Below are positions 1-64,000 of a stretch of 64,000 nucleotides of DNA, piece after piece; the first letter of the stretch is position 1, and the number at the start of each line of letters is the position of its first letter. The position numbers and the translations under genes are program-made. This stretch comes from Octopus vulgaris (Eukaryota): contig OX597820.1 of NCBI GenBank assembly GCA_951406725.2, positions 6,076,001 through 6,140,000 on the forward strand, read 5' to 3'. The notes below the pieces were generated by a model. That model searched no databases. It was not told the DNA's origin and saw only the letters and a list, made by a program, of their open reading frames with translations.

Positions 1-401
1 CATAAGGGGCTAAACACAGAGAGGTCAAACAAGGACAGACAAACGGATTAAGTCGATTATATCGATCCCAGGGCGTAAATAGTACTTATTTAATTGACCC
101 CGAATGGATGAAAGGCAAAGTCGACCTCGGCGGAATTTGAACTCAGAACGTAACGGCAGACGAAATATCTGTTTCTTTATTACCCACAAGGGGCTAAACA
201 CAGAGGGGACAAACAAGGACAGACAAAGGGATTAAGTCGATTACATCGATCCCAGGGCGTAACTGGCACTTAATTTATCGACCCCGAAAAGATGAAAGGC
301 AAAGTCGACCTCGGCGGAATTAGAACTCAGAACGTAACGGCAGACGAAATACGGCTACGCATTTCGCCCGGCGTGCTAACGGTTCTGCCAGCTCGCCGCC
401 T
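1..401 (-). mobile_element. SINE family A (tRNA head plus Meta-like core), tandem, runs off the window edge
   Basis: Head GGCGGCGAGCTGGCAGA, B box GAGTTCAAATTCC, core GCCTTTCATCC-TTTCGGGGTCGAT..AAGTACCAG; 184-bp period. Confidence 0.9.
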
Positions 402-761
402 CACATACCTTTTATTGAGGTTAGACTATTGAATATCGCAGATCTTCTCAGTGTTTTTTTCTTTGTGCTATTTTAAATCAGATCTTCTTGAGATCCGTTG
501 CACACCTCATCGGTGGCATGACGCAATATTCTAGCGGAGAGTAGATCAGTTCACAATAGGGCGTAACGAGTGAATGTATCAGGCAATAATGTTTAATTAG
601 AATAATTAGCAGAATGGAAAAGAAAACAAGCTTGAGCTAACAGTTAGGTTATAAAAAGTTGAATGCATGTATGCGTGTGTGTGTGTGTGCGTGACTAATG
701 CTTAGATTCAATGGAATGCTTCCTATAGCTTTATCAGATATCTAATTGTGGATACAAGTTT

Positions 762-825
<64 letters not shown>

Positions 826-969
826 CATATGTGCACAGGACGTCATGAAACGTGTACAACAAAAAAGTACGAAGCACGCGTACATAGAACATGAACAATT
901 CTTTCGAACAACAAAAGTTACCAACGGAAAACAAGACAGCATAAATAACGACCCTTCATCAGTTGTTGG

Positions 970-1029
970 CTGTTTACCTAGTCTCGTATTTCGAGCATTT
1001 AACAACAATATATGCTTTCAATAAAACAG
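970..1029 (-). ncRNA. Decayed hammerhead
   Basis: CTGTT/AACAG stem I, AGCAT/ATGCT stem II, GAAAT...GTA; 5' core box corrupted (TTATTGA). Confidence 0.4.
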
Positions 1030-1105
1030 TTGCTCCCGCAATGCATATATATATATATATATATATATACGTATAGATGTATGTGCATATACGTACATAC
1101 ATACA

Positions 1106-1138
<33 letters not shown>

Positions 1139-1144
1139 GCATAT

Positions 1145-1249
<105 letters not shown>

Positions 1250-1323
1250 TATTATTATACGACTGAACGCCGCGTATCCTCTTCCAAATAAGTTTTATCT
1301 ATATAAGTACATGCATACATCCT

Positions 1324-1364
<41 letters not shown>

Positions 1365-1533
1365 TATTGTGTCTGGAGAGCATCACTCTCTTTTAGGGAT
1401 GTATTAATTTAACAGACCGGTGAGTATGATTAATTATAAGACACCAAAAGAGAATGACTCTCCCCACACAAAATAAAATATGCTTCAACACACGAATTCA
1501 CATAAAGAATCTTGCAATCCAAATAGAAGAACG

Positions 1534-1593
<60 letters not shown>

Positions 1594-2109
1594 ACACTTA
1601 AACTTAAACAAGAATATTGTCGACTGTGACCTCGAAGTTAAGCCATGACTAGGTTGCATAAGCCGCCAAAACCTCGAAGTCACTGCCAGTAACATTCCTG
1701 TTTAAGGATGATAAATCTGTACTCTACGAAAGTATAGAGTAGCGCATCAGATTTAATATAAAATTGTTTTTATTATAACTAAACATAAAAACAAATATTT
1801 ACAATGTGCGTGTGTGTGTGTGTATGTTTTCTATTTAATCATTTTCATTAAAATTTAATTTTCGAACGGTTCATATTTCCTCTTCAGTTATACACTAACT
1901 CTCCCACTCTTCTCCTTCTTTCTCTGTCTCTGTATAAGTAATTCATAATACACAAGTACATACATACATACATACATACATACATACATACATACATACA
2001 TACATACATACATACATACATACATACATACATACACATATATATACATACATACATACATACATGCACACACACACACATTAATATCGAACAGTGAATG
2101 ATATATGTT

Positions 2110-2345
2110 TATGCACCGTTGTCATGCTGCGCTCTTGTACAAATATTAAACTTCCACTCAGTACTCTACAACAACGTAACCTGAAACCTCTCTCTCCGTC
2201 ATTCACCTCCACTTAATGACCTTTCAGCTGAGCCATTCATTCGTCCTGATCCGATTGAACTTCTTCGCCGTCTCTTTTCTAACAAATACCACATCCACGA
2301 CAACACATGATGACGATTCTGCGTGAAACACTGGTCGTGTCTCGG
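2110..2345 (+). mobile_element. Decayed Penelope-like 3' end with hammerhead remnant at 2303-2340
   Basis: Frameshifted FQL..IRPD.LN resembles the PLE C-terminal F.L.T..P.GLN motif, followed by ACAC-ATGATGA-...-GAAAC-actg-GTC-GTGT. Confidence 0.45.
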
Positions 2346-2666
2346 AATCGACGTTTCAGATAGTTTTAAATGGAGTAAGCTTTTGAAAATGTTTCAGTCG
2401 TTTAATTCTTTCAACCCACGTCAGTCACTATCAATCAAACCTATGATCAGGGCTGTTCCAAACATGCCATTCTCATCCTTCTCTCTGGCATCACGTCTGT
2501 AGGACTAGAGGTTCTCTCTTTCTCTCTCCCTCTCTCTCTCTTTCTCGCTGTCATTGTCACTTTTTCTATATGTGTGTGTATATTTCTGCTGTGTGCTTTT
2601 GTTGCTTATTTTCAATGACAAAAAGTACTGTCGCCAAAACAGGTTCAGTGCCCAGTCAGCGTCCCA

Positions 2667-2965
2667 TCATCATCATCATTATCATCATCATCATCATTTA
2701 ACGTCCGTTGTCAATGTTGGCATGGGTGGACGGATTGAGAGGAGCTATCAAGGCCAGGAGACGCGCCACACTCCAATTGTCTGTTCTGGCATGGTTTCTA
2801 GGGCCGGATGCCCTTTCTAACACCAGTCACTTTAAAGAGTTCTCTGGATGATTTTTACGTGGCACAAGCACCAGTGTTTTATACGTGGTGCCATCACGGG
2901 TGCTTTACACGGGTACTTTACACGTAGCATTAGCACCAGTGCTTTTCGTGTGGAGCCAGCATCAG
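2667..2965 (-). mobile_element. SINE family E 3' part (Nin-like box, (ATG)n tail, internal repeats of about 20 bp)
   Basis: gggcatccggcc.tagaaaccatgcca...ggacgttaaatgatgatg. Confidence 0.6.
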
Positions 2966-4050
2966 TGGTGCAATAAATCATTTAATTCTGTAATTTGAGA
3001 GATATCTGGCTGTTATTTCTAGCAGGAATAGCTACCACCCGGAGGTTTACCCTTTAACTCATACACCGCGTTTTGTTAGCTGTGGTCACGTGTCAAACAT
3101 ATGCGGAGGGACGCCATATTGAAAATTATTCTAACGAGTCTGAGAATAGATTAATCACTGGATTAATCAGTGAGAGTGCCTCTACATAACTGCTTGACAT
3201 GCTAGAAACAACAGTAATATCTGCCTCATATCACTCACACTATCATAGTAAATAAGAAATAGCCCCTTTAATGCAGTTTCAGGTACACTTTTGATGAAAA
3301 GACAGGATGGTCGTGTGTGGAAAAGTGCTAGATCTTAGGGCTGCTGATCCAATACCCAACCTAGGGTTAAAGACCAGTAACCATAGCAACATTAAAAAAA
3401 GAAAAACCACGCCTTATTTTATTTTCATGTTGAGATTTATGTTTAGAAAACTTTCTACTTAAATATATTTAATTAATACATAAATATAATTAATCTCATA
3501 AAGGCTTAATTAATCTGCATGCTTTTAAGATTTCATTTTAATAATTGGTGACCAAGTGCAATTTAGTGGGGGTTTTTTTTTCATTAGGTTACGTAATAGT
3601 TTTTCTGTTTCAAAGCACAGTAGGGAGATGAATGTGGTGGTGGTGATGATGGTGGTGATGATGATGATGATGATGATGATGATGACGATGCCCGCTCAAT
3701 CGAACATTCCTCTTTGACGCCTGCATCAGCCTGGACATCGAGATGCGCCTCACCGACCCAGCATCTCCCTTAAATTTTGCCTCCATTAGGAAGGGCCGTC
3801 CTTCCAACTCTAACATGCAACCACGAATCGTATGATAACAATTAGGGGACCTATGCTTTCCATTGTGCAATGTATATTCAAAGCCTGGTAACTTGTTCTG
3901 TCGGTGTTTTATTGCCGAACCGCTAAGTTACGTGGACAAAAACACAGCAAAACCAGTTGTCAAACGGTAGGTGGGGATAAACACACGCACACACGTATAT
4001 ACATGTATATTTATGTATTTATGCATGTATGTATGTTTGTATGTATCTAT

Positions 4051-4121
<71 letters not shown>

Positions 4122-4494
4122 TACATACACACATATACATGCGACGGGTTTTTTTCAGTTTCCATCTACCAAATCCATTCACAAGCCTTTGGTTGACCCG
4201 AGGCTATAGCAGAAGACATGTCCAAGGTGCCACGTTGTAAGACTGAACCCGGAACCATGTGATTGGAAAGCAAACTTCTTCCGGCACAGCCACACATGCG
4301 CCTAACTTGTCCTAATCAAGTCGTAACGGGGAGAAGAATATTTTTTGCGTTCGCATTTTTTTTTTCGTTTCTGTGGTTTCCGAAGCTGACTTCCGAGAGA
4401 CGTTTGATGCGGGTGTTTCTATTGCATTGTGGGTACATAGCGATTGGTGTAGCGATGAGAAAGGATGTGGTGTGACCCACGTGGGTGCTGTTGC

Positions 4495-4683
4495 TTGTTG
4501 TTGTTGTTGTTGTCGTTGATGATGAGGATGAAGGCAGGGTGGTGATGGCGACGGCGATGATTGTGGTGGTGGTGGTGGTGGTGGTGGTGGTAGCGGTGTT
4601 GATGGCGGCTGCGACGGCAGTGATGATGATGATGGCGGCGGCAGTGATGATGATGATGATGGCGATGATGGTGGCGATGATGA

Positions 4684-4717
<34 letters not shown>

Positions 4718-5389
4718 GATGGTGATGTTGATGATAATGCTGATTACGATGATGATGATGATGATGTTGGTAATAATGTTGACGACAACGACGGCGCTGT
4801 TGACGTGAGGAAGTCGTTTTAATAGGGCGCCCTTCCATTGGCGATAGGCGCGGAGCCGAGGGGAAAGCGATGGCTGAAATGTTTATTGGCCGGCCATAGA
4901 CATACTTTACTGATGAGGTGTGCAGGGTGGGGGGCCATGATTCAGGGGTGGGGTGGGGGTGGAGCCGAATGGTGAGGGTGTTGGCGCTAAGGGTTGACAT
5001 TCAGTAGACAATGAGCAGAAGATTGACGATAAAGATAGTTTTAAGAGACAAAGAGTTGGTGTTAATTGCGCACCGGGAAGGGAAATAGTGAACATAAATA
5101 AGTAAAAATAAATAATAAAAATAAATAAATAAATAATAGTAATAATAATAACAATAATGATGATGATGATGATGATGATGATGATAATAATGATGATGAT
5201 ACTACTACTACTACTACAACTAATAATAATAATAATAATAATAATAATGATGATGATGATTATAATAATGACGGTGGAGGTTATAACAATAACATTGATG
5301 ATGGTAATAACGCTGATGATAATGGTGGTAGTAGTAGTAGTAGTAGTATAATAATAATAACAGTAATAATAATAATAGTAGTAGTAGTA

Positions 5390-5428
<39 letters not shown>

Positions 5429-5482
5429 GTAATAATAATAGTAGTAATAATAATAATAATAATAACAATAATAGTAATAATA

Positions 5483-5513
<31 letters not shown>

Positions 5514-5521
5514 TAGTAATG

Positions 5522-5574
<53 letters not shown>

Positions 5575-5670
5575 CATGAAGATGATGATGATTTCTTTTT
5601 TCATAACAATAACAACAGCAATAAGGATGATGATGATGATGATAATCATATTAATAGCAATAATAATAAA
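4495..5670. repeat. Compound trinucleotide microsatellite block (GAT/GGT/AAT/AGT)
   Basis: Direct reading. Confidence 0.95.
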
Positions 5671-6145
5671 GCTTTTAGGGGCTTGAGAAATGTTTTTCAG
5701 CCTTTTAACCTCGCGTTCATCGCTCCAATGAAAGCGAACTAAATATTTGATGAGGAGGTGGGTGAGGATGGGCGCGGAAGGAATGGGGGTTGTGTGTTTT
5801 TTTATTAACAAGGAAGGAAGGAAGAGGAGAACAGGATTATTATTATGAGAAATGTGCTGCAGTGCAATTTGCTAACTAAATCCCAGTTAAGCGAGGTTAG
5901 ATGCGATGTAAATACAAGTGCACCGAGTGACTGCGTAGGAACCGAAACTAGCGCCAAAGCTAACACCAACACCAACACGAAAACCAACACGAAAACCACG
6001 GCTACCGGTACGAAGAACAGTGACCTAAGAAGGCCTCTTTAGAAATGTCCGTGGATTCGATTGTTACTTTCAATTGTTCATCAAAGATAGATTGTAGGAA
6101 AAGCAATAATTTCCTGGTATTTATTAAGTTTTTGTTAGGTATGAG

Positions 6146-6349
6146 CACGCCGGGCGAAATGCTCAACCGTATTTCGTCTGCCGTTACGTTCTGAGTTCAA
6201 ATTCCGCCGAGGTCGACTTTGCCTTTCATATTTTCGGGGTCGATTAAATGAGTACCAGCTACGCACTGGGGTCGATTTAATCGACTTAATCCGTTTGCCT
6301 GTCCTTGTTTGTCCTCTCTGTGTTTAGCCCCTTGTGGGTAGTAAAGAAA
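6146..6349 (+). mobile_element. SINE family A, 5'-truncated
   Basis: Body matches family A; TSD taggtatgag at 6136-6145 and 6350-6359. Confidence 0.9.
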
Positions 6350-6469
6350 TAGGTATGAGTGTGTGGTTAAAGCCGTTGACTTCACCAATAAATGCTTGTC
6401 TGTTGTCTCTGCCATTTATATCGTCATTCTTTGCCATTAACTCGTATAACTTACCACAGTTCATACATT

Positions 6470-6785
6470 GGTGTGGTTTGTTCCTTCTTGAGCCATGCCT
6501 GGCTCATAAGGGCCGGTTTCTCGATTTCATTGGCGTATAAGCCCCCACCACCAACTGTACGGGTCAACGGTCCGTCGCAGGTGAACTGCTAGATGCAGGA
6601 GGAAAGACTGAGAGAAAGTTGTGGCGAAAGAGTCAGCAGAAGAGATTCGCCATTACCTTCTGCCGGAGCCATATGGAGCTTAAGTGTTTCGCTCATAAAC
6701 ACACACATTGCCCGGTCTGAGATTCAAACCCGCGATCCCTCGATTGTGAGTCCGCCTCTCTAACCACTAGGCCATGTACCTCTAC
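6470..6785 (-). mobile_element. SINE family C
   Basis: tRNA-like head tggcctagtggttag...gggtttgaatc; TSD ttcatacatt at 6460-6469 and 6788-6797. Confidence 0.85.
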
Positions 6786-9700
6786 AATTCATACATTAAT
6801 ACTCAATTTTATCTTCCCTAAAACGTGACAAAGAACTCAGTATCAAGCAGACGTGTATTTAGTTGTGTTCGTCAGCGGATATCAAGACCTGTTGTGTACA
6901 ACCAAAAGCTCAGTAGCAAGACGAAATCGCATCATATATAATGTTAGAGAAGAGTCAGGGTATCTTTAACCGCCTGGTGGTATTCAGTATTCTTTGAATA
7001 TGAAAATCAGCCAGGATATATTATTACTATCGGACTATATCATCTCGTATATTTCACTAAACAGCCTATTGAGTTCTACGATTTTGTTATTGCAACAGAC
7101 CCAAACAAAATCCCCAGCAATGGTCGTCGAAGTCAACAGCTGTTCATATACACGGTTTATAAATTCTATGCAATGTACGGAGTGCTCTTTCAGTCTGTTT
7201 GTACACATAAAGCTATACATATACAATCATACATATATAATACATACATACACACACACATATATATATATATATATACATACATACATCATGATGACAA
7301 TATATACTTTTGTACACCCATACAAGTACATATGCGCGCACACTCTCTTTCTCTCTCTCTCTCACATACACATACAGACATATAATTTGCACATCCATAA
7401 ACATATACATGCAATTATATGTAAGTATACTAAAGTTGGTGCTAAGATATTTTAGAAAATTTTAATTAATTAAAATTTATTAAATAAGCAATGCACTGCA
7501 AAGTCTGTGTGATATATATATATACACACATACAAGCAGACATACACACATGTATGTATGTATGTATGTATGTACGTTTGTATATAGATTAGTAAAGGAA
7601 TCATAAGAATCTAGGTCCATAAGCCCGAAGGACTCCAGAATTGGCTAGGTAAAATAAAATAGGTTACAGAGTGTGGTAAAATAACCATGAATATATCATG
7701 TGTTAGTAAGATACATATTTGTGTTCTTTTTACATGTTTATGTGCGCGCGTGTGTGTGTAGGTGTGTGAACATGTGTGTGTGTGTGTGTGTGCATGTTTT
7801 CTAATTCCAACAAAGGCATGCTTCAGTGGGCTTGCAACTTGGCCCTCAACGCCCTTTCTGGTTGACAATGGACTCTGGTTCTTAAACGAATAACAGAAGC
7901 AGAGAACTAAGCCTGGACAAATATAGAAACAGAATACTCGGTGCCAGGTTCGTGTGTTTGGAGTGGTTTCTACTTTGATGCCTTGGTTGCAGAAATAACA
8001 CGGCAGGGGTGTGTGTAGATATTGTCGGAAAGCAACGGAACTGCTGCCATGTTCAGTCAACACTCCCATATGCCTATGATATATGATGGGTGTATGTATA
8101 CGCATCTATATATATATATATATATATTAACATAATCCTTATTGGTGAAGGGCATCCAATATGAAATAGATTTAGTTTCGATATCATTCTTTCATGTAGA
8201 CTTGGCTATTGTAGTCCGGGAGAAATCTAGTCTCCCACAGGCTATTGCTAACATCACTTATTTTGCAACACCTTTGAGTATCGGTTATCTCCCATGACGT
8301 CTACCACATTTTAAGGGATATCGCTGCTTTTATTTTTAGTCTACAATACACTGCTGAAATACGGAGAGGCTTTGTCTTCCAAGTTCTGCGTTTTTAGGAT
8401 ACGTTTGGAACCTTGGTCTTTCAGATGCCAGTCGAATTGGAATAAGGAAGTGGAATTATCTTAGTCATCGATCTAAGCAAATGAAAATGCTGATAATATA
8501 GAATCTTGGATGTATTAAAGGTGGGTTACGTGAAAATTCTTTCAATATCATCCAGGTGTGATATAAATGTTGTATATATCACCCCTTTGAAGAGGTAACA
8601 TTATCTAAGCAAAGAGATTGATGGATTTCTGAAGTTACAAGCTGGCTTTTGGTGGTGAGATTGTCTGGCTGCATATTTTTAGTTGTAGTGTGTAAAGCAC
8701 TGTTATCCAGGAATGTTATCTAGGAAGCAATGTTATCCAGGCAGGAATAGTTGACCTTAACGTTATCGGTGTTGAAGATTTTGTTATATTTGTGCGTAGG
8801 TGGAAATTATTGTCTTATTATAATGCGTTCTTGGTTATATTAGATGTAATGTATGTATGCATATATGTAAGTATGTATGTATGTATGTATGTATGTGTGT
8901 TCGCATGTGCGTGTGTGTATGTGCGCGCGAGCGTATGTGTTTGTATGGGTGAATGTGTGCAAATGCGTATGTGTTTGCGTTTGTTTACCGTCATTTAAGA
9001 ATACTGAAAGCCAACAACAATTCCGTTACCATTATCAAAATCTTTCTTCGTTGTAATAATGGTATCTGAAGAACGCCATTTCTCTGTACTACTTGAAGTT
9101 GTTAAAAAATTAAACAGTTTTAGGCATCTATCTACCTGTGTGTGCATATATATGTGCATGTGTGAGTGTGAGTGTGTGTGTGTCCTGTACGTAAATTGAA
9201 TTCCCATTTTGCTCGTATCAAAGAGTACACTCTCCCCGTCTCTCTCCTTATCCCTTATTCCTTGTCCTTCTCTCTTTCCCTCTTACCTGTTTGTCTCTCT
9301 GTCTCCATCTCTCTCTGTCTCACTCTCCTGTCTCTATCTCTCCCCTCTCTCTCATCAGATATATGTTACTCCTCCTCATCACCGAGAGCAGTGTTGCTTA
9401 TATCTCTTTATATTTTACCCTAAGACAAACTGAAGAAAATTGCCCAAGTTGCTTAACACACGCTCGTAAGGTTACCTTACATTTCAAAACATTAACATAA
9501 ACACACACTCTTACCTACATATATAACTACACAAAGATACATACATACACACCAGAAGCATATAAATATCTACAGACTTAAACACACACACGTATCATAG
9601 GAAATAGACAAGCTTAGGCTTTGGTCAACCCTGCCAACAGTACAAGACACTTGTCCAGAGTGACACGCAGTGGAACTGAACCCGGAATCTTGTGGTTGGG

Positions 9701-10019
9701 AAGCAAGCTTCTTACCGCACAGCCACGCCTGCGTCTATGTATGTAATAAATGGTTAAATTATGTTTAGAAATGTGAAAACTGACATAACATCTAAGACAA
9801 GTCATAACAAGGACGTAAATTATAAAAAAAGACTAAGACAAGTTCGTTGGTAACGAAGTGGAGAGAGAGAGACGACAATTTTGACATTATAATTTTCTGC
9901 TCACTGGGTACATGATGTGTCTGCTTCCACCCCCGGTAACGTATCTATGGCAACGTGAGTAGTTGGATAGCAACAGCACAAGTTGCTACAATAACAACAG
10001 CAACAACAACAATAGCAAT

Positions 10020-10618
10020 GATTCTTTCTAAATTTGGCACGAAGCCAGCATTTTTGAAGTGAGGCGTACGCAACTGGTACTTATTTTATCCACCTTGAAA
10101 GGATGACAGACATTGTCAACCTCGGCGCAATTTGAACTCAGAACGTATAGATCCCGGGGAAATACCCTTCAGCATTTTGTCCGGTTTCGTAACGATTCTG
10201 CCAACACGCCGCCTTCACAGCAAAAGTTAATAATCTTTTCTACGAAAGGAACAAGACCCGACACTTTGGGGGAGGCGGCTAGTCGATTAAATCGTCCCCA
10301 GTGTACAACTGGTACTCATTATATCGATCCCAAGAGGCTGAAATTCAAAATCGACCTCGGCAGAGTTTCAACCCAGAACGTGAAGACGGACTAAATGCCG
10401 CAAAACATTTGATCCGGCGCACTAACGATTCTGCCAGTTTGATTTCTTTCTACAACAACAGTAACAATAAATAACAAATATAAAAACAACAATAGCATCA
10501 CAACGAGAATAACAACAGCAATAAGAACAAGAACAATATTCTTTTCTACTCTTGGCACAAGGCCCGAAATTTTTAGGGAGGTGGGGAGGCCCATTCGATT
10601 AGATCGACCCCAGTACAA
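10020..10618 (-). mobile_element. Cluster of three older SINE A copies with the alternative tail
   Basis: Repeated cacaaggcccgaaattt...cgaccccagt...tcgacctcggc. Confidence 0.75.
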
Positions 10619-10800
10619 TATTTACATCAAAAGGAACAGCAGCAACAACAACTGCAGGACACTTTGAATGATGTGATTTTGAGTTTTATGTTCGTAATAA
10701 ACAGGGTTAAGAGTCACGGCTGGAAAGCCTTTGACCATAAATCTGTTAGTACAACGACTACGTTGATCTCTTTGAGAGATTTTATAACTAGAATTCTTGC

Positions 10801-10838
<38 letters not shown>

Positions 10839-11507
10839 ACAGAGGAGAGGGAACGGAGAGAAAGAGATGAAACTGACTTGGAGTTTGCAATAAATTTCAC
10901 GGTACTCTCAAGTTAGGGTTACGCGAACAATAGATACTCAGTGAAAGTGTTTTAAAATAACATTATTTTAACACACACACAAACACACACACACGCAGAG
11001 TCTCTCTCTCTCTGTCTCCAACACACAAATTTATGGTTGTATCTATGTATGTGAGAGTATGTCTGTCTAGGGAATCACTCGGTGAATCCATATAACATTA
11101 CTCAGAGTTTCATGCGCGCAAGGGATGTATAGGGTCAGTTTAGCAATTCTGGAAGAATGGAAATGCTTTATCAACGCAACTTTTGGTCAGATTCTAAATT
11201 ATCCGTGCTGGGGACATGGTCAAATATGCGCGAGGCCGAATGTCTAGATGAACGGACGATATGTGAGACTAAAGAATCCTGGCCTATGTTCAGCTAGGAG
11301 TAATCATGCCATGATACTCATAAGTGGCAGTGGATTTTGTCTCAGTAAACCATGGCTATCTATGGCTATGGAAAGAGGCGATTCATTTTGGAAGTTGTCC
11401 CAGACGAAGAGCTTCTGGTGGAAGCATTGAGATGACACCTCTAACCTTTGGTTAATAGCTGCCCGTAGACGCTTTGACTAACAGGCATATTACGCTACAT
11501 AATATTA

Positions 11508-11715
11508 AGGCGGTGAGCTGGCAGAAACGTTAGTGCACCGGGCGAAATGCTTAGCGGCATTAAAATTCCGCCGAGGTCGACTTTGCCTTTTTATCCTTTC
11601 GGGGTCGATTAAATAAGTACCAGTTACGCACTGGGGTCGATATAATCGACTTAATCCATTTGTCTGTCCTTGTTTTCCCTCTCTGTGTTTAGCCCCTTGT
11701 GGGTAATAAAGAAAT
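11508..11715 (+). mobile_element. SINE family A
   Basis: 16-bp TSD aggcatattacgctac at 11483-11498 and 11716-11731. Confidence 0.92.
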
Positions 11716-11789
11716 AGGCATATTACGCTACGTCAGTTAATCATCGATTCATACCGAACAGAGTCAACGTGTGTTTACTGCACTCACTA

Positions 11790-12400
11790 AGTTGTTGCAA
11801 GTTGAGCAACTTGGGATTTGGAATAGCAGCGTATTTATATGAAATTGCATTTTAAAATGGGAAATAAAACTTTATGGAAGCTTTTTCCGTTGTTGCAAAA
11901 GGCTTATCGGGAGGACTGATCCGTAGTTTATATCAGGAGTAGCTCCAGAATTTCAAATTAGGAACGAAATCTACACAAAAAAGAGGTGGCGAGCTGGCAG
12001 AATCGTTAGCAGTCTGCCGTCACGTTCTGAGTTCAAATTCCGCCGTTTTCATTCTTTCGGGGTCGATTAAATAAGTACCAATTATGCACTTTGTCCTTGT
12101 TTGTCTCCTCTATGTTTAGCCCCCCTGTGGGCAATAAATAAATATCTACACGGAAGCATAAATAATAATGCTTCCTGGGAAAGAGACATCAGTGAAATTG
12201 TGAAAGAGTTTGATACAATCCCTGAAAATCCACGAGTGTGGTTGGTCACGAAGTTTACATAAAAGTACGCATCGATTCTAGTTAGTGCCATACAATTTTG
12301 AATTAAAAAAAAATTAAACCCGAAACATGTAATGTTGATATAAACAAAAAGAGAACCGAGTCTCATCGACTAAATGGGGCGGTACTCAGAGTTCCAAGTT
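11790..12400 (+). mobile_element. Old mariner-like transposase relic interrupted by a SINE
   Basis: Frameshifted EQ...MKLHFKMG...LLQKAY.ED and ENPRV...CHTIL resemble a mariner N-terminus. Confidence 0.4.
11985..12140 (+). mobile_element. SINE family A, internally deleted
   Basis: Head and tail match; atctacac duplication on both flanks. Confidence 0.8.
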
Positions 12401-12892
12401 GAGATCTTCAAGCATCTTAAGTGTTATGAATTGTGATGTAGAGATATCTTGATGTTTTTTTTTTTCGTTTTTTGTCTTTTTTTTTAATGTTGGGGACAGA
12501 AAGAAATTTGCAGTTGAGTGTTAAAGGCAATTAGTTTAGTTGTGGAATGAGTAAACATCATTTCTCATAGACTGCGTTTCTATATCGTCCCTGCATTCCA
12601 GAAAACGAAGGCATAATGCAGCAGATGGGCTGAAAATACGGGTATGAATATACATGTGAGTGTGTGTGGGGTCGAGTGGGTGGGGACGGGTGGGGGGTAA
12701 AACCCCCGACCAAGCTCCCCTCCACCCATCCACCCATGGTGTGTATGCTTGTATCTATGTATTTGGCAGTTCATAAATGTTAGCATGTATGAATACGCAG
12801 AGAAATATGTATGTGTGTATATATTATATAACGTATACATATATGTCTATAAGTATGTATATGTATGTGTTTTATAAAAATATCTATCTATC

Positions 12893-12952
<60 letters not shown>

Positions 12953-13077
12953 CATAAGTATATATATATATATATGCAGATAGAGGGATATATAGATATG
13001 TACATACAAATATACATATTTACATGTATACATATACGCACATACACAAACAGGTATACATACTGACAAACACACAT

Positions 13078-13112
<35 letters not shown>

Positions 13113-13130
13113 CATACATGCATACATACA

Positions 13131-13166
<36 letters not shown>

Positions 13167-13186
13167 CTTATATATATGTATATATA

Positions 13187-13253
<67 letters not shown>

Positions 13254-13743
13254 ACATATGTAGACGCATACATAGAACACATGCAACAACCTAGATCGTA
13301 CGTACAGCCTATACTTCGCTCACTCTTTTTTTTCTTTTCCTCTATGTATACGGATATCTACATGTTCTGTTTTGTTAGCCCAAAAGCTGTTTACATTTAA
13401 ACGAACATTATGAGAATTTTCTGTTTTTTTAATACCTATGAAGATAATTGAAATCGGTACCCAGTTACAAAACTAACGATTCTTTCTTGCTTAATTTGCT
13501 TGTATTCCGCGTTTTCTGTTACATTCGCTGCCATGTTTGACTACAAGATCCGAGCACGGCATTTAGCTGCTATTTGACAAAATTCAACAAAAATATAATT
13601 ATACAAAAAATTCACGCTACATGCATGAGCATATACATGAATGTATGTATGTATGTATGGCTGAATGTAAGCATTCATGTATGTTTGTGTATACACACAT
13701 ACACATAAATATGTTTGTATGTGTATCTGCGTCTCTCTCTCTT

Positions 13744-13811
<68 letters not shown>

Positions 13812-13953
13812 ACAGACGGAGAATGAACATACAACCATCATGTTCTTAATGATGAAATTAACCTCTCTGTCTATATATCTACGCTCTTTGTAATATTGGC
13901 AAATTAAATAAGTATAAGAATGTGCATTGTCCGTTTAATTGAAAAATTCTATA

Positions 13954-14041
13954 TGTGGCTGAAGATTGCTCGACATTTTAAAACTGACGTAATACTTACA
14001 GTGTTTAATAAAATGAAGTAGCAAGAAACAATTGTACTACA
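13954..14041 (+). ncRNA. Type I hammerhead ribozyme, intact core
   Basis: TGTGG-CTGAAGA-TTGCT...AGCAA-GAAAC-AATT-GTA-CTACA; stem I 5 bp, stem II closed by TTGCT/AGCAA, palindromic stem III loop. Confidence 0.88.
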
Positions 14042-14080
14042 CTACCTTGGATATCCTTGTTGCTTATATATATATATATA

Positions 14081-14430
14081 TTAGCTTTAAAACCGCCCTA
14101 TAGGACGGATTTTAATCTAGTATATAGCTTTTAAGCATCTGGACCTCAATGGGAAGTTCTGCAAACAGATCTCTGACTTGTTTCGGAGAATTTGTTGCAA
14201 TTGCTTCCCCCAGAGTCATATCCCAATCATGATCATATTCATCACAAAAAATCATGTACAAAAAAAAAAAAAAAATCATCAAAAATATAGGGATCCAAAA
14301 TTTCAGGATTGCCTGTCCGGATTCGGTCCGGAATGTTTTTGATTTACTCACGGAGTCAGCCTGATGCGAAAATGGAGTAAAGTTGAAGAAGTGTGACACA
14401 TTGACACACAGAAATTAGTTTTCGCATTTA
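14081..14430. mobile_element. Non-autonomous Helitron/HINE-like element with a RepHel-like fragment
   Basis: Minus-strand DHDWDMTLGEA.ATNSPKQVRDLFA resembles the Helitron RepHel segment HWD.TL.EA...SP.QLR.LFA; subterminal hairpin aaaaccgcc/ggacggatttt. Confidence 0.5.
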
Positions 14431-14830
14431 CTGTGGCTGTGTGGTAAGTAGCTTGCTAACCAACCATATGGTTCCGGGTTCAGTCCCACTGCGTGGCATC
14501 TTGGGCAAGTGTCTTCTGCTATAGCCCCGGGCCGACCAATGCCTTGTGAGTGGATTAGGTAGACGGAAACTGAAAGAAGCCTGTCGTATATATGTATATA
14601 TATATGTGTTTGTGTGTCTGTGTTTGTCCCCCTAGCATTGCTTGACAACCGATGCTGGTGTGTTTACGTCCCGGTCACTTAGCGGTTCGGCAAAAAGTGA
14701 CCGATAGAATAAGTACTGGGCTTACTAAGAATAAGTCCCGGGGTTGATTTGCTCGACTAAAGGCGGTGCTCCAGCATGGCCACAGTCAAATGACTGAAAC
14801 AAGTGAAAGAGTAAAAGAGAGTAAAAGAGT
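14431..14830 (+). mobile_element. SINE family B (tRNA head, CORE-like cttgggcaagtg, internal TA/TG microsatellite, LINE-like tail)
   Basis: tggctgtgtggtaag A box, gggttcagtccc B box, tail ggcggtgctccagcatggcc, (agagtaaa)n end. Confidence 0.9.
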
Positions 14831-14861
14831 AAATATATATATATATATATTTTTTTTTTCC

Positions 14862-15690
14862 TTTTTTTTTTCTTTTTTAGTTTCGGCTCAGAGCTGCGGC
14901 CATGCTGATGCACCGCCGTTTTGTGCTACACTGTTATTACTAAGAGCCTCCTCTAATATGTGGCACTTGGTGAAGAATGGAGTTTGATATAGCTACCCTC
15001 ATTTGCACCTCTTGCCGTGAGGTAGGTTCATCTGGGACTCTCGACAGGAAGATGTCCAGCTTTGATTTAAAAACCCCTACATCTACTTTGTGCAAGTTCC
15101 CCAGACTCTTTGGGAGAATATTAGAAAGCTGTGGGCCCTTGAAACCCAAGCTGTTGCAGTATCTAGTCCTGAAGTGTATATATATTACTGCATACCTCTC
15201 CCGTCTTCTCTCCAGGGAGTAGAGTCTTAGCTGTTTCAACCTTTCCCAGTAGCTGAGCTGTTCCAAAGAGACGATCTTCTTTGTGAATCTTCTCTGGATT
15301 GCTTCAAGGTCCGCTGTTACTTTCACACTAGTGGGTGACCATAGCTGTGAGCAGTAATCCAGGAGGCTGAGGACGAATGTCCGCCAGAGGACCATCATGG
15401 TTTCCTTATCTCTGGTTCTGAAAGTTCTTAGGATCCATCCAGCCAGTCGTCTGCACTTTGTCGCCATCCTGGTAATGTGCACGTGGAAAGAGGTATCATC
15501 ACTCATGTCGATACCCAGGTCCCTCACTGACTTAGGCTCTGGGATTGAAATTCCTTGTGGACCGGTGTACCCTGTAAATTTAATATTCACTTTTGGATGC
15601 TGGTAGCGCAGGGCCTGGAATTTTTCGGCATTAAACTGCATATTATTATCCTCAGCCCATCTGTAAATTGAGTCCAACTCCTGCTGCAGG
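14862..15690 (-). mobile_element. CR1-like LINE (host), 3' part of ORF2 plus 3' UTR
   Basis: ORF 14940..15677 with W...N.M.FN.EK, VRDLGI, LDYCSQLWSP, LEAIQRRF, SLERRR motifs; internal deletion; A-rich tail. Confidence 0.92.
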
Positions 15691-16830
15691 TTTTTTAGTT
15701 TAGTTTAGTTTAGTTAATTTGGCTCAAAAGCAAATAGCAAGGCCATGTAGGGGGACATGGAGTTAAGTACAGGGTGGTGTTCATGTAAAGAGTTCAGGCC
15801 ACTTGAGGTCAAGGGAGGCTTTGAACAAAGCGGTCGTCGGCATCTTCACCATCTCGTCTGGCAGCTTGTTCCACAGATCCGCAACCCGGACGGAGAAAGC
15901 TCCTCTCCTTCGATTGAGATGAAATCGTCGCAGGTAGAGCTTTTCGGAATGACCCCGCAGCCGACGCTCTGGAGCAGGAGTGAAGAACAGCTCTTTCGAG
16001 AGGTTACACTTTCCGCTTATGATGTTGTGGGCGAGAATGAGATCACCACGGCGGCGGCGTTTTTCCAGAGAATAAAGGTCGAGCGTCCTCAGCCTTTCTT
16101 CGTAGGACAAATTTTTGAGACCATGAACCATGCGGGTAGCCAGCTTCTGGACTCTTTCGAGATGCTGTATGTTTTTGAGGAGATAAGGAGAAGAGGCTTG
16201 AATCCCATACTCCAATATGGGTCTCACCAGCGTGACATAGAGTGGTAGGAATATGGCTGCTGTGAGCATTCCGAATGACCGTCGAATCAAGAACAGAATT
16301 CCGCGTGCTTTGTTGGCAGCATGGACGCACTGGGCCGAAGGCGAAAAGGAGGAATCCACCAAGATACCCAGGTCCTTTACCTGATCGGTCCTCTCCAGCA
16401 GCAGACGACCCGGCTCGAAATCAAGTTGAGTTGCAGGAGTAGAGCCGACAGGCAGATGACAGCACTTTGACACGTTCAGACACAGGTCCCAATCGTTAGA
16501 CCACTTCCAAATTTGGTGGAGGCATCGACGAAGATCCTCTATATTGCCGCGAGGAGCGACCAGTTTGATATCGTCGGCAAACAGAAGGGTGTGTTGTGTG
16601 AGGTCGTCGGGCAAGTCATTTATGAAGACTAAGAACAACAAGGGCCCAAGCACTGAACCTTGAGGCACGCCACTGCTCGCACTGGAGACGTCGGACCGCG
16701 AACCATTAACTTGGACTTGGAAGGAGCGATCTGAGAGGAAGGCACCAACCCATCGTACAATATCCGGATGGAAACTATATGCTTGAAGCTTGACAAGTAA
16801 TAGGCGGTAATAGGCTTGACAAGTAATAGG
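15691..16830 (-). mobile_element. Younger 5'-truncated CR1-like LINE nested in the host LINE
   Basis: GVPQGSVLGP, FADD, uninterrupted frame to the stop at 15781, (AAACT)n tail. Confidence 0.92.
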
Positions 16831-17625
16831 TGTGCAACATCGTTTCTGCGAGACTTTCGTATCATCTGCATAGCTTGCCAGAGTGGCTATCCGGGCATTT
16901 GAGGGCATATCTGAGAGGGCCACTATAAAAAGCAGTGGTCCCAAGACAGTGCCCTGTGGAACACCGCTCACTATTTGTGTGTTCACAGAGTTGGCTCCAT
17001 TAACCTCTACTGCCTGACTCCTATCTTTCAGGAAGTCATGTAACCACACTCCAAGTTTTCCAGCTATGCCGAGGTCAAGCAGTTTGTGGCATATCATACC
17101 ATGAACCTCCTTGTGAAAAGCTTTTGCAAAATCAAGGTATATTACGTCCACATTTGATTTGTTGAGTAACTGCCTCATCACCTAGTCATAATGTTGTAAG
17201 AGCTGGGTCAGGCAGCTCCTATCTGGTTGAAGCCATCAGCAAGTTATTTTCTTAAAGGGATGCGATTAGTTTCTTTCTGATTATCTGTTCCATGACTTTG
17301 CTGATGTGTGAAGTCAGAGAGATAGGCCTATAGTTTTTGGCATCTGCTCTACTTCTCCCTTTATGTATTGGGCATATTATTCCCTCCTTCAGCTTGCTTG
17401 GCAGTTTGATATTTGTAAGAAAGCTCTGGAAGAGAATCTGGAGGGGTTTTGCCAGGGCATGCTTACACACTTTGAGGAGGATTGATGGGAAACCATCAGG
17501 ACCAGCAGTTGAGTTTGTATCCACTTCATCTATGGCTAGTAGTATATCTTCTTCGCTAATGTCAATGTATCCCATTGTAACTGCCTCGCTGGTTATAGGC
17601 GTTTGCTGTAGAATGGGCAACGCTA
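16831..17625 (-). mobile_element. CR1-like LINE (host), 5' RT part
   Basis: GPDG, NYRPISLTS, RSCLTQL, YLDFAKAF, GVPQGTVLGP, YADD; contains stops and frameshifts. Confidence 0.92.
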
Positions 17626-18530
17626 ATGGCCAGCTGGTAGAAGTAAACCAGCCGATGGATTAAGTCTACCTACGAAGAGCAGGTACAGTTGACTCGACAG
17701 GTTCAATTGACCTGACTGTCTACGTTTACCGAATTTCTTTCACAAGAAGTCGAGGCTATGATGGAAGTCATTAACCATAGTGAGTGGGGAGAATTGATAG
17801 GAAAATAAATCTGAACCACAAAGATAGCTCAGCGCCCTTGGGTACATTGCTGTCCTCTAGTAACCCCTGAAAGACAAGATGAATTGAATTGATGCTCCTC
17901 TAGCAACAGGCACTGGCAAGACTGTGGTTAAGAAGCTCGCTTTATGACTATATGATTTTGGGTTCGGTCCCACGGCACGGCACCGTGGGTTTCTTCTACA
18001 AAAGCTTCAGGTCGATCGATGCTTTTTTAGTGAATTTGGTACATGGAAACTGTGTGGAAGCCCATCGTACATGTGTTTGCGTTCCCTGGGTACCACTTGA
18101 CAACAGCTGTTGGTTTGTCCACGACCCTGTAACCTAGTGGTTCGACAAAAGTGACTGAAAGATTAAGTACCAGACTAAACAAAAAAAATAAAGGCAACAT
18201 AAATACTGGGGTCGTCTTGTTTCCCTAAATCCTTTCAAGGTAGTGCCCCAGCATGGCCGTAGTCCAGTAACTGAAACAACTAAAAGATAAACGATAGAGT
18301 TTGGAATTAAGTTTACAATCTTCAAAACCAAGATGTTGATATTGAATTTCATTATAGCAGCATCACCGCCAACAGTCAGACGAGATACAAAACCGTGTAG
18401 GGCGCTGCGCTATCATTTGTGACCACTTGACAGAGAGCAATCAGTTAAAAGCAGGGAAAATATTTTCCCATCAACTTCAGAGTTTTATACACCCAGTGGT
18501 TGTACCAGGCTTATGTGTACATAAAATGAA

Positions 18531-18584
<54 letters not shown>

Positions 18585-19042
18585 GGGAAGGCAAGTAAAC
18601 GCTATTACCTCCATACAGAAAAAAATGTGTATTTTTATAGCAGAATAGATAAATATTATTTTTTTAAATCTTGTGTCAGTAAAAATAAATAGTTTCATTA
18701 TTATATATACAAAATTATACACCCAAGAATGTGTCTATATAAACATAGATGCAACTGTCTCAAAGTCATGTGCGTTTGAAGTGTATATAGACACAAAAAA
18801 ATATACGCACAGACACACGCATTTATTTACAGACATGCATATGAGTATGTATGGAGGTACATATGTGTATATGTATATACATATATATGTATGTACATAT
18901 ATATGTATGTACATATGTATATATGTATTTCTGTGTGTGTGTGAATGCATGTCTGTTTTATATATTTTTCTATTTTTATTTCACTACTTCTAACCGCTGG
19001 GTCGGGACAGCCAAATAGATATCTTTTCTTATATATAATCAA

Positions 19043-19191
<149 letters not shown>

Positions 19192-19324
19192 TATATATAC
19201 ATATATGTGTGTGTGTGTGTGTACGCACGGCCTGTGTATATATATATATTTATGTTTGTATGTATCTACATATATATATGTGTGTATACATATATATATA
19301 TGTATATATCTATATGTATTTATA

Positions 19325-19362
<38 letters not shown>

Positions 19363-19454
19363 GATGAGTGTATTTTTACCTTGTTAACAATTAACACGGA
19401 AAAATAAATAAATAGTTACCAGGGCAGCAAAAATTGACGAGTTTCGTTTTTTTC

Positions 19455-19540
19455 ACTTTCCCGAGGAGAAGATTGCAATGTTTATACCATTTATTCTTTT
19501 GAATAGTATCAGTGGAATTTTCGAAACACGTGTCGAAAGT
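19455..19540 (+). ncRNA. Type I hammerhead with U4C core change
   Basis: ACTTTC-CCGAGGA-GAAGATT...AATTTTC-GAAAC-ACGT-GTC-GAAAGT; perfect 6-bp stem I. Confidence 0.8.
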
Positions 19541-19627
19541 AAAAATATTTGATTACACCTGCGTTAACTCCATTTTTTATTCATATATATATATATATAT
19601 AGATTCGTTTAGGTATAGCGAGGCCAA

Positions 19628-19698
19628 AGTTCTGTTGAAGCTATAGGTTATCACTCAGAGACTCAATTAAAAGTCAACCGCAGAAACAGCTGTAAGCT
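19628..19698 (+). ncRNA. Degenerate type I hammerhead
   Basis: AGTT-CTGTTGA-...-GAAAC-AGCT-GTA-AGCT inside a (TA)n-flanked cassette at 19601-19735. Confidence 0.6.
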
Positions 19699-20662
19699 GT
19701 TTTTTTATCCTTTCCGGGGTCATCTATTTGTTCCCATATATGTATCTATATAATGGTTTTCCGCCGTTATGGGCAATGAGTATTTAGTCATTCATGCAAG
19801 TGACTGAATATTCCGCAGACGTGTGTACACGTAATACAAATCTCTGGCATGGCATAAACCTCATGACACAGCGTGCCAAGGCTGGTCATTTCAATTTCAA
19901 GTATAGTCCTAACTTTCTAGTTCCTTGACTTGGCTTTGGTCAAACTGAGGCTACAGTAAAAGACCGCTTTGCCACGCAGCGGGATCGAACCCTAGAAGTC
20001 GTGATTGTTACTGATATATATCCGTGTGTGTGTGTGTGTGTGTGAGAGAGCCAACTTTATCATCCATTGTCTCATAATATTTCTATTCCCGTTACCTCTC
20101 TCTTCACAAACCAAATATAACTCGATATACAGAACAGTCACTTATATTTATATTTCGCCTATATATTTTATAGATTAATTAATACTTAAAGCACAAACTT
20201 GTTAAGCCTCTCTCTTTTATAATTAGAACAAGACTATTATAGACCAAAACGTATACCGTCTCCCAAAATAGAATGTATTTCGTGAAAACTTAACGATTCA
20301 ATATCTTTTAAAACGTTTATCTATCTCCAAATTACTGTGTGTATTATTCTTTAAAATCTAAAATTTTATTTCCAACATTAACTTAATCTAGTATAAGTCC
20401 GCTAATTAAAATAATCAAATCTATTGACTTTTCATCGATAAAATATCTCCTTCCACCTTTCTGATTGTCATCGATATTATTGATTCACTCGCCATAAAGC
20501 TCCATGGTACATTGTCACTGAATTGTCTCAAATTCTAATATTAAAACCATTATTTTACATATTTATTGCTGCAATTAAGTGATTTTATTTAATTTTACAT
20601 AGCATCGTATTTTATACACTTGTATATATATTTTATTTTGCATTTGTTTATTTGAAGAACGA

Positions 20663-20705
<43 letters not shown>

Positions 20706-20824
20706 TCGGTTTAAGTAATTGAGATTCAAGTGAATTCTAATGAATTCACATGAATATGCTCCTTAACTAGGATGCACCGGAAATCTATATGGTGTTAACC
20801 ATACGACAAGTGGGGTGATTACAA

Positions 20825-20891
20825 ATAGGAAAAAAGCAACAAGAATGGATTAAAATCTAGAGATTTTAATCCATTCTTGTTGCTTTTTTCC

Positions 20892-20894
<3 letters not shown>
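20825..20894. repeat. Perfect palindrome with 34-bp arms ending a (TA)n-embedded cassette (20705-20894)
   Basis: ataggaaaaaagcaacaagaatggattaaaatct-ag-reverse complement. Confidence 0.95.
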
Positions 20895-20961
<67 letters not shown>

Positions 20962-21458
20962 TATATATATATATATACATATATACAAACATACATACAT
21001 ATTTAAAAGGAAATCGATGCTAACTTATCTGTGGAGTCAATTTCCTTGTTATACACGGGCTTCTTTCAGTTTCCGTCTACCAAATTCACTCATAAGGCTC
21101 TGGTCAGTCCAAGGCTCTAGTAGAAGACACTTGCCCAAGGTACCACGCAGTGGGACTGAACCCGATACCATGTGGTTGTTAAGAAAGCTACATACCACAC
21201 AACCACTCCTGCACCTATAAATTTTATATTGTAATGTTTTTTTGTATACTTATGTCTGTATAAGATAATTATACACCTATGAAAATTACCAATTTTATGC
21301 TTTGACAATTGAAAGGATGTGGTAAGTCCATTCTCATAAATCTAACTCAAACACACCAGAAAGTTTTTACACAGCGTTTTTGAAAATTTATAAGTTACAA
21401 ATTTAAAGTGTGCTTGAGGCGTAGAACTAAATGCCGTATGTTATTGCACTATCTAATC

Positions 21459-21519
21459 CAGTGGTTCCCAACCTGGGGCCGCAAAGGTAGTACTGGGGGT
21501 CCGTGAGCTAAATTCAAAG

Positions 21520-21582
<63 letters not shown>

Positions 21583-21752
21583 ATATTAATTCGAGACAAA
21601 ACCACTATTTTGCAAAACAAACAAGGAAAGACTTAATCAATACATAATTGTCTCGAATTAATATTATATAATATTTTACTATAAAATTGGATTTAATCCT
21701 AAATCTGATTTTTTTCCCTGTAAATTTGGATTTATTCCCTAATATTTATTAT

Positions 21753-21830
<78 letters not shown>

Positions 21831-22006
21831 GTGTGTGTGTGTGTGTGTGTAGTAAACACCAAATTGTAGGTATCGCTGCATGGATAAATCAAAGGTAAAA
21901 AACAACAAATGGAAATCGTCAAAACATAAACGGAGGTACATACACACACATAAGGATAAGGGGTCAATGGGAAAACTCATTTAAATAAAAGGGTTGCGAA
22001 CCAACG
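21459..22006. mobile_element. hAT-type MITE, decayed, with internal microsatellites
   Basis: CAGTGGTTCCCAACCT end and a degenerate aagggttgcgaacca opposite end. Confidence 0.4.
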
Positions 22007-23439
22007 TGAAAAGTGTTGGGAATAACGGATCTACTTAAATACCGCTCATCTTCTTGGGGGTGGGGCGATAATATTAAGCGATGTAGTTGTGTGATCTCTT
22101 TAAGTTCTGAGTTTCTGAGTGATTGATGCGAGTCTGGGTTAATTTCATCACCAGGGTTTGGAATGCCCATTGCAAAATCCTCTCAATGCAAACATTAAAG
22201 GATCATGAGCGATGCTTTTCCCTCAATAAATGAATTAAGGAAATAATCCACAGTTCTAATCCGCCCAAATATTATTTTCTCACCGAGCTATATTAAAATC
22301 TTGAATATTCTTTGATTTCCATGCCCAAGTTTCTGACAACGGATTAACAAGATTTTACATCAGAATATTAGATTGCAATATAATACTTAAATCACTTTTT
22401 AACGATTTATTCCATTTTGTTTATAAATTCAACAAAAAATCCAACAAATTTGAAACCGCTTAGATTCACATTGAGAGTTTAACCGTTAAGAGTTACAAGA
22501 AAATAGATTGGAAACCGGAGGGGATAATTTGAAAATTTCTTCGTTTTTTCTGATTGTATATTTAATATCTATAAAATAATAACTGATAGAAAGTTGGTTG
22601 GTTGATCGGTTGGTATCTTCAGTAACGCTTTACACCAAAAATAGAGAACGGGGAAAGAGAGGCAGTAAAAGGAAAACTTAATATAAGAGGAGCAGGATGT
22701 TTTATAATTTTCTAAAAAAATGCATATTTTTTAAAACGAAATTTTACAGAAATGGATTTTCGACGGAATGGATTGCGATTAATTTGACAGAATTAAAAAA
22801 AAAATAACATATATTAAATACAAATACACAAATAAGAAATTTATTTTCATTTGATTTTAAGGTAATAAATATTATTTGTTTTACAATTATCATTTTCAAA
22901 CTTCTCCATATAAGCACCAAGAAGTTTGATGTAAGCTAAATTATAATTATTGTATATAAGCCATATTTTCTGATATTTCCCTAGAATGGCAAAATTATAC
23001 TTCGAAAGTTCCTCGTTATACGACGGATATCACGTTAGCAGTTATTACAAAACTAAAAGTGAGTGAAAACCGTAGGTCTTAAGGTGTTTATCCAAAGGTA
23101 CTCGGTACTGAGCAACTGCTATGGGTCGAGGGTTTCCACTTTCTAGAAATTCTCGAAACATTTCTAAAATAACCGAACTATATAACTCCACCTTCTTTCC
23201 ATTAGCATTTCATTGATAGTTCAGCCTCAAAATGCTCCAAGAATAAACAACTATAAAGCATGATAGGCTTACATTTATAATTACCTAAAATAAACAGATA
23301 TTATTCAGCCATACACAACACAAGCGCTACATGTTATAATTTAGTATTGAGTTCGCTACTCGAGTCGATATCTGATTTACCGAAAATAACCTTTATAAAT
23401 ACGCACATACTTACATATATATATATACATATATATATC

Positions 23440-23472
<33 letters not shown>

Positions 23473-24152
23473 TTCTATATATTTGTATAGATAATATGTG
23501 TACGTTATATACGTTTACATATATTTAATGAGAGCGTTTGTGTCGTTAGTGTATATAGAGCTATAATTGATATATAATGTGTGTTTCTATCTCACCACCA
23601 TTACCAAGAGAGTTAATTACATAGTAAATAGCTCTATTGCCATTTTCTGTACTCACTCACTTGTACTAGATACACACACATAAATAGAGGCGTTCATACA
23701 TACAAACATGCATATATAGACTCGTACATACATATATATACACACACACTTAACAGTAGCTTCAGCGTTATCATATATGTGTGTGTATGTATACATATAT
23801 GTAATATACATATAATCAGACATATACATTAAAATATATACAAGAATGGTTTTATGATATATGTATGTATGTGTGTGTGTGTGTATACATATATCAGTAC
23901 TTATACAGCTATGGATACATGCATAAATGTAAATGTTTATATACATATGTACGCATGCATACACATAAGTATACACACGCGCACATCTGCGTATATGTAC
24001 ATATGCCTACATGTATATATATATGTGTATATATATGTGTGTGTGTGTATATATGAGCTTTTATGCTTGTGTTTTTCACCAGTAGTGATAAACAAACAAA
24101 ATACACACAACGGTACAGATATGCACACACACAAACACACACACACATATAT

Positions 24153-24203
<51 letters not shown>

Positions 24204-24731
24204 CACAAATATACACAGAGAGAGTGAGAGAAAAAGAGTGTTACATATATATATATATTGTTATAAACACATACATACATACAAGCACACACACACACAC
24301 GCATACATACATACGTATCGGTACATATACATACATTTGCAAGCATGCTTGTGTGACGTGTGTGTGTATGAGAGACGAATACATATTTCATATCTCGACG
24401 CGAGTATATTTGGTTAACACACTTAATAGTTCCATAATGGAGCTGAGCAGAACCTCGTGTCACATGATACCTGGTTATTTGGTGCTTTCCCATACCACTA
24501 ATGTCGCAAGATTTGGCTGCAGCCGGCACCCGGGTGGTTCCAAACACCATGTTGCTATCAAGTGCACACACGAGATAGCTTCATTAACAATATTCTCACC
24601 CCACCTTCTTCTAACTGGTTCCCATTATGGCTTACTTAATCTCTCCATCCTATCAAACTCTTCATATATACGTATTATATATATATACATACAAATATAT
24701 ACGCACACATATGTATGCCTATATACACGAT

Positions 24732-24762
<31 letters not shown>

Positions 24763-24827
24763 ATGTATGTGTATGTATATATTTAAAAAAAGACACACAC
24801 CTATATATATATGCAAATAGATATATA

Positions 24828-24895
<68 letters not shown>

Positions 24896-24963
24896 TATAT
24901 GTGTGTATATGCGTATGTGTATGTATATATCTCAGATAAGACACGCACCTATATATATGAAAA

Positions 24964-25034
<71 letters not shown>

Positions 25035-25038
<4 letters not shown>

Positions 25039-25298
25039 AAATAAGCAACAAGGATATCCAGAGGTAATGCAGTACGATCGTTTCATGCAACTCCATTTAA
25101 TTGAATAATGCAATCATTACATCAATTCAAAATGCAGAGCAGTCTTCAGCTGCACAAAGACATATAATTTAATTAAATTAGAACAGATGGACACTGTATA
25201 ATTATACTTAAAATCTCCAGCAAGTTAAGGAGATATATAAAGTACATGCACTCTTACTCCAGTATAGAAATTACTAAATCTTTGTTGCTTATTTTGAT
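25035..25298 (-). mobile_element. Hammerhead cassette with 20-bp inverted termini
   Basis: atcaaaataagcaacaagga / tctttgttgcttattttgat; terminus shared with the copy ending at 14066. Confidence 0.8.
25068..25154 (-). ncRNA. Type I hammerhead ribozyme, intact core (same family as 13954)
   Basis: TGCAG-CTGAAGA-long stem II-GAAAC-GATC-GTA-CTGCA. Confidence 0.88.
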
Positions 25299-25529
25299 TT
25301 TAATCAGCTTACTTTGAAATTGTAAGGATAATACCGCACTAAATTCTGGTGCCTCAACTTAAGTACCATATTCATCTGAATCTAAATTTTTGCTTATATA
25401 TATATATAAAGCATATTACTCTACCTCTGGTATTTGAATACTCTTTTTTCCACCTTGTTTCACATTTATGTGCTTTCTCCAGTGTATATATATATATATA
25501 TATTTTTTTTTATTTTATTTTATAGAAGG

Positions 25530-25580
25530 AGCTTCTACAGGACTAGAACTGTTTCATTCAAAAGAAATCATCAGGAAGCT
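25530..25580 (-). ncRNA. Type I hammerhead ribozyme (left arm of palindrome)
   Basis: AGCTTC-CTGATGA-TTTCTTTTGAAT-GAAACAG-ttctagtc-CTGTA-GAAGCT; 6-bp stem I, 4-bp stem III. Confidence 0.85.
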
Positions 25581-25622
25581 AGGTGACAAGAATAGTTTTG
25601 GCATTTATACATTTAGGCACCT

Positions 25623-25673
25623 AGCTTCCTGATGATTTCTTTTGAATGAAACAGTTCTAGTCCTGTAGAGGCT
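25623..25673 (+). ncRNA. Type I hammerhead ribozyme (right arm of palindrome)
   Basis: AGCTTC-CTGATGA-...-GAAACAG-ttctagtc-CTGTA-GAGGCT. Confidence 0.85.
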
Positions 25674-25756
25674 CCTTCTATAAAATAAATTAATTTACTC
25701 TGCTATGTATTGAGTACCTTATTTACTGTGGTTAACCCCGACTCAACCCGGGACCT

Positions 25757-25827
<71 letters not shown>

Positions 25828-26134
25828 CTGACGTCTATGTTCATTTTGACTTGCCTATTCATCTGTTTTCATATGATATGCATAGCTGCATGTGTATATA
25901 ATGTATATAGAAGTATTGTGCGTAATTGTTTGAGTATGTGCGTGCGTATGTGAGTGTCAGGGTTATCGAAAGTGAATTTTTATCTCGTGTCTCGAGTTTC
26001 AGACTGCGTCACGAGATAAAAATTCAGTTTCAATAAATGTATACTCTACATCTATTGAGCACTCCTTTTCCATGTATTTGACATGATTCAACTTACGCAT
26101 ACATATACACACACACACACACACACATACATAC

Positions 26135-26178
<44 letters not shown>

Positions 26179-26598
26179 GTATATTTATATATATGTATTT
26201 GCATATATATAGGTGTGTGTCTTATTTTAAATATGTACATACACATACGCATCTATATTTGCGTGTATATAGGCATACATATGTGTGCGTATATATTTGT
26301 ATGTATATATACAATACGTATACATGAAGAGTTTGATAGGATGGAGAGATTAAGTAAGCCATAATGGGACCCAGTTAGTAGAAGGTGGGGTGAGAATGGT
26401 GTTAATGAAGCTGTCTCCTGTATGCACTTGATAGCAACATGGTGTTTGGAACAACGTTTTAAAATTCGCCACGCAAATAATGAAACTGTATTAACGTAGA
26501 TGAACGAATAACAATTTTTGAGGTGATTGCTTATTCTCTAGAATAAATGCATAGAGAAAGTGATTGATTCTAAAATATCTGTCAAAGGAACAGACAAT

Positions 26599-26667
26599 GA
26601 TACCCAATTCTTAATAGAATACAGTCCAAGGAGGTCACCATTCTTAGACATCTCAGTTATTCTTAGG
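26599..26667 (+). pseudogene. Penelope-like reverse transcriptase fragment
   Basis: DTQFLIEYSPRRSPFLDISVILR resembles the PLE RT motif IQFTME....LPFLD. Confidence 0.5.
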
Positions 26668-26889
26668 TACTTTAGCCACGAATATGCCGATTCTAAATCT
26701 GCTTTATAAGTGATATGACACAAAACATACTAGGAAAAACATTCCATTAAAATTCACAAAAATAATTGGCGCAATTGTTTTAAAAAAAAGAAAAATCTCT
26801 AATTAATGATACATTTAAAAAAGTATAATTTAATCATTGAGTTGGTACTTAATTTATTCATATTTATTATTATTACTATTATTATTATT

Positions 26890-28623
26890 CAGTAGTTTTA
26901 TTTTTATTTTTATAGCGTGCTTTCACTTCACTACCGAGCGCAGCTCTGTGTGCCTTGGGAATGTGCTATGATTTGTTGTGATGCTCTGATGGTTATTGTA
27001 TGGAAAGTGTTCTGCGTAGGATGTGTGCAGTGCCTAGTAGTGCAATTTTCTGTATGTTATATGTGTTTGTAAGTCCTGGTGTTTTTGTTATGTATTTGTC
27101 TGAATATTTTTTTATCATGCCTAATGCACCTACTATGATAGGAATTGTTTCTGTTTTCAGATTCCACATTCTAGTTACCTCTATTTCCAGGTCTTTGTAT
27201 TTTGAGAGTTTCTCCATTTCTTTTAGAGACACGTTGTCATCTGCCGGTACTGATACATCAATTAGAAAGCATTTTTTTCTTCATGGTCTCTGACAACTAT
27301 ATCTGGTCTGTTGGCCTTAATTTCTCTATCTGTGTGTATCGGCATATCCCAGAGTATGGTTGCTTTCTCGTTTTCTGTGACCTTTTCTGGTGTGTGCCTA
27401 TACCATCTTTTTTCTGTTGTTATTCCATAATGTTGGCATAGCTTCCAATGTATGTAAGTTCCAACTCTGTCATGTCTGTGAATATATTCCTTCTTAGCCA
27501 GGACTGGGCAGCTAGAGATAATATGATTTATTGTTTCTTGTCCATCTCCACATATTCTGCAGTTACTTGTAATATTTCTTTTCATTACATGTCTTTGGTA
27601 ATTTCTGGTGGGGAGGCTTTGGTCTTGTGCTGCAATTAAAAATCCCTCTGTTTCTGCTTTGAGTCCTGAGCTTCTCAACCATTGCTGGGATTTTTCTTTG
27701 TCTATTTCTTTTGCGTTTAGTTTAGTCCAGTATTTACCATGAAGGGGCTTTTCTTGCCATCGTTTTATCATGGTTCGTTGCTGTTCTATTTTTAGTTTGG
27801 ATTTCATTTTTTTTATAGCTTTTGTTGTTTCTTCATCTTCTTCTTCTTCTTCATGTTTATTAGGTGGTATGATTTCTTGTTTGTATTTGTCAGCTTCCTT
27901 AAATACTGAGAACAGTTTTTTGTTTTGCTCGTGTTTTGCCGCTATCTGGATCAGTTTTCCTTCCTTCTGAAGTAGATATTTTTGCAGTCCTATGGTGGTT
28001 ATTTTATAGTAGTTTTCCAGCTGTATAAGGCCTCTACCACCTTCTATACGTTGTATATATAGTCTTTCTATGTCAGATTTTGGGTGATGCATCCTAGATC
28101 CTGTCATTATTTTTCTTGTTTTCCTGTCTATTTTGGTCAGTTCATTTCGTGTCCAGTTAAGGATATTGTAGCTGTAACTTATAACTGGGACAGCTAAAGT
28201 GTTGATACCTATTATCTTGTTTTTAGCATTGAGCTCTGTGTTTAGTATTGATCTAACTCGTCTATAATATTCTTTTTTTATTTTCTCTTTCATTTGTGTG
28301 TGTTGTGTCTTATCTAGTTCATGGATTCCTAAGTATTTGTAAGTTTGGCTTTGGTCTAATTCTTTTATTTCATTTGCTTCATCTAGTGTGATATTGTTAC
28401 TCTTAACTAGTTTTCCTCTTTTCATGGTTACTTTGGCGCATTTTTCTAATCCAAATTTCATATCTATTTCTTTGGTAAATCCATGAACTGTCTTTAATAG
28501 TGTTTCCAGCTGTTTGTCATTTGCAGCGTATAGTTTTAGGTCATCCATATATAAAAGGTGGCTGATCGTTTTGCCGTAACATTTATATCCGCATCCAGTT
28601 CTATTTAGTTCTAATCCAGTTCT
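26890..28623 (-). mobile_element. R4/Dong-like LINE, 5'-truncated (RT C-terminus, CCHC finger, restriction-like endonuclease)
   Basis: LYMDD, GGRGL, CRICG..ETINHIISSC, RHD, RPDIVV, EK.SKY; one frameshift near 27275; (TAA)n on both sides. Confidence 0.93.
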
Positions 28624-28624
28624 A

Positions 28625-28689
<65 letters not shown>

Positions 28690-29614
28690 CAATAATATTA
28701 ATACGCTAACTTTTAGTTTTTGTTCGCATGTACTAGTGGTGTGTGTCACATTTCAAAGGAAGAAGTGGCAAAGCGGGAGAGAGGAGAGGACAGAGAGGAA
28801 GTGAGAGAAAGAGAGAGAAAGAGTGAGAGCGACAGTGAGCGGTAACAACATACGTTTTGTGTCTTAAAATATTTATCAGAATCTTCAGAGTATACTGATA
28901 CATAGATCACAAGAAAAGTAGATACATAGATACATACACACATTGATAAATTAAAAGCGGAAGAGAGGAGGGACACAGAGGTTGTGAGAGAGAAAGTGAG
29001 AGACGGTAGATTCATAGATCGGAAGAAAAGTTGATACATAAACACATAGACATATTGTTAAATCAAAAACAAATAACTACAACAAATATTAGATGTCACT
29101 TTCACTTTTCATTACCACTCGAGGATAAACTTAACTCCTATGTGGCTGAGTACTCCACAGACATGCATACCATTAACGTAGTTCTCAGGGAGATTCAGCT
29201 TCACACAGAATATGACAAGGCTGGCACCTTTCAATTACAACAACAACTAATCTTCGCCAGTCGAGTGGACTGGAGCAAAATAAACTTTCAAGTGGTTGGA
29301 AGAAGAAGAAAGGAAAATATCCTATAAAGGGGCAGGAAAATCTATTTAGTCATTACGGTCACTATGGATGTTCATCCGGTCCAGCAGCATTTGTGGGTCT
29401 CACATATGTGGAGCCAAGTCCCCAGGTAAACACCGATCTGCAGTCTGTTGTTATCAGACTGAGCGTGAGTCAAGGACGAAGTCACTACAAGACGGAATAG
29501 CAATTATTTCGTCTTAGCTACCACTGCTTATACTAAACAGATGACACTTTTGCCCCACGATATGGAACATTTCCTTTTCTTTCACGCTATCAAAATAAAT
29601 AGCACTTCCTGCTT

Positions 29615-29902
29615 ATCTGATCAATGGAACAGACTGCTTTTAAAATATAACGTGCAAGTGGCTGAGTACTCCGCAGACATGCATACCATAACGTAGTTCT
29701 CAGGGAGATTCAGCCTCACACAGAATATGACAAGGCTGGTCCCTTTGAATTACAGCTACAACTCATTTTTGCCAGCCGAGTGCACCGCAGCAAGGTGAGG
29801 TAGAGTAGCTTGCTCAAGAACACAGCCTGCAGCCGGGAATCGTACTCATGACTTTATGATCGTGGGCCGAATACTCCTAAGCACTGAGCCATTCACCTTC
29901 AC
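29615..29902 (-). mobile_element. SINE family D (partial copies at 29135-29285 and 19790-19905)
   Basis: Head tggctcagtgcttagg...gagtacgattccc; body gttctcagggagattcagc repeated. Confidence 0.78.
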
Positions 29903-30457
29903 TCTCTTAGCTGTAGAGAAAAGGAATGAAGCGAAAAAGACGAAAAAGGGAATTTAAAATGACAATTAGACTGAAATACGATCTTTGCCAGCTTCTTTAC
30001 TTTTAACAATGAAGAAAAAGAAAAGACATTTCGTAATGAGTAGAGAGAAAGTCTCTCAGGTGTTCACGTTTTTATTCTGGCAGTTCTAAAAGAGTGTTAG
30101 TTCTCTCTTCTTTCCCCCACGCCCGGTACTTATTCGCCTTCTTTCATAGTTCTTCATGTCTTTTAGTTAGGGAAAAGACCATGTTATTTTTTCAGGCACA
30201 TTTAACGTTTCCTCTACAAACTACAAACAAGCCTACTTTCCTCCCTTCCTATTTTTTTTTCATACAAAAACTAATGCAAATTTCGAACGGAGTATAACTG
30301 TGAAAAAGAGCCCAGAAAACTGGGTAATGCCCCTACAAAGTGTGTGGGAGGTAAAAGTTGCCAACAGGTGGCTACACAAAATTCAACTCTGTACTTTAAA
30401 GAGTGTCTTCTAACCTCATGAGTGGATTTGGTAGACGGAAACTGAAAGAAGCTCGTC

Positions 30458-30528
<71 letters not shown>

Positions 30529-30661
30529 GTGAGGCATTTCCCCCTCTATATTTGAAGAGGTCTTAGGCCAGCGTATTTGGGATCTGAAGACACGCGGTAA
30601 GGGTAAACAACCTTATGAGCGAGGAACCCAGGGTAACCCCCAAAACCGGCCTTCCCCATTA

Positions 30662-30767
<106 letters not shown>

Positions 30768-31180
30768 TATGTGCGTGTGTTTGTGTCTGTCCCCCCGAAA
30801 ACATCGCTTTATAACCGATGTTGGTGCGTTTGCTACCCCGTAACTTAACTGTTCCGCAGAAGAGAATGATAGAATAAGCATGAGGCTTGCAGGAAATAAG
30901 TCTAAGGGTCAATTTCTTCGATTGAAGGTCGGCACTCCAGCATGGCCACCGTCAAATGACCAAAACAAATTCTGTTTATGTTTGCGTAACTGAGATATTT
31001 AGGTTGGATTATACATAGTTATCGATTTTACATTTCTTTCTATATTCTGTAACTGCCACAATATAGAAACACTTCTCATGGCACCGACACACAATTTACA
31101 GATGTTTACATTTTTTGTGTTTTCCGTGAAGTTTTCATGGGATCCCGCTAGTTATTATTATTACTATTACTATTATTATT

Positions 31181-31735
31181 GAGTGAGAGAGCAGTGCATG
31201 CCATCAAAGTGACACTGGGGTAAAATATACGAAGCCCAGTATACCCATCATGACTACCCGTCTGATAAAGGTACACCAGGCACATGCATCACAACCATAT
31301 GTACGCGACATAGTGATCTCATATCAAGATAAACAGCGCATGTCTTTGCAGGTGAAGCCCAGTTAGAATTTTCTTCTGGTCGAGTAACCCATCCCACTCA
31401 AAAGGTTCCTGAATAAGGGTTGTTTAAGGATGTTGAACGAAACACCCATGTTTCCAGAGGGGAATTATCCAAATCTCTAAGAATTTCTTTCAACACACGG
31501 CTATGATGCTCCCCCACTACTTCTGCTCGTGATCAGAGATGCACATATCGTCAGCCACTATGGGACATGCTCAACTGGTTAAGGTCAAACAACTGACAAG
31601 CAAATCTGTGGTATTGAGCAGAATATTTGCTGTAGCCCATCTTTTATACCAAGACAAAACAATGGACATGATAACACTTCTAATCAGTTAAGATCAGAAG
31701 CCACGAGAACCACTGTCTGGTACTGCATCAGGCCA
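31181..31735. mobile_element. Non-coding element of about 550 bp inserted in (TAA)n
   Basis: Sharp compositional boundaries with TTA repeats on both sides; no ORF. Confidence 0.55.
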
Positions 31736-32144
31736 TCTATTAAAATTATCATTATTATTATTGTTGTTGTTTTATTTCTCAGAGCTCGGTCTTGTTTGCT
31801 CTGGTCGATCCTGTGAAAGCGAACCGCCGCCTGATGTCACACAGGGTCTCACAGGGTCTCCTTCTGCACACATTATATGCTTTGATACTTCATCGTAAGT
31901 TAGAAAATCACGTATTAATTGAACAAGGGAAACCAGTAAGAAAGATGTCGAGAATTGAATGCTGGATATATGGACATTAATTTTGTTTGATAAAGTTTTA
32001 GCACAGAAATTTCAGCGCATTTGGTTGTATATCTTTAATAAATCTTGACTCTTAGAATTTCTATCCCTTTTCAGTATGTGTATGAAATACGCACATATAC
32101 ACACCAACATATGTATACGCACACACGCGTACGCATATGCATAT

Positions 32145-32180
<36 letters not shown>

Positions 32181-32280
32181 ATTGTGTATATAATATATAT
32201 ATGTATATATCATATGCGTGTATTATATGTATATATATATTATAGGTATATAATATATATATATATATATTATATGCGTG

Positions 32281-32321
<41 letters not shown>

Positions 32322-32637
32322 TTATATAAATATGATACATACAATACATACAAACACATACACGCACACATAATTATACGTACACATATATAAATAAATT
32401 TCCATATGCGTGTGTTAGAATATGTACAAATATTTATTGTCATAGATATTCAATATGTATACGAAAGATTACAAGTGCGTATATGAACATCTTTCTTATG
32501 TGTATGCAAATTTGATTTAAGATATACGTGCGTTGGCATATATGTGACTGCATATGCGCGAGTTCGTGTTTTAAACATAGATAGATATATACATACAAAT
32601 ACACTCACACACACACACATATAGATACATATGTATG

Positions 32638-32639
<2 letters not shown>

Positions 32640-32689
<50 letters not shown>

Positions 32690-32769
32690 TATTTAAATAT
32701 ATATATATACATATGCATATATATATATATATGTATATATCTATATATATATATATACATATATATTTA

Positions 32770-32800
<31 letters not shown>

Positions 32801-32885
32801 GTATATATCTATATATATATATACATATATATTTAAATATATATATATATATACATATATATTTAAATATATATACATATGCATA

Positions 32886-32928
<43 letters not shown>

Positions 32929-33050
32929 TTATATATATATACATATATATTTAAATATATATACATATGCATATATATATATATATATACATATTACTAT
33001 ATATATACACATATATATATATATATACACACATATATATATATATATGT
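32640..33050. repeat. (TA)n with higher-order unit acatatatatttaaatatat
   Basis: The tttaaa interruption recurs five times. Confidence 0.9.
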
Positions 33051-33843
33051 GTGTGTGTTTTGCATAGATTCATATATATGTGTGTCTACGTGCGTGCACA
33101 CGAGTAGGGTTTTGCTGGTGAATATATGAAGACAATGAAATGATCGCGTCTGACTTAAATTAGTTTTAAAACCTTCAACATTCTCCTCGGTTAGTAAACT
33201 CAGGGATATTAAGTCCTGCTTTATCTTTTATAAATCATCAACCCTGCTGAGTTCAGCCCCTTTGTTCTGCTTTCAATAACTGGTTTAGCTATCAAGATAT
33301 GCATGTGATAGGAAACCGAACCGAGCAAAGCAAGTGATATGCGCACATACATGCATATATATACATACATGTATATATATATATACTGTTGAAGCTGCTT
33401 GCATTGTGTGCACCGAAATGTGCACATAAACTACATTAGCTTCACGCTGTTGAATGCGAGTTTATCTGTTGGGGTTTACAGAGGTGGTGGGTAACTGTTC
33501 GCTAGTAAAAGTGGGACAATGGAAGATGTTGTGTTTATTGGGAGACTACAGCAGCAACAGTAACAGCAACAACAGCAGCAGCAGACATTAAAGCCGAGAA
33601 TAATGTGCCAAGAAGTTAATGACAAACATGGGATTCATTATAATGTCAGGAATCTTAAATAGAAACTTCCTTCTGTCTTCTGCATGACAACTTCTCAAGA
33701 GTTAGGGAAATTTCTTTCCCTTCGCCCAATATGTTTCCGGTCAAAAGCAATCGTCTTTCTCTTGAAATCACTTATTATAATATGTTATTGAAATATATGA
33801 GATTTTCTGCGAAAATTCCTTTTGCCTCTACCACAATAATTCC

Positions 33844-34213
33844 GTGGGACCATTGAGGCGGCTGGATGGAACCTACACTCGCCTCCTTATGAGAGCTCAA
33901 ATTCTCTCGTGCAAGCTTCATCCAACCAAAGTACAAATATATGGGAAGTTACCACCTGTATCATCTCTTGTGAAAGGTAGAAGAGTCCAGTTTACTGGAC
34001 ATTGTTGTAGAGCTGAAAACGAGGTAATTTCTACACTTCTCTGGAAGCCATCTGCTCGCGATACCAAAGGGCACACACTCTCCTACCCTGATGTAATCTC
34101 CAGGGATACATGCATCCAGCAACAGGACCTCTGTAATGCTATGATGGACCGTAAAGTCTGGTGTAACATAGTAAATTCCATTGTCTCGACCACGGTCGAA
34201 CAACGATGATGAT
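33844..34213 (+). mobile_element. RTE-type LINE 3' fragment
   Basis: RLDGTYTRLL..., YGKLPP, R..F.GHC.R C-terminal motif; (GAT)n tail. Confidence 0.75.
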
Positions 34214-34469
34214 CTCCGGTTTCATTAGCAGTAAGCAGGTGAAAAGCATTCGGTGTTTACTTGCTTCTGGTGACTTTCAAAGAAGCAGATAAACGTATTT
34301 AGAAATTCTTTACGACTAGCACTGATATATTTCTGTGTTTTTTAACACTATGCGTTTAGAAGAGATGCTATCTCGATACGAATACCGCAGTTTACAGGTT
34401 GTCTAGAGCATATCTACGAAAAGTATGATACACTAAATTACATACACACACACTTACACGCATATATAA

Positions 34470-34513
<44 letters not shown>

Positions 34514-34590
34514 ATTCCAAACATGAACAAGCTAGAGAAAACAAGGACGTGGAATAAGTACAGTTCATGAAAGGAAAGAAAAGAAAGAGG

Positions 34591-34625
34591 ATTTCACGTT
34601 TCGAGCGGAGCTCTTCATCAGAAAT
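34591..34625 (-). ncRNA. Minimal Penelope-type hammerhead; cleavage triplet GUG, probably inactivated
   Basis: ATTT-CTGATGA-aGAGCtccGCTC-GAAAC-GTG-AAAT inside a (TA)n-flanked cassette at 34511-34649. Confidence 0.72.
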
Positions 34626-35864
34626 ATAGAAAAAGTCCAAAGAAGGGACATATAAATATGTATGTATATATAAATATATATGGAATGCTCATGATACCAT
34701 GATAACATATAAGCGTGTTGGCGTGTTTTAGTTATTTTAAACCTGGCAGATTCTATTGCCGTTCACGGAGGAACGCAAAGATTTCTTTTACCTTTTGCAC
34801 ATTGTAGGTGCATTATGTCACTATATGAGTTTCCTCCCCTGTAGTAACTGGGCAGTAACAGGGGAAACAGTTTCTTGAGATAATGCAGTGTGCTAAAGGG
34901 TAAGAGATGGGGAATAATCAGCCTCGGTACTTAACTCGTACTTTATTGATTCGGAAAGATAAAAGTAAATTCGACTTCAATGGGACTTGAACTCAGAACA
35001 TAGTGTGCAGGACCAAATACTATCAAGCATTTTGTCCGACGCACTAACGATTCTGTTAATTCATCTAAACACACCAACGTAATTTAAAATATTTATCTAT
35101 ATCGAAGGACTCTTTAGACTATGAACTACGTAGAAACCTATAAACAACTGATTTGGATGGTCATGATTGGCTTGTCTTTAAGCAATAACAAAAGGCCTGC
35201 TATTTAAACGCTGGCGAGGTTTGATCCCAGGAACAAGAGGCAATCTACTAAAATGCATAAAAGTATTTCGTTTCTTTTAAGGCAGTGAGCTGGTGGAATT
35301 GAAACCGCGTCAGACATAATGCTTAGCGACATTTCTTCCGACTTTACGCCGAGTTCAAATTCCGCTGGGGTCGACGCTGCCTTTCATCCTTTCGGGGGCG
35401 ATCAAATAAGTAGCAGTTGAGTCCTGGGGTTCAATTAAATTAACTACCCCACCCCTAAACTTGTTGGCCTTGAGCCAAAATTTGAAACCTTCACTTTCGT
35501 CTGTCTGCAACAACTAAAGTATCTCTTTATTTATAACTATTTTCTCTTACCCTCCTACTGCCTTATCTTCTTTTCCTCCTCTTACTCATTTTCTTCTATT
35601 TTCCCCTTACTCCTCCTTCTCCTCCTTCTCCTCCTCCTCTTCCTTCTTCTTCGTTGTCTGTAAATTCTAGAATTCATGCTGTCGTCTTGTTAGTCGCAGA
35701 ATCTTTATTGCAATAAAGCAACCCATAATATGATTACTTAAACATTTTAAACATCCACGACTTTCGTCCGCTTCTTTAATTAAATGACTTAATATCATCG
35801 ACATGTTTCTTGTTAACCTACTGTCACCTGATCTCTTATTTCCTCCCCTTCTCCTCCTCCTCCT

Positions 35865-36140
35865 CTTTCTTCTTCTTCTTCTACATTTTCTTCTTCTTCT
35901 ACATTTTCTTCTTCTTCTTCTTCTACATTTTCTTCTTCTTCTTCTTCTACATTTTCTTCTTCTTCTTCTTCTACATTTTCTTCTTCTACATTTTTTTTCT
36001 TCTTCTTCTTCTTCCTCCACATTTTCTTCTTCTTCTTCTTCCCCCTCCTCCTTCTTCCCCCTCCTCCTTCTTACCCCTCCTCCTCCTTCTTTCTCCTCCT
36101 CCTCCTCCTCCTCCTCCTCCTCCCCCTTCTTCCCCTCCTC
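35865..36140. repeat. Polypyrimidine repeat [(CTT)n-CTACATTT] followed by (CCT)n
   Basis: Direct reading. Confidence 0.92.
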
Positions 36141-36487
36141 CTAGCATTCCTTATGGTAATGGAAGTGAGATCCGATCGCAACGTTGCTGCATCTCATTAT
36201 TGTTCCTGCAATGCTATTTTCAATGACTTTGATGTTGCTACTACTGCCCCCTGCTGTTATTATTGTTGCTGTTGCTGGTGTAGTTTAGCCCCAGATCAAA
36301 CATTATCCAGCAGACCTATGATCAGAAATTTTCAAACGAGAAAATACCTTCTTTTGTACGGGCATTGTGTATCTAGTGTTACATCAACTAATGTGTCATT
36401 CTTTCTTGTTGTTTAAGCCTGGATCAGCTCTGATCCAGTCGACTCATTTCCAATGTCTGCTCTCGGCAAAGAAGACACCTAAAACTA

Positions 36488-37554
36488 TTGGGTTGGAAAC
36501 TAAGTTCCCGCCGTTTTTTAAAATTTTGGAATTATTGCATTTTTAAATTTTGGAATCTATTTTTTTCGAGAATTATATTTTTGAATCATTTTGGAATCTA
36601 TTTTGTATTTTTTCGAGTTAATTTTAGTTAATTTTTGTTTATTTTCAGATCATTAAAATGGAATGTTAAGTTTAAAAAAAACGAGCATTTTCGACACCTC
36701 CTTTATTTTTGCTTTTAATCAAGGTTCTAAGGCCGCAAAAGCTGCTCGTGACATTTCTGCTGTGTATGGAGAGGGTGCCATAGTTGAAAGAACCGCTCGT
36801 GATTGATATGCCAAGATCAAAAAATGGAAATTTTAACCTCAAAAACGCACCTCGTTCTGGCCGTCCAGTTGAGTTCGATGAAGAGCTATTAAACCAACTT
36901 TTGCACGAAAATGCTCGTCAGACGATGAGGGAACAGGCAGAGAAAATGGAATACTCCCACACTGCTATAGAGAAGCATCTTCACTCGATGGGAAAGGTTC
37001 AGAAGTATGGAGCATGGATTCCGCATGCTTTAAGTGATAACAACAAAAATCAACGAGCCACAATCTCCGTTGGTTTGCTTGCTCGTCATCGCTTAACTCA
37101 TGGACACAAACAAAGATTTCTTTACCGAATCGTTACTGGCGACGAAAAATTGTGCCTGTACATCAATATGAAGCAGTGTAAGGAATGGCTTAGCCCCGGT
37201 AAACAAGTGACACTGCATGTAAAACAAGATCTTTATGCGCGTAAAACGATATTGTGCGTATGGCAGGAGTAGGAAGGGATTATCCATTACGAATTGCTTG
37301 AATGGAACCAAACGGTCAACGCGGAACTCTATGTTCAACAGATAGAACGACTCAAAACGGCTATTCAAGAGAAAAGACCTAATCTGCAGCATGGAGTTCT
37401 TCTGCTACACGACAACGCCTGCCGCCCTCATATCGCCAATATGACCAAGGAAGCCATTCAAGGAAGCCTGGCTGGGATTAATTAGTTGTTATTTTTATTA
37501 AACATTTAAAAAATTAAAATTTAAAAAACGGCGGGAACTTAGTTGTCAATCCAA
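36488..37554 (+). mobile_element. Mariner transposon with decayed, internally deleted transposase
   Basis: TIRs ttgggttggaaactaagttcccgccgtttttt / aaaaaacggcgggaacttagttgtcaatccaa, TA duplication; RSGRP, WIPHAL, TGDEK, HDNA present; YSPDL region missing. Confidence 0.95.
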
Positions 37555-37609
37555 TATTAGAGAATTTAGACTGCACTCCACCGGGTCATATTGCTTACAA
37601 GTCACAGCT

Positions 37610-37669
<60 letters not shown>

Positions 37670-37805
37670 TATATATAGTTTTTCCCATGAGTTTGTCTTA
37701 CTGCTCGAGCTCCACGCATCTGGGGGAAGCCAATAAAAGTATATATATATATATGTATCTATATCTATCTATCTATCTATCTATCTGCCTATCTATTTAT
37801 CATTC

Positions 37806-38182
<377 letters not shown>

Positions 38183-38464
38183 ATATAATACCTGTTCATC
38201 ATCTCCAAACCTTCCAATATATATATATATATATATATATATCTGTATACTATGTAGTATGTCAATACACACTACCCACATAGAAACATATAGATACTCG
38301 AAGACCCTGAAACGCACACTTGAAACGGTCCCTAAACATTTCCACTGAAAATGAAATATTGAACAAAAGCGCTGAAAGATAAATGACAGAGTTAGGGGTT
38401 AGGGGGCAGGGTCGTCCGAAATTCTGTGAATGGCGAACTAAAGACTATTGTAAAGACGACTTAC

Positions 38465-38562
38465 CCAACAGTTAAATTCATTTTTTCCATCTTTGCTACG
38501 AGTTATAACCAGATTATCAATCAATCCATTCTGCTCGTTTAAGAAGGCAAGGCACTCAAATT
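38465..38562 (-). CDS. Exon E (E-FECLAFLNEQNGLIDNLVITRSKDGKNEFNCW)
   Basis: Acceptor ttattctctgtttcag, donor tgg|gtaagt; 98 nt, phase 1 to 0. Confidence 0.85.
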
Positions 38563-39036
38563 CTGAAACAGAGAATAAAGAATAAAGAATAGATGCGATA
38601 AGGAAGTATATAGAGTTGATTAAAGTTCAATGTTGATTGAGGAAATATGTGCACTGGAGAAACTAGGACTGGGTAAGGGGTGGTGGTGTTTAGGAGAGAC
38701 TAAGCATGAATTAAAGGCTAAGAGTCTGTTGTTATTAGGATGACGATTGGATAAAGATAGAGACGGATCATGAAGCTACATTGATTTTAAAATTTTGACA
38801 CAAGGCCAGCCAAGTGGGTAGTCAATTAATCCAAAAACCCAGTACTCAACTGGTACTTATTTTATCAAATCCGAGAAGATGAGAGGCAAAGATGACCTCA
38901 GCAGGATTTGATTTCGGAACGTAGAGACGGACGAAATACTGCTAAGCATTTTCCCGGCGTGCTAACGATTCTGCCAGGTCGCAGCCTTGGGTCACGAAGA
39001 TATCTTAAACGACGTATTACATAAATCAGCAACAAG

Positions 39037-39355
39037 TGGAGGCACAATGGCCCAGTAGTTAGGGCAGCGGATTCGCGGTCGGAGGATCGTGGTTTCGATT
39101 CCATTGTGTGTGTTTATTGTGCAAAAACACCAAATGCTCCACGAGGCTCCGGCAGGGGTGGGGGCGTCCCTGTTGTACTCTTTCGCCCCAACTTTCTCTC
39201 ACTCTTTCTTCCTGTTTCTTGTCCCTGACTTCCTACGCAACCGCTGAGCCTGGATGCGCATTCATCCATCCGTCGATGCTCTCGGTGTCGGGGGTTGACC
39301 TGCTTTCTCTTCAGCGGGTCTTACGAATAGCAAAGGACCACGTTTTTGGACCGTT
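39037..39355 (+). mobile_element. SINE family C with a different tail
   Basis: Head and body (ggctccggcag...actctttcgcc.caactttctctca) match the 6470-6785 copy. Confidence 0.8.
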
Positions 39356-39489
39356 CAACAGCCACAGCAACAGCAGCAGCAACCGATTTCTATTGAAGAT
39401 GTTTTATGCATTATGTTAGCCATGTGCGATGCTTTGTGAGTGAATTTAACAATAGGAAGAAACTTCATAAAAGAGGAATCACATCTTAC

Positions 39490-39666
39490 CTTGAGGGATC
39501 AAAAGAGCTGAACAGGTATCTGACCTCAAAATAAGAGAGCTTTCGGTAAGACACGTATTCTCGTTCCAATCTCCTATCGTCCCTTCACAGTACTGTCCAT
39601 CGTAGGTTCCACTGAAGGGAATGCTGCTTTCCAGACCACAATACGACGGCCACAGATTCTCCATTT
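39490..39666 (-). CDS. Exon D (MENLWPSYCGLESSIPFSGTYDGQYCEGTIGDWNENTCLTESSLILRSDTCSALLIPQ-E)
   Basis: Acceptor tttgtatttgtttggcag, donor ag|gtaaga; 177 nt, phase 1-1; lies within ORF 39479..39790. Confidence 0.85.
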
Positions 39667-40139
39667 CTGCCAAACAAATACAAAAAGAAATCAGAGTTTG
39701 TTGTTTCGAGAATTCTATCGAGGTAACAATTGCGGTATTTTTGTTAGAATTATTCAAGTGAATTATTCGCCACCGCTGACGGATGGACATTCCAAAAATG
39801 ATAAAACAACGGATTCTAATTTTGGAGCTATTTTTAAAGTGGTGTAGGAGAGTCTATTTCAATGACCCCCAGTACTTCACTGGTACTTTATTTAATCGAG
39901 CCCGAAGGAATGAAGGATCAAGCTGACTTATTATTTCTACTATAGGCACAAGGCCTGAAATCTTATGGGGAGAGGGGGCATAAACGATTCCCTCCAGTGC
40001 TCAAATGGTACTTGTTTTATCGACCCAGAACGGATGAAAAGCAAAGTTAACCTCAGCAGAATTTGAACTCAGACGTAAAGACGAACAAAATGCCGCTTAA
40101 CATAATAATGATCATAATAATAATAGTAATAAGGAATTT

Positions 40140-40636
40140 CTTTCTTTATTACCCACGGTGGGGGGGGGGGCTAAACATAGAGGGTGCAAAGAAGGACACA
40201 CAAAGGGATTAAGTCGATTATATCGACCCCAGTGTGTAACTGGTACTTATTTAATCGAAATATCTATTTCTATTTCTTTACTACCCACAAGGGGCTAAAC
40301 ACAGAGAGGACAAACAAGGACAGACAAACGGATAAATCGATTATATCGACCCCAGTGCATAACTGGTACTTATTCAATCGACCCCGAAAGGATGAAAGGC
40401 AAAGTCGACCTCGGCGGGATTTGAACTCAGAACGTAAAGACAGATGAAATACCCATTTCTTTACTACCCACAAGGGGCTAAACACAGAGAGGACAAACAA
40501 GGACAGACAAACGGATTAAGTCGATTATATCGACCCCAGTGCGTAACTGGTACTTATTTAATCGACCCCGAAAGGATGAAAGGCAAAGTCGACCTCGGCG
40601 GGATTTGAACTCAGAACGTAACGCCAGCTCACCGCC
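40140..40636 (-). mobile_element. SINE family A tandem trimer
   Basis: Three tail copies, bodies partly deleted; older copies nearby at 38790-38980 and 39860-40100. Confidence 0.88.
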
Positions 40637-40891
40637 CTCTAGTAGTAGTAAGATGAATATTATAATACACTTTCGCAGTGGCAGGAAAATGTAGGGACAA
40701 CTATTGACATTGAAGCTATAAAAACGGTTGAAACGGGCGTTCCGTTGGTCTGTCCAAGGCAGGATTAAACAAACATAGCAAACGTTTAAATCTATCTTAC
40801 ATGTTTAGTGAACTTGTTTAACTTACGAACGCAGGGACAGCCAAAGGTTTTGGGGTATATCACATAGTAAAGTTAAGAGAAATAAGCACAG

Positions 40892-40937
<46 letters not shown>

Positions 40938-41109
40938 ACGCGCCCGCACGTGAATTTATGTATGTTTGTGTGCATATTTGCGTGTATGTTTGCGCATATC
41001 TACCTATGTATAGCCATGTTGTTAATCTATATGTCGTCTCTCTCTCTCCTCTTTCTTTCAGTGTTTCTCTCTCTTTCTCTCTCTCTCCGTCTGCCACATC
41101 CATCCATCC

Positions 41110-41170
<61 letters not shown>

Positions 41171-41174
41171 CATA

Positions 41175-41284
<110 letters not shown>

Positions 41285-42330
41285 CCTATATATATATATA
41301 TACACGATATGATATGATATGTTATTCCTTAAGAATGGTGCCGGGCTATAAGGAAAGCCGTTTCCAGTAACCTTATTTCAACCAAACATTTTACGAACGA
41401 CACAAAATGGAAACCAATAGTGAAAATCAAAAACGGTGAGAACACAGGTGATGGAAACCGAATCTCTTGGCATTTAGTTTGGCGTTCTTGCTTTCTTTCT
41501 GTCTCTCTGTCTGTCGGTCTCCTTCTCACTCTCATTCTCTCCCTCTCCCCCCTCTCTCTCTCTCTCTCTCTGGTACGTCTCACAGAATGTTGCCTGGAAT
41601 GATATTCATCGGCAAAGTGTGAAACTGATAGCCAAACATTAGCGTACTGCCAATATGATTGAATTATGGCAAGTCTGATAAAGCCGGGAAGATATTTTAA
41701 TAACAAGGTGAATGTTACACAAAAAAATGTTCTGATATAATGCGGTTGTAGTTAATGCTGTATTCTGATCTGAATTTAATTAGTAAGATGTTTTATGATG
41801 TAAACCACGACTTTACAGATCCTTTCAGATCTCGACTTCCTTTTCGTAGCTGAGATATTTTGATTTTATTTTGTGAAGTGGGCCAAGTATTTTTACCAAC
41901 ATGAAGTAATATAATACTAGCTTCGTACTTATTCTTTTATGGAAATGCAGTTAGGTTTAATAAATAATCTTAAAGTTTGAATTTACATTTGAAATGAAAA
42001 TAAATTGCGTTTCTAAAACTATCTCACAATTCTTTTCTGTGGTTTTTCAGGAAGAAATAATGTCCATTTTGTTTGTGGCATTATTTCCAGGATTTAATAT
42101 GATTTGAAAAGTAACCTCAGAATATTTCAAGAATATAGTTTTTAAAAGTTTGACATTAAAATAAAATGTCTGTAAAAACCAGAATCAAATTAAAAGTCAA
42201 CCCTGATATACTTGGGATCATAGTTTTGTCTCATTTATAGGAATTCTATAAAATACACTAATCTAAGAAGCCAAATATGTTGTCACTTAATATCAGCAAT
42301 GGAAGTAATATTAATTCAGGATTAACGATC

Positions 42331-42505
42331 TGTATATATACTTAAAGTGTGTATATGTTGAAAGCCTTCTAAACTGCAGTACTTGTCTTGAGAAAGTATC
42401 TGTTATAGACATATAGTTAAAAATATCCTATCAGAGATAGTTTCTCAAGAGAAATTCCGCTGTTTAGAAGGCTTTCAAAATATTCAGCCTGTAAGTATGT
42501 ATACA
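42331..42505. repeat. Imperfect hairpin of about 175 bp (MITE-like)
   Basis: ttgaaagccttctaaac...tcttgagaaa / tttctcaaga...gtttagaaggctttcaa. Confidence 0.85.
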
Positions 42506-43322
42506 AATTATTAAATACGCTATATTTCTAATCCAAATATTAACTACACTTAAAACCAGATTAGCAATCAAATTCCAATGAAGATCAATCTGTAAATACT
42601 TTTCTTTTATTGGAAAGACACACCTACATGTTAGGAAAGATGATTATTGTGTGGGTCCCTCGAGTAACAGGCTACCAAAAGGGTAATACTAGGGACTCAC
42701 AGTCACAAGTCGGTGAACATCTTGTTACTAAAAAGGTAACTCTTTATGTGGAATAGCCGCCATTTCTCTACTCAAGTAAACAGTTACGTCCCAAAACGTT
42801 AATTTGTTCTCATACATTGGAGTTATGAAACGGCACCAGTATGCAGCCGATCGACTTGCTAGAAAATCAGTAAAATCTCAAAAACGAAGTAGGATTCTAA
42901 TGACTAATGTAGCCTTAGAATTGATACACGTTGGAAAAATACTAAATACAATGATAACGAATTGTTGTTAACAAAATGAATGAAACCTGACCGAAGGCAA
43001 ACATCTTTGATAATGTAAGCTATTTCCGGACATCTTTGATAATGACAAAAAACCTCTTTCCGGGCATCTTTGATAATATTTCTGATAGATTAGACCTGAC
43101 ACAGGTCTAACATCCTTAATGTTATTTCCGTTTGACATGGCCTGACGTAGGGCTAACATTTTGGATCTACTTTCGTATTGGGTTAACATCATTGCTCAAA
43201 CATCTGCTCAATCAAACTTGATAAGGAGTTAAAGACCAACAATTCAGACCACGAAATGAATGCTAAGATTTCAAATAAACATAAAGTAAACAGCAGCGAC
43301 TTGAAAGGTGAGAATTACTTAC

Positions 43323-43430
43323 GGATGAGATTTTTCATATGGTAACTCCACCCACTTTCCATCCAAGGGTATGTATCGTCGTTAAATACACACAGCTGAT
43401 CCAGTGGTAAGTTCATTCGTCTAAATTTAC
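43323..43430 (-). CDS. Exon C (G-KFRRMNLPLDQLCVFNDDTYPWMESGWSYHMKNLI-Q)
   Basis: Acceptor tttctcgtcgttgcag, donor c|gtaagt; 108 nt, phase 1-1, open frame. Confidence 0.8.
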
Positions 43431-43545
43431 CTGCAACGACGAGAAATAATAAATTGTTAATATCTCTTGCATGTTATTTATAGGGGACTGTTAAAATATC
43501 AGCGGACAATAAATAAAGACACACAAACATATATATTGTATATGC

Positions 43546-43576
<31 letters not shown>

Positions 43577-43629
43577 TTATACTTATATATACGTATACAC
43601 ATATATATGGCGTGTAAATATGTGTATGT

Positions 43630-43911
43630 AAATATATATACGTATATAATAAGATGAGAAAATAGAGAGGTAATTAATTAATTAATTATTATTTATTAAT
43701 TTAAAAAATTTACAAACATCCCTTACAGCCGTTTCAATTCCAGACCTTCAGAAAATTAATTTATTAAATTAAAATTTATTTGGAAGTCGAATCTCTTCAG
43801 AGGTACTTAAAGATGTACAAAATAGGTGTTTATTTCCTGCATGTTGATGTTTGTCAATCTTTTTAATTAATAAATAACAATTTATTAATTATCTCTCTAT
43901 TTTCTCATCTT
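43630..43911 (-). mobile_element. Hammerhead cassette with about 75-bp inverted termini in (TA)n
   Basis: aagatgagaaaatagagag...acaaacatc versus gatgtttgt...ctctctattttctcatctt. Confidence 0.85.
43718..43806 (-). ncRNA. Type I hammerhead ribozyme with long AT-rich stem II
   Basis: TACCT-CTGAAGA-GATTCGACTTC...GAAGGTCTGGAATT-GAAAC-GGCT-GTA-AGGGA. Confidence 0.8.
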
Positions 43912-44077
43912 ATTATTATAATAAATGAATATATATAAATCACGGTTTATACAGTTACCTTGCAGTTGACTATTAAATATTATGTTCAATATTCTTTTTA
44001 TAGGTAACAAACCAGTACTTTCATACAATTTTGTAATTCTCGAATGAGGTTTGTAACCTTTAATTGAGCTTATGTAT

Positions 44078-44120
<43 letters not shown>

Positions 44121-45686
44121 ATAAATTTTAAATGAGGGTGAGAAATTAGATATTAATTTAATTAACATCTATTTCACACCAGTGGTCTAGCATATAAAAA
44201 AATCTGAAGGTTCAGTAAAATTGTATTATATACATATCAGAGGAAAACCACTATGTGGACACCCTTATGCTAGAAATAGATCCGCTATGGTCTTACCACT
44301 AAGAAATGTTCTCAAGAAAAATTTAGCAAAACCAAATATATACATAGATATATATAATATTTATATATATGTATATATTTATTTACATATATATACACAA
44401 CACACACACACACACACATATATGATATGTAAATACATACACACACACATACACGTATATTTATATATATGTATAAGTTGTAATAATGAAGTCAAACCAA
44501 ATAATGATATTTTGAAATCATTTAACACAGACATTTTAGGGTCGCGTAATATATAATGGGAAATGCGTCCATTACGTAAACCTTCCTCAAAAACAGAAAG
44601 AGATTGTTGGAAAAGTTTCAATATATATATGTGGTTAGAGCTGTAATTCGGCTGTGAACTTAGTAGCGGACTGAAATCTTCCCATCGATCCTTTTCGTAT
44701 ATTAAGGAGTTTTGCTCTCTCTTTGAGATGAAGGAGTCACTGACCTTATTTTCGTATGTGTTGTTTATGAAATCACGTGCATTTTATCAAGAATACGAGT
44801 AGATTTTTAACTGCTTTCTGTATGTCATCCATGCCACGGGTTTGTATTATAAACAAAATAATATTATTGATCTCGGTGAAGATCTTTGTCCTTCACTTTA
44901 GAGCGACACATGTTAATCCATAGTCACTCTTTTAACCTTTCCCATCCTAAACTAGTCGGGTGGTGTCTGTGTGAAACATGCAAACCGATTTGCTTCTACC
45001 ATATCCTGGTCTTTAACCAGGATGGACTCGGATTGGGCCACATAACTTCATTCAGAACTTGGCTGATAACAAACTTTTGGTTGTTAATTTTCGAGGCAGT
45101 GGGTGTTGCTGCACCGTCAAAACCATCCACCAAGTTCTAAATCTCTGCACCAAGGAGGACAAAGGTACATTCAATATTAAACAACGCTTTCTATTTCTCT
45201 AATGAATAAAAATATAGTCTTGGTCTTAATTTTGAGGAGTTACCTCTTAAATAGATTGGAATCAGGCCTTGTCAAATTTGGATACGACTTTGAGTCATAT
45301 GAGAGTTCCTTAAACTAACAAACTGAAAATATGGCTGGTGCTTTTCCTCGTCTCACTTTGACTCAGCCTGCAACACAAAACAGTGCAAGGCTTAGGGCTT
45401 ATTTACAAGCCCTAAGCTTTGATGTCACATATATAAATCTTGAAGAATTTCGCTTCCTGAAGACATCTCTTATTCCCCATTTATTCCTATTCCGTCTGAT
45501 TCTTTCGTTGATTCTTTCATCTTTGATGACAAGGCATCATGTTACAGATGGTGACGTCAGAGCACAATGACCAAAGTCAGTTACTACAGGTCAATTTGTT
45601 TGACGCGCTAACTATCACGTCGTTTAAACCGATACTTTTTTTACCGAATTCGGACGGAAATGAAAATTATATGTAACTGGATTTGA

Positions 45687-45753
<67 letters not shown>

Positions 45754-45795
45754 CATATATACATACGTATATGTACATACTTACATCTATACGTG

Positions 45796-45882
45796 ATAAT
45801 TATTCGGTAGCCATGATAAAACTCAGAGTTTCCGCCCCGACATCCGAAACTCGGAGTTTTATCATGGCTATCGAATGATTGT
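45796..45882. repeat. Palindrome made of the 3' half of a hammerhead cassette
   Basis: 37-bp arms; the right arm starts GAAACTCGGAGTT, which resembles stem III. Confidence 0.8.
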
Positions 45883-46174
45883 GACATATATTTGCAGATA
45901 AATCCCTCTATTTACATAATATCGAGGTCTCTTTCATTCTTTTGTTGTCTTACAATTTCTATCAATATATAAATCTATATCTATCTATCTATCTTTAAAC
46001 AGCCGAAATTGCTAAGATGATCCGGTTCCGACTGAAGATTTGAGGCTTCGAGTGACCCGTCTGTTTTTTTTGTGTCGTCTCTTTGTGTGTTTTTGCGTTC
46101 TTGTCCCACTTTGTAATTGTGTGTTTTTGCGTTCTTGTCCCACTTTGTAATTTATATTTTATATTTAATTTCTA

Positions 46175-46230
<56 letters not shown>

Positions 46231-46706
46231 TATATATATACATATGGATACGTGCGTATGTATGTATATCACATTTCTCAAATATAAATATATAATGTAC
46301 ACACAAACGCACACACACACACACACACATACATACACGCACAAACAATATGCATATAGAGACAAAGAGACAGACAGATAAATAGAGAGGAGGATAGTGC
46401 GTGTATATATGTACAAATATACGTGTCTGTGTGTGTTTATATGTTCATGTTGTGTCTCGTAATTGTAGTTGTTGTTGTTGTTGGTATAGTTGTGTTTCAA
46501 AGTTGGAATGTACGTTATAAAGGCAAGTTCGCCTTTCATAGTCGGGGGTCCATAGTCAGGGGTTCATAAAAGAAAATTAAGGAGTTATTGGGACAAATCA
46601 ATAAACGGTTTCTCTATATTTCGCTAAATTGGCGCCACATCTCGTAAACATCTCAACATTTACTCTTTCAAATATATATATATATATATATATATATAAT
46701 CAGACG

Positions 46707-46758
<52 letters not shown>

Positions 46759-46851
46759 CTTTCTTCTTCTCTTGTACTCATCGTCGCAAACACACACACA
46801 CACAGAACATTCAAATACACACATACGTATGTATATATGTAAGTATGTGTG

Positions 46852-46928
<77 letters not shown>

Positions 46929-47035
46929 TTATACACACATTTTGAATTATTACATTTTGATGTATGCATGAATGTATGTATATATAAACATATATTCATT
47001 ATATCTACCCACTTACCTAAGTCTCTAACTATCCA

Positions 47036-47072
<37 letters not shown>

Positions 47073-47559
47073 TTTCTATATACACACGCACACACAAATA
47101 TACATATATATGTACAAAGACACATATACATGTTTATACACATATATGTATCCATATATACTCACAAACATATACCCATGAACACACACAGACACACACA
47201 CATTCCAAGTCACTTAGTGGCCTTTTAGTTTTTGTTCTCTCTCGTATTTAATGTGTTATATACGAGCAAAACATGGTTTTGTACTTGTAAAACACAAGCT
47301 ACAATAAATCAGCGTGTACAACAGCATATTTATTATGTGTGTGTATATATATATACATATATGCATATATGACAGTATATAAATAGATATTTGTATATGA
47401 GTGTTGTTTGTTGAATGTGAGGAGAACGAGGCAACACACTTGGGTACTTGTGTTTGGAATAATAAATTATTATATATCCATGCAATCCCAAACATATGTT
47501 CGGCTTGTGTTTATATACATCTCATAAATATTTCAGGCTCTTGCGGTTTACATACATAC

Positions 47560-47604
<45 letters not shown>

Positions 47605-47670
47605 AATATATCTATATATCTATATGCATACATATGTAAATATATCTATATATCTATATGCATACAAATG

Positions 47671-47736
<66 letters not shown>

Positions 47737-47934
47737 TGTATGTATGTATGTATGTATATATTCAACCTATTCACATCTCACTGTAGAGTCATCAAATATA
47801 TAAACACCAACAGTAATTGTGTCTCTCTACGCAGAAATATACAGATATACATAAATGCATATTTGCATTCATACGGGAGCATATGTGCATACATACATAT
47901 ATAATTACATGCATACATGTATGTGTATGTATAT

Positions 47935-47965
<31 letters not shown>

Positions 47966-48112
47966 AGTATGTAGATGGAGACATATATGCACATCGATAG
48001 AGAAGCATAACTGTAAAGATTTACGTCTGTACCCATATACACTTAAACTCATTTATATTTTATACATATAGTATATATAAAAAAATATATATGTATATAT
48101 ATATATATATAT

Positions 48113-48143
<31 letters not shown>

Positions 48144-48271
48144 CATACACATACATATATATATACATACATATATCTATTTATATATATAAATATATAT
48201 ATATATGCATACATATATCTATATATACATATACCTATTTATACGTATATACATACATATATCTATATATG

Positions 48272-48318
<47 letters not shown>

Positions 48319-49666
48319 GTATTCACACATCCACTCATATACACACCATATTTGTGGTAAACCAGTTGACCTTATTCTACACCCATTCTGAATACACTCC
48401 ATTATAAAAGTCTATCAGCTCCTGTAAACATGGCGGCTGGTTTTTATTATGTATATTGTGATGTAAATATTTAACGAAAATAACGTATTTCTAAAAGGTG
48501 TATATGTATATATATTCCTATATGTATGAACACGTGAGCGTATATATGTATATATTTATTTATACGAACCTGCATGAACGCCTGCATGTATGCGCTCATT
48601 TGTATCTATATATGTGTGCGTATGTCTGTGTGTGTATATTTTGTATTGTGAATGCTTATATAACTATGTGTCTGTGTGTGTCTTTGTATATGTTTATATG
48701 TTAGTAAATGCACCTGTGTGGTCTAATTAATTGTGTAATTATGGTTTAATTATATAAGGTGTGTGTTGGGTAGGGTTTGACCGTCGTTAATATTCTCAAT
48801 GTATCATTCAATCAAGGATTGCCTCCCCTCCTCTCCACGTGACCCGTATAATAGTCCTGTTGTGTTGGCATACCCGGTATATCACATAACTATACGTTAC
48901 CAAGGGGCGCTGCAAAGTTGAAACAGCAAAATATCACGTTAAATAACTTTATGTTCTGCGTTCGATACCAAGCTATGTAGATGTTATCCTCTATTCCTCC
49001 AGGGATGATAAGCAAATATTGCTAAAAATGTATCAATATTCAATCGATTACATTGTCACTATTGTTTTATATCCTGTTCAAGTCAGAGCTAAAGACAAGC
49101 CGTGGTCATCATACCTGTTTCGTGGTATTTGCGGCAACTCAGTTCGAAATATACCTGCTTGCTAAAATGGTATGGTGTGACCCGAGGAAGTCTCACAGGA
49201 CATTCAACCATTTAGAATTCCCTTCGTTGAACCGAAATAATCTTTTCTACTTTAGGCACACGGCCCGAAATTTTGGGGGCGGGGGTGGGGCAGTTGATTA
49301 GATCGATCTCCAGTATGCAACAGGTACTTACTTTAATCGACCCTGAAAGGATGAAAGGCAAAGTCGACCTCGGCGGAATTTGAACTTAGGACGTAAAGAC
49401 AGACGAAAAACCGTTAAGCATTTCGCCTGGCTTTCTAACGTTTCTGCCAGCTCAGAGTTAGAAAAATAATGTTGCAGGATTAGATATCCGTATGGAACAT
49501 GGAGGTGCGTGGTTAGGGGCGATGAAAACTCTCGTGATACCGTAATTGCAGATGTGAAAGAGGTCGAGGCGATCGATTGGTGGGGACAATTGTGGCCTTT
49601 TCCTTTATTAGGGCTTCCAAAGTAGGGATGAAGAATTTAGTACGGAAGCTAAGAAGAGAATATACA

Positions 49667-50056
49667 GGCGGAGCTGCGTAGTAAGAAGCTTGCTTGCCAA
49701 TCATATGGTTCCGGGTTCAGTCCCGCTGCGTGGCGACTTGGACAACTGTCTTCTACTATAGCCTCACACCGAGCAAAGGCCTTGTGAATAGGTTTGGCCG
49801 ATGGAAACTGAAAGAAGCCCATGGTATACATACATAATACATACATACATATATATGCAATATCCCTGCATATCTCACGTCTATTTTCGTTCCTCCACTT
49901 CACTCTCTATTTCATATCTAGAATAACCATTTCTTAACCATCTTCTCACACCGTCTCCGATAAAGGGATATATAAAATATCCCGGAAACAGCTGTATGAC
50001 CTTCAATTTATAAATGTTCTGAAATCTTTCACAGCCTTGGATTTTTATCTCATTCT

Positions 50057-50128
<72 letters not shown>

Positions 50129-50512
50129 TGTACATTAGGACACATTAAATGACTTCCAAATAGGAAAGCCTTGTGCTAGAAAGAGCAGTAGAAACCACAA
50201 ACCACTAATTATATATATAGTCTATTGAAATTTTTTGGTGCTAGACCACTGGTGATAATAATTTCTACAATTCTTATTACCCTAATATTATTTATAAATA
50301 TATATATATCTATGTGTGTGTGTGTGTGTGTGTTTTGGGACCTGTGTTTGTCCTGCACCACCGCCTGACAGCCGGTGTTGGTGTGTTTACATCTTCCTAA
50401 CTTAGCAGTTCGATATAACAGGGCAATAGACTAAGTATGAAACTTTAAAAACATAAATTCACGATGGTGCCCCAAAATGGCCGCAGTCTAATGCCTGAAA
50501 CAAGTAAAAGAT
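49667..50512 (+). mobile_element. SINE family B split by two nested cassettes
   Basis: 5' half at 49667-49825, 3' half at 50330-50512. Confidence 0.8.
49952..50000 (+). ncRNA. Degenerate type I hammerhead
   Basis: GTCT-CCGATAA-aGGGATA tataaaa TATCCCg-GAAAC-AGCT-GTA-TGAC. Confidence 0.65.
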
Positions 50513-51157
50513 CCATTAGAACGACCTCTACGTTTTTCCTTATTTTAATTATTTTCAAAGCTCTTCTCTGGATTAACTTATCTTTGTACCACCCTTTACA
50601 AGACTGTCGGTTGGGGATTATAGTACTAAAGTCCAACATCTTGGCAATTCTTCTTCCAAAAGCTTCCTTTTCTTCGATTCAAACATACAATAAAATTTGG
50701 TCACTTCTTGACCTGCGACAGCGGCGGTTTATATGAAATCAAAAGAGGTTATCTAACGTGGCAGTCATCTATAATGTCCATCAACTAAATTGTGTCAGAT
50801 AGGGAAACATTTAATGCTTATTGCTCTGATATTCTGCAACCAGAAACCCATCACAGAATATGTTTGTTGGAAATTCTCAAAAGCTACCATAATAACTTCA
50901 AGTTCTGATCAGAATAGCAGAAGGCATATATTTCATTAATTTGTAAGTTAATGAATTAGTTATTGCGTGGACTGACAACATCTCTATTTCTGCAGACCGA
51001 TGTCTAGACTGACGAAATAATTCCTCCAGCTATTCAAAACGAGCGAATCCTATAATAAAGTTATGTAACAATATCGTCTGCATTATTTTGTCTGATTGCT
51101 AAATGTGCGGTGCGCCCCCCACCACGCCTACATGCACCTCTACATACACGCATAATA

Positions 51158-51238
<81 letters not shown>

Positions 51239-51257
51239 GTCTGTCTATCTATGTACA

Positions 51258-51295
<38 letters not shown>

Positions 51296-51324
51296 CCTAC
51301 CTACCTACCTACCTACCTATCTAC

Positions 51325-51392
<68 letters not shown>

Positions 51393-51429
51393 GTACCTGT
51401 CTGTCTGTGTCTATCTATGTACCTGTCTG

Positions 51430-51515
<86 letters not shown>
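51158..51515. repeat. (TCTA)n compound microsatellite
   Basis: Direct reading. Confidence 0.95.
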
Positions 51516-51519
<4 letters not shown>

Positions 51520-52052
51520 CCTCTCTCTACTTATATACAGTATCAAATAAAAGATATTGTTCAGATAATATCAGATAAATTTTGATAGTTTACCGAATGA
51601 TTCTTCTACGCAATTTCCAGAATTGTTTTTACTAAATGGTTTTATTGGAAACAGATTTGAAAACTAATCCAGAACTATTTATTCCTATTTATTCCTACAA
51701 CTTTTGCTAAATCATCTGCTTTCTTACTTTCCATTTTCTCCGTATGACCTGATATACAAAACGCTCGAATTGTTTATTTTCAAATAGATAATTATCCGTT
51801 TTTTAATATTATCTTTTCACTTGTTTTGAAACCAGATCTCTTTTTGCTGATTGAAATAATTCTAAATGACATAAACTATCTGTAAATGAAAAAAAAAAAA
51901 AAAAAAAAAAACAAGATAAAAAAACCCATTTTCCATGGTATTTCTTGAGCAGAATCTAAAGATGCTAATATTCCTTTCATATTGTACAAGTCTGATGTAA
52001 TTTTAAACAGAGAGATACGCTGCATTGCATTTTCTCTAACACATAGAGATAA

Positions 52053-52777
52053 GAGCGGCGAGATGGCAGAATCGTTAGCACGCCGGGTGAAATGCTTAGA
52101 GCTATTTCGTCTGCCGTTACATTCTGAGTTCGAATTCCGCCGAGGTCGACTTTACCTTTCATCCTTTCGGGGTCGATAAATTAGGTACCAGTTACGCACT
52201 GGGGTCGATGTAATCGACTTAATACCTATGTCTGTCCTTGTTTGTCCCCTCTGTGTTTAGCCTCTTGTGGGCAGTAAAGAAAGAGCTATTTCGTCTGCCG
52301 TTACGTTCTGAGTTCGAATTCCGCCGAGGTCGACTTTACCTTTCATCCTTTCGGGGTCGATAAATTAAGTACCAGTTACGCACTGGGGTCGATGTAATCG
52401 ACTTAATACCTATGTCTGTCCTTGTTTGTCCCCTCTGTGTTTAGCCCCTTGTGGGTAGTAAAGAAATAGGTATTTCATCTGTCTTTACGTTGAGTTCAAA
52501 TTCCGCCGAGGTCGACTTTGCTTTTCCTCCTTTCGGGGTCGAAAAATTAAGTACCAGTTACACACTGGGGTCGATGTAATCGACTTAATTCGTTTGCCTG
52601 TCCTTGTTTGTCCCCTCAGTGTTTAGCCCCTTGTGGGCAATAAAGAAATAAGAAACGTTAGCACGTCAGGCGAAATGCTTAGCGCTATTTCGTCTGACTT
52701 TATGATCTGAGTTCAAATTCGGGCTAGGTCGACTTTACCTTTCATCTATTCGGGGTCGATAAATTAAGTACCAGTTG
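52053..52777 (+). mobile_element. SINE family A tandem tetramer
   Basis: Units restart at tatttc 52103, 52287 and 52471; fourth unit restarts in the head at 52651. Confidence 0.92.
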
Positions 52778-52803
52778 CCATTGCAGCTTTCCGATGCAGC
52801 GGG

Positions 52804-53105
52804 TATATAATTGTTAAAGAAGACAACAAACATTATGGCAAACATCTCAAGTCGTATACATTATTATTATTATTCAAAATCTTACAGCTGTTTCTGGGCT
52901 GTCCCAGAATATGGGATATTCAGTCATCAGAGACAAATAAGGAAAAATGGGGAGAATGAGAAGGGTATATATTAATGAAATGACAAAACAGAGGAAGGAA
53001 GTAATGAAATAAGGAGATGAAGAGAGAAGAAAAAGAAGCATAAAGTTCATAGTTCAACTTTCATCCTGCGCAGAACGTTTGTTGTCCTCTTTAACAATTA
53101 TATAT
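52804..53105 (-). mobile_element. Hammerhead cassette with 28-bp inverted termini
   Basis: tatataattgttaaagaagacaacaaac / gtttgttgtcctctttaacaattatata. Confidence 0.85.
52879..52934 (-). ncRNA. Type I hammerhead ribozyme
   Basis: GTCT-CTGATGA-ctgaataTCCCA tattc TGGGAcagccca-GAAAC-AGCT-GTA-AGAT. Confidence 0.8.
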
Positions 53106-53157
53106 ATATGTGTATATATGTCGTCACTCCTGTTCTCCTTAAAACACATATTTACCT

Positions 53158-53383
53158 ATTTCTTTATTACCCACAAGGGGCCAAATACAGAGGGGACAAA
53201 CAAGGACAGACATAGGTATTAAGTCGATTACATCGACCCCAGTGCGTAACTGGTACTTAATTTATCGACCCCGAAAGGATGAAAGGCAAAGTCGACCTCG
53301 GCGGAATTTGAACTCACAACGTAGCGACAGACGAAATAGCTCTAAGCATTTCGCCCGGCGCGCTAACGATTCTGCCAGCTCGC
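53158..53383 (-). mobile_element. SINE family A, full length (other copies: 34915-35060 -, 35280-35490 +, 49243-49453 -, 54191-54400 +, 60845-61080 +)
   Basis: Head, B box, core and tail all present. Confidence 0.9.
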
Positions 53384-54460
53384 CATTGGGTCGACAGACT
53401 TCATCATTTCTTCTTATTTTTCACCTTTCTTGTCCTTATTCGTCTGTCATGTCCACAAGTTTGCACCCCACCAGCTTATGCTGCTTAGACCGTTCAACTG
53501 GACACAATTGTCCGAAGTTGTCGAGACCGTGATGATATTTGGTCAATAAATGACGAGGGATATAACTTGTCTGTGTCCGATATTTTTTCTCATTTTTCTT
53601 TGTAAATTCTTATCGTCTCTTGTGCCACATCTTCATTTCACACACACGCATGCACACACATGCGCGCGCGCGCACATACACACACATCATTTGATAAACA
53701 CAGGATCTGTCCAATTACAGTACTGCCTGCTTATAATGTTTATATAAACTCGCATATAAATTCTGTATTTATTAAAGAACTCTTTGGTAGAACCTCAAAG
53801 CACAAATATAAAAATAATAGAATGTAAATATTTGGATGGGAAAAAGTGAAGGCTACCCGTGGGAATCGAACTCACATCTTCTGTAGGTACAACAGGCGTT
53901 TGCGAGTAAGAATAAAGTTTCTAAATTAGAGAAATTGGAAGGATTGCTTTGATCCAATGGTTGAGTGTCTGCCATGTCAATAGGCGATGTGGGTTCGTTT
54001 TCTCTTGGAGTTTTTCTATCCAAAACTGATTTTCAAACCAATTATCACTGGCATTTATTTATAGATTACATGTGCTTCGAGATTCATTCCCAACCCATAC
54101 CTTCAAAAATTATTTCTCGATCTCTCGAAAGTTTATAAATTGTTATGGTGGCAACAAAGTTATTAACTGAAAACATTTATCTCCAGTTTAAGGCGGCGCG
54201 CTGGCAGAACGGTCAACACACCGACCAAACTGCTTAGTGGCATTGTGGGACTAATTCCAAGTTCAAATTCTGCCGAGGCCGAACTTGCTTTTCATTCTTT
54301 CGAGGTCGAGAAAATAAGAACGAGTTGAGAACTGGAGGTCGATGTAACAATCGAACTTACCCTTCCTACCGTAATTACTGGCCTTGTACCAGAATTTGAA
54401 ATCAACATTCATCTCTCGCTTAATGAGGCACATTTTTGTGGATCCTACAAATCATGAAAG

Positions 54461-54513
<53 letters not shown>

Positions 54514-54681
54514 ACACACATGTATATATGGAAATATTTCATGCAATGAAACTCAGTAAGTGTTTTACTAGAAAAAGAACATTTTAGCAGATTTTTCAAG
54601 GAAAGTGAGGAAGTATTATACTTTTTAACAAGCAAAGATACTCGGAGTAACGACAGTGATATACAGTTTAACCATACTCAC

Positions 54682-54746
54682 CTATTCTATACTGCAGTAG
54701 GTTATTGTTTCTGCGATTGAATTCTATGCAAGTATAGCGTTGAGAA
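54682..54746 (-). CDS. Exon B (C-SQRYTCIEFNRRNNNLLQYRI-G)
   Basis: Acceptor tcttttatcatttcag, donor ag|gtgagt; 65 nt, phase 2 to 1, exactly matching exons A and C. Confidence 0.85.
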
Positions 54747-54807
54747 CTGAAATGATAAAAGAGAAACGATGGATTAAATTAATAGCAGATATTCCATCCA
54801 TCCATCC

Positions 54808-54884
<77 letters not shown>

Positions 54885-54979
54885 CCTGTCTGTCTGTCTG
54901 TCTATCTATCTGAATATATATATATATACATATATATTCATGAATACACACACACACAGATATTTATATATGTATATAT

Positions 54980-55023
<44 letters not shown>

Positions 55024-55029
55024 CCTGAT

Positions 55030-55061
<32 letters not shown>

Positions 55062-55254
55062 AACATGTTATACATGTATACATATTATATATATATATAT
55101 ATATATATAGTGAACCGAGTGAGTAGATGCTTATTCCATTCGTTTACAGCTGTTTCTTTAACTTGTTAGTTAAATAATAGATATAGCATCAACAATAACA
55201 TGCATATAAAATACACATATATACACACACGCACACATATATGTATGTACATGT

Positions 55255-55305
<51 letters not shown>

Positions 55306-55554
55306 TATATACATATGCATGAGTACAACTATATACATGGTGTTAAGGGAGTAAAGTACGTTATATCATGTCCAACAGCTGTTTCTGGGAGTTCGGAATT
55401 ACGTTATAATGTTGGCAGATATAGTTTTCAAAACGTATTTTGTACCCTGTATATAGACATCCGTTATTGTACAGATATCTATATATTCATCCGTGAATGT
55501 CTCATCATTATTAATACCTGCAGTTTTTTGGTTTCTTTTCATTTACATGTATAT

Positions 55555-55776
55555 TCTCTTTTACTCCCTTGTTTCAGTCATTTGACTGTGGCCATGCTGG
55601 AGCACCGCCTTTTAGTCAAACAAATCGACCCCAGGATTTATTCTTTGTAAAGCCTAGTACTTATTCTATCGGTGTCTTTTGCCGAACCGCTCTGTTACGG
55701 GGACGTGAACACACCCACATCGGTTGTCCAGCGATGGGGGAGGGAAAAACACAGACACACAAAAATACACACACAC

Positions 55777-55874
<98 letters not shown>

Positions 55875-56030
55875 GACAGGCTTCCTTCCTTCAACCATAT
55901 CCACTCACAATGCTTTGATCGGCCCGAGGCTATAGTAAAAGATACTTGCCCAAGGTGCCACGCAGTGGGACTGAACCCGGAACCATGTGGTTAGTAAACA
56001 AGTTTCTTACCACACAACCACTGCTGCGCG
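55555..56030 (-). mobile_element. SINE family B (other copies: 3880-4302 -, 9612-9733 -, 17915-18290 +, 21055-21215 -, 30415-30970 +, 57150-57648 -)
   Basis: Same head, microsatellite and tail architecture. Confidence 0.88.
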
Positions 56031-56271
56031 TATGTATATTTTATAAATGAAACCCGATCGGTTTTATTCGTTCAGTTGCTTCATTATCGCCGTATCTGCA
56101 GCCTTGCAGCCTCTCTTTATCTTGAGTTTAAATCATTTGAAACGCTACTAAGTCTTTCCTACGTTGAGCATCTCTGGATCTCATCTGTTGACTACACACA
56201 CACACTCGAGAAATTTTTATGTTGGCTGAAAACTTTGAAAGTGAAAGAATTTTAAATAAAACTAATTTTAA

Positions 56272-56565
56272 AAAACAATTGCAGCATGTTTATAAGCCAT
56301 TTAAAAACACACACACACACGCAAAACCCTTCAGATTATCTTCAACATTTAAATTTAATTTATCAAAATATTTTCGTCGCTTTGAGACCTCGATCTGTTC
56401 ACTGTCAAAATCCGTGCTGAATTTTGAATTTTGTCAGTGAACAGGTCGAGGTCTCAAAGCGACGAAAATATTTTGACAAATTAAATTTATATGTTGAAGT
56501 GAATTTAACGGTTTTTGTGTGTTTCTTAAATGGCTTATAAACATCTTCTACGCTGCAATTGTTTT
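56272..56565. repeat. About 290-bp palindromic cassette
   Basis: aaaacaattgcagc...tttgagacctcgatctgttcact / agtgaacaggtcgaggtctcaaa...gctgcaattgtttt. Confidence 0.95.
56430..56480 (+). ncRNA. Hammerhead variant with G3-C8 core (inverted copy at 56359-56410)
   Basis: TTTGTCA-GTGAACA-gGTCG...CGAC-GAAA-ATAT-TT-TGACAAA; 7-bp stem I, palindromic stem III. Confidence 0.72.
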
Positions 56566-56682
56566 CGTTCCAGCACACGATCTCAGATCAGGTCACTTTC
56601 TATGCAAGTACATCTCTGTAATTTAAAAAAATATAAATGAAAGAAGGAAAAATGGAATAAAGAAAGCCATCTATCTACTTAC

Positions 56683-57022
56683 CATCCATTAGGAAACACT
56701 GATGATACTTTATATTTCTCCTTATATGGGTTTAATTCCTCACATCGGAAAGATCCTAGCTTGGAGAAACTGATGTGTGTTTTGTTAATGACCACCTGTT
56801 CATTGTATTCTTCTTCATACAACATCCATTTGCCGACATATTTGTCAGCAAATTCGCACCGTTGTTTACTCTCTTCGCGGACACCTGAAAATATTCCATG
56901 TGAATGCAAACCATCAGATGCAACCTTCGGAGATTTTACTTTTAGTTTCTTTGAGAGGGGCTGGGTTTGTGTAGGAGCAGGGTGAGGAGAAATTAAAGTA
57001 GAAGAGCAAGTCGAAACTTGCC
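56683..57022 (-). CDS. Exon A of an uncharacterised cysteine-rich protein (QVSTCSSTL...RCEFADKYVGKWMLYEEEYNEQVVINKTHISFSKLGSFRCEELNPYKEKYKVSSVFPNG-C)
   Basis: Open frame from acceptor ttgttttaag to donor tg|gtaagt, phase 1 to phase 2. An alternative same-phase acceptor (attttcag) would start the exon at 56884. Confidence 0.8.
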
Positions 57023-57429
57023 CTTAAAACAATATGAGTAAAATTCCATAAGAACAACAAGAAGAACATCTACAACACGAATACGATGGAACAGATCTCA
57101 GGGACACGGCATCAAGGAATGAAATAACATATGTAACCTATTCTTTTTTCTTTTATTCCTTTACTTGTTTCAGTCATTTGACTGCCGCCATGCTGGAGCA
57201 CCGCCTTCAGTCGAACGAATCGACCCGCAGGACTTATTTTTTGTAAGTCCAGTGCTTATTCTACCGGACTCTTTTGCCGAACCGCTAAGTTACAGGGAAC
57301 ATAAACACACCAACGTCAATTGTCAAGCGATGGTGGGGTGACAAACACAGACACCCACCCAAACACACTCACACACACACACACACACACACTCTCTCAC
57401 ACACACACACACACACACACTCACACACG

Positions 57430-57488
<59 letters not shown>

Positions 57489-58871
57489 GACGGGTTTCTT
57501 TCAGTTTCCGTCTACCAAATCCACTCACAATGATTTGGTCAACCCGAAGATTTAGTAGAAATCACTTGCCAAGATGCCATGCAGTGGGATTGAACCCAGA
57601 ACCATGTGGTTGGTAAGCAAACTTCTTACCACAGAGCCACTCCTACTCGTATGTAGTAGTTTGATGAGCAGACATGTATACACATATTGAATATCTATGT
57701 TTACTTTGGCGATGAACATCCTTGTTAACGATGAACACTGCTCTGGAGGTTATTCAAGATGAACGAAATTATTAGTCCAAGAATAGAAACTTTTATTGAA
57801 TTTCTTAAACTATGAATGATAAATATAACAAAGGCAACAGCCACAATAGCGACAACTACAATAAAAACCAGATGAATTACGATAACAGAGATTAATGGTG
57901 AAATAATGGAAGCACTTGAAAGCGCTTTCAAAGTCACAAATGGCGGTGCAGTCTTCAGCACTTAAAAAAAAAACTTAAACGACGGCAAAAACAAGGATAA
58001 CAAAAAAAAATAAAAAGCAACACTGTCATTATCATCACAACAGCAACAACAGCAACAGAATTATTGGTAATTACTTTTAAAAATTTCAAATGACTAATGA
58101 ACAATTGTTGATGAATTCAATTACAAATATTTTCAACAAATAAATCGATAAAAAACATTAATATTTACAAAACAATTTCTTTTTTTGTAAAAATCTCAAA
58201 TGAAATATTGACAAAATGTTTAGTGTTTCGTTGATGTTTCAGTTGTTGTTTTTCTTGTTGTTGTAGGGAGTTGTTTGTGGCTGGTGATGTTGGAGGTGTT
58301 TAACTCTAGGCCAATTGTAGACGCGACGATCATAGATATTCCGTCCATGACATTCCCATCTGTTATTCCGTTTTAGTGTTTTTAGTAATATAATATCGAG
58401 CGTGTCTTCTCTTGTTGGTGGTGTTTTAGCAGAGGATATTAGTGGTGTTCCAGCCATGGCAATCACCTCTTTTATTCAATTATGTCGTTATGTTGTATCT
58501 AGGGTTACAATATCTACTGTGACCTTCAATTATTTGAAGAAATTTAAATGATATTTGTCAGTTATTTCAAGCAAATCAACTGACCAGGTAGAGAGACTGA
58601 CCCATAAATTCGTGTCGCAGGTCAATGTTAGTATCGTTTATTGTTGCTTGACCCTAGGTCAGTCTTAAGTAAGCAAAACTACGATCACATCGATTCAACT
58701 CTTACTGACCAGTTCATTTGACATTTGGTCTTAATGTATCTTGGACTACACTATACACCATTCACACTTTTTACAAAGATGGTTTAATATTTGATTGGCA
58801 TATTTTTGTATAAACATACATATATGATTAGTCTTTAAGTTGTACCTGAATTAGTCGAGTAATTAACGTAC

Positions 58872-58934
58872 CTGACGACATGCCAGTATGTTCACGTTGA
58901 GGTCCGAACAATCCCCCACCCCATATAACAAGCC
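58872..58934 (-). CDS. Possible upstream exon of the same gene (LVIWGGGLFGPQREHTGMSS-G)
   Basis: Donor cag|gtacgt and weak acceptor atttaaag; 63 nt, phase compatible with exon A, but the reading frame is ambiguous. Confidence 0.35.
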
Positions 58935-59893
58935 CTTTAAATTAAATTACGATTCCGTTTTATGAATGCTCTTATTGCTAATTTCTAAAATTAAATAATA
59001 ATTAAATTAATATTTCTATAATTTTTCGTTTTGAAAATTTAAATTATTAATCTACTGAGTAAGTATACAAAGCGGTGATGAAGAGTAAACTAAAGTAAGA
59101 TCAGTTCAAATCTGTTTGAGTCCAACAGAGGCCGCGTTTTTGCCTTAGGCAAGAATTATTTTTCTCCACGACAAACTGAAGTGAAAAGCCTTTACAGGTT
59201 CAAATATGTTTCAAATTTATTGGAACAGGCCTTTAATTATAAGATATATGTGCTATATCGTAGCGGAATTTGGTCTTAACTTAATATCTTACTCTTCTTG
59301 AGTATTGGGAGGGTCATTACGACAATAAAAATGACACACGCACTGGTTCAGTATTACTTCTTTAATGTTATTCAATCGGTTAAATATCTAACAAACTCAC
59401 TAATCAAGCATTTGTTTAATGTGTTGATTAAACAACCAATCGATTGTTTGTTAGTCCAAGTTCTTTCATCGCTGTTCGTGACCTTTCCAATGATTTCCCA
59501 CTCTCTTCAAAGTCTGCTTTGAGTCTGGGAAGAATTGGTCTTATGCTTGTGTGTGTGTTTCCTTTGGCGAATTTATTCTTGGATGCTTTGTTCCGTTTTG
59601 TTTTGTCTTCGTAAAGTTTTGTACTACAGAAGGAACCTGTCTGTATTACACTCACCACGTGATCTAATATTATCAATGTTGACCTTAGGTCAGATTATTG
59701 ATAAACAATAGCCTTATTATGGGTTGGAACTGAGATCGAAGTGGCTAATCGATAGCAAATTGCATTATCAAAGGTGATGGAGGCAAAAGTCGAGTCGAAG
59801 GTTCGAGTCCGTCAATGCTTTTTCATAGAGTCTCTGCTTGCAAATTATCGTGTGTGCATGCCATGCCTCTGTATGTGTGCGTGCATGCAGTGC

Positions 59894-59941
<48 letters not shown>

Positions 59942-60376
59942 GTTGTAAGCGTTTACATTTGTATATATTTGTATGTGTGTTCTTGGGATGTGTGTCTATG
60001 AATGTGTACGCGTAGATACGTCTCTGTTTATTGATCGGGTTGGGGTATGTGCGCATAATTTCGTTTGCGTGATAAAGTGTGTGAATATTCGTGAAAGAAT
60101 AGGAATGTGAGCGTGTATATAATGCATATGCCTAAACACACATCATACACATATATGTGCGTGTGTAAGTGCGCTACATGCACGTGTACAATTCTGTGTA
60201 TCTGTTCAGGAACCTCAAATGAAGAATCCCTGCAATGTTTTACAAATGTTCAATGTTCAATGATGGATTTGGAGGAGGAGTCAGTCTGCTATGATCTCAC
60301 CAAAACAAGCCCAGCGTTTCCAGGTTTTTATACATACATGCGTATATACATACATACATATATACATATACACACG

Positions 60377-60377
<1 letters not shown>

Positions 60378-60408
<31 letters not shown>

Positions 60409-60509
60409 TGTATGTATGTATGTATGTATGTATGTATGTATGTATGTATGTATGTATGTATGTATGTATGTATGTATGTATGTATGTATGTATGTATGTA
60501 TGTATGTAC

Positions 60510-60540
<31 letters not shown>

Positions 60541-60820
60541 TGTATGTATGTATGTATGTATGTATGTATGTATGTATGTACGTATGTATGTACGCATGTA
60601 TGTATGTATGTATGTATGTATGTATGTATGTATGTATGTATGTACATATGTATGTATGTATGTATGTATGTACGCATGTATGTATGTATGTATGTATGTA
60701 TGTATGTATGTACGTATGTATGTACGCATGTATGTATGTATGTATGTATGTATGTATGTATGTATGTATGTATGTATGTATGCATGTATGTATGTATGTA
60801 TGTATGTACGTACGTACGAA
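60378..60820. repeat. (TATG)n of about 440 bp with periodic TACG/CATG variants
   Basis: Direct reading. Confidence 0.95.
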
Positions 60821-61675
60821 CGTATGTGTGTATATGTGTGTGTGTGGCGAGATTGGCAGAATCGTTAGCCCGCCGGGCGAAATGCTTAGAGGTATTTCAT
60901 CTGCCGCTCCGCTCCGTTCTGAGTTCAAATTTCGCCGAGGTCGACTTTGCCTTTCATCCTTTCGGGGTCGATTAAATAAGTACCAGTTACGTACTGGGGT
61001 CGATAAAATCGGCTTAATCCGTTTGTCTGTCCTTGTTTGTCCTTTTTGTGTTTAGCCCCTTGTAGGTAGTAAAAAAATAGAATATATGTATATATGCATG
61101 TGTATGTATATGTGTATGTATATATGTATGTGTATGTGTGTATTATGTATGTGTATATCAATGTCTGTAACAGTGATGGGGACCACGGCTGTCTGTATGT
61201 CCGTCCACCATCGCTAGCATTCTCCACCAGCACCAATCCGCCACCTATAAAAGACAAAAACTGTACACAATGAAGAATTATTGGATGAGGTTTCCTTACC
61301 GCAAAGTCCACACGATCGTTGGCAATGGAGGTAGTATTTTCCCCCCTCCTTCGTACAACGGCCACGTCGCATGATTTCTCGACATTCTTCGTGGTCGTCC
61401 TCACAATTCCACGGATCTGTTGACGATCAAAAGTGAATTGTGAAGGGAGACCTAACACTCCGGGATGGGAAGAGTTCCATGTTAACACGGCCACTGATAG
61501 ACACGAACATACACATACATAATATATACACACACATACATATATATATTTACACATACACACACACGCACAGAAACGCACATAGAAAGAGGTAACTGAT
61601 ATGAATACAACTATTGAAACAAACTCACACACACAAAGGTAGGTACGCTCCATCACCTTACACGTCTCACCACAG

Positions 61676-61787
<112 letters not shown>

Positions 61788-61797
61788 GCCTGTCTAT

Positions 61798-62520
61798 CCT
61801 GAACGCACTCGTATAGTTTCCAACCATTTCCGACCTGTGGGCCTATGTCGAACGACTGCTATCGAGTGTGGGACGAGTCGGTTTAGCAGCCGAGTCTATT
61901 GTCAATATCGTCGCGCTTCCTTCCTTCAAACGGGGAAAGAAGAGCCATTTTCATCGTACTTGTGGCTATGGTGAAAGAATGTGGTATGGCGGACGCGTCT
62001 GAAAGGTCTAGAGACAAATACTTTCCTCTCTGGTCAATCTCTCATCAACTTCTTCAAGTATCACTTGAAGAGGAAGGTGAGAGTAGAGAGGAAAGTTTTG
62101 TCTCGTGAAAGTCTCAAAAGAAGATGAGTGAATGTAGCAAGGATGGCACGTGTGAATGACGAAGTCACCTTGAGCATAATCCTATGAACCAAAAAAAGAA
62201 AAAGAAAAAAAAAAGAAAAAAGAAAATCACATACTGTAATGCGTTTTTTTTAGCATGATATTTATTGCTCGAGGTTACCGTAGTATTTTCCGTAGGCTTT
62301 TCTTTCTACGGATAAACCTAATCTGTTTCCCCTCTTTACACTATGACATTTCTTTGATACAATATCCCCTATTGATCGTTTTTTTTGTTAACGATCCCTT
62401 TTGATCGAATTTCTACCCCGCTTTCCTTTTTTTTCTTTTCCTTCTCTTTCCCCCAGAGAAAAGATCTACTTTGTATTTTGTCCCCTCTGTGTTCCGGCGT
62501 TCCGTGGCCAATAAAGACAC
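61798..62520 (+). mobile_element. L1/Tx1-like LINE 3' fragment with 3' UTR
   Basis: Frameshifted [14 protein letters not shown]...AMVKECVVWRTR...FFKYHLKRK...; AATAAA at about 62510; flanked by TCTA/TCTG repeats. Confidence 0.65.
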
Positions 62521-64000
62521 ACAACCTCTCTATCTATCTCTGTCTATTTAATTGTGAAGCTATTTTCCTCGACGGTGCAATCGAAAACATCTTGGCATAA
62601 TAATAATTACCCTGCCCTGTCTTTCATCTTAAATATGATCGAATGCAGAAGAATAAAACATTAGTCCTCAATAAAAATCTTAAAATCTCAAAATAACAAG
62701 TTTAAAACACAAAAAATATAATCAAGAAAGACAACTCTAAATTAGAAGAATAGAGTTATTCCCCTTGCAAATATATATTTTAACGTTTAATCGTGGATGT
62801 GTTCGATATCATTGTGCTTGCAGTAGCTTGTTCGGTTTTTCAATTGTTTTGAATGCAGAGGGATAAATAATTGTGTCATACTTTCGTACTTCGGGGATCA
62901 ATAGAATAACATCGATCTTGACCTACGTCTGGAATTGATTTAATTGATTTAAATTGATATGCCTCCAAAAAGACGTCTTTGAAGATCTCGATACGAGTTC
63001 GAAATCTGAGTACTTCGTAGTGATGTTAACTCTGTGAAAACGGATAAGAATAAAAGCCCCACCGGCCACGGGACTCGCATCAGGAGCAACATTCACCCCC
63101 GCCTTCAGCTGTTATTAAGTTCCAAAAGCATCATGTCTGCTGTTAGTTGAGCGCAGAAGACGTTGCATCGTAATGTGTGTGTGCGCGTGTGTGTGTGTGT
63201 GTGTTCCTTAAAATGATTCTCAGATAGAATTCATGTAAAACAGAGTTTGTAACAAAATCTCGACTGGAAATCATCCGTCTGGCTTCCCACCAGTTTCCGC
63301 CAAAACAATTCCCCTTCCCCAGATTTGAGTGACCTGAGACTATGTTAAAAGAAACTTTTCCTAAAATACCAAGTCGTGAGATCGAAACGATGACCTCACA
63401 ATCAAAAGCCAAGCTCATATTAAACGACTAGGGGTTGACCAACTTGGTGCTTTAGGCTCGCCTATAGAGTATAGTACTGGTAGTAATAAAGTGTGGTACC
63501 TTACTACCGCTACGTAGACTGAGCCGTTGACAGTTATGGGCCTTTGTCATTGACGCGAATATTTACAACCAAGTGGACTACTGATAATTAACTGTATTTC
63601 TCCGATACAGAGTACATTGTCTATAGTTCGATATACCCCATTGTATTGAACCATGCTTCAATGTGGTACCTAGTGTCGCCCTCTGGTGCAATAATGTTGA
63701 ATATCAAGCGTGATGGCTACCGTATCTACAGAGTTGAACGTATTCTACAGCCACGGAAATTGTGTTAAGAATTTCAATGATATCATGCGTTGCTACATTA
63801 CGATGTTGTAATAGAGACGAATTCCTGCCGGAACTAAAATTTGAAACCTCCCCCGTCTCGCTATTGTTACTCACCCATCTTTTGAGTCTACCATTTCTCG
63901 CTCTCGCTGCTAACAATAACACACTCCTCCACTCCATCTATCCACACTTATACTCCTATAAATTATACAAGTGACAAAATTTATATGTAGAAGCACTGAT

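Follow-up and report, generated by a model that had tools for sequence, protein, structure and literature searches.

Canonical Penelope-like elements (PLEs) carry hammerhead ribozymes in their pseudo-LTRs (pLTRs). These type I or minimal hammerheads lie about 30-190 nt from a TA-embedded end, are found in truncated or inverted copies and are built around a three-helix junction (Cervera and de la Pena, 2014, PMC4209133). The locus described here shares these properties, but its sense strand has no CUGANGA/GAAA/UH core, its junction is U-rich and it has two extra hairpins, P4 and P7. PLEs are also known for inserting at (TA)n and for leaving 5'-truncated copies and inverted pieces, and Naiad PLEs combine these traits with the lack of a canonical hammerhead, as does the present locus (Craig et al., 2021, PMC8557442). 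The motif was absent from the supplement of that study when searched with short terms, and the cephalopod Naiad consensus ends displayed there did not match either copy of it. Cephalopod Naiads are described there as long inactive, whereas many near-identical contigs exist for the family studied here. In work on the Poseidon PLE of Anolis, the reverse transcriptase (RT) attaches to RNA close to the end of the element and initiates within a stem-loop, while insertion in vitro does not require cleavage by the hammerhead (Frangieh et al., 2024, PMC11167929). The present locus likewise has a stem-loop near the inferred RT start at the element end; Poseidon, however, carries a hammerhead and initiates RT internally, and no description of a three-way junction was found for it. 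The structured 3' UTR of R2 is recognized by R2 proteins, including the RT (PMC12503042), and this arrangement of a structured RNA just ahead of the priming end served as the working model, although R2 targets rDNA and the likeness considered is one of arrangement. With a probability of roughly 0.45, the predicted three-way junction and terminal hairpin of this locus would act as an RT binding and priming signal rather than as a catalyst.

The locus is present in two copies in a 64-kb stretch of Octopus vulgaris DNA (the window, to which all coordinates refer). Copy 1 (44120..44335, minus strand) is the 5'-truncated 3' end of a high-copy repeat and lies between TA/TG microsatellites. Copy 2 is split by an inversion into an upstream piece (50126..50209, minus strand), a junction with a short TA run (50207..50219, no strand) and a downstream piece (50220..50297, plus strand), and its analysis assumes that both halves derive from one element. 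All blocks named in the initial annotation were confirmed at their stated positions. On the minus strand of copy 1, AGTGGT (44300-44295), CTAGCATA (44273-44266) and a second AGTGGT (44252-44247) are followed by TATGCTAG (44194-44187), ACCACT (44186-44181) and GGTG (44180-44177). In copy 2, GTGCTAG-ACCACT-GGTG is found on the plus strand (50238-50254), and AGTGGT (50206-50201) and CTAGCAC (50179-50173) on the minus strand. Each half-motif occurred exactly twice in the window, compared to shuffle means of 0.03 and 0.00, and two matches were reached in 0/100 shuffles; the sharing of blocks between the copies is real and beyond chance. The count of only two copies holds for the window, where relaxed searches gave no third copy, but not outside it, where the copy 1 family is high-copy, with 939-2249 contigs in each of four runs from four organisms. 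The full motif had no matches in metagenome and genome contig collections, and a 21-mer had none in genome contigs. Matches to partial patterns (6, 18 and 21 viral; 35 metagenome loci) included the whole motif in 0/80 cases and were treated as chance. No description of the motif was found in the literature searched, and the family may already be named in a repeat library such as Repbase or Dfam.

For both copies, a common nested fold was predicted on the same sense strand, with a three-way junction of the helices P1 (AGUGGU/ACCACU), P2 (a small hairpin) and P3 (CUAGCAY/RUGCUAG, with one compensatory pair). In copy 1, on the minus strand, the P1 5' strand AGUGGU (44295..44300) is identical to that of copy 2 (50201-50206) and has no listed variant. 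It is followed by P2 (44278..44293; 50185-50198 in copy 2) in a 21-nt junction spacer and, after a U-rich linker of 4 nt, by the P3 5' strand CUAGCAUA (44266..44273; 50173-50179 in copy 2), again without a listed variant. P4 (44241..44265; 50151-50170 in copy 2) lies inside P3 and contains the second AGUGGU of copy 1 (44247-44252). The remaining, variable part of the P3 multiloop (44195..44240) has two weak hairpins, an internal TA-rich stretch and a U-run. The 3' strands of P3 and P1 (44181..44194) adjoin without a linker, as they do in the plus-strand piece of copy 2 (50238-50244 and 50245-50250), and are predicted to stack coaxially. Directly after P1 follows the terminal hairpin P7 (44137..44180), which is closed by GGUG/CACC and ends 15-20 nt ahead of the TA microsatellite, and then an AU-rich tail (44120..44136) in which reverse transcription may start. 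In copy 2, P7 spans 50251-50281 and is likewise followed by a tail to a TA run. The two strands of P3 are spaced by 71 nt in copy 1 and by 63-73 nt over both pieces of copy 2. That the spacers differ completely between the copies was too strong a claim: in the junction spacer only 2 of the first 15 places match while the blocks are kept, but both spacers are 21 nt long, end in CU(A/C)UUU and form a hairpin.

Copy 1 folded with -47.3 kcal/mol (z -4.85, 0/300 shuffles), and copy 2, treated as two strands, with -36.5 kcal/mol (z -2.53, 5/300 shuffles). Among the hairpins of copy 1, P7 was the most stable compared to shuffled sequences (0/1000 as stable), followed by P4 (48/1000), and P2 was weak alone (134/1000). 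The hairpins of copy 2 differ from these in sequence but occupy equal positions, and shuffles were as stable in 12/1000 (P2), 7/1000 (P4) and 10/1000 (P7) cases. The pairing probability of the P1 5' strand was 0.91-0.92 with the 5' end of the RNA at 44312 or 44303, but 0.005 with the 5' end at 44335, where 23 extra upstream bases let a rival hairpin take this strand.

The opposite strand of copy 2 reached only -24.1 kcal/mol (z -0.48), and under DNA parameters the strand preference was lost (-17.8 vs -18.3), which points to an RNA with G-U pairs. The plus strand of copy 1 also folds well (z -2.63), which counts against a signal on the minus strand, and its junction linkers would be A-rich. It is nevertheless improbable that the plus strand is the functional one, as a 5' leader carrying a translation or promoter element just ahead of the ATG at 44306. 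Several loose-end variants retain this ATG, which lies 5 nt past the last helix, but its place varies in 3-10% of the depth and its frame stops after six codons in the window. A leader would also put the fixed terminus at the 5' end, and the hairpins of copy 2 depend on G-U pairs and are weaker or absent on the opposite strand. A four-residue likeness to the N-terminus of Naiad_Obim, which would have identified the element as Naiad, was not borne out by Naiad_Obim DNA.

The same dependence on RNA parameters speaks against a DNA end of the Helentron type, in which the block and terminal hairpin would be the subTIR and palindrome of a rolling-circle element. In Helentron-associated elements, subTIRs of 12-15 bp, which otherwise divergent families can have in common, lie 38-60 bp from the 3' end, and a palindrome is found at 8-35 bp from the same end (PMC4067079). 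The distances fit: the block of 14-16 nt lies 48-57 nt from the end and the following hairpin P7 stops 16-17 nt ahead of the terminus. However, intact subTIRs of 12-15 bp near both termini were not found, since the inverted partner is split by the 21-nt hairpin and is not terminal, the family running at least 60 nt beyond it. The flanks are moreover TA runs and not TT, and copy 2 is inverted, so that this explanation is considered very improbable.

Support for an RNA structure came from variation within the family, listed in a copy-number-weighted table of differences of at least 3%. All 24 variable places lie among the 119 other bases, leaving the 28 bases of P1 and P3 with none (p=0.004), and variable places are rarer at paired (10/91) than at unpaired (14/56) bases (p=0.024). 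A Fisher test was first performed over 44137-44320 (p=0.014) and redone over 44160-44306, the span with listed variants, which was picked after the data had been seen. At 7 of the 10 variable paired places the change disrupts pairing, and at 3 pairing is maintained. The multiloop part 44195-44240 holds 10/24 variable places and 3/5 listed indels. The family majority letter at 44244 turns a G-U pair of P4 into G-C, and two P7 pairs would be lost with the variants at 44175 and 44177 unless the partner bases change too, which the table cannot resolve. Compared by eye, the base of P4 pairs in three ways, as GGG/CCC in the family majority, GGA/UCC in the loose-end consensus and GGC/GUC in copy 2. 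In one subfamily, the P1 5' strand reads UGUAGU.

Between the copies, the covariation claimed for the helix is real but confined to one pair, U44267-A44193 in copy 1 versus C50173-G50238 in copy 2. P1 and P3 together have 14 pairs; 12 do not differ between the copies, and the 8th pair of P3 is disrupted in copy 2. The predominance of identical pairs would fit a relic of an old inverted duplication without present function, and PLE insertions often create inverted repeats. Such a relic is hardly probable, as the blocks are kept next to a diverged spacer, P1 and P3 are free of variants and the three hairpins are unrelated in sequence between the copies. The bases common to both copies lie mostly in helices, those in the junction being mostly U. 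The fold in both copies, the distribution of variants and the hairpins tested against shuffles support a conserved RNA structure beyond duplication at the DNA level.

Other parts of the initial annotation could not be upheld. The second AGTGGT, one partner of the proposed crossing pairings, has no counterpart in copy 2 and sits in a CCAC/GUGG hairpin of copy 1. Its pairing probability with ACCACU was 0.004-0.14, in a calculation with ViennaRNA, which cannot score the pseudoknot itself. The topology predicted for both copies is the nested three-way junction, and the pseudoknot is not supported. The TCTGA/TCAGA stem is private to copy 1, because about 98% of the depth at position 44238 in run X1 shows a different base. 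The gtgtcc segments do not correspond either, lying inside P4 in copy 1 and after P4 in copy 2. By inspection, an ENE triple helix (the U-runs are not opposite one another), a tRNA-like end (a 71-nt loop instead of the T loop), a DIRS internal complementary region (the blocks are too short) and a SECIS element were dropped.

Both cassettes are truncated element ends, and the high-copy repeat family to which they belong, which inserts at TA, is likely a Penelope-like retroelement. This class is inferred, since no element protein was found: beside the cassettes there was no GIY-YIG domain or PLE-type RT (Pfam was run on 72/176 candidate frames, and the copies are truncated). It is the TA targets and the inversion of copy 2 that point to a PLE end. 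All four ends abut TA-rich repeats (4/4), TA runs being common in the window (86). The copies are 5'-truncated with a fixed 3' end, as also seen in the loose ends, and inverted adjoining pieces occur in copy 2 and at the 6/11 listed joints that change strand. Each joint, however, comes from one contig at 80% likeness and could be an artefact of the repeats. Loose ends before 44131 were heterogeneous (agreement 0.64-0.75), consistent with a terminus, and those behind 44320-44332 had a common continuation (0.65-0.88). The 3' UTR of an R4/Dong LINE was rejected: the R4/Dong-like element of the window differs in sequence, ends in TAA repeats and gave no motif match.

Two sibling cassettes carry type I hammerheads. 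One (43724..43800, minus strand) lies in the TA-embedded cassette 43646-43916, which also has an inverted copy of its own tail, and is about 80 nt from the cassette end as read from the sequence; the other (13959..14036, plus strand) has its cut site 28 nt ahead of a TA run. P1 ends 57 nt (copy 1) and 48 nt (copy 2) from the microsatellite, in line with a motif that occupies the hammerhead slot. Tail likeness to the hammerhead sibling did not reach significance, its score of 22 being equalled by 5 other flanks out of 184. Searches for the hammerhead core (CUGANGA, GAAA, UH, stems I-III) gave no strict match on either strand of both cassettes and recovered the sibling; one relaxed match on the plus strand of copy 1 falls on variable places. 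Since both copies are 5'-truncated, they are hammerhead-less only as far as the last 205 nt and about 30 nt of loose ends.

The shared slot, the hammerheads of canonical pLTRs and the conserved lengths of the three-way junction would be compatible with self-cleavage. In this reading the fold would be a ribozyme whose class is undescribed or rewired; it would take the place of the hammerhead and cleave tandem transcripts, possibly requiring the element protein to do so. Both copies also follow part of the HDV-like order, with a purine-start helix, GG after its 3' strand, a hairpin and CU(C/A)AU, comparable to the C-N-A and J4/2 cytosine of HDV. However, the GG is paired within P7, no P2-type strand follows CU(C/A)AU, and a similar end occurs at an unrelated cassette at 21.7 kb. 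The 3-bp P3 with a short L3 before the helix, the P2 closure after the C and the nested double pseudoknot of HDV-like ribozymes are missing, and an HDV descriptor, run without a positive control, gave no match. No known ribozyme fits, as had been noted by eye for the HDV-like, twister and pistol consensus. Rfam gave no match in the window at the gathering score and, at E<=10, 52 and 11 matches, mostly microRNA models on microsatellites. No ribozyme was among them, including twister, twister-sister, pistol, hatchet and hairpin, but Rfam also missed the sibling hammerheads, so its sensitivity is limited here. Relaxed searches with short motifs gave one twister-loop and one pistol match, neither in both copies, and the pistol motif matched twice in the hammerhead control. 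The mostly paired conserved bases and U-rich junction also argue against a catalyst, and no pile-up of copy ends was listed, contigs being weak for such a signal. In another screen for ribozymes expected at a given place, none of the tested non-hammerhead candidates cleaved (PMC10085705). Self-cleavage is regarded as the less probable reading, and it is unlikely that the junction and stacked terminal hairpin represent a new ribozyme class replacing the hammerhead in an abundant PLE lineage, one that would be present in very many copies in the genomes of at least four related animals.

Under the preferred reading as an RT binding and priming signal, the RT/endonuclease protein would bind the P3-P1-P7 stack and nick the (TA)n DNA, with cDNA starting 15-20 nt past P7, in the AU-rich tail. 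Copies truncated at the 5' end, such as copy 1, would result from early RT stops, and second priming at the internal TA-rich loop could give an inversion as in copy 2. The hammerhead siblings do not have the three-way-junction fold, so it would not be a general PLE handle. TERT and the PLE RTs are sister groups, and the CR4/5 domain of telomerase RNA is likewise a three-way junction with one short hairpin (PMC3950677), but the P6.1 loop U and G match in the loop of copy 1 only, not in copy 2, and the junction purines are absent.

How RNA is processed and primed in PLEs without a canonical hammerhead is an open question, and whether hammerheads merely parasitise PLEs has been raised (PMC8557442). 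The question becomes testable with a conserved non-hammerhead fold in the hammerhead slot of a family that offers many natural variants. If the fold cuts, it would be a new ribozyme class from animal genomes; if it does not, it would be a defined candidate RNA handle of a telomerase-related reverse transcriptase.

All sequence blocks named in the initial annotation could be found where it placed them, in the TA-embedded cassette at 44120-44335 on the minus strand (copy 1) or in its diverged relative at about 50126-50297 (copy 2), which lies in two pieces, the upstream one inverted. The two conserved sequence blocks, or half-motifs, each occurred exactly twice in the 64 kb, a count of two being reached in 0/100 shuffles, and therefore the two cassettes are related. 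For the minus strand of copy 1, from 44304 downward, folding predicted a helix P1 (AGUGGU/ACCACU), a hairpin P2 within a 21-nt spacer followed by a U-rich linker, and a helix P3 (CUAGCAUA/UAUGCUAG) joined to P1 without a linker. P3 closes a multiloop in which hairpin P4 is the first element, and P1 leads directly into hairpin P7. The predicted topology is a three-way junction instead of the crossing, pseudoknot-like motif proposed earlier. The second AGUGGU, taken as pseudoknot partner, is missing in copy 2 and lies inside a hairpin in copy 1; the TCTGA stem depends on a letter private to copy 1, and the gtgtcc match pairs up non-equivalent structural places of the two copies.

The predicted fold of copy 1 was more stable than those of its shuffles (z -4.85, 0/300 shuffles). 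When the pieces of copy 2 were folded as two strands, the same architecture was obtained, with 5/300 shuffles reaching its stability versus 84/300 for the opposite strand, and this strand preference was lost under DNA parameters. P2, P4 and P7 of copy 2 have sequences unlike those of copy 1, and with segment limits set by the conserved blocks, hairpins as stable were found in only 12, 7 and 10 of 1000 shuffles, respectively. Among the P1/P3 pairs, 12 are identical between the copies, one is compensatory and one is broken in copy 2. With a 5' end at 44335, a predicted upstream hairpin (44302-44334, minus strand) able to sequester the 5' strand of P1 captured it, leaving P1 a probability of 0.005; this loss may reflect either an error of the folding model or an RNA able to switch between two folds.

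The copy 1 stretch or part of it was present in 21 of the 24 runs listed (11 studies, four organisms). At 80% likeness, four runs, one per organism, gave 2249, 1447, 1561 and 939 contigs; the family is clearly abundant, contig depth not being equal to copy number. Variable places were found at 0/28 P1/P3 bases versus 24/119 elsewhere (p=0.004), and at 10/91 paired versus 14/56 unpaired places (p=0.024); seven of the ten variable paired places disrupt their pair. Further, rarer subfamilies could be read by eye in the loose ends listed, the contig parts running past the likeness to copy 1. In one of these the P4 base is kept through other pairs. The 5' side of another was seen in 8 contigs of sequencing run X4 and 12 of run X7: its 21-nt register is unchanged, its P2 still has four pairs, and its P1 5' strand reads UGUAGU, changed at 2/6 bases. 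Loose ends are heterogeneous before 44131 and shared behind 44320, which places the terminus at the P7 end and the truncation of copy 1 at the opposite one. No description of the motif was found in the literature searched, a search separate from repeat libraries. It is concluded that the predicted RNA fold is real, constrained and apparently undescribed, and that it lies at the terminus of an abundant, TA-targeting family of probable retroelements.

The surrounding DNA is AT-rich and contains 86 TA runs. It also carries SINE-like repeats, remnants of LINEs and one of a transposase (Transposase_1, 36784-37482, plus strand), and its repeats are apparently of the kinds found in octopus genomes. 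Reverse transcriptase-bearing LINE remnants lie at 14943-17659 (minus strand). A further LINE remnant at 26890-28752 (minus strand), with Pfam matches to reverse transcriptase and zinc-binding domains and an end of TAA repeats, is by its motifs presumably R4/Dong-like, and its 3' UTR is unlike the cassette ends. Five long imperfect palindromes (37846-38241, 56272-56565, 42322-42514, 45788-45890 and 62011-62104) are possibly fold-back insertions of mobile elements. A TA-embedded cassette at 21583-21756, bounded by 17-bp inverted repeats, has AGTGGT on its minus strand but no other part of the motif, and its end is similar to the tail of copy 2, for which it was the best match (score 27 versus 23 for the next).

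TA-rich repeats adjoin all four ends of the two cassettes. The upstream half of copy 2 is inverted, with the break at an internal TA-rich stretch and the spacing kept (63-73 nt versus 71 nt in copy 1). According to the twin-priming model, an inverted upstream piece arises when target-primed reverse transcription is primed a second time, and copy 2 shows the pattern expected from such an event. A strand change was also observed in 6/11 of the joints listed, which are single contigs and possibly artefacts. TA targets, truncation and inverted pieces are given as traits of Penelope-like elements (PLEs) in PMC8557442, and the TA-rich flanks, the inverted copy 2 and the strand-changing joints agree with these. 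The cassettes are thus probably PLE ends. Against this assignment, a Pfam scan of part of the candidate frames found no element protein near them, and tail likeness to a hammerhead-bearing sibling cassette was not significant. According to PMC13282606, PLEs account for 6.83% of the Octopus vulgaris genome and fall into 190 families, whose sequences the available sections do not give. The cephalopod Naiad ends compared from the PMC8557442 supplement are unlike the cassette ends. By eye, two octopus Naiad consensuses from that supplement contain, at their 3' ends, a cleavage-site-like triplet, GAAA and CUGAUGA in site-G-C order; stems I and III pair and stem II is indistinct. This order resembles non-circularly permuted hammerheads as presented in PMC10085705, and one of these ends is marked as a half core by the authors of PMC8557442.

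Two type I hammerheads with a long stem II, at 13959-14036 (plus strand) and 43724-43800 (minus strand), passed the strict descriptor, versus 0.03 expected in the window. Hammerhead-like cores at 52883-52930 and 34590-34621 (both minus strand) and an inverted pair at 25541-25574 (minus) and 25629-25662 (plus) failed it. The placement of the fold in the hammerhead slot is upheld, because the distance to the cassette end is 28 and about 80 nt for the cut sites of the siblings, and 57 nt (copy 1) and 48 nt (copy 2) for the end of P1. This shared slot, together with an element order that is partly HDV-like, would suit a new self-cleaving class; such a candidate ribozyme is the less likely reading, its probability being lowered by the failure of non-hammerhead candidates in a similar screen (PMC10085705). 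As the initial annotation had judged by eye for HDV-like, twister and pistol, neither these nor the hammerhead and hairpin ribozymes could be fitted under the descriptors used, the hammerhead descriptor being the one with a positive control. The suggested Rfam check matched no family to the cassettes, a weak negative because both sibling hammerheads were missed too.

The bases common to both copies are mostly helical and the common junction bases mostly U, which suggests a protein-binding site more than an active site. In PMC11167929, a PLE reverse transcriptase depends on a region of the RNA close to the end of the element, starts in a stem-loop, and inserts in vitro without need for hammerhead cleavage; for R2 proteins, structured 3' UTRs serve as binding sites (PMC12503042). 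The fold would tentatively serve, with a probability of roughly 45%, as a predicted binding and priming signal for the reverse transcriptase of the element. By analogy with R2, which combines both roles (PMC6765202), binding and priming can coexist with self-cleavage.
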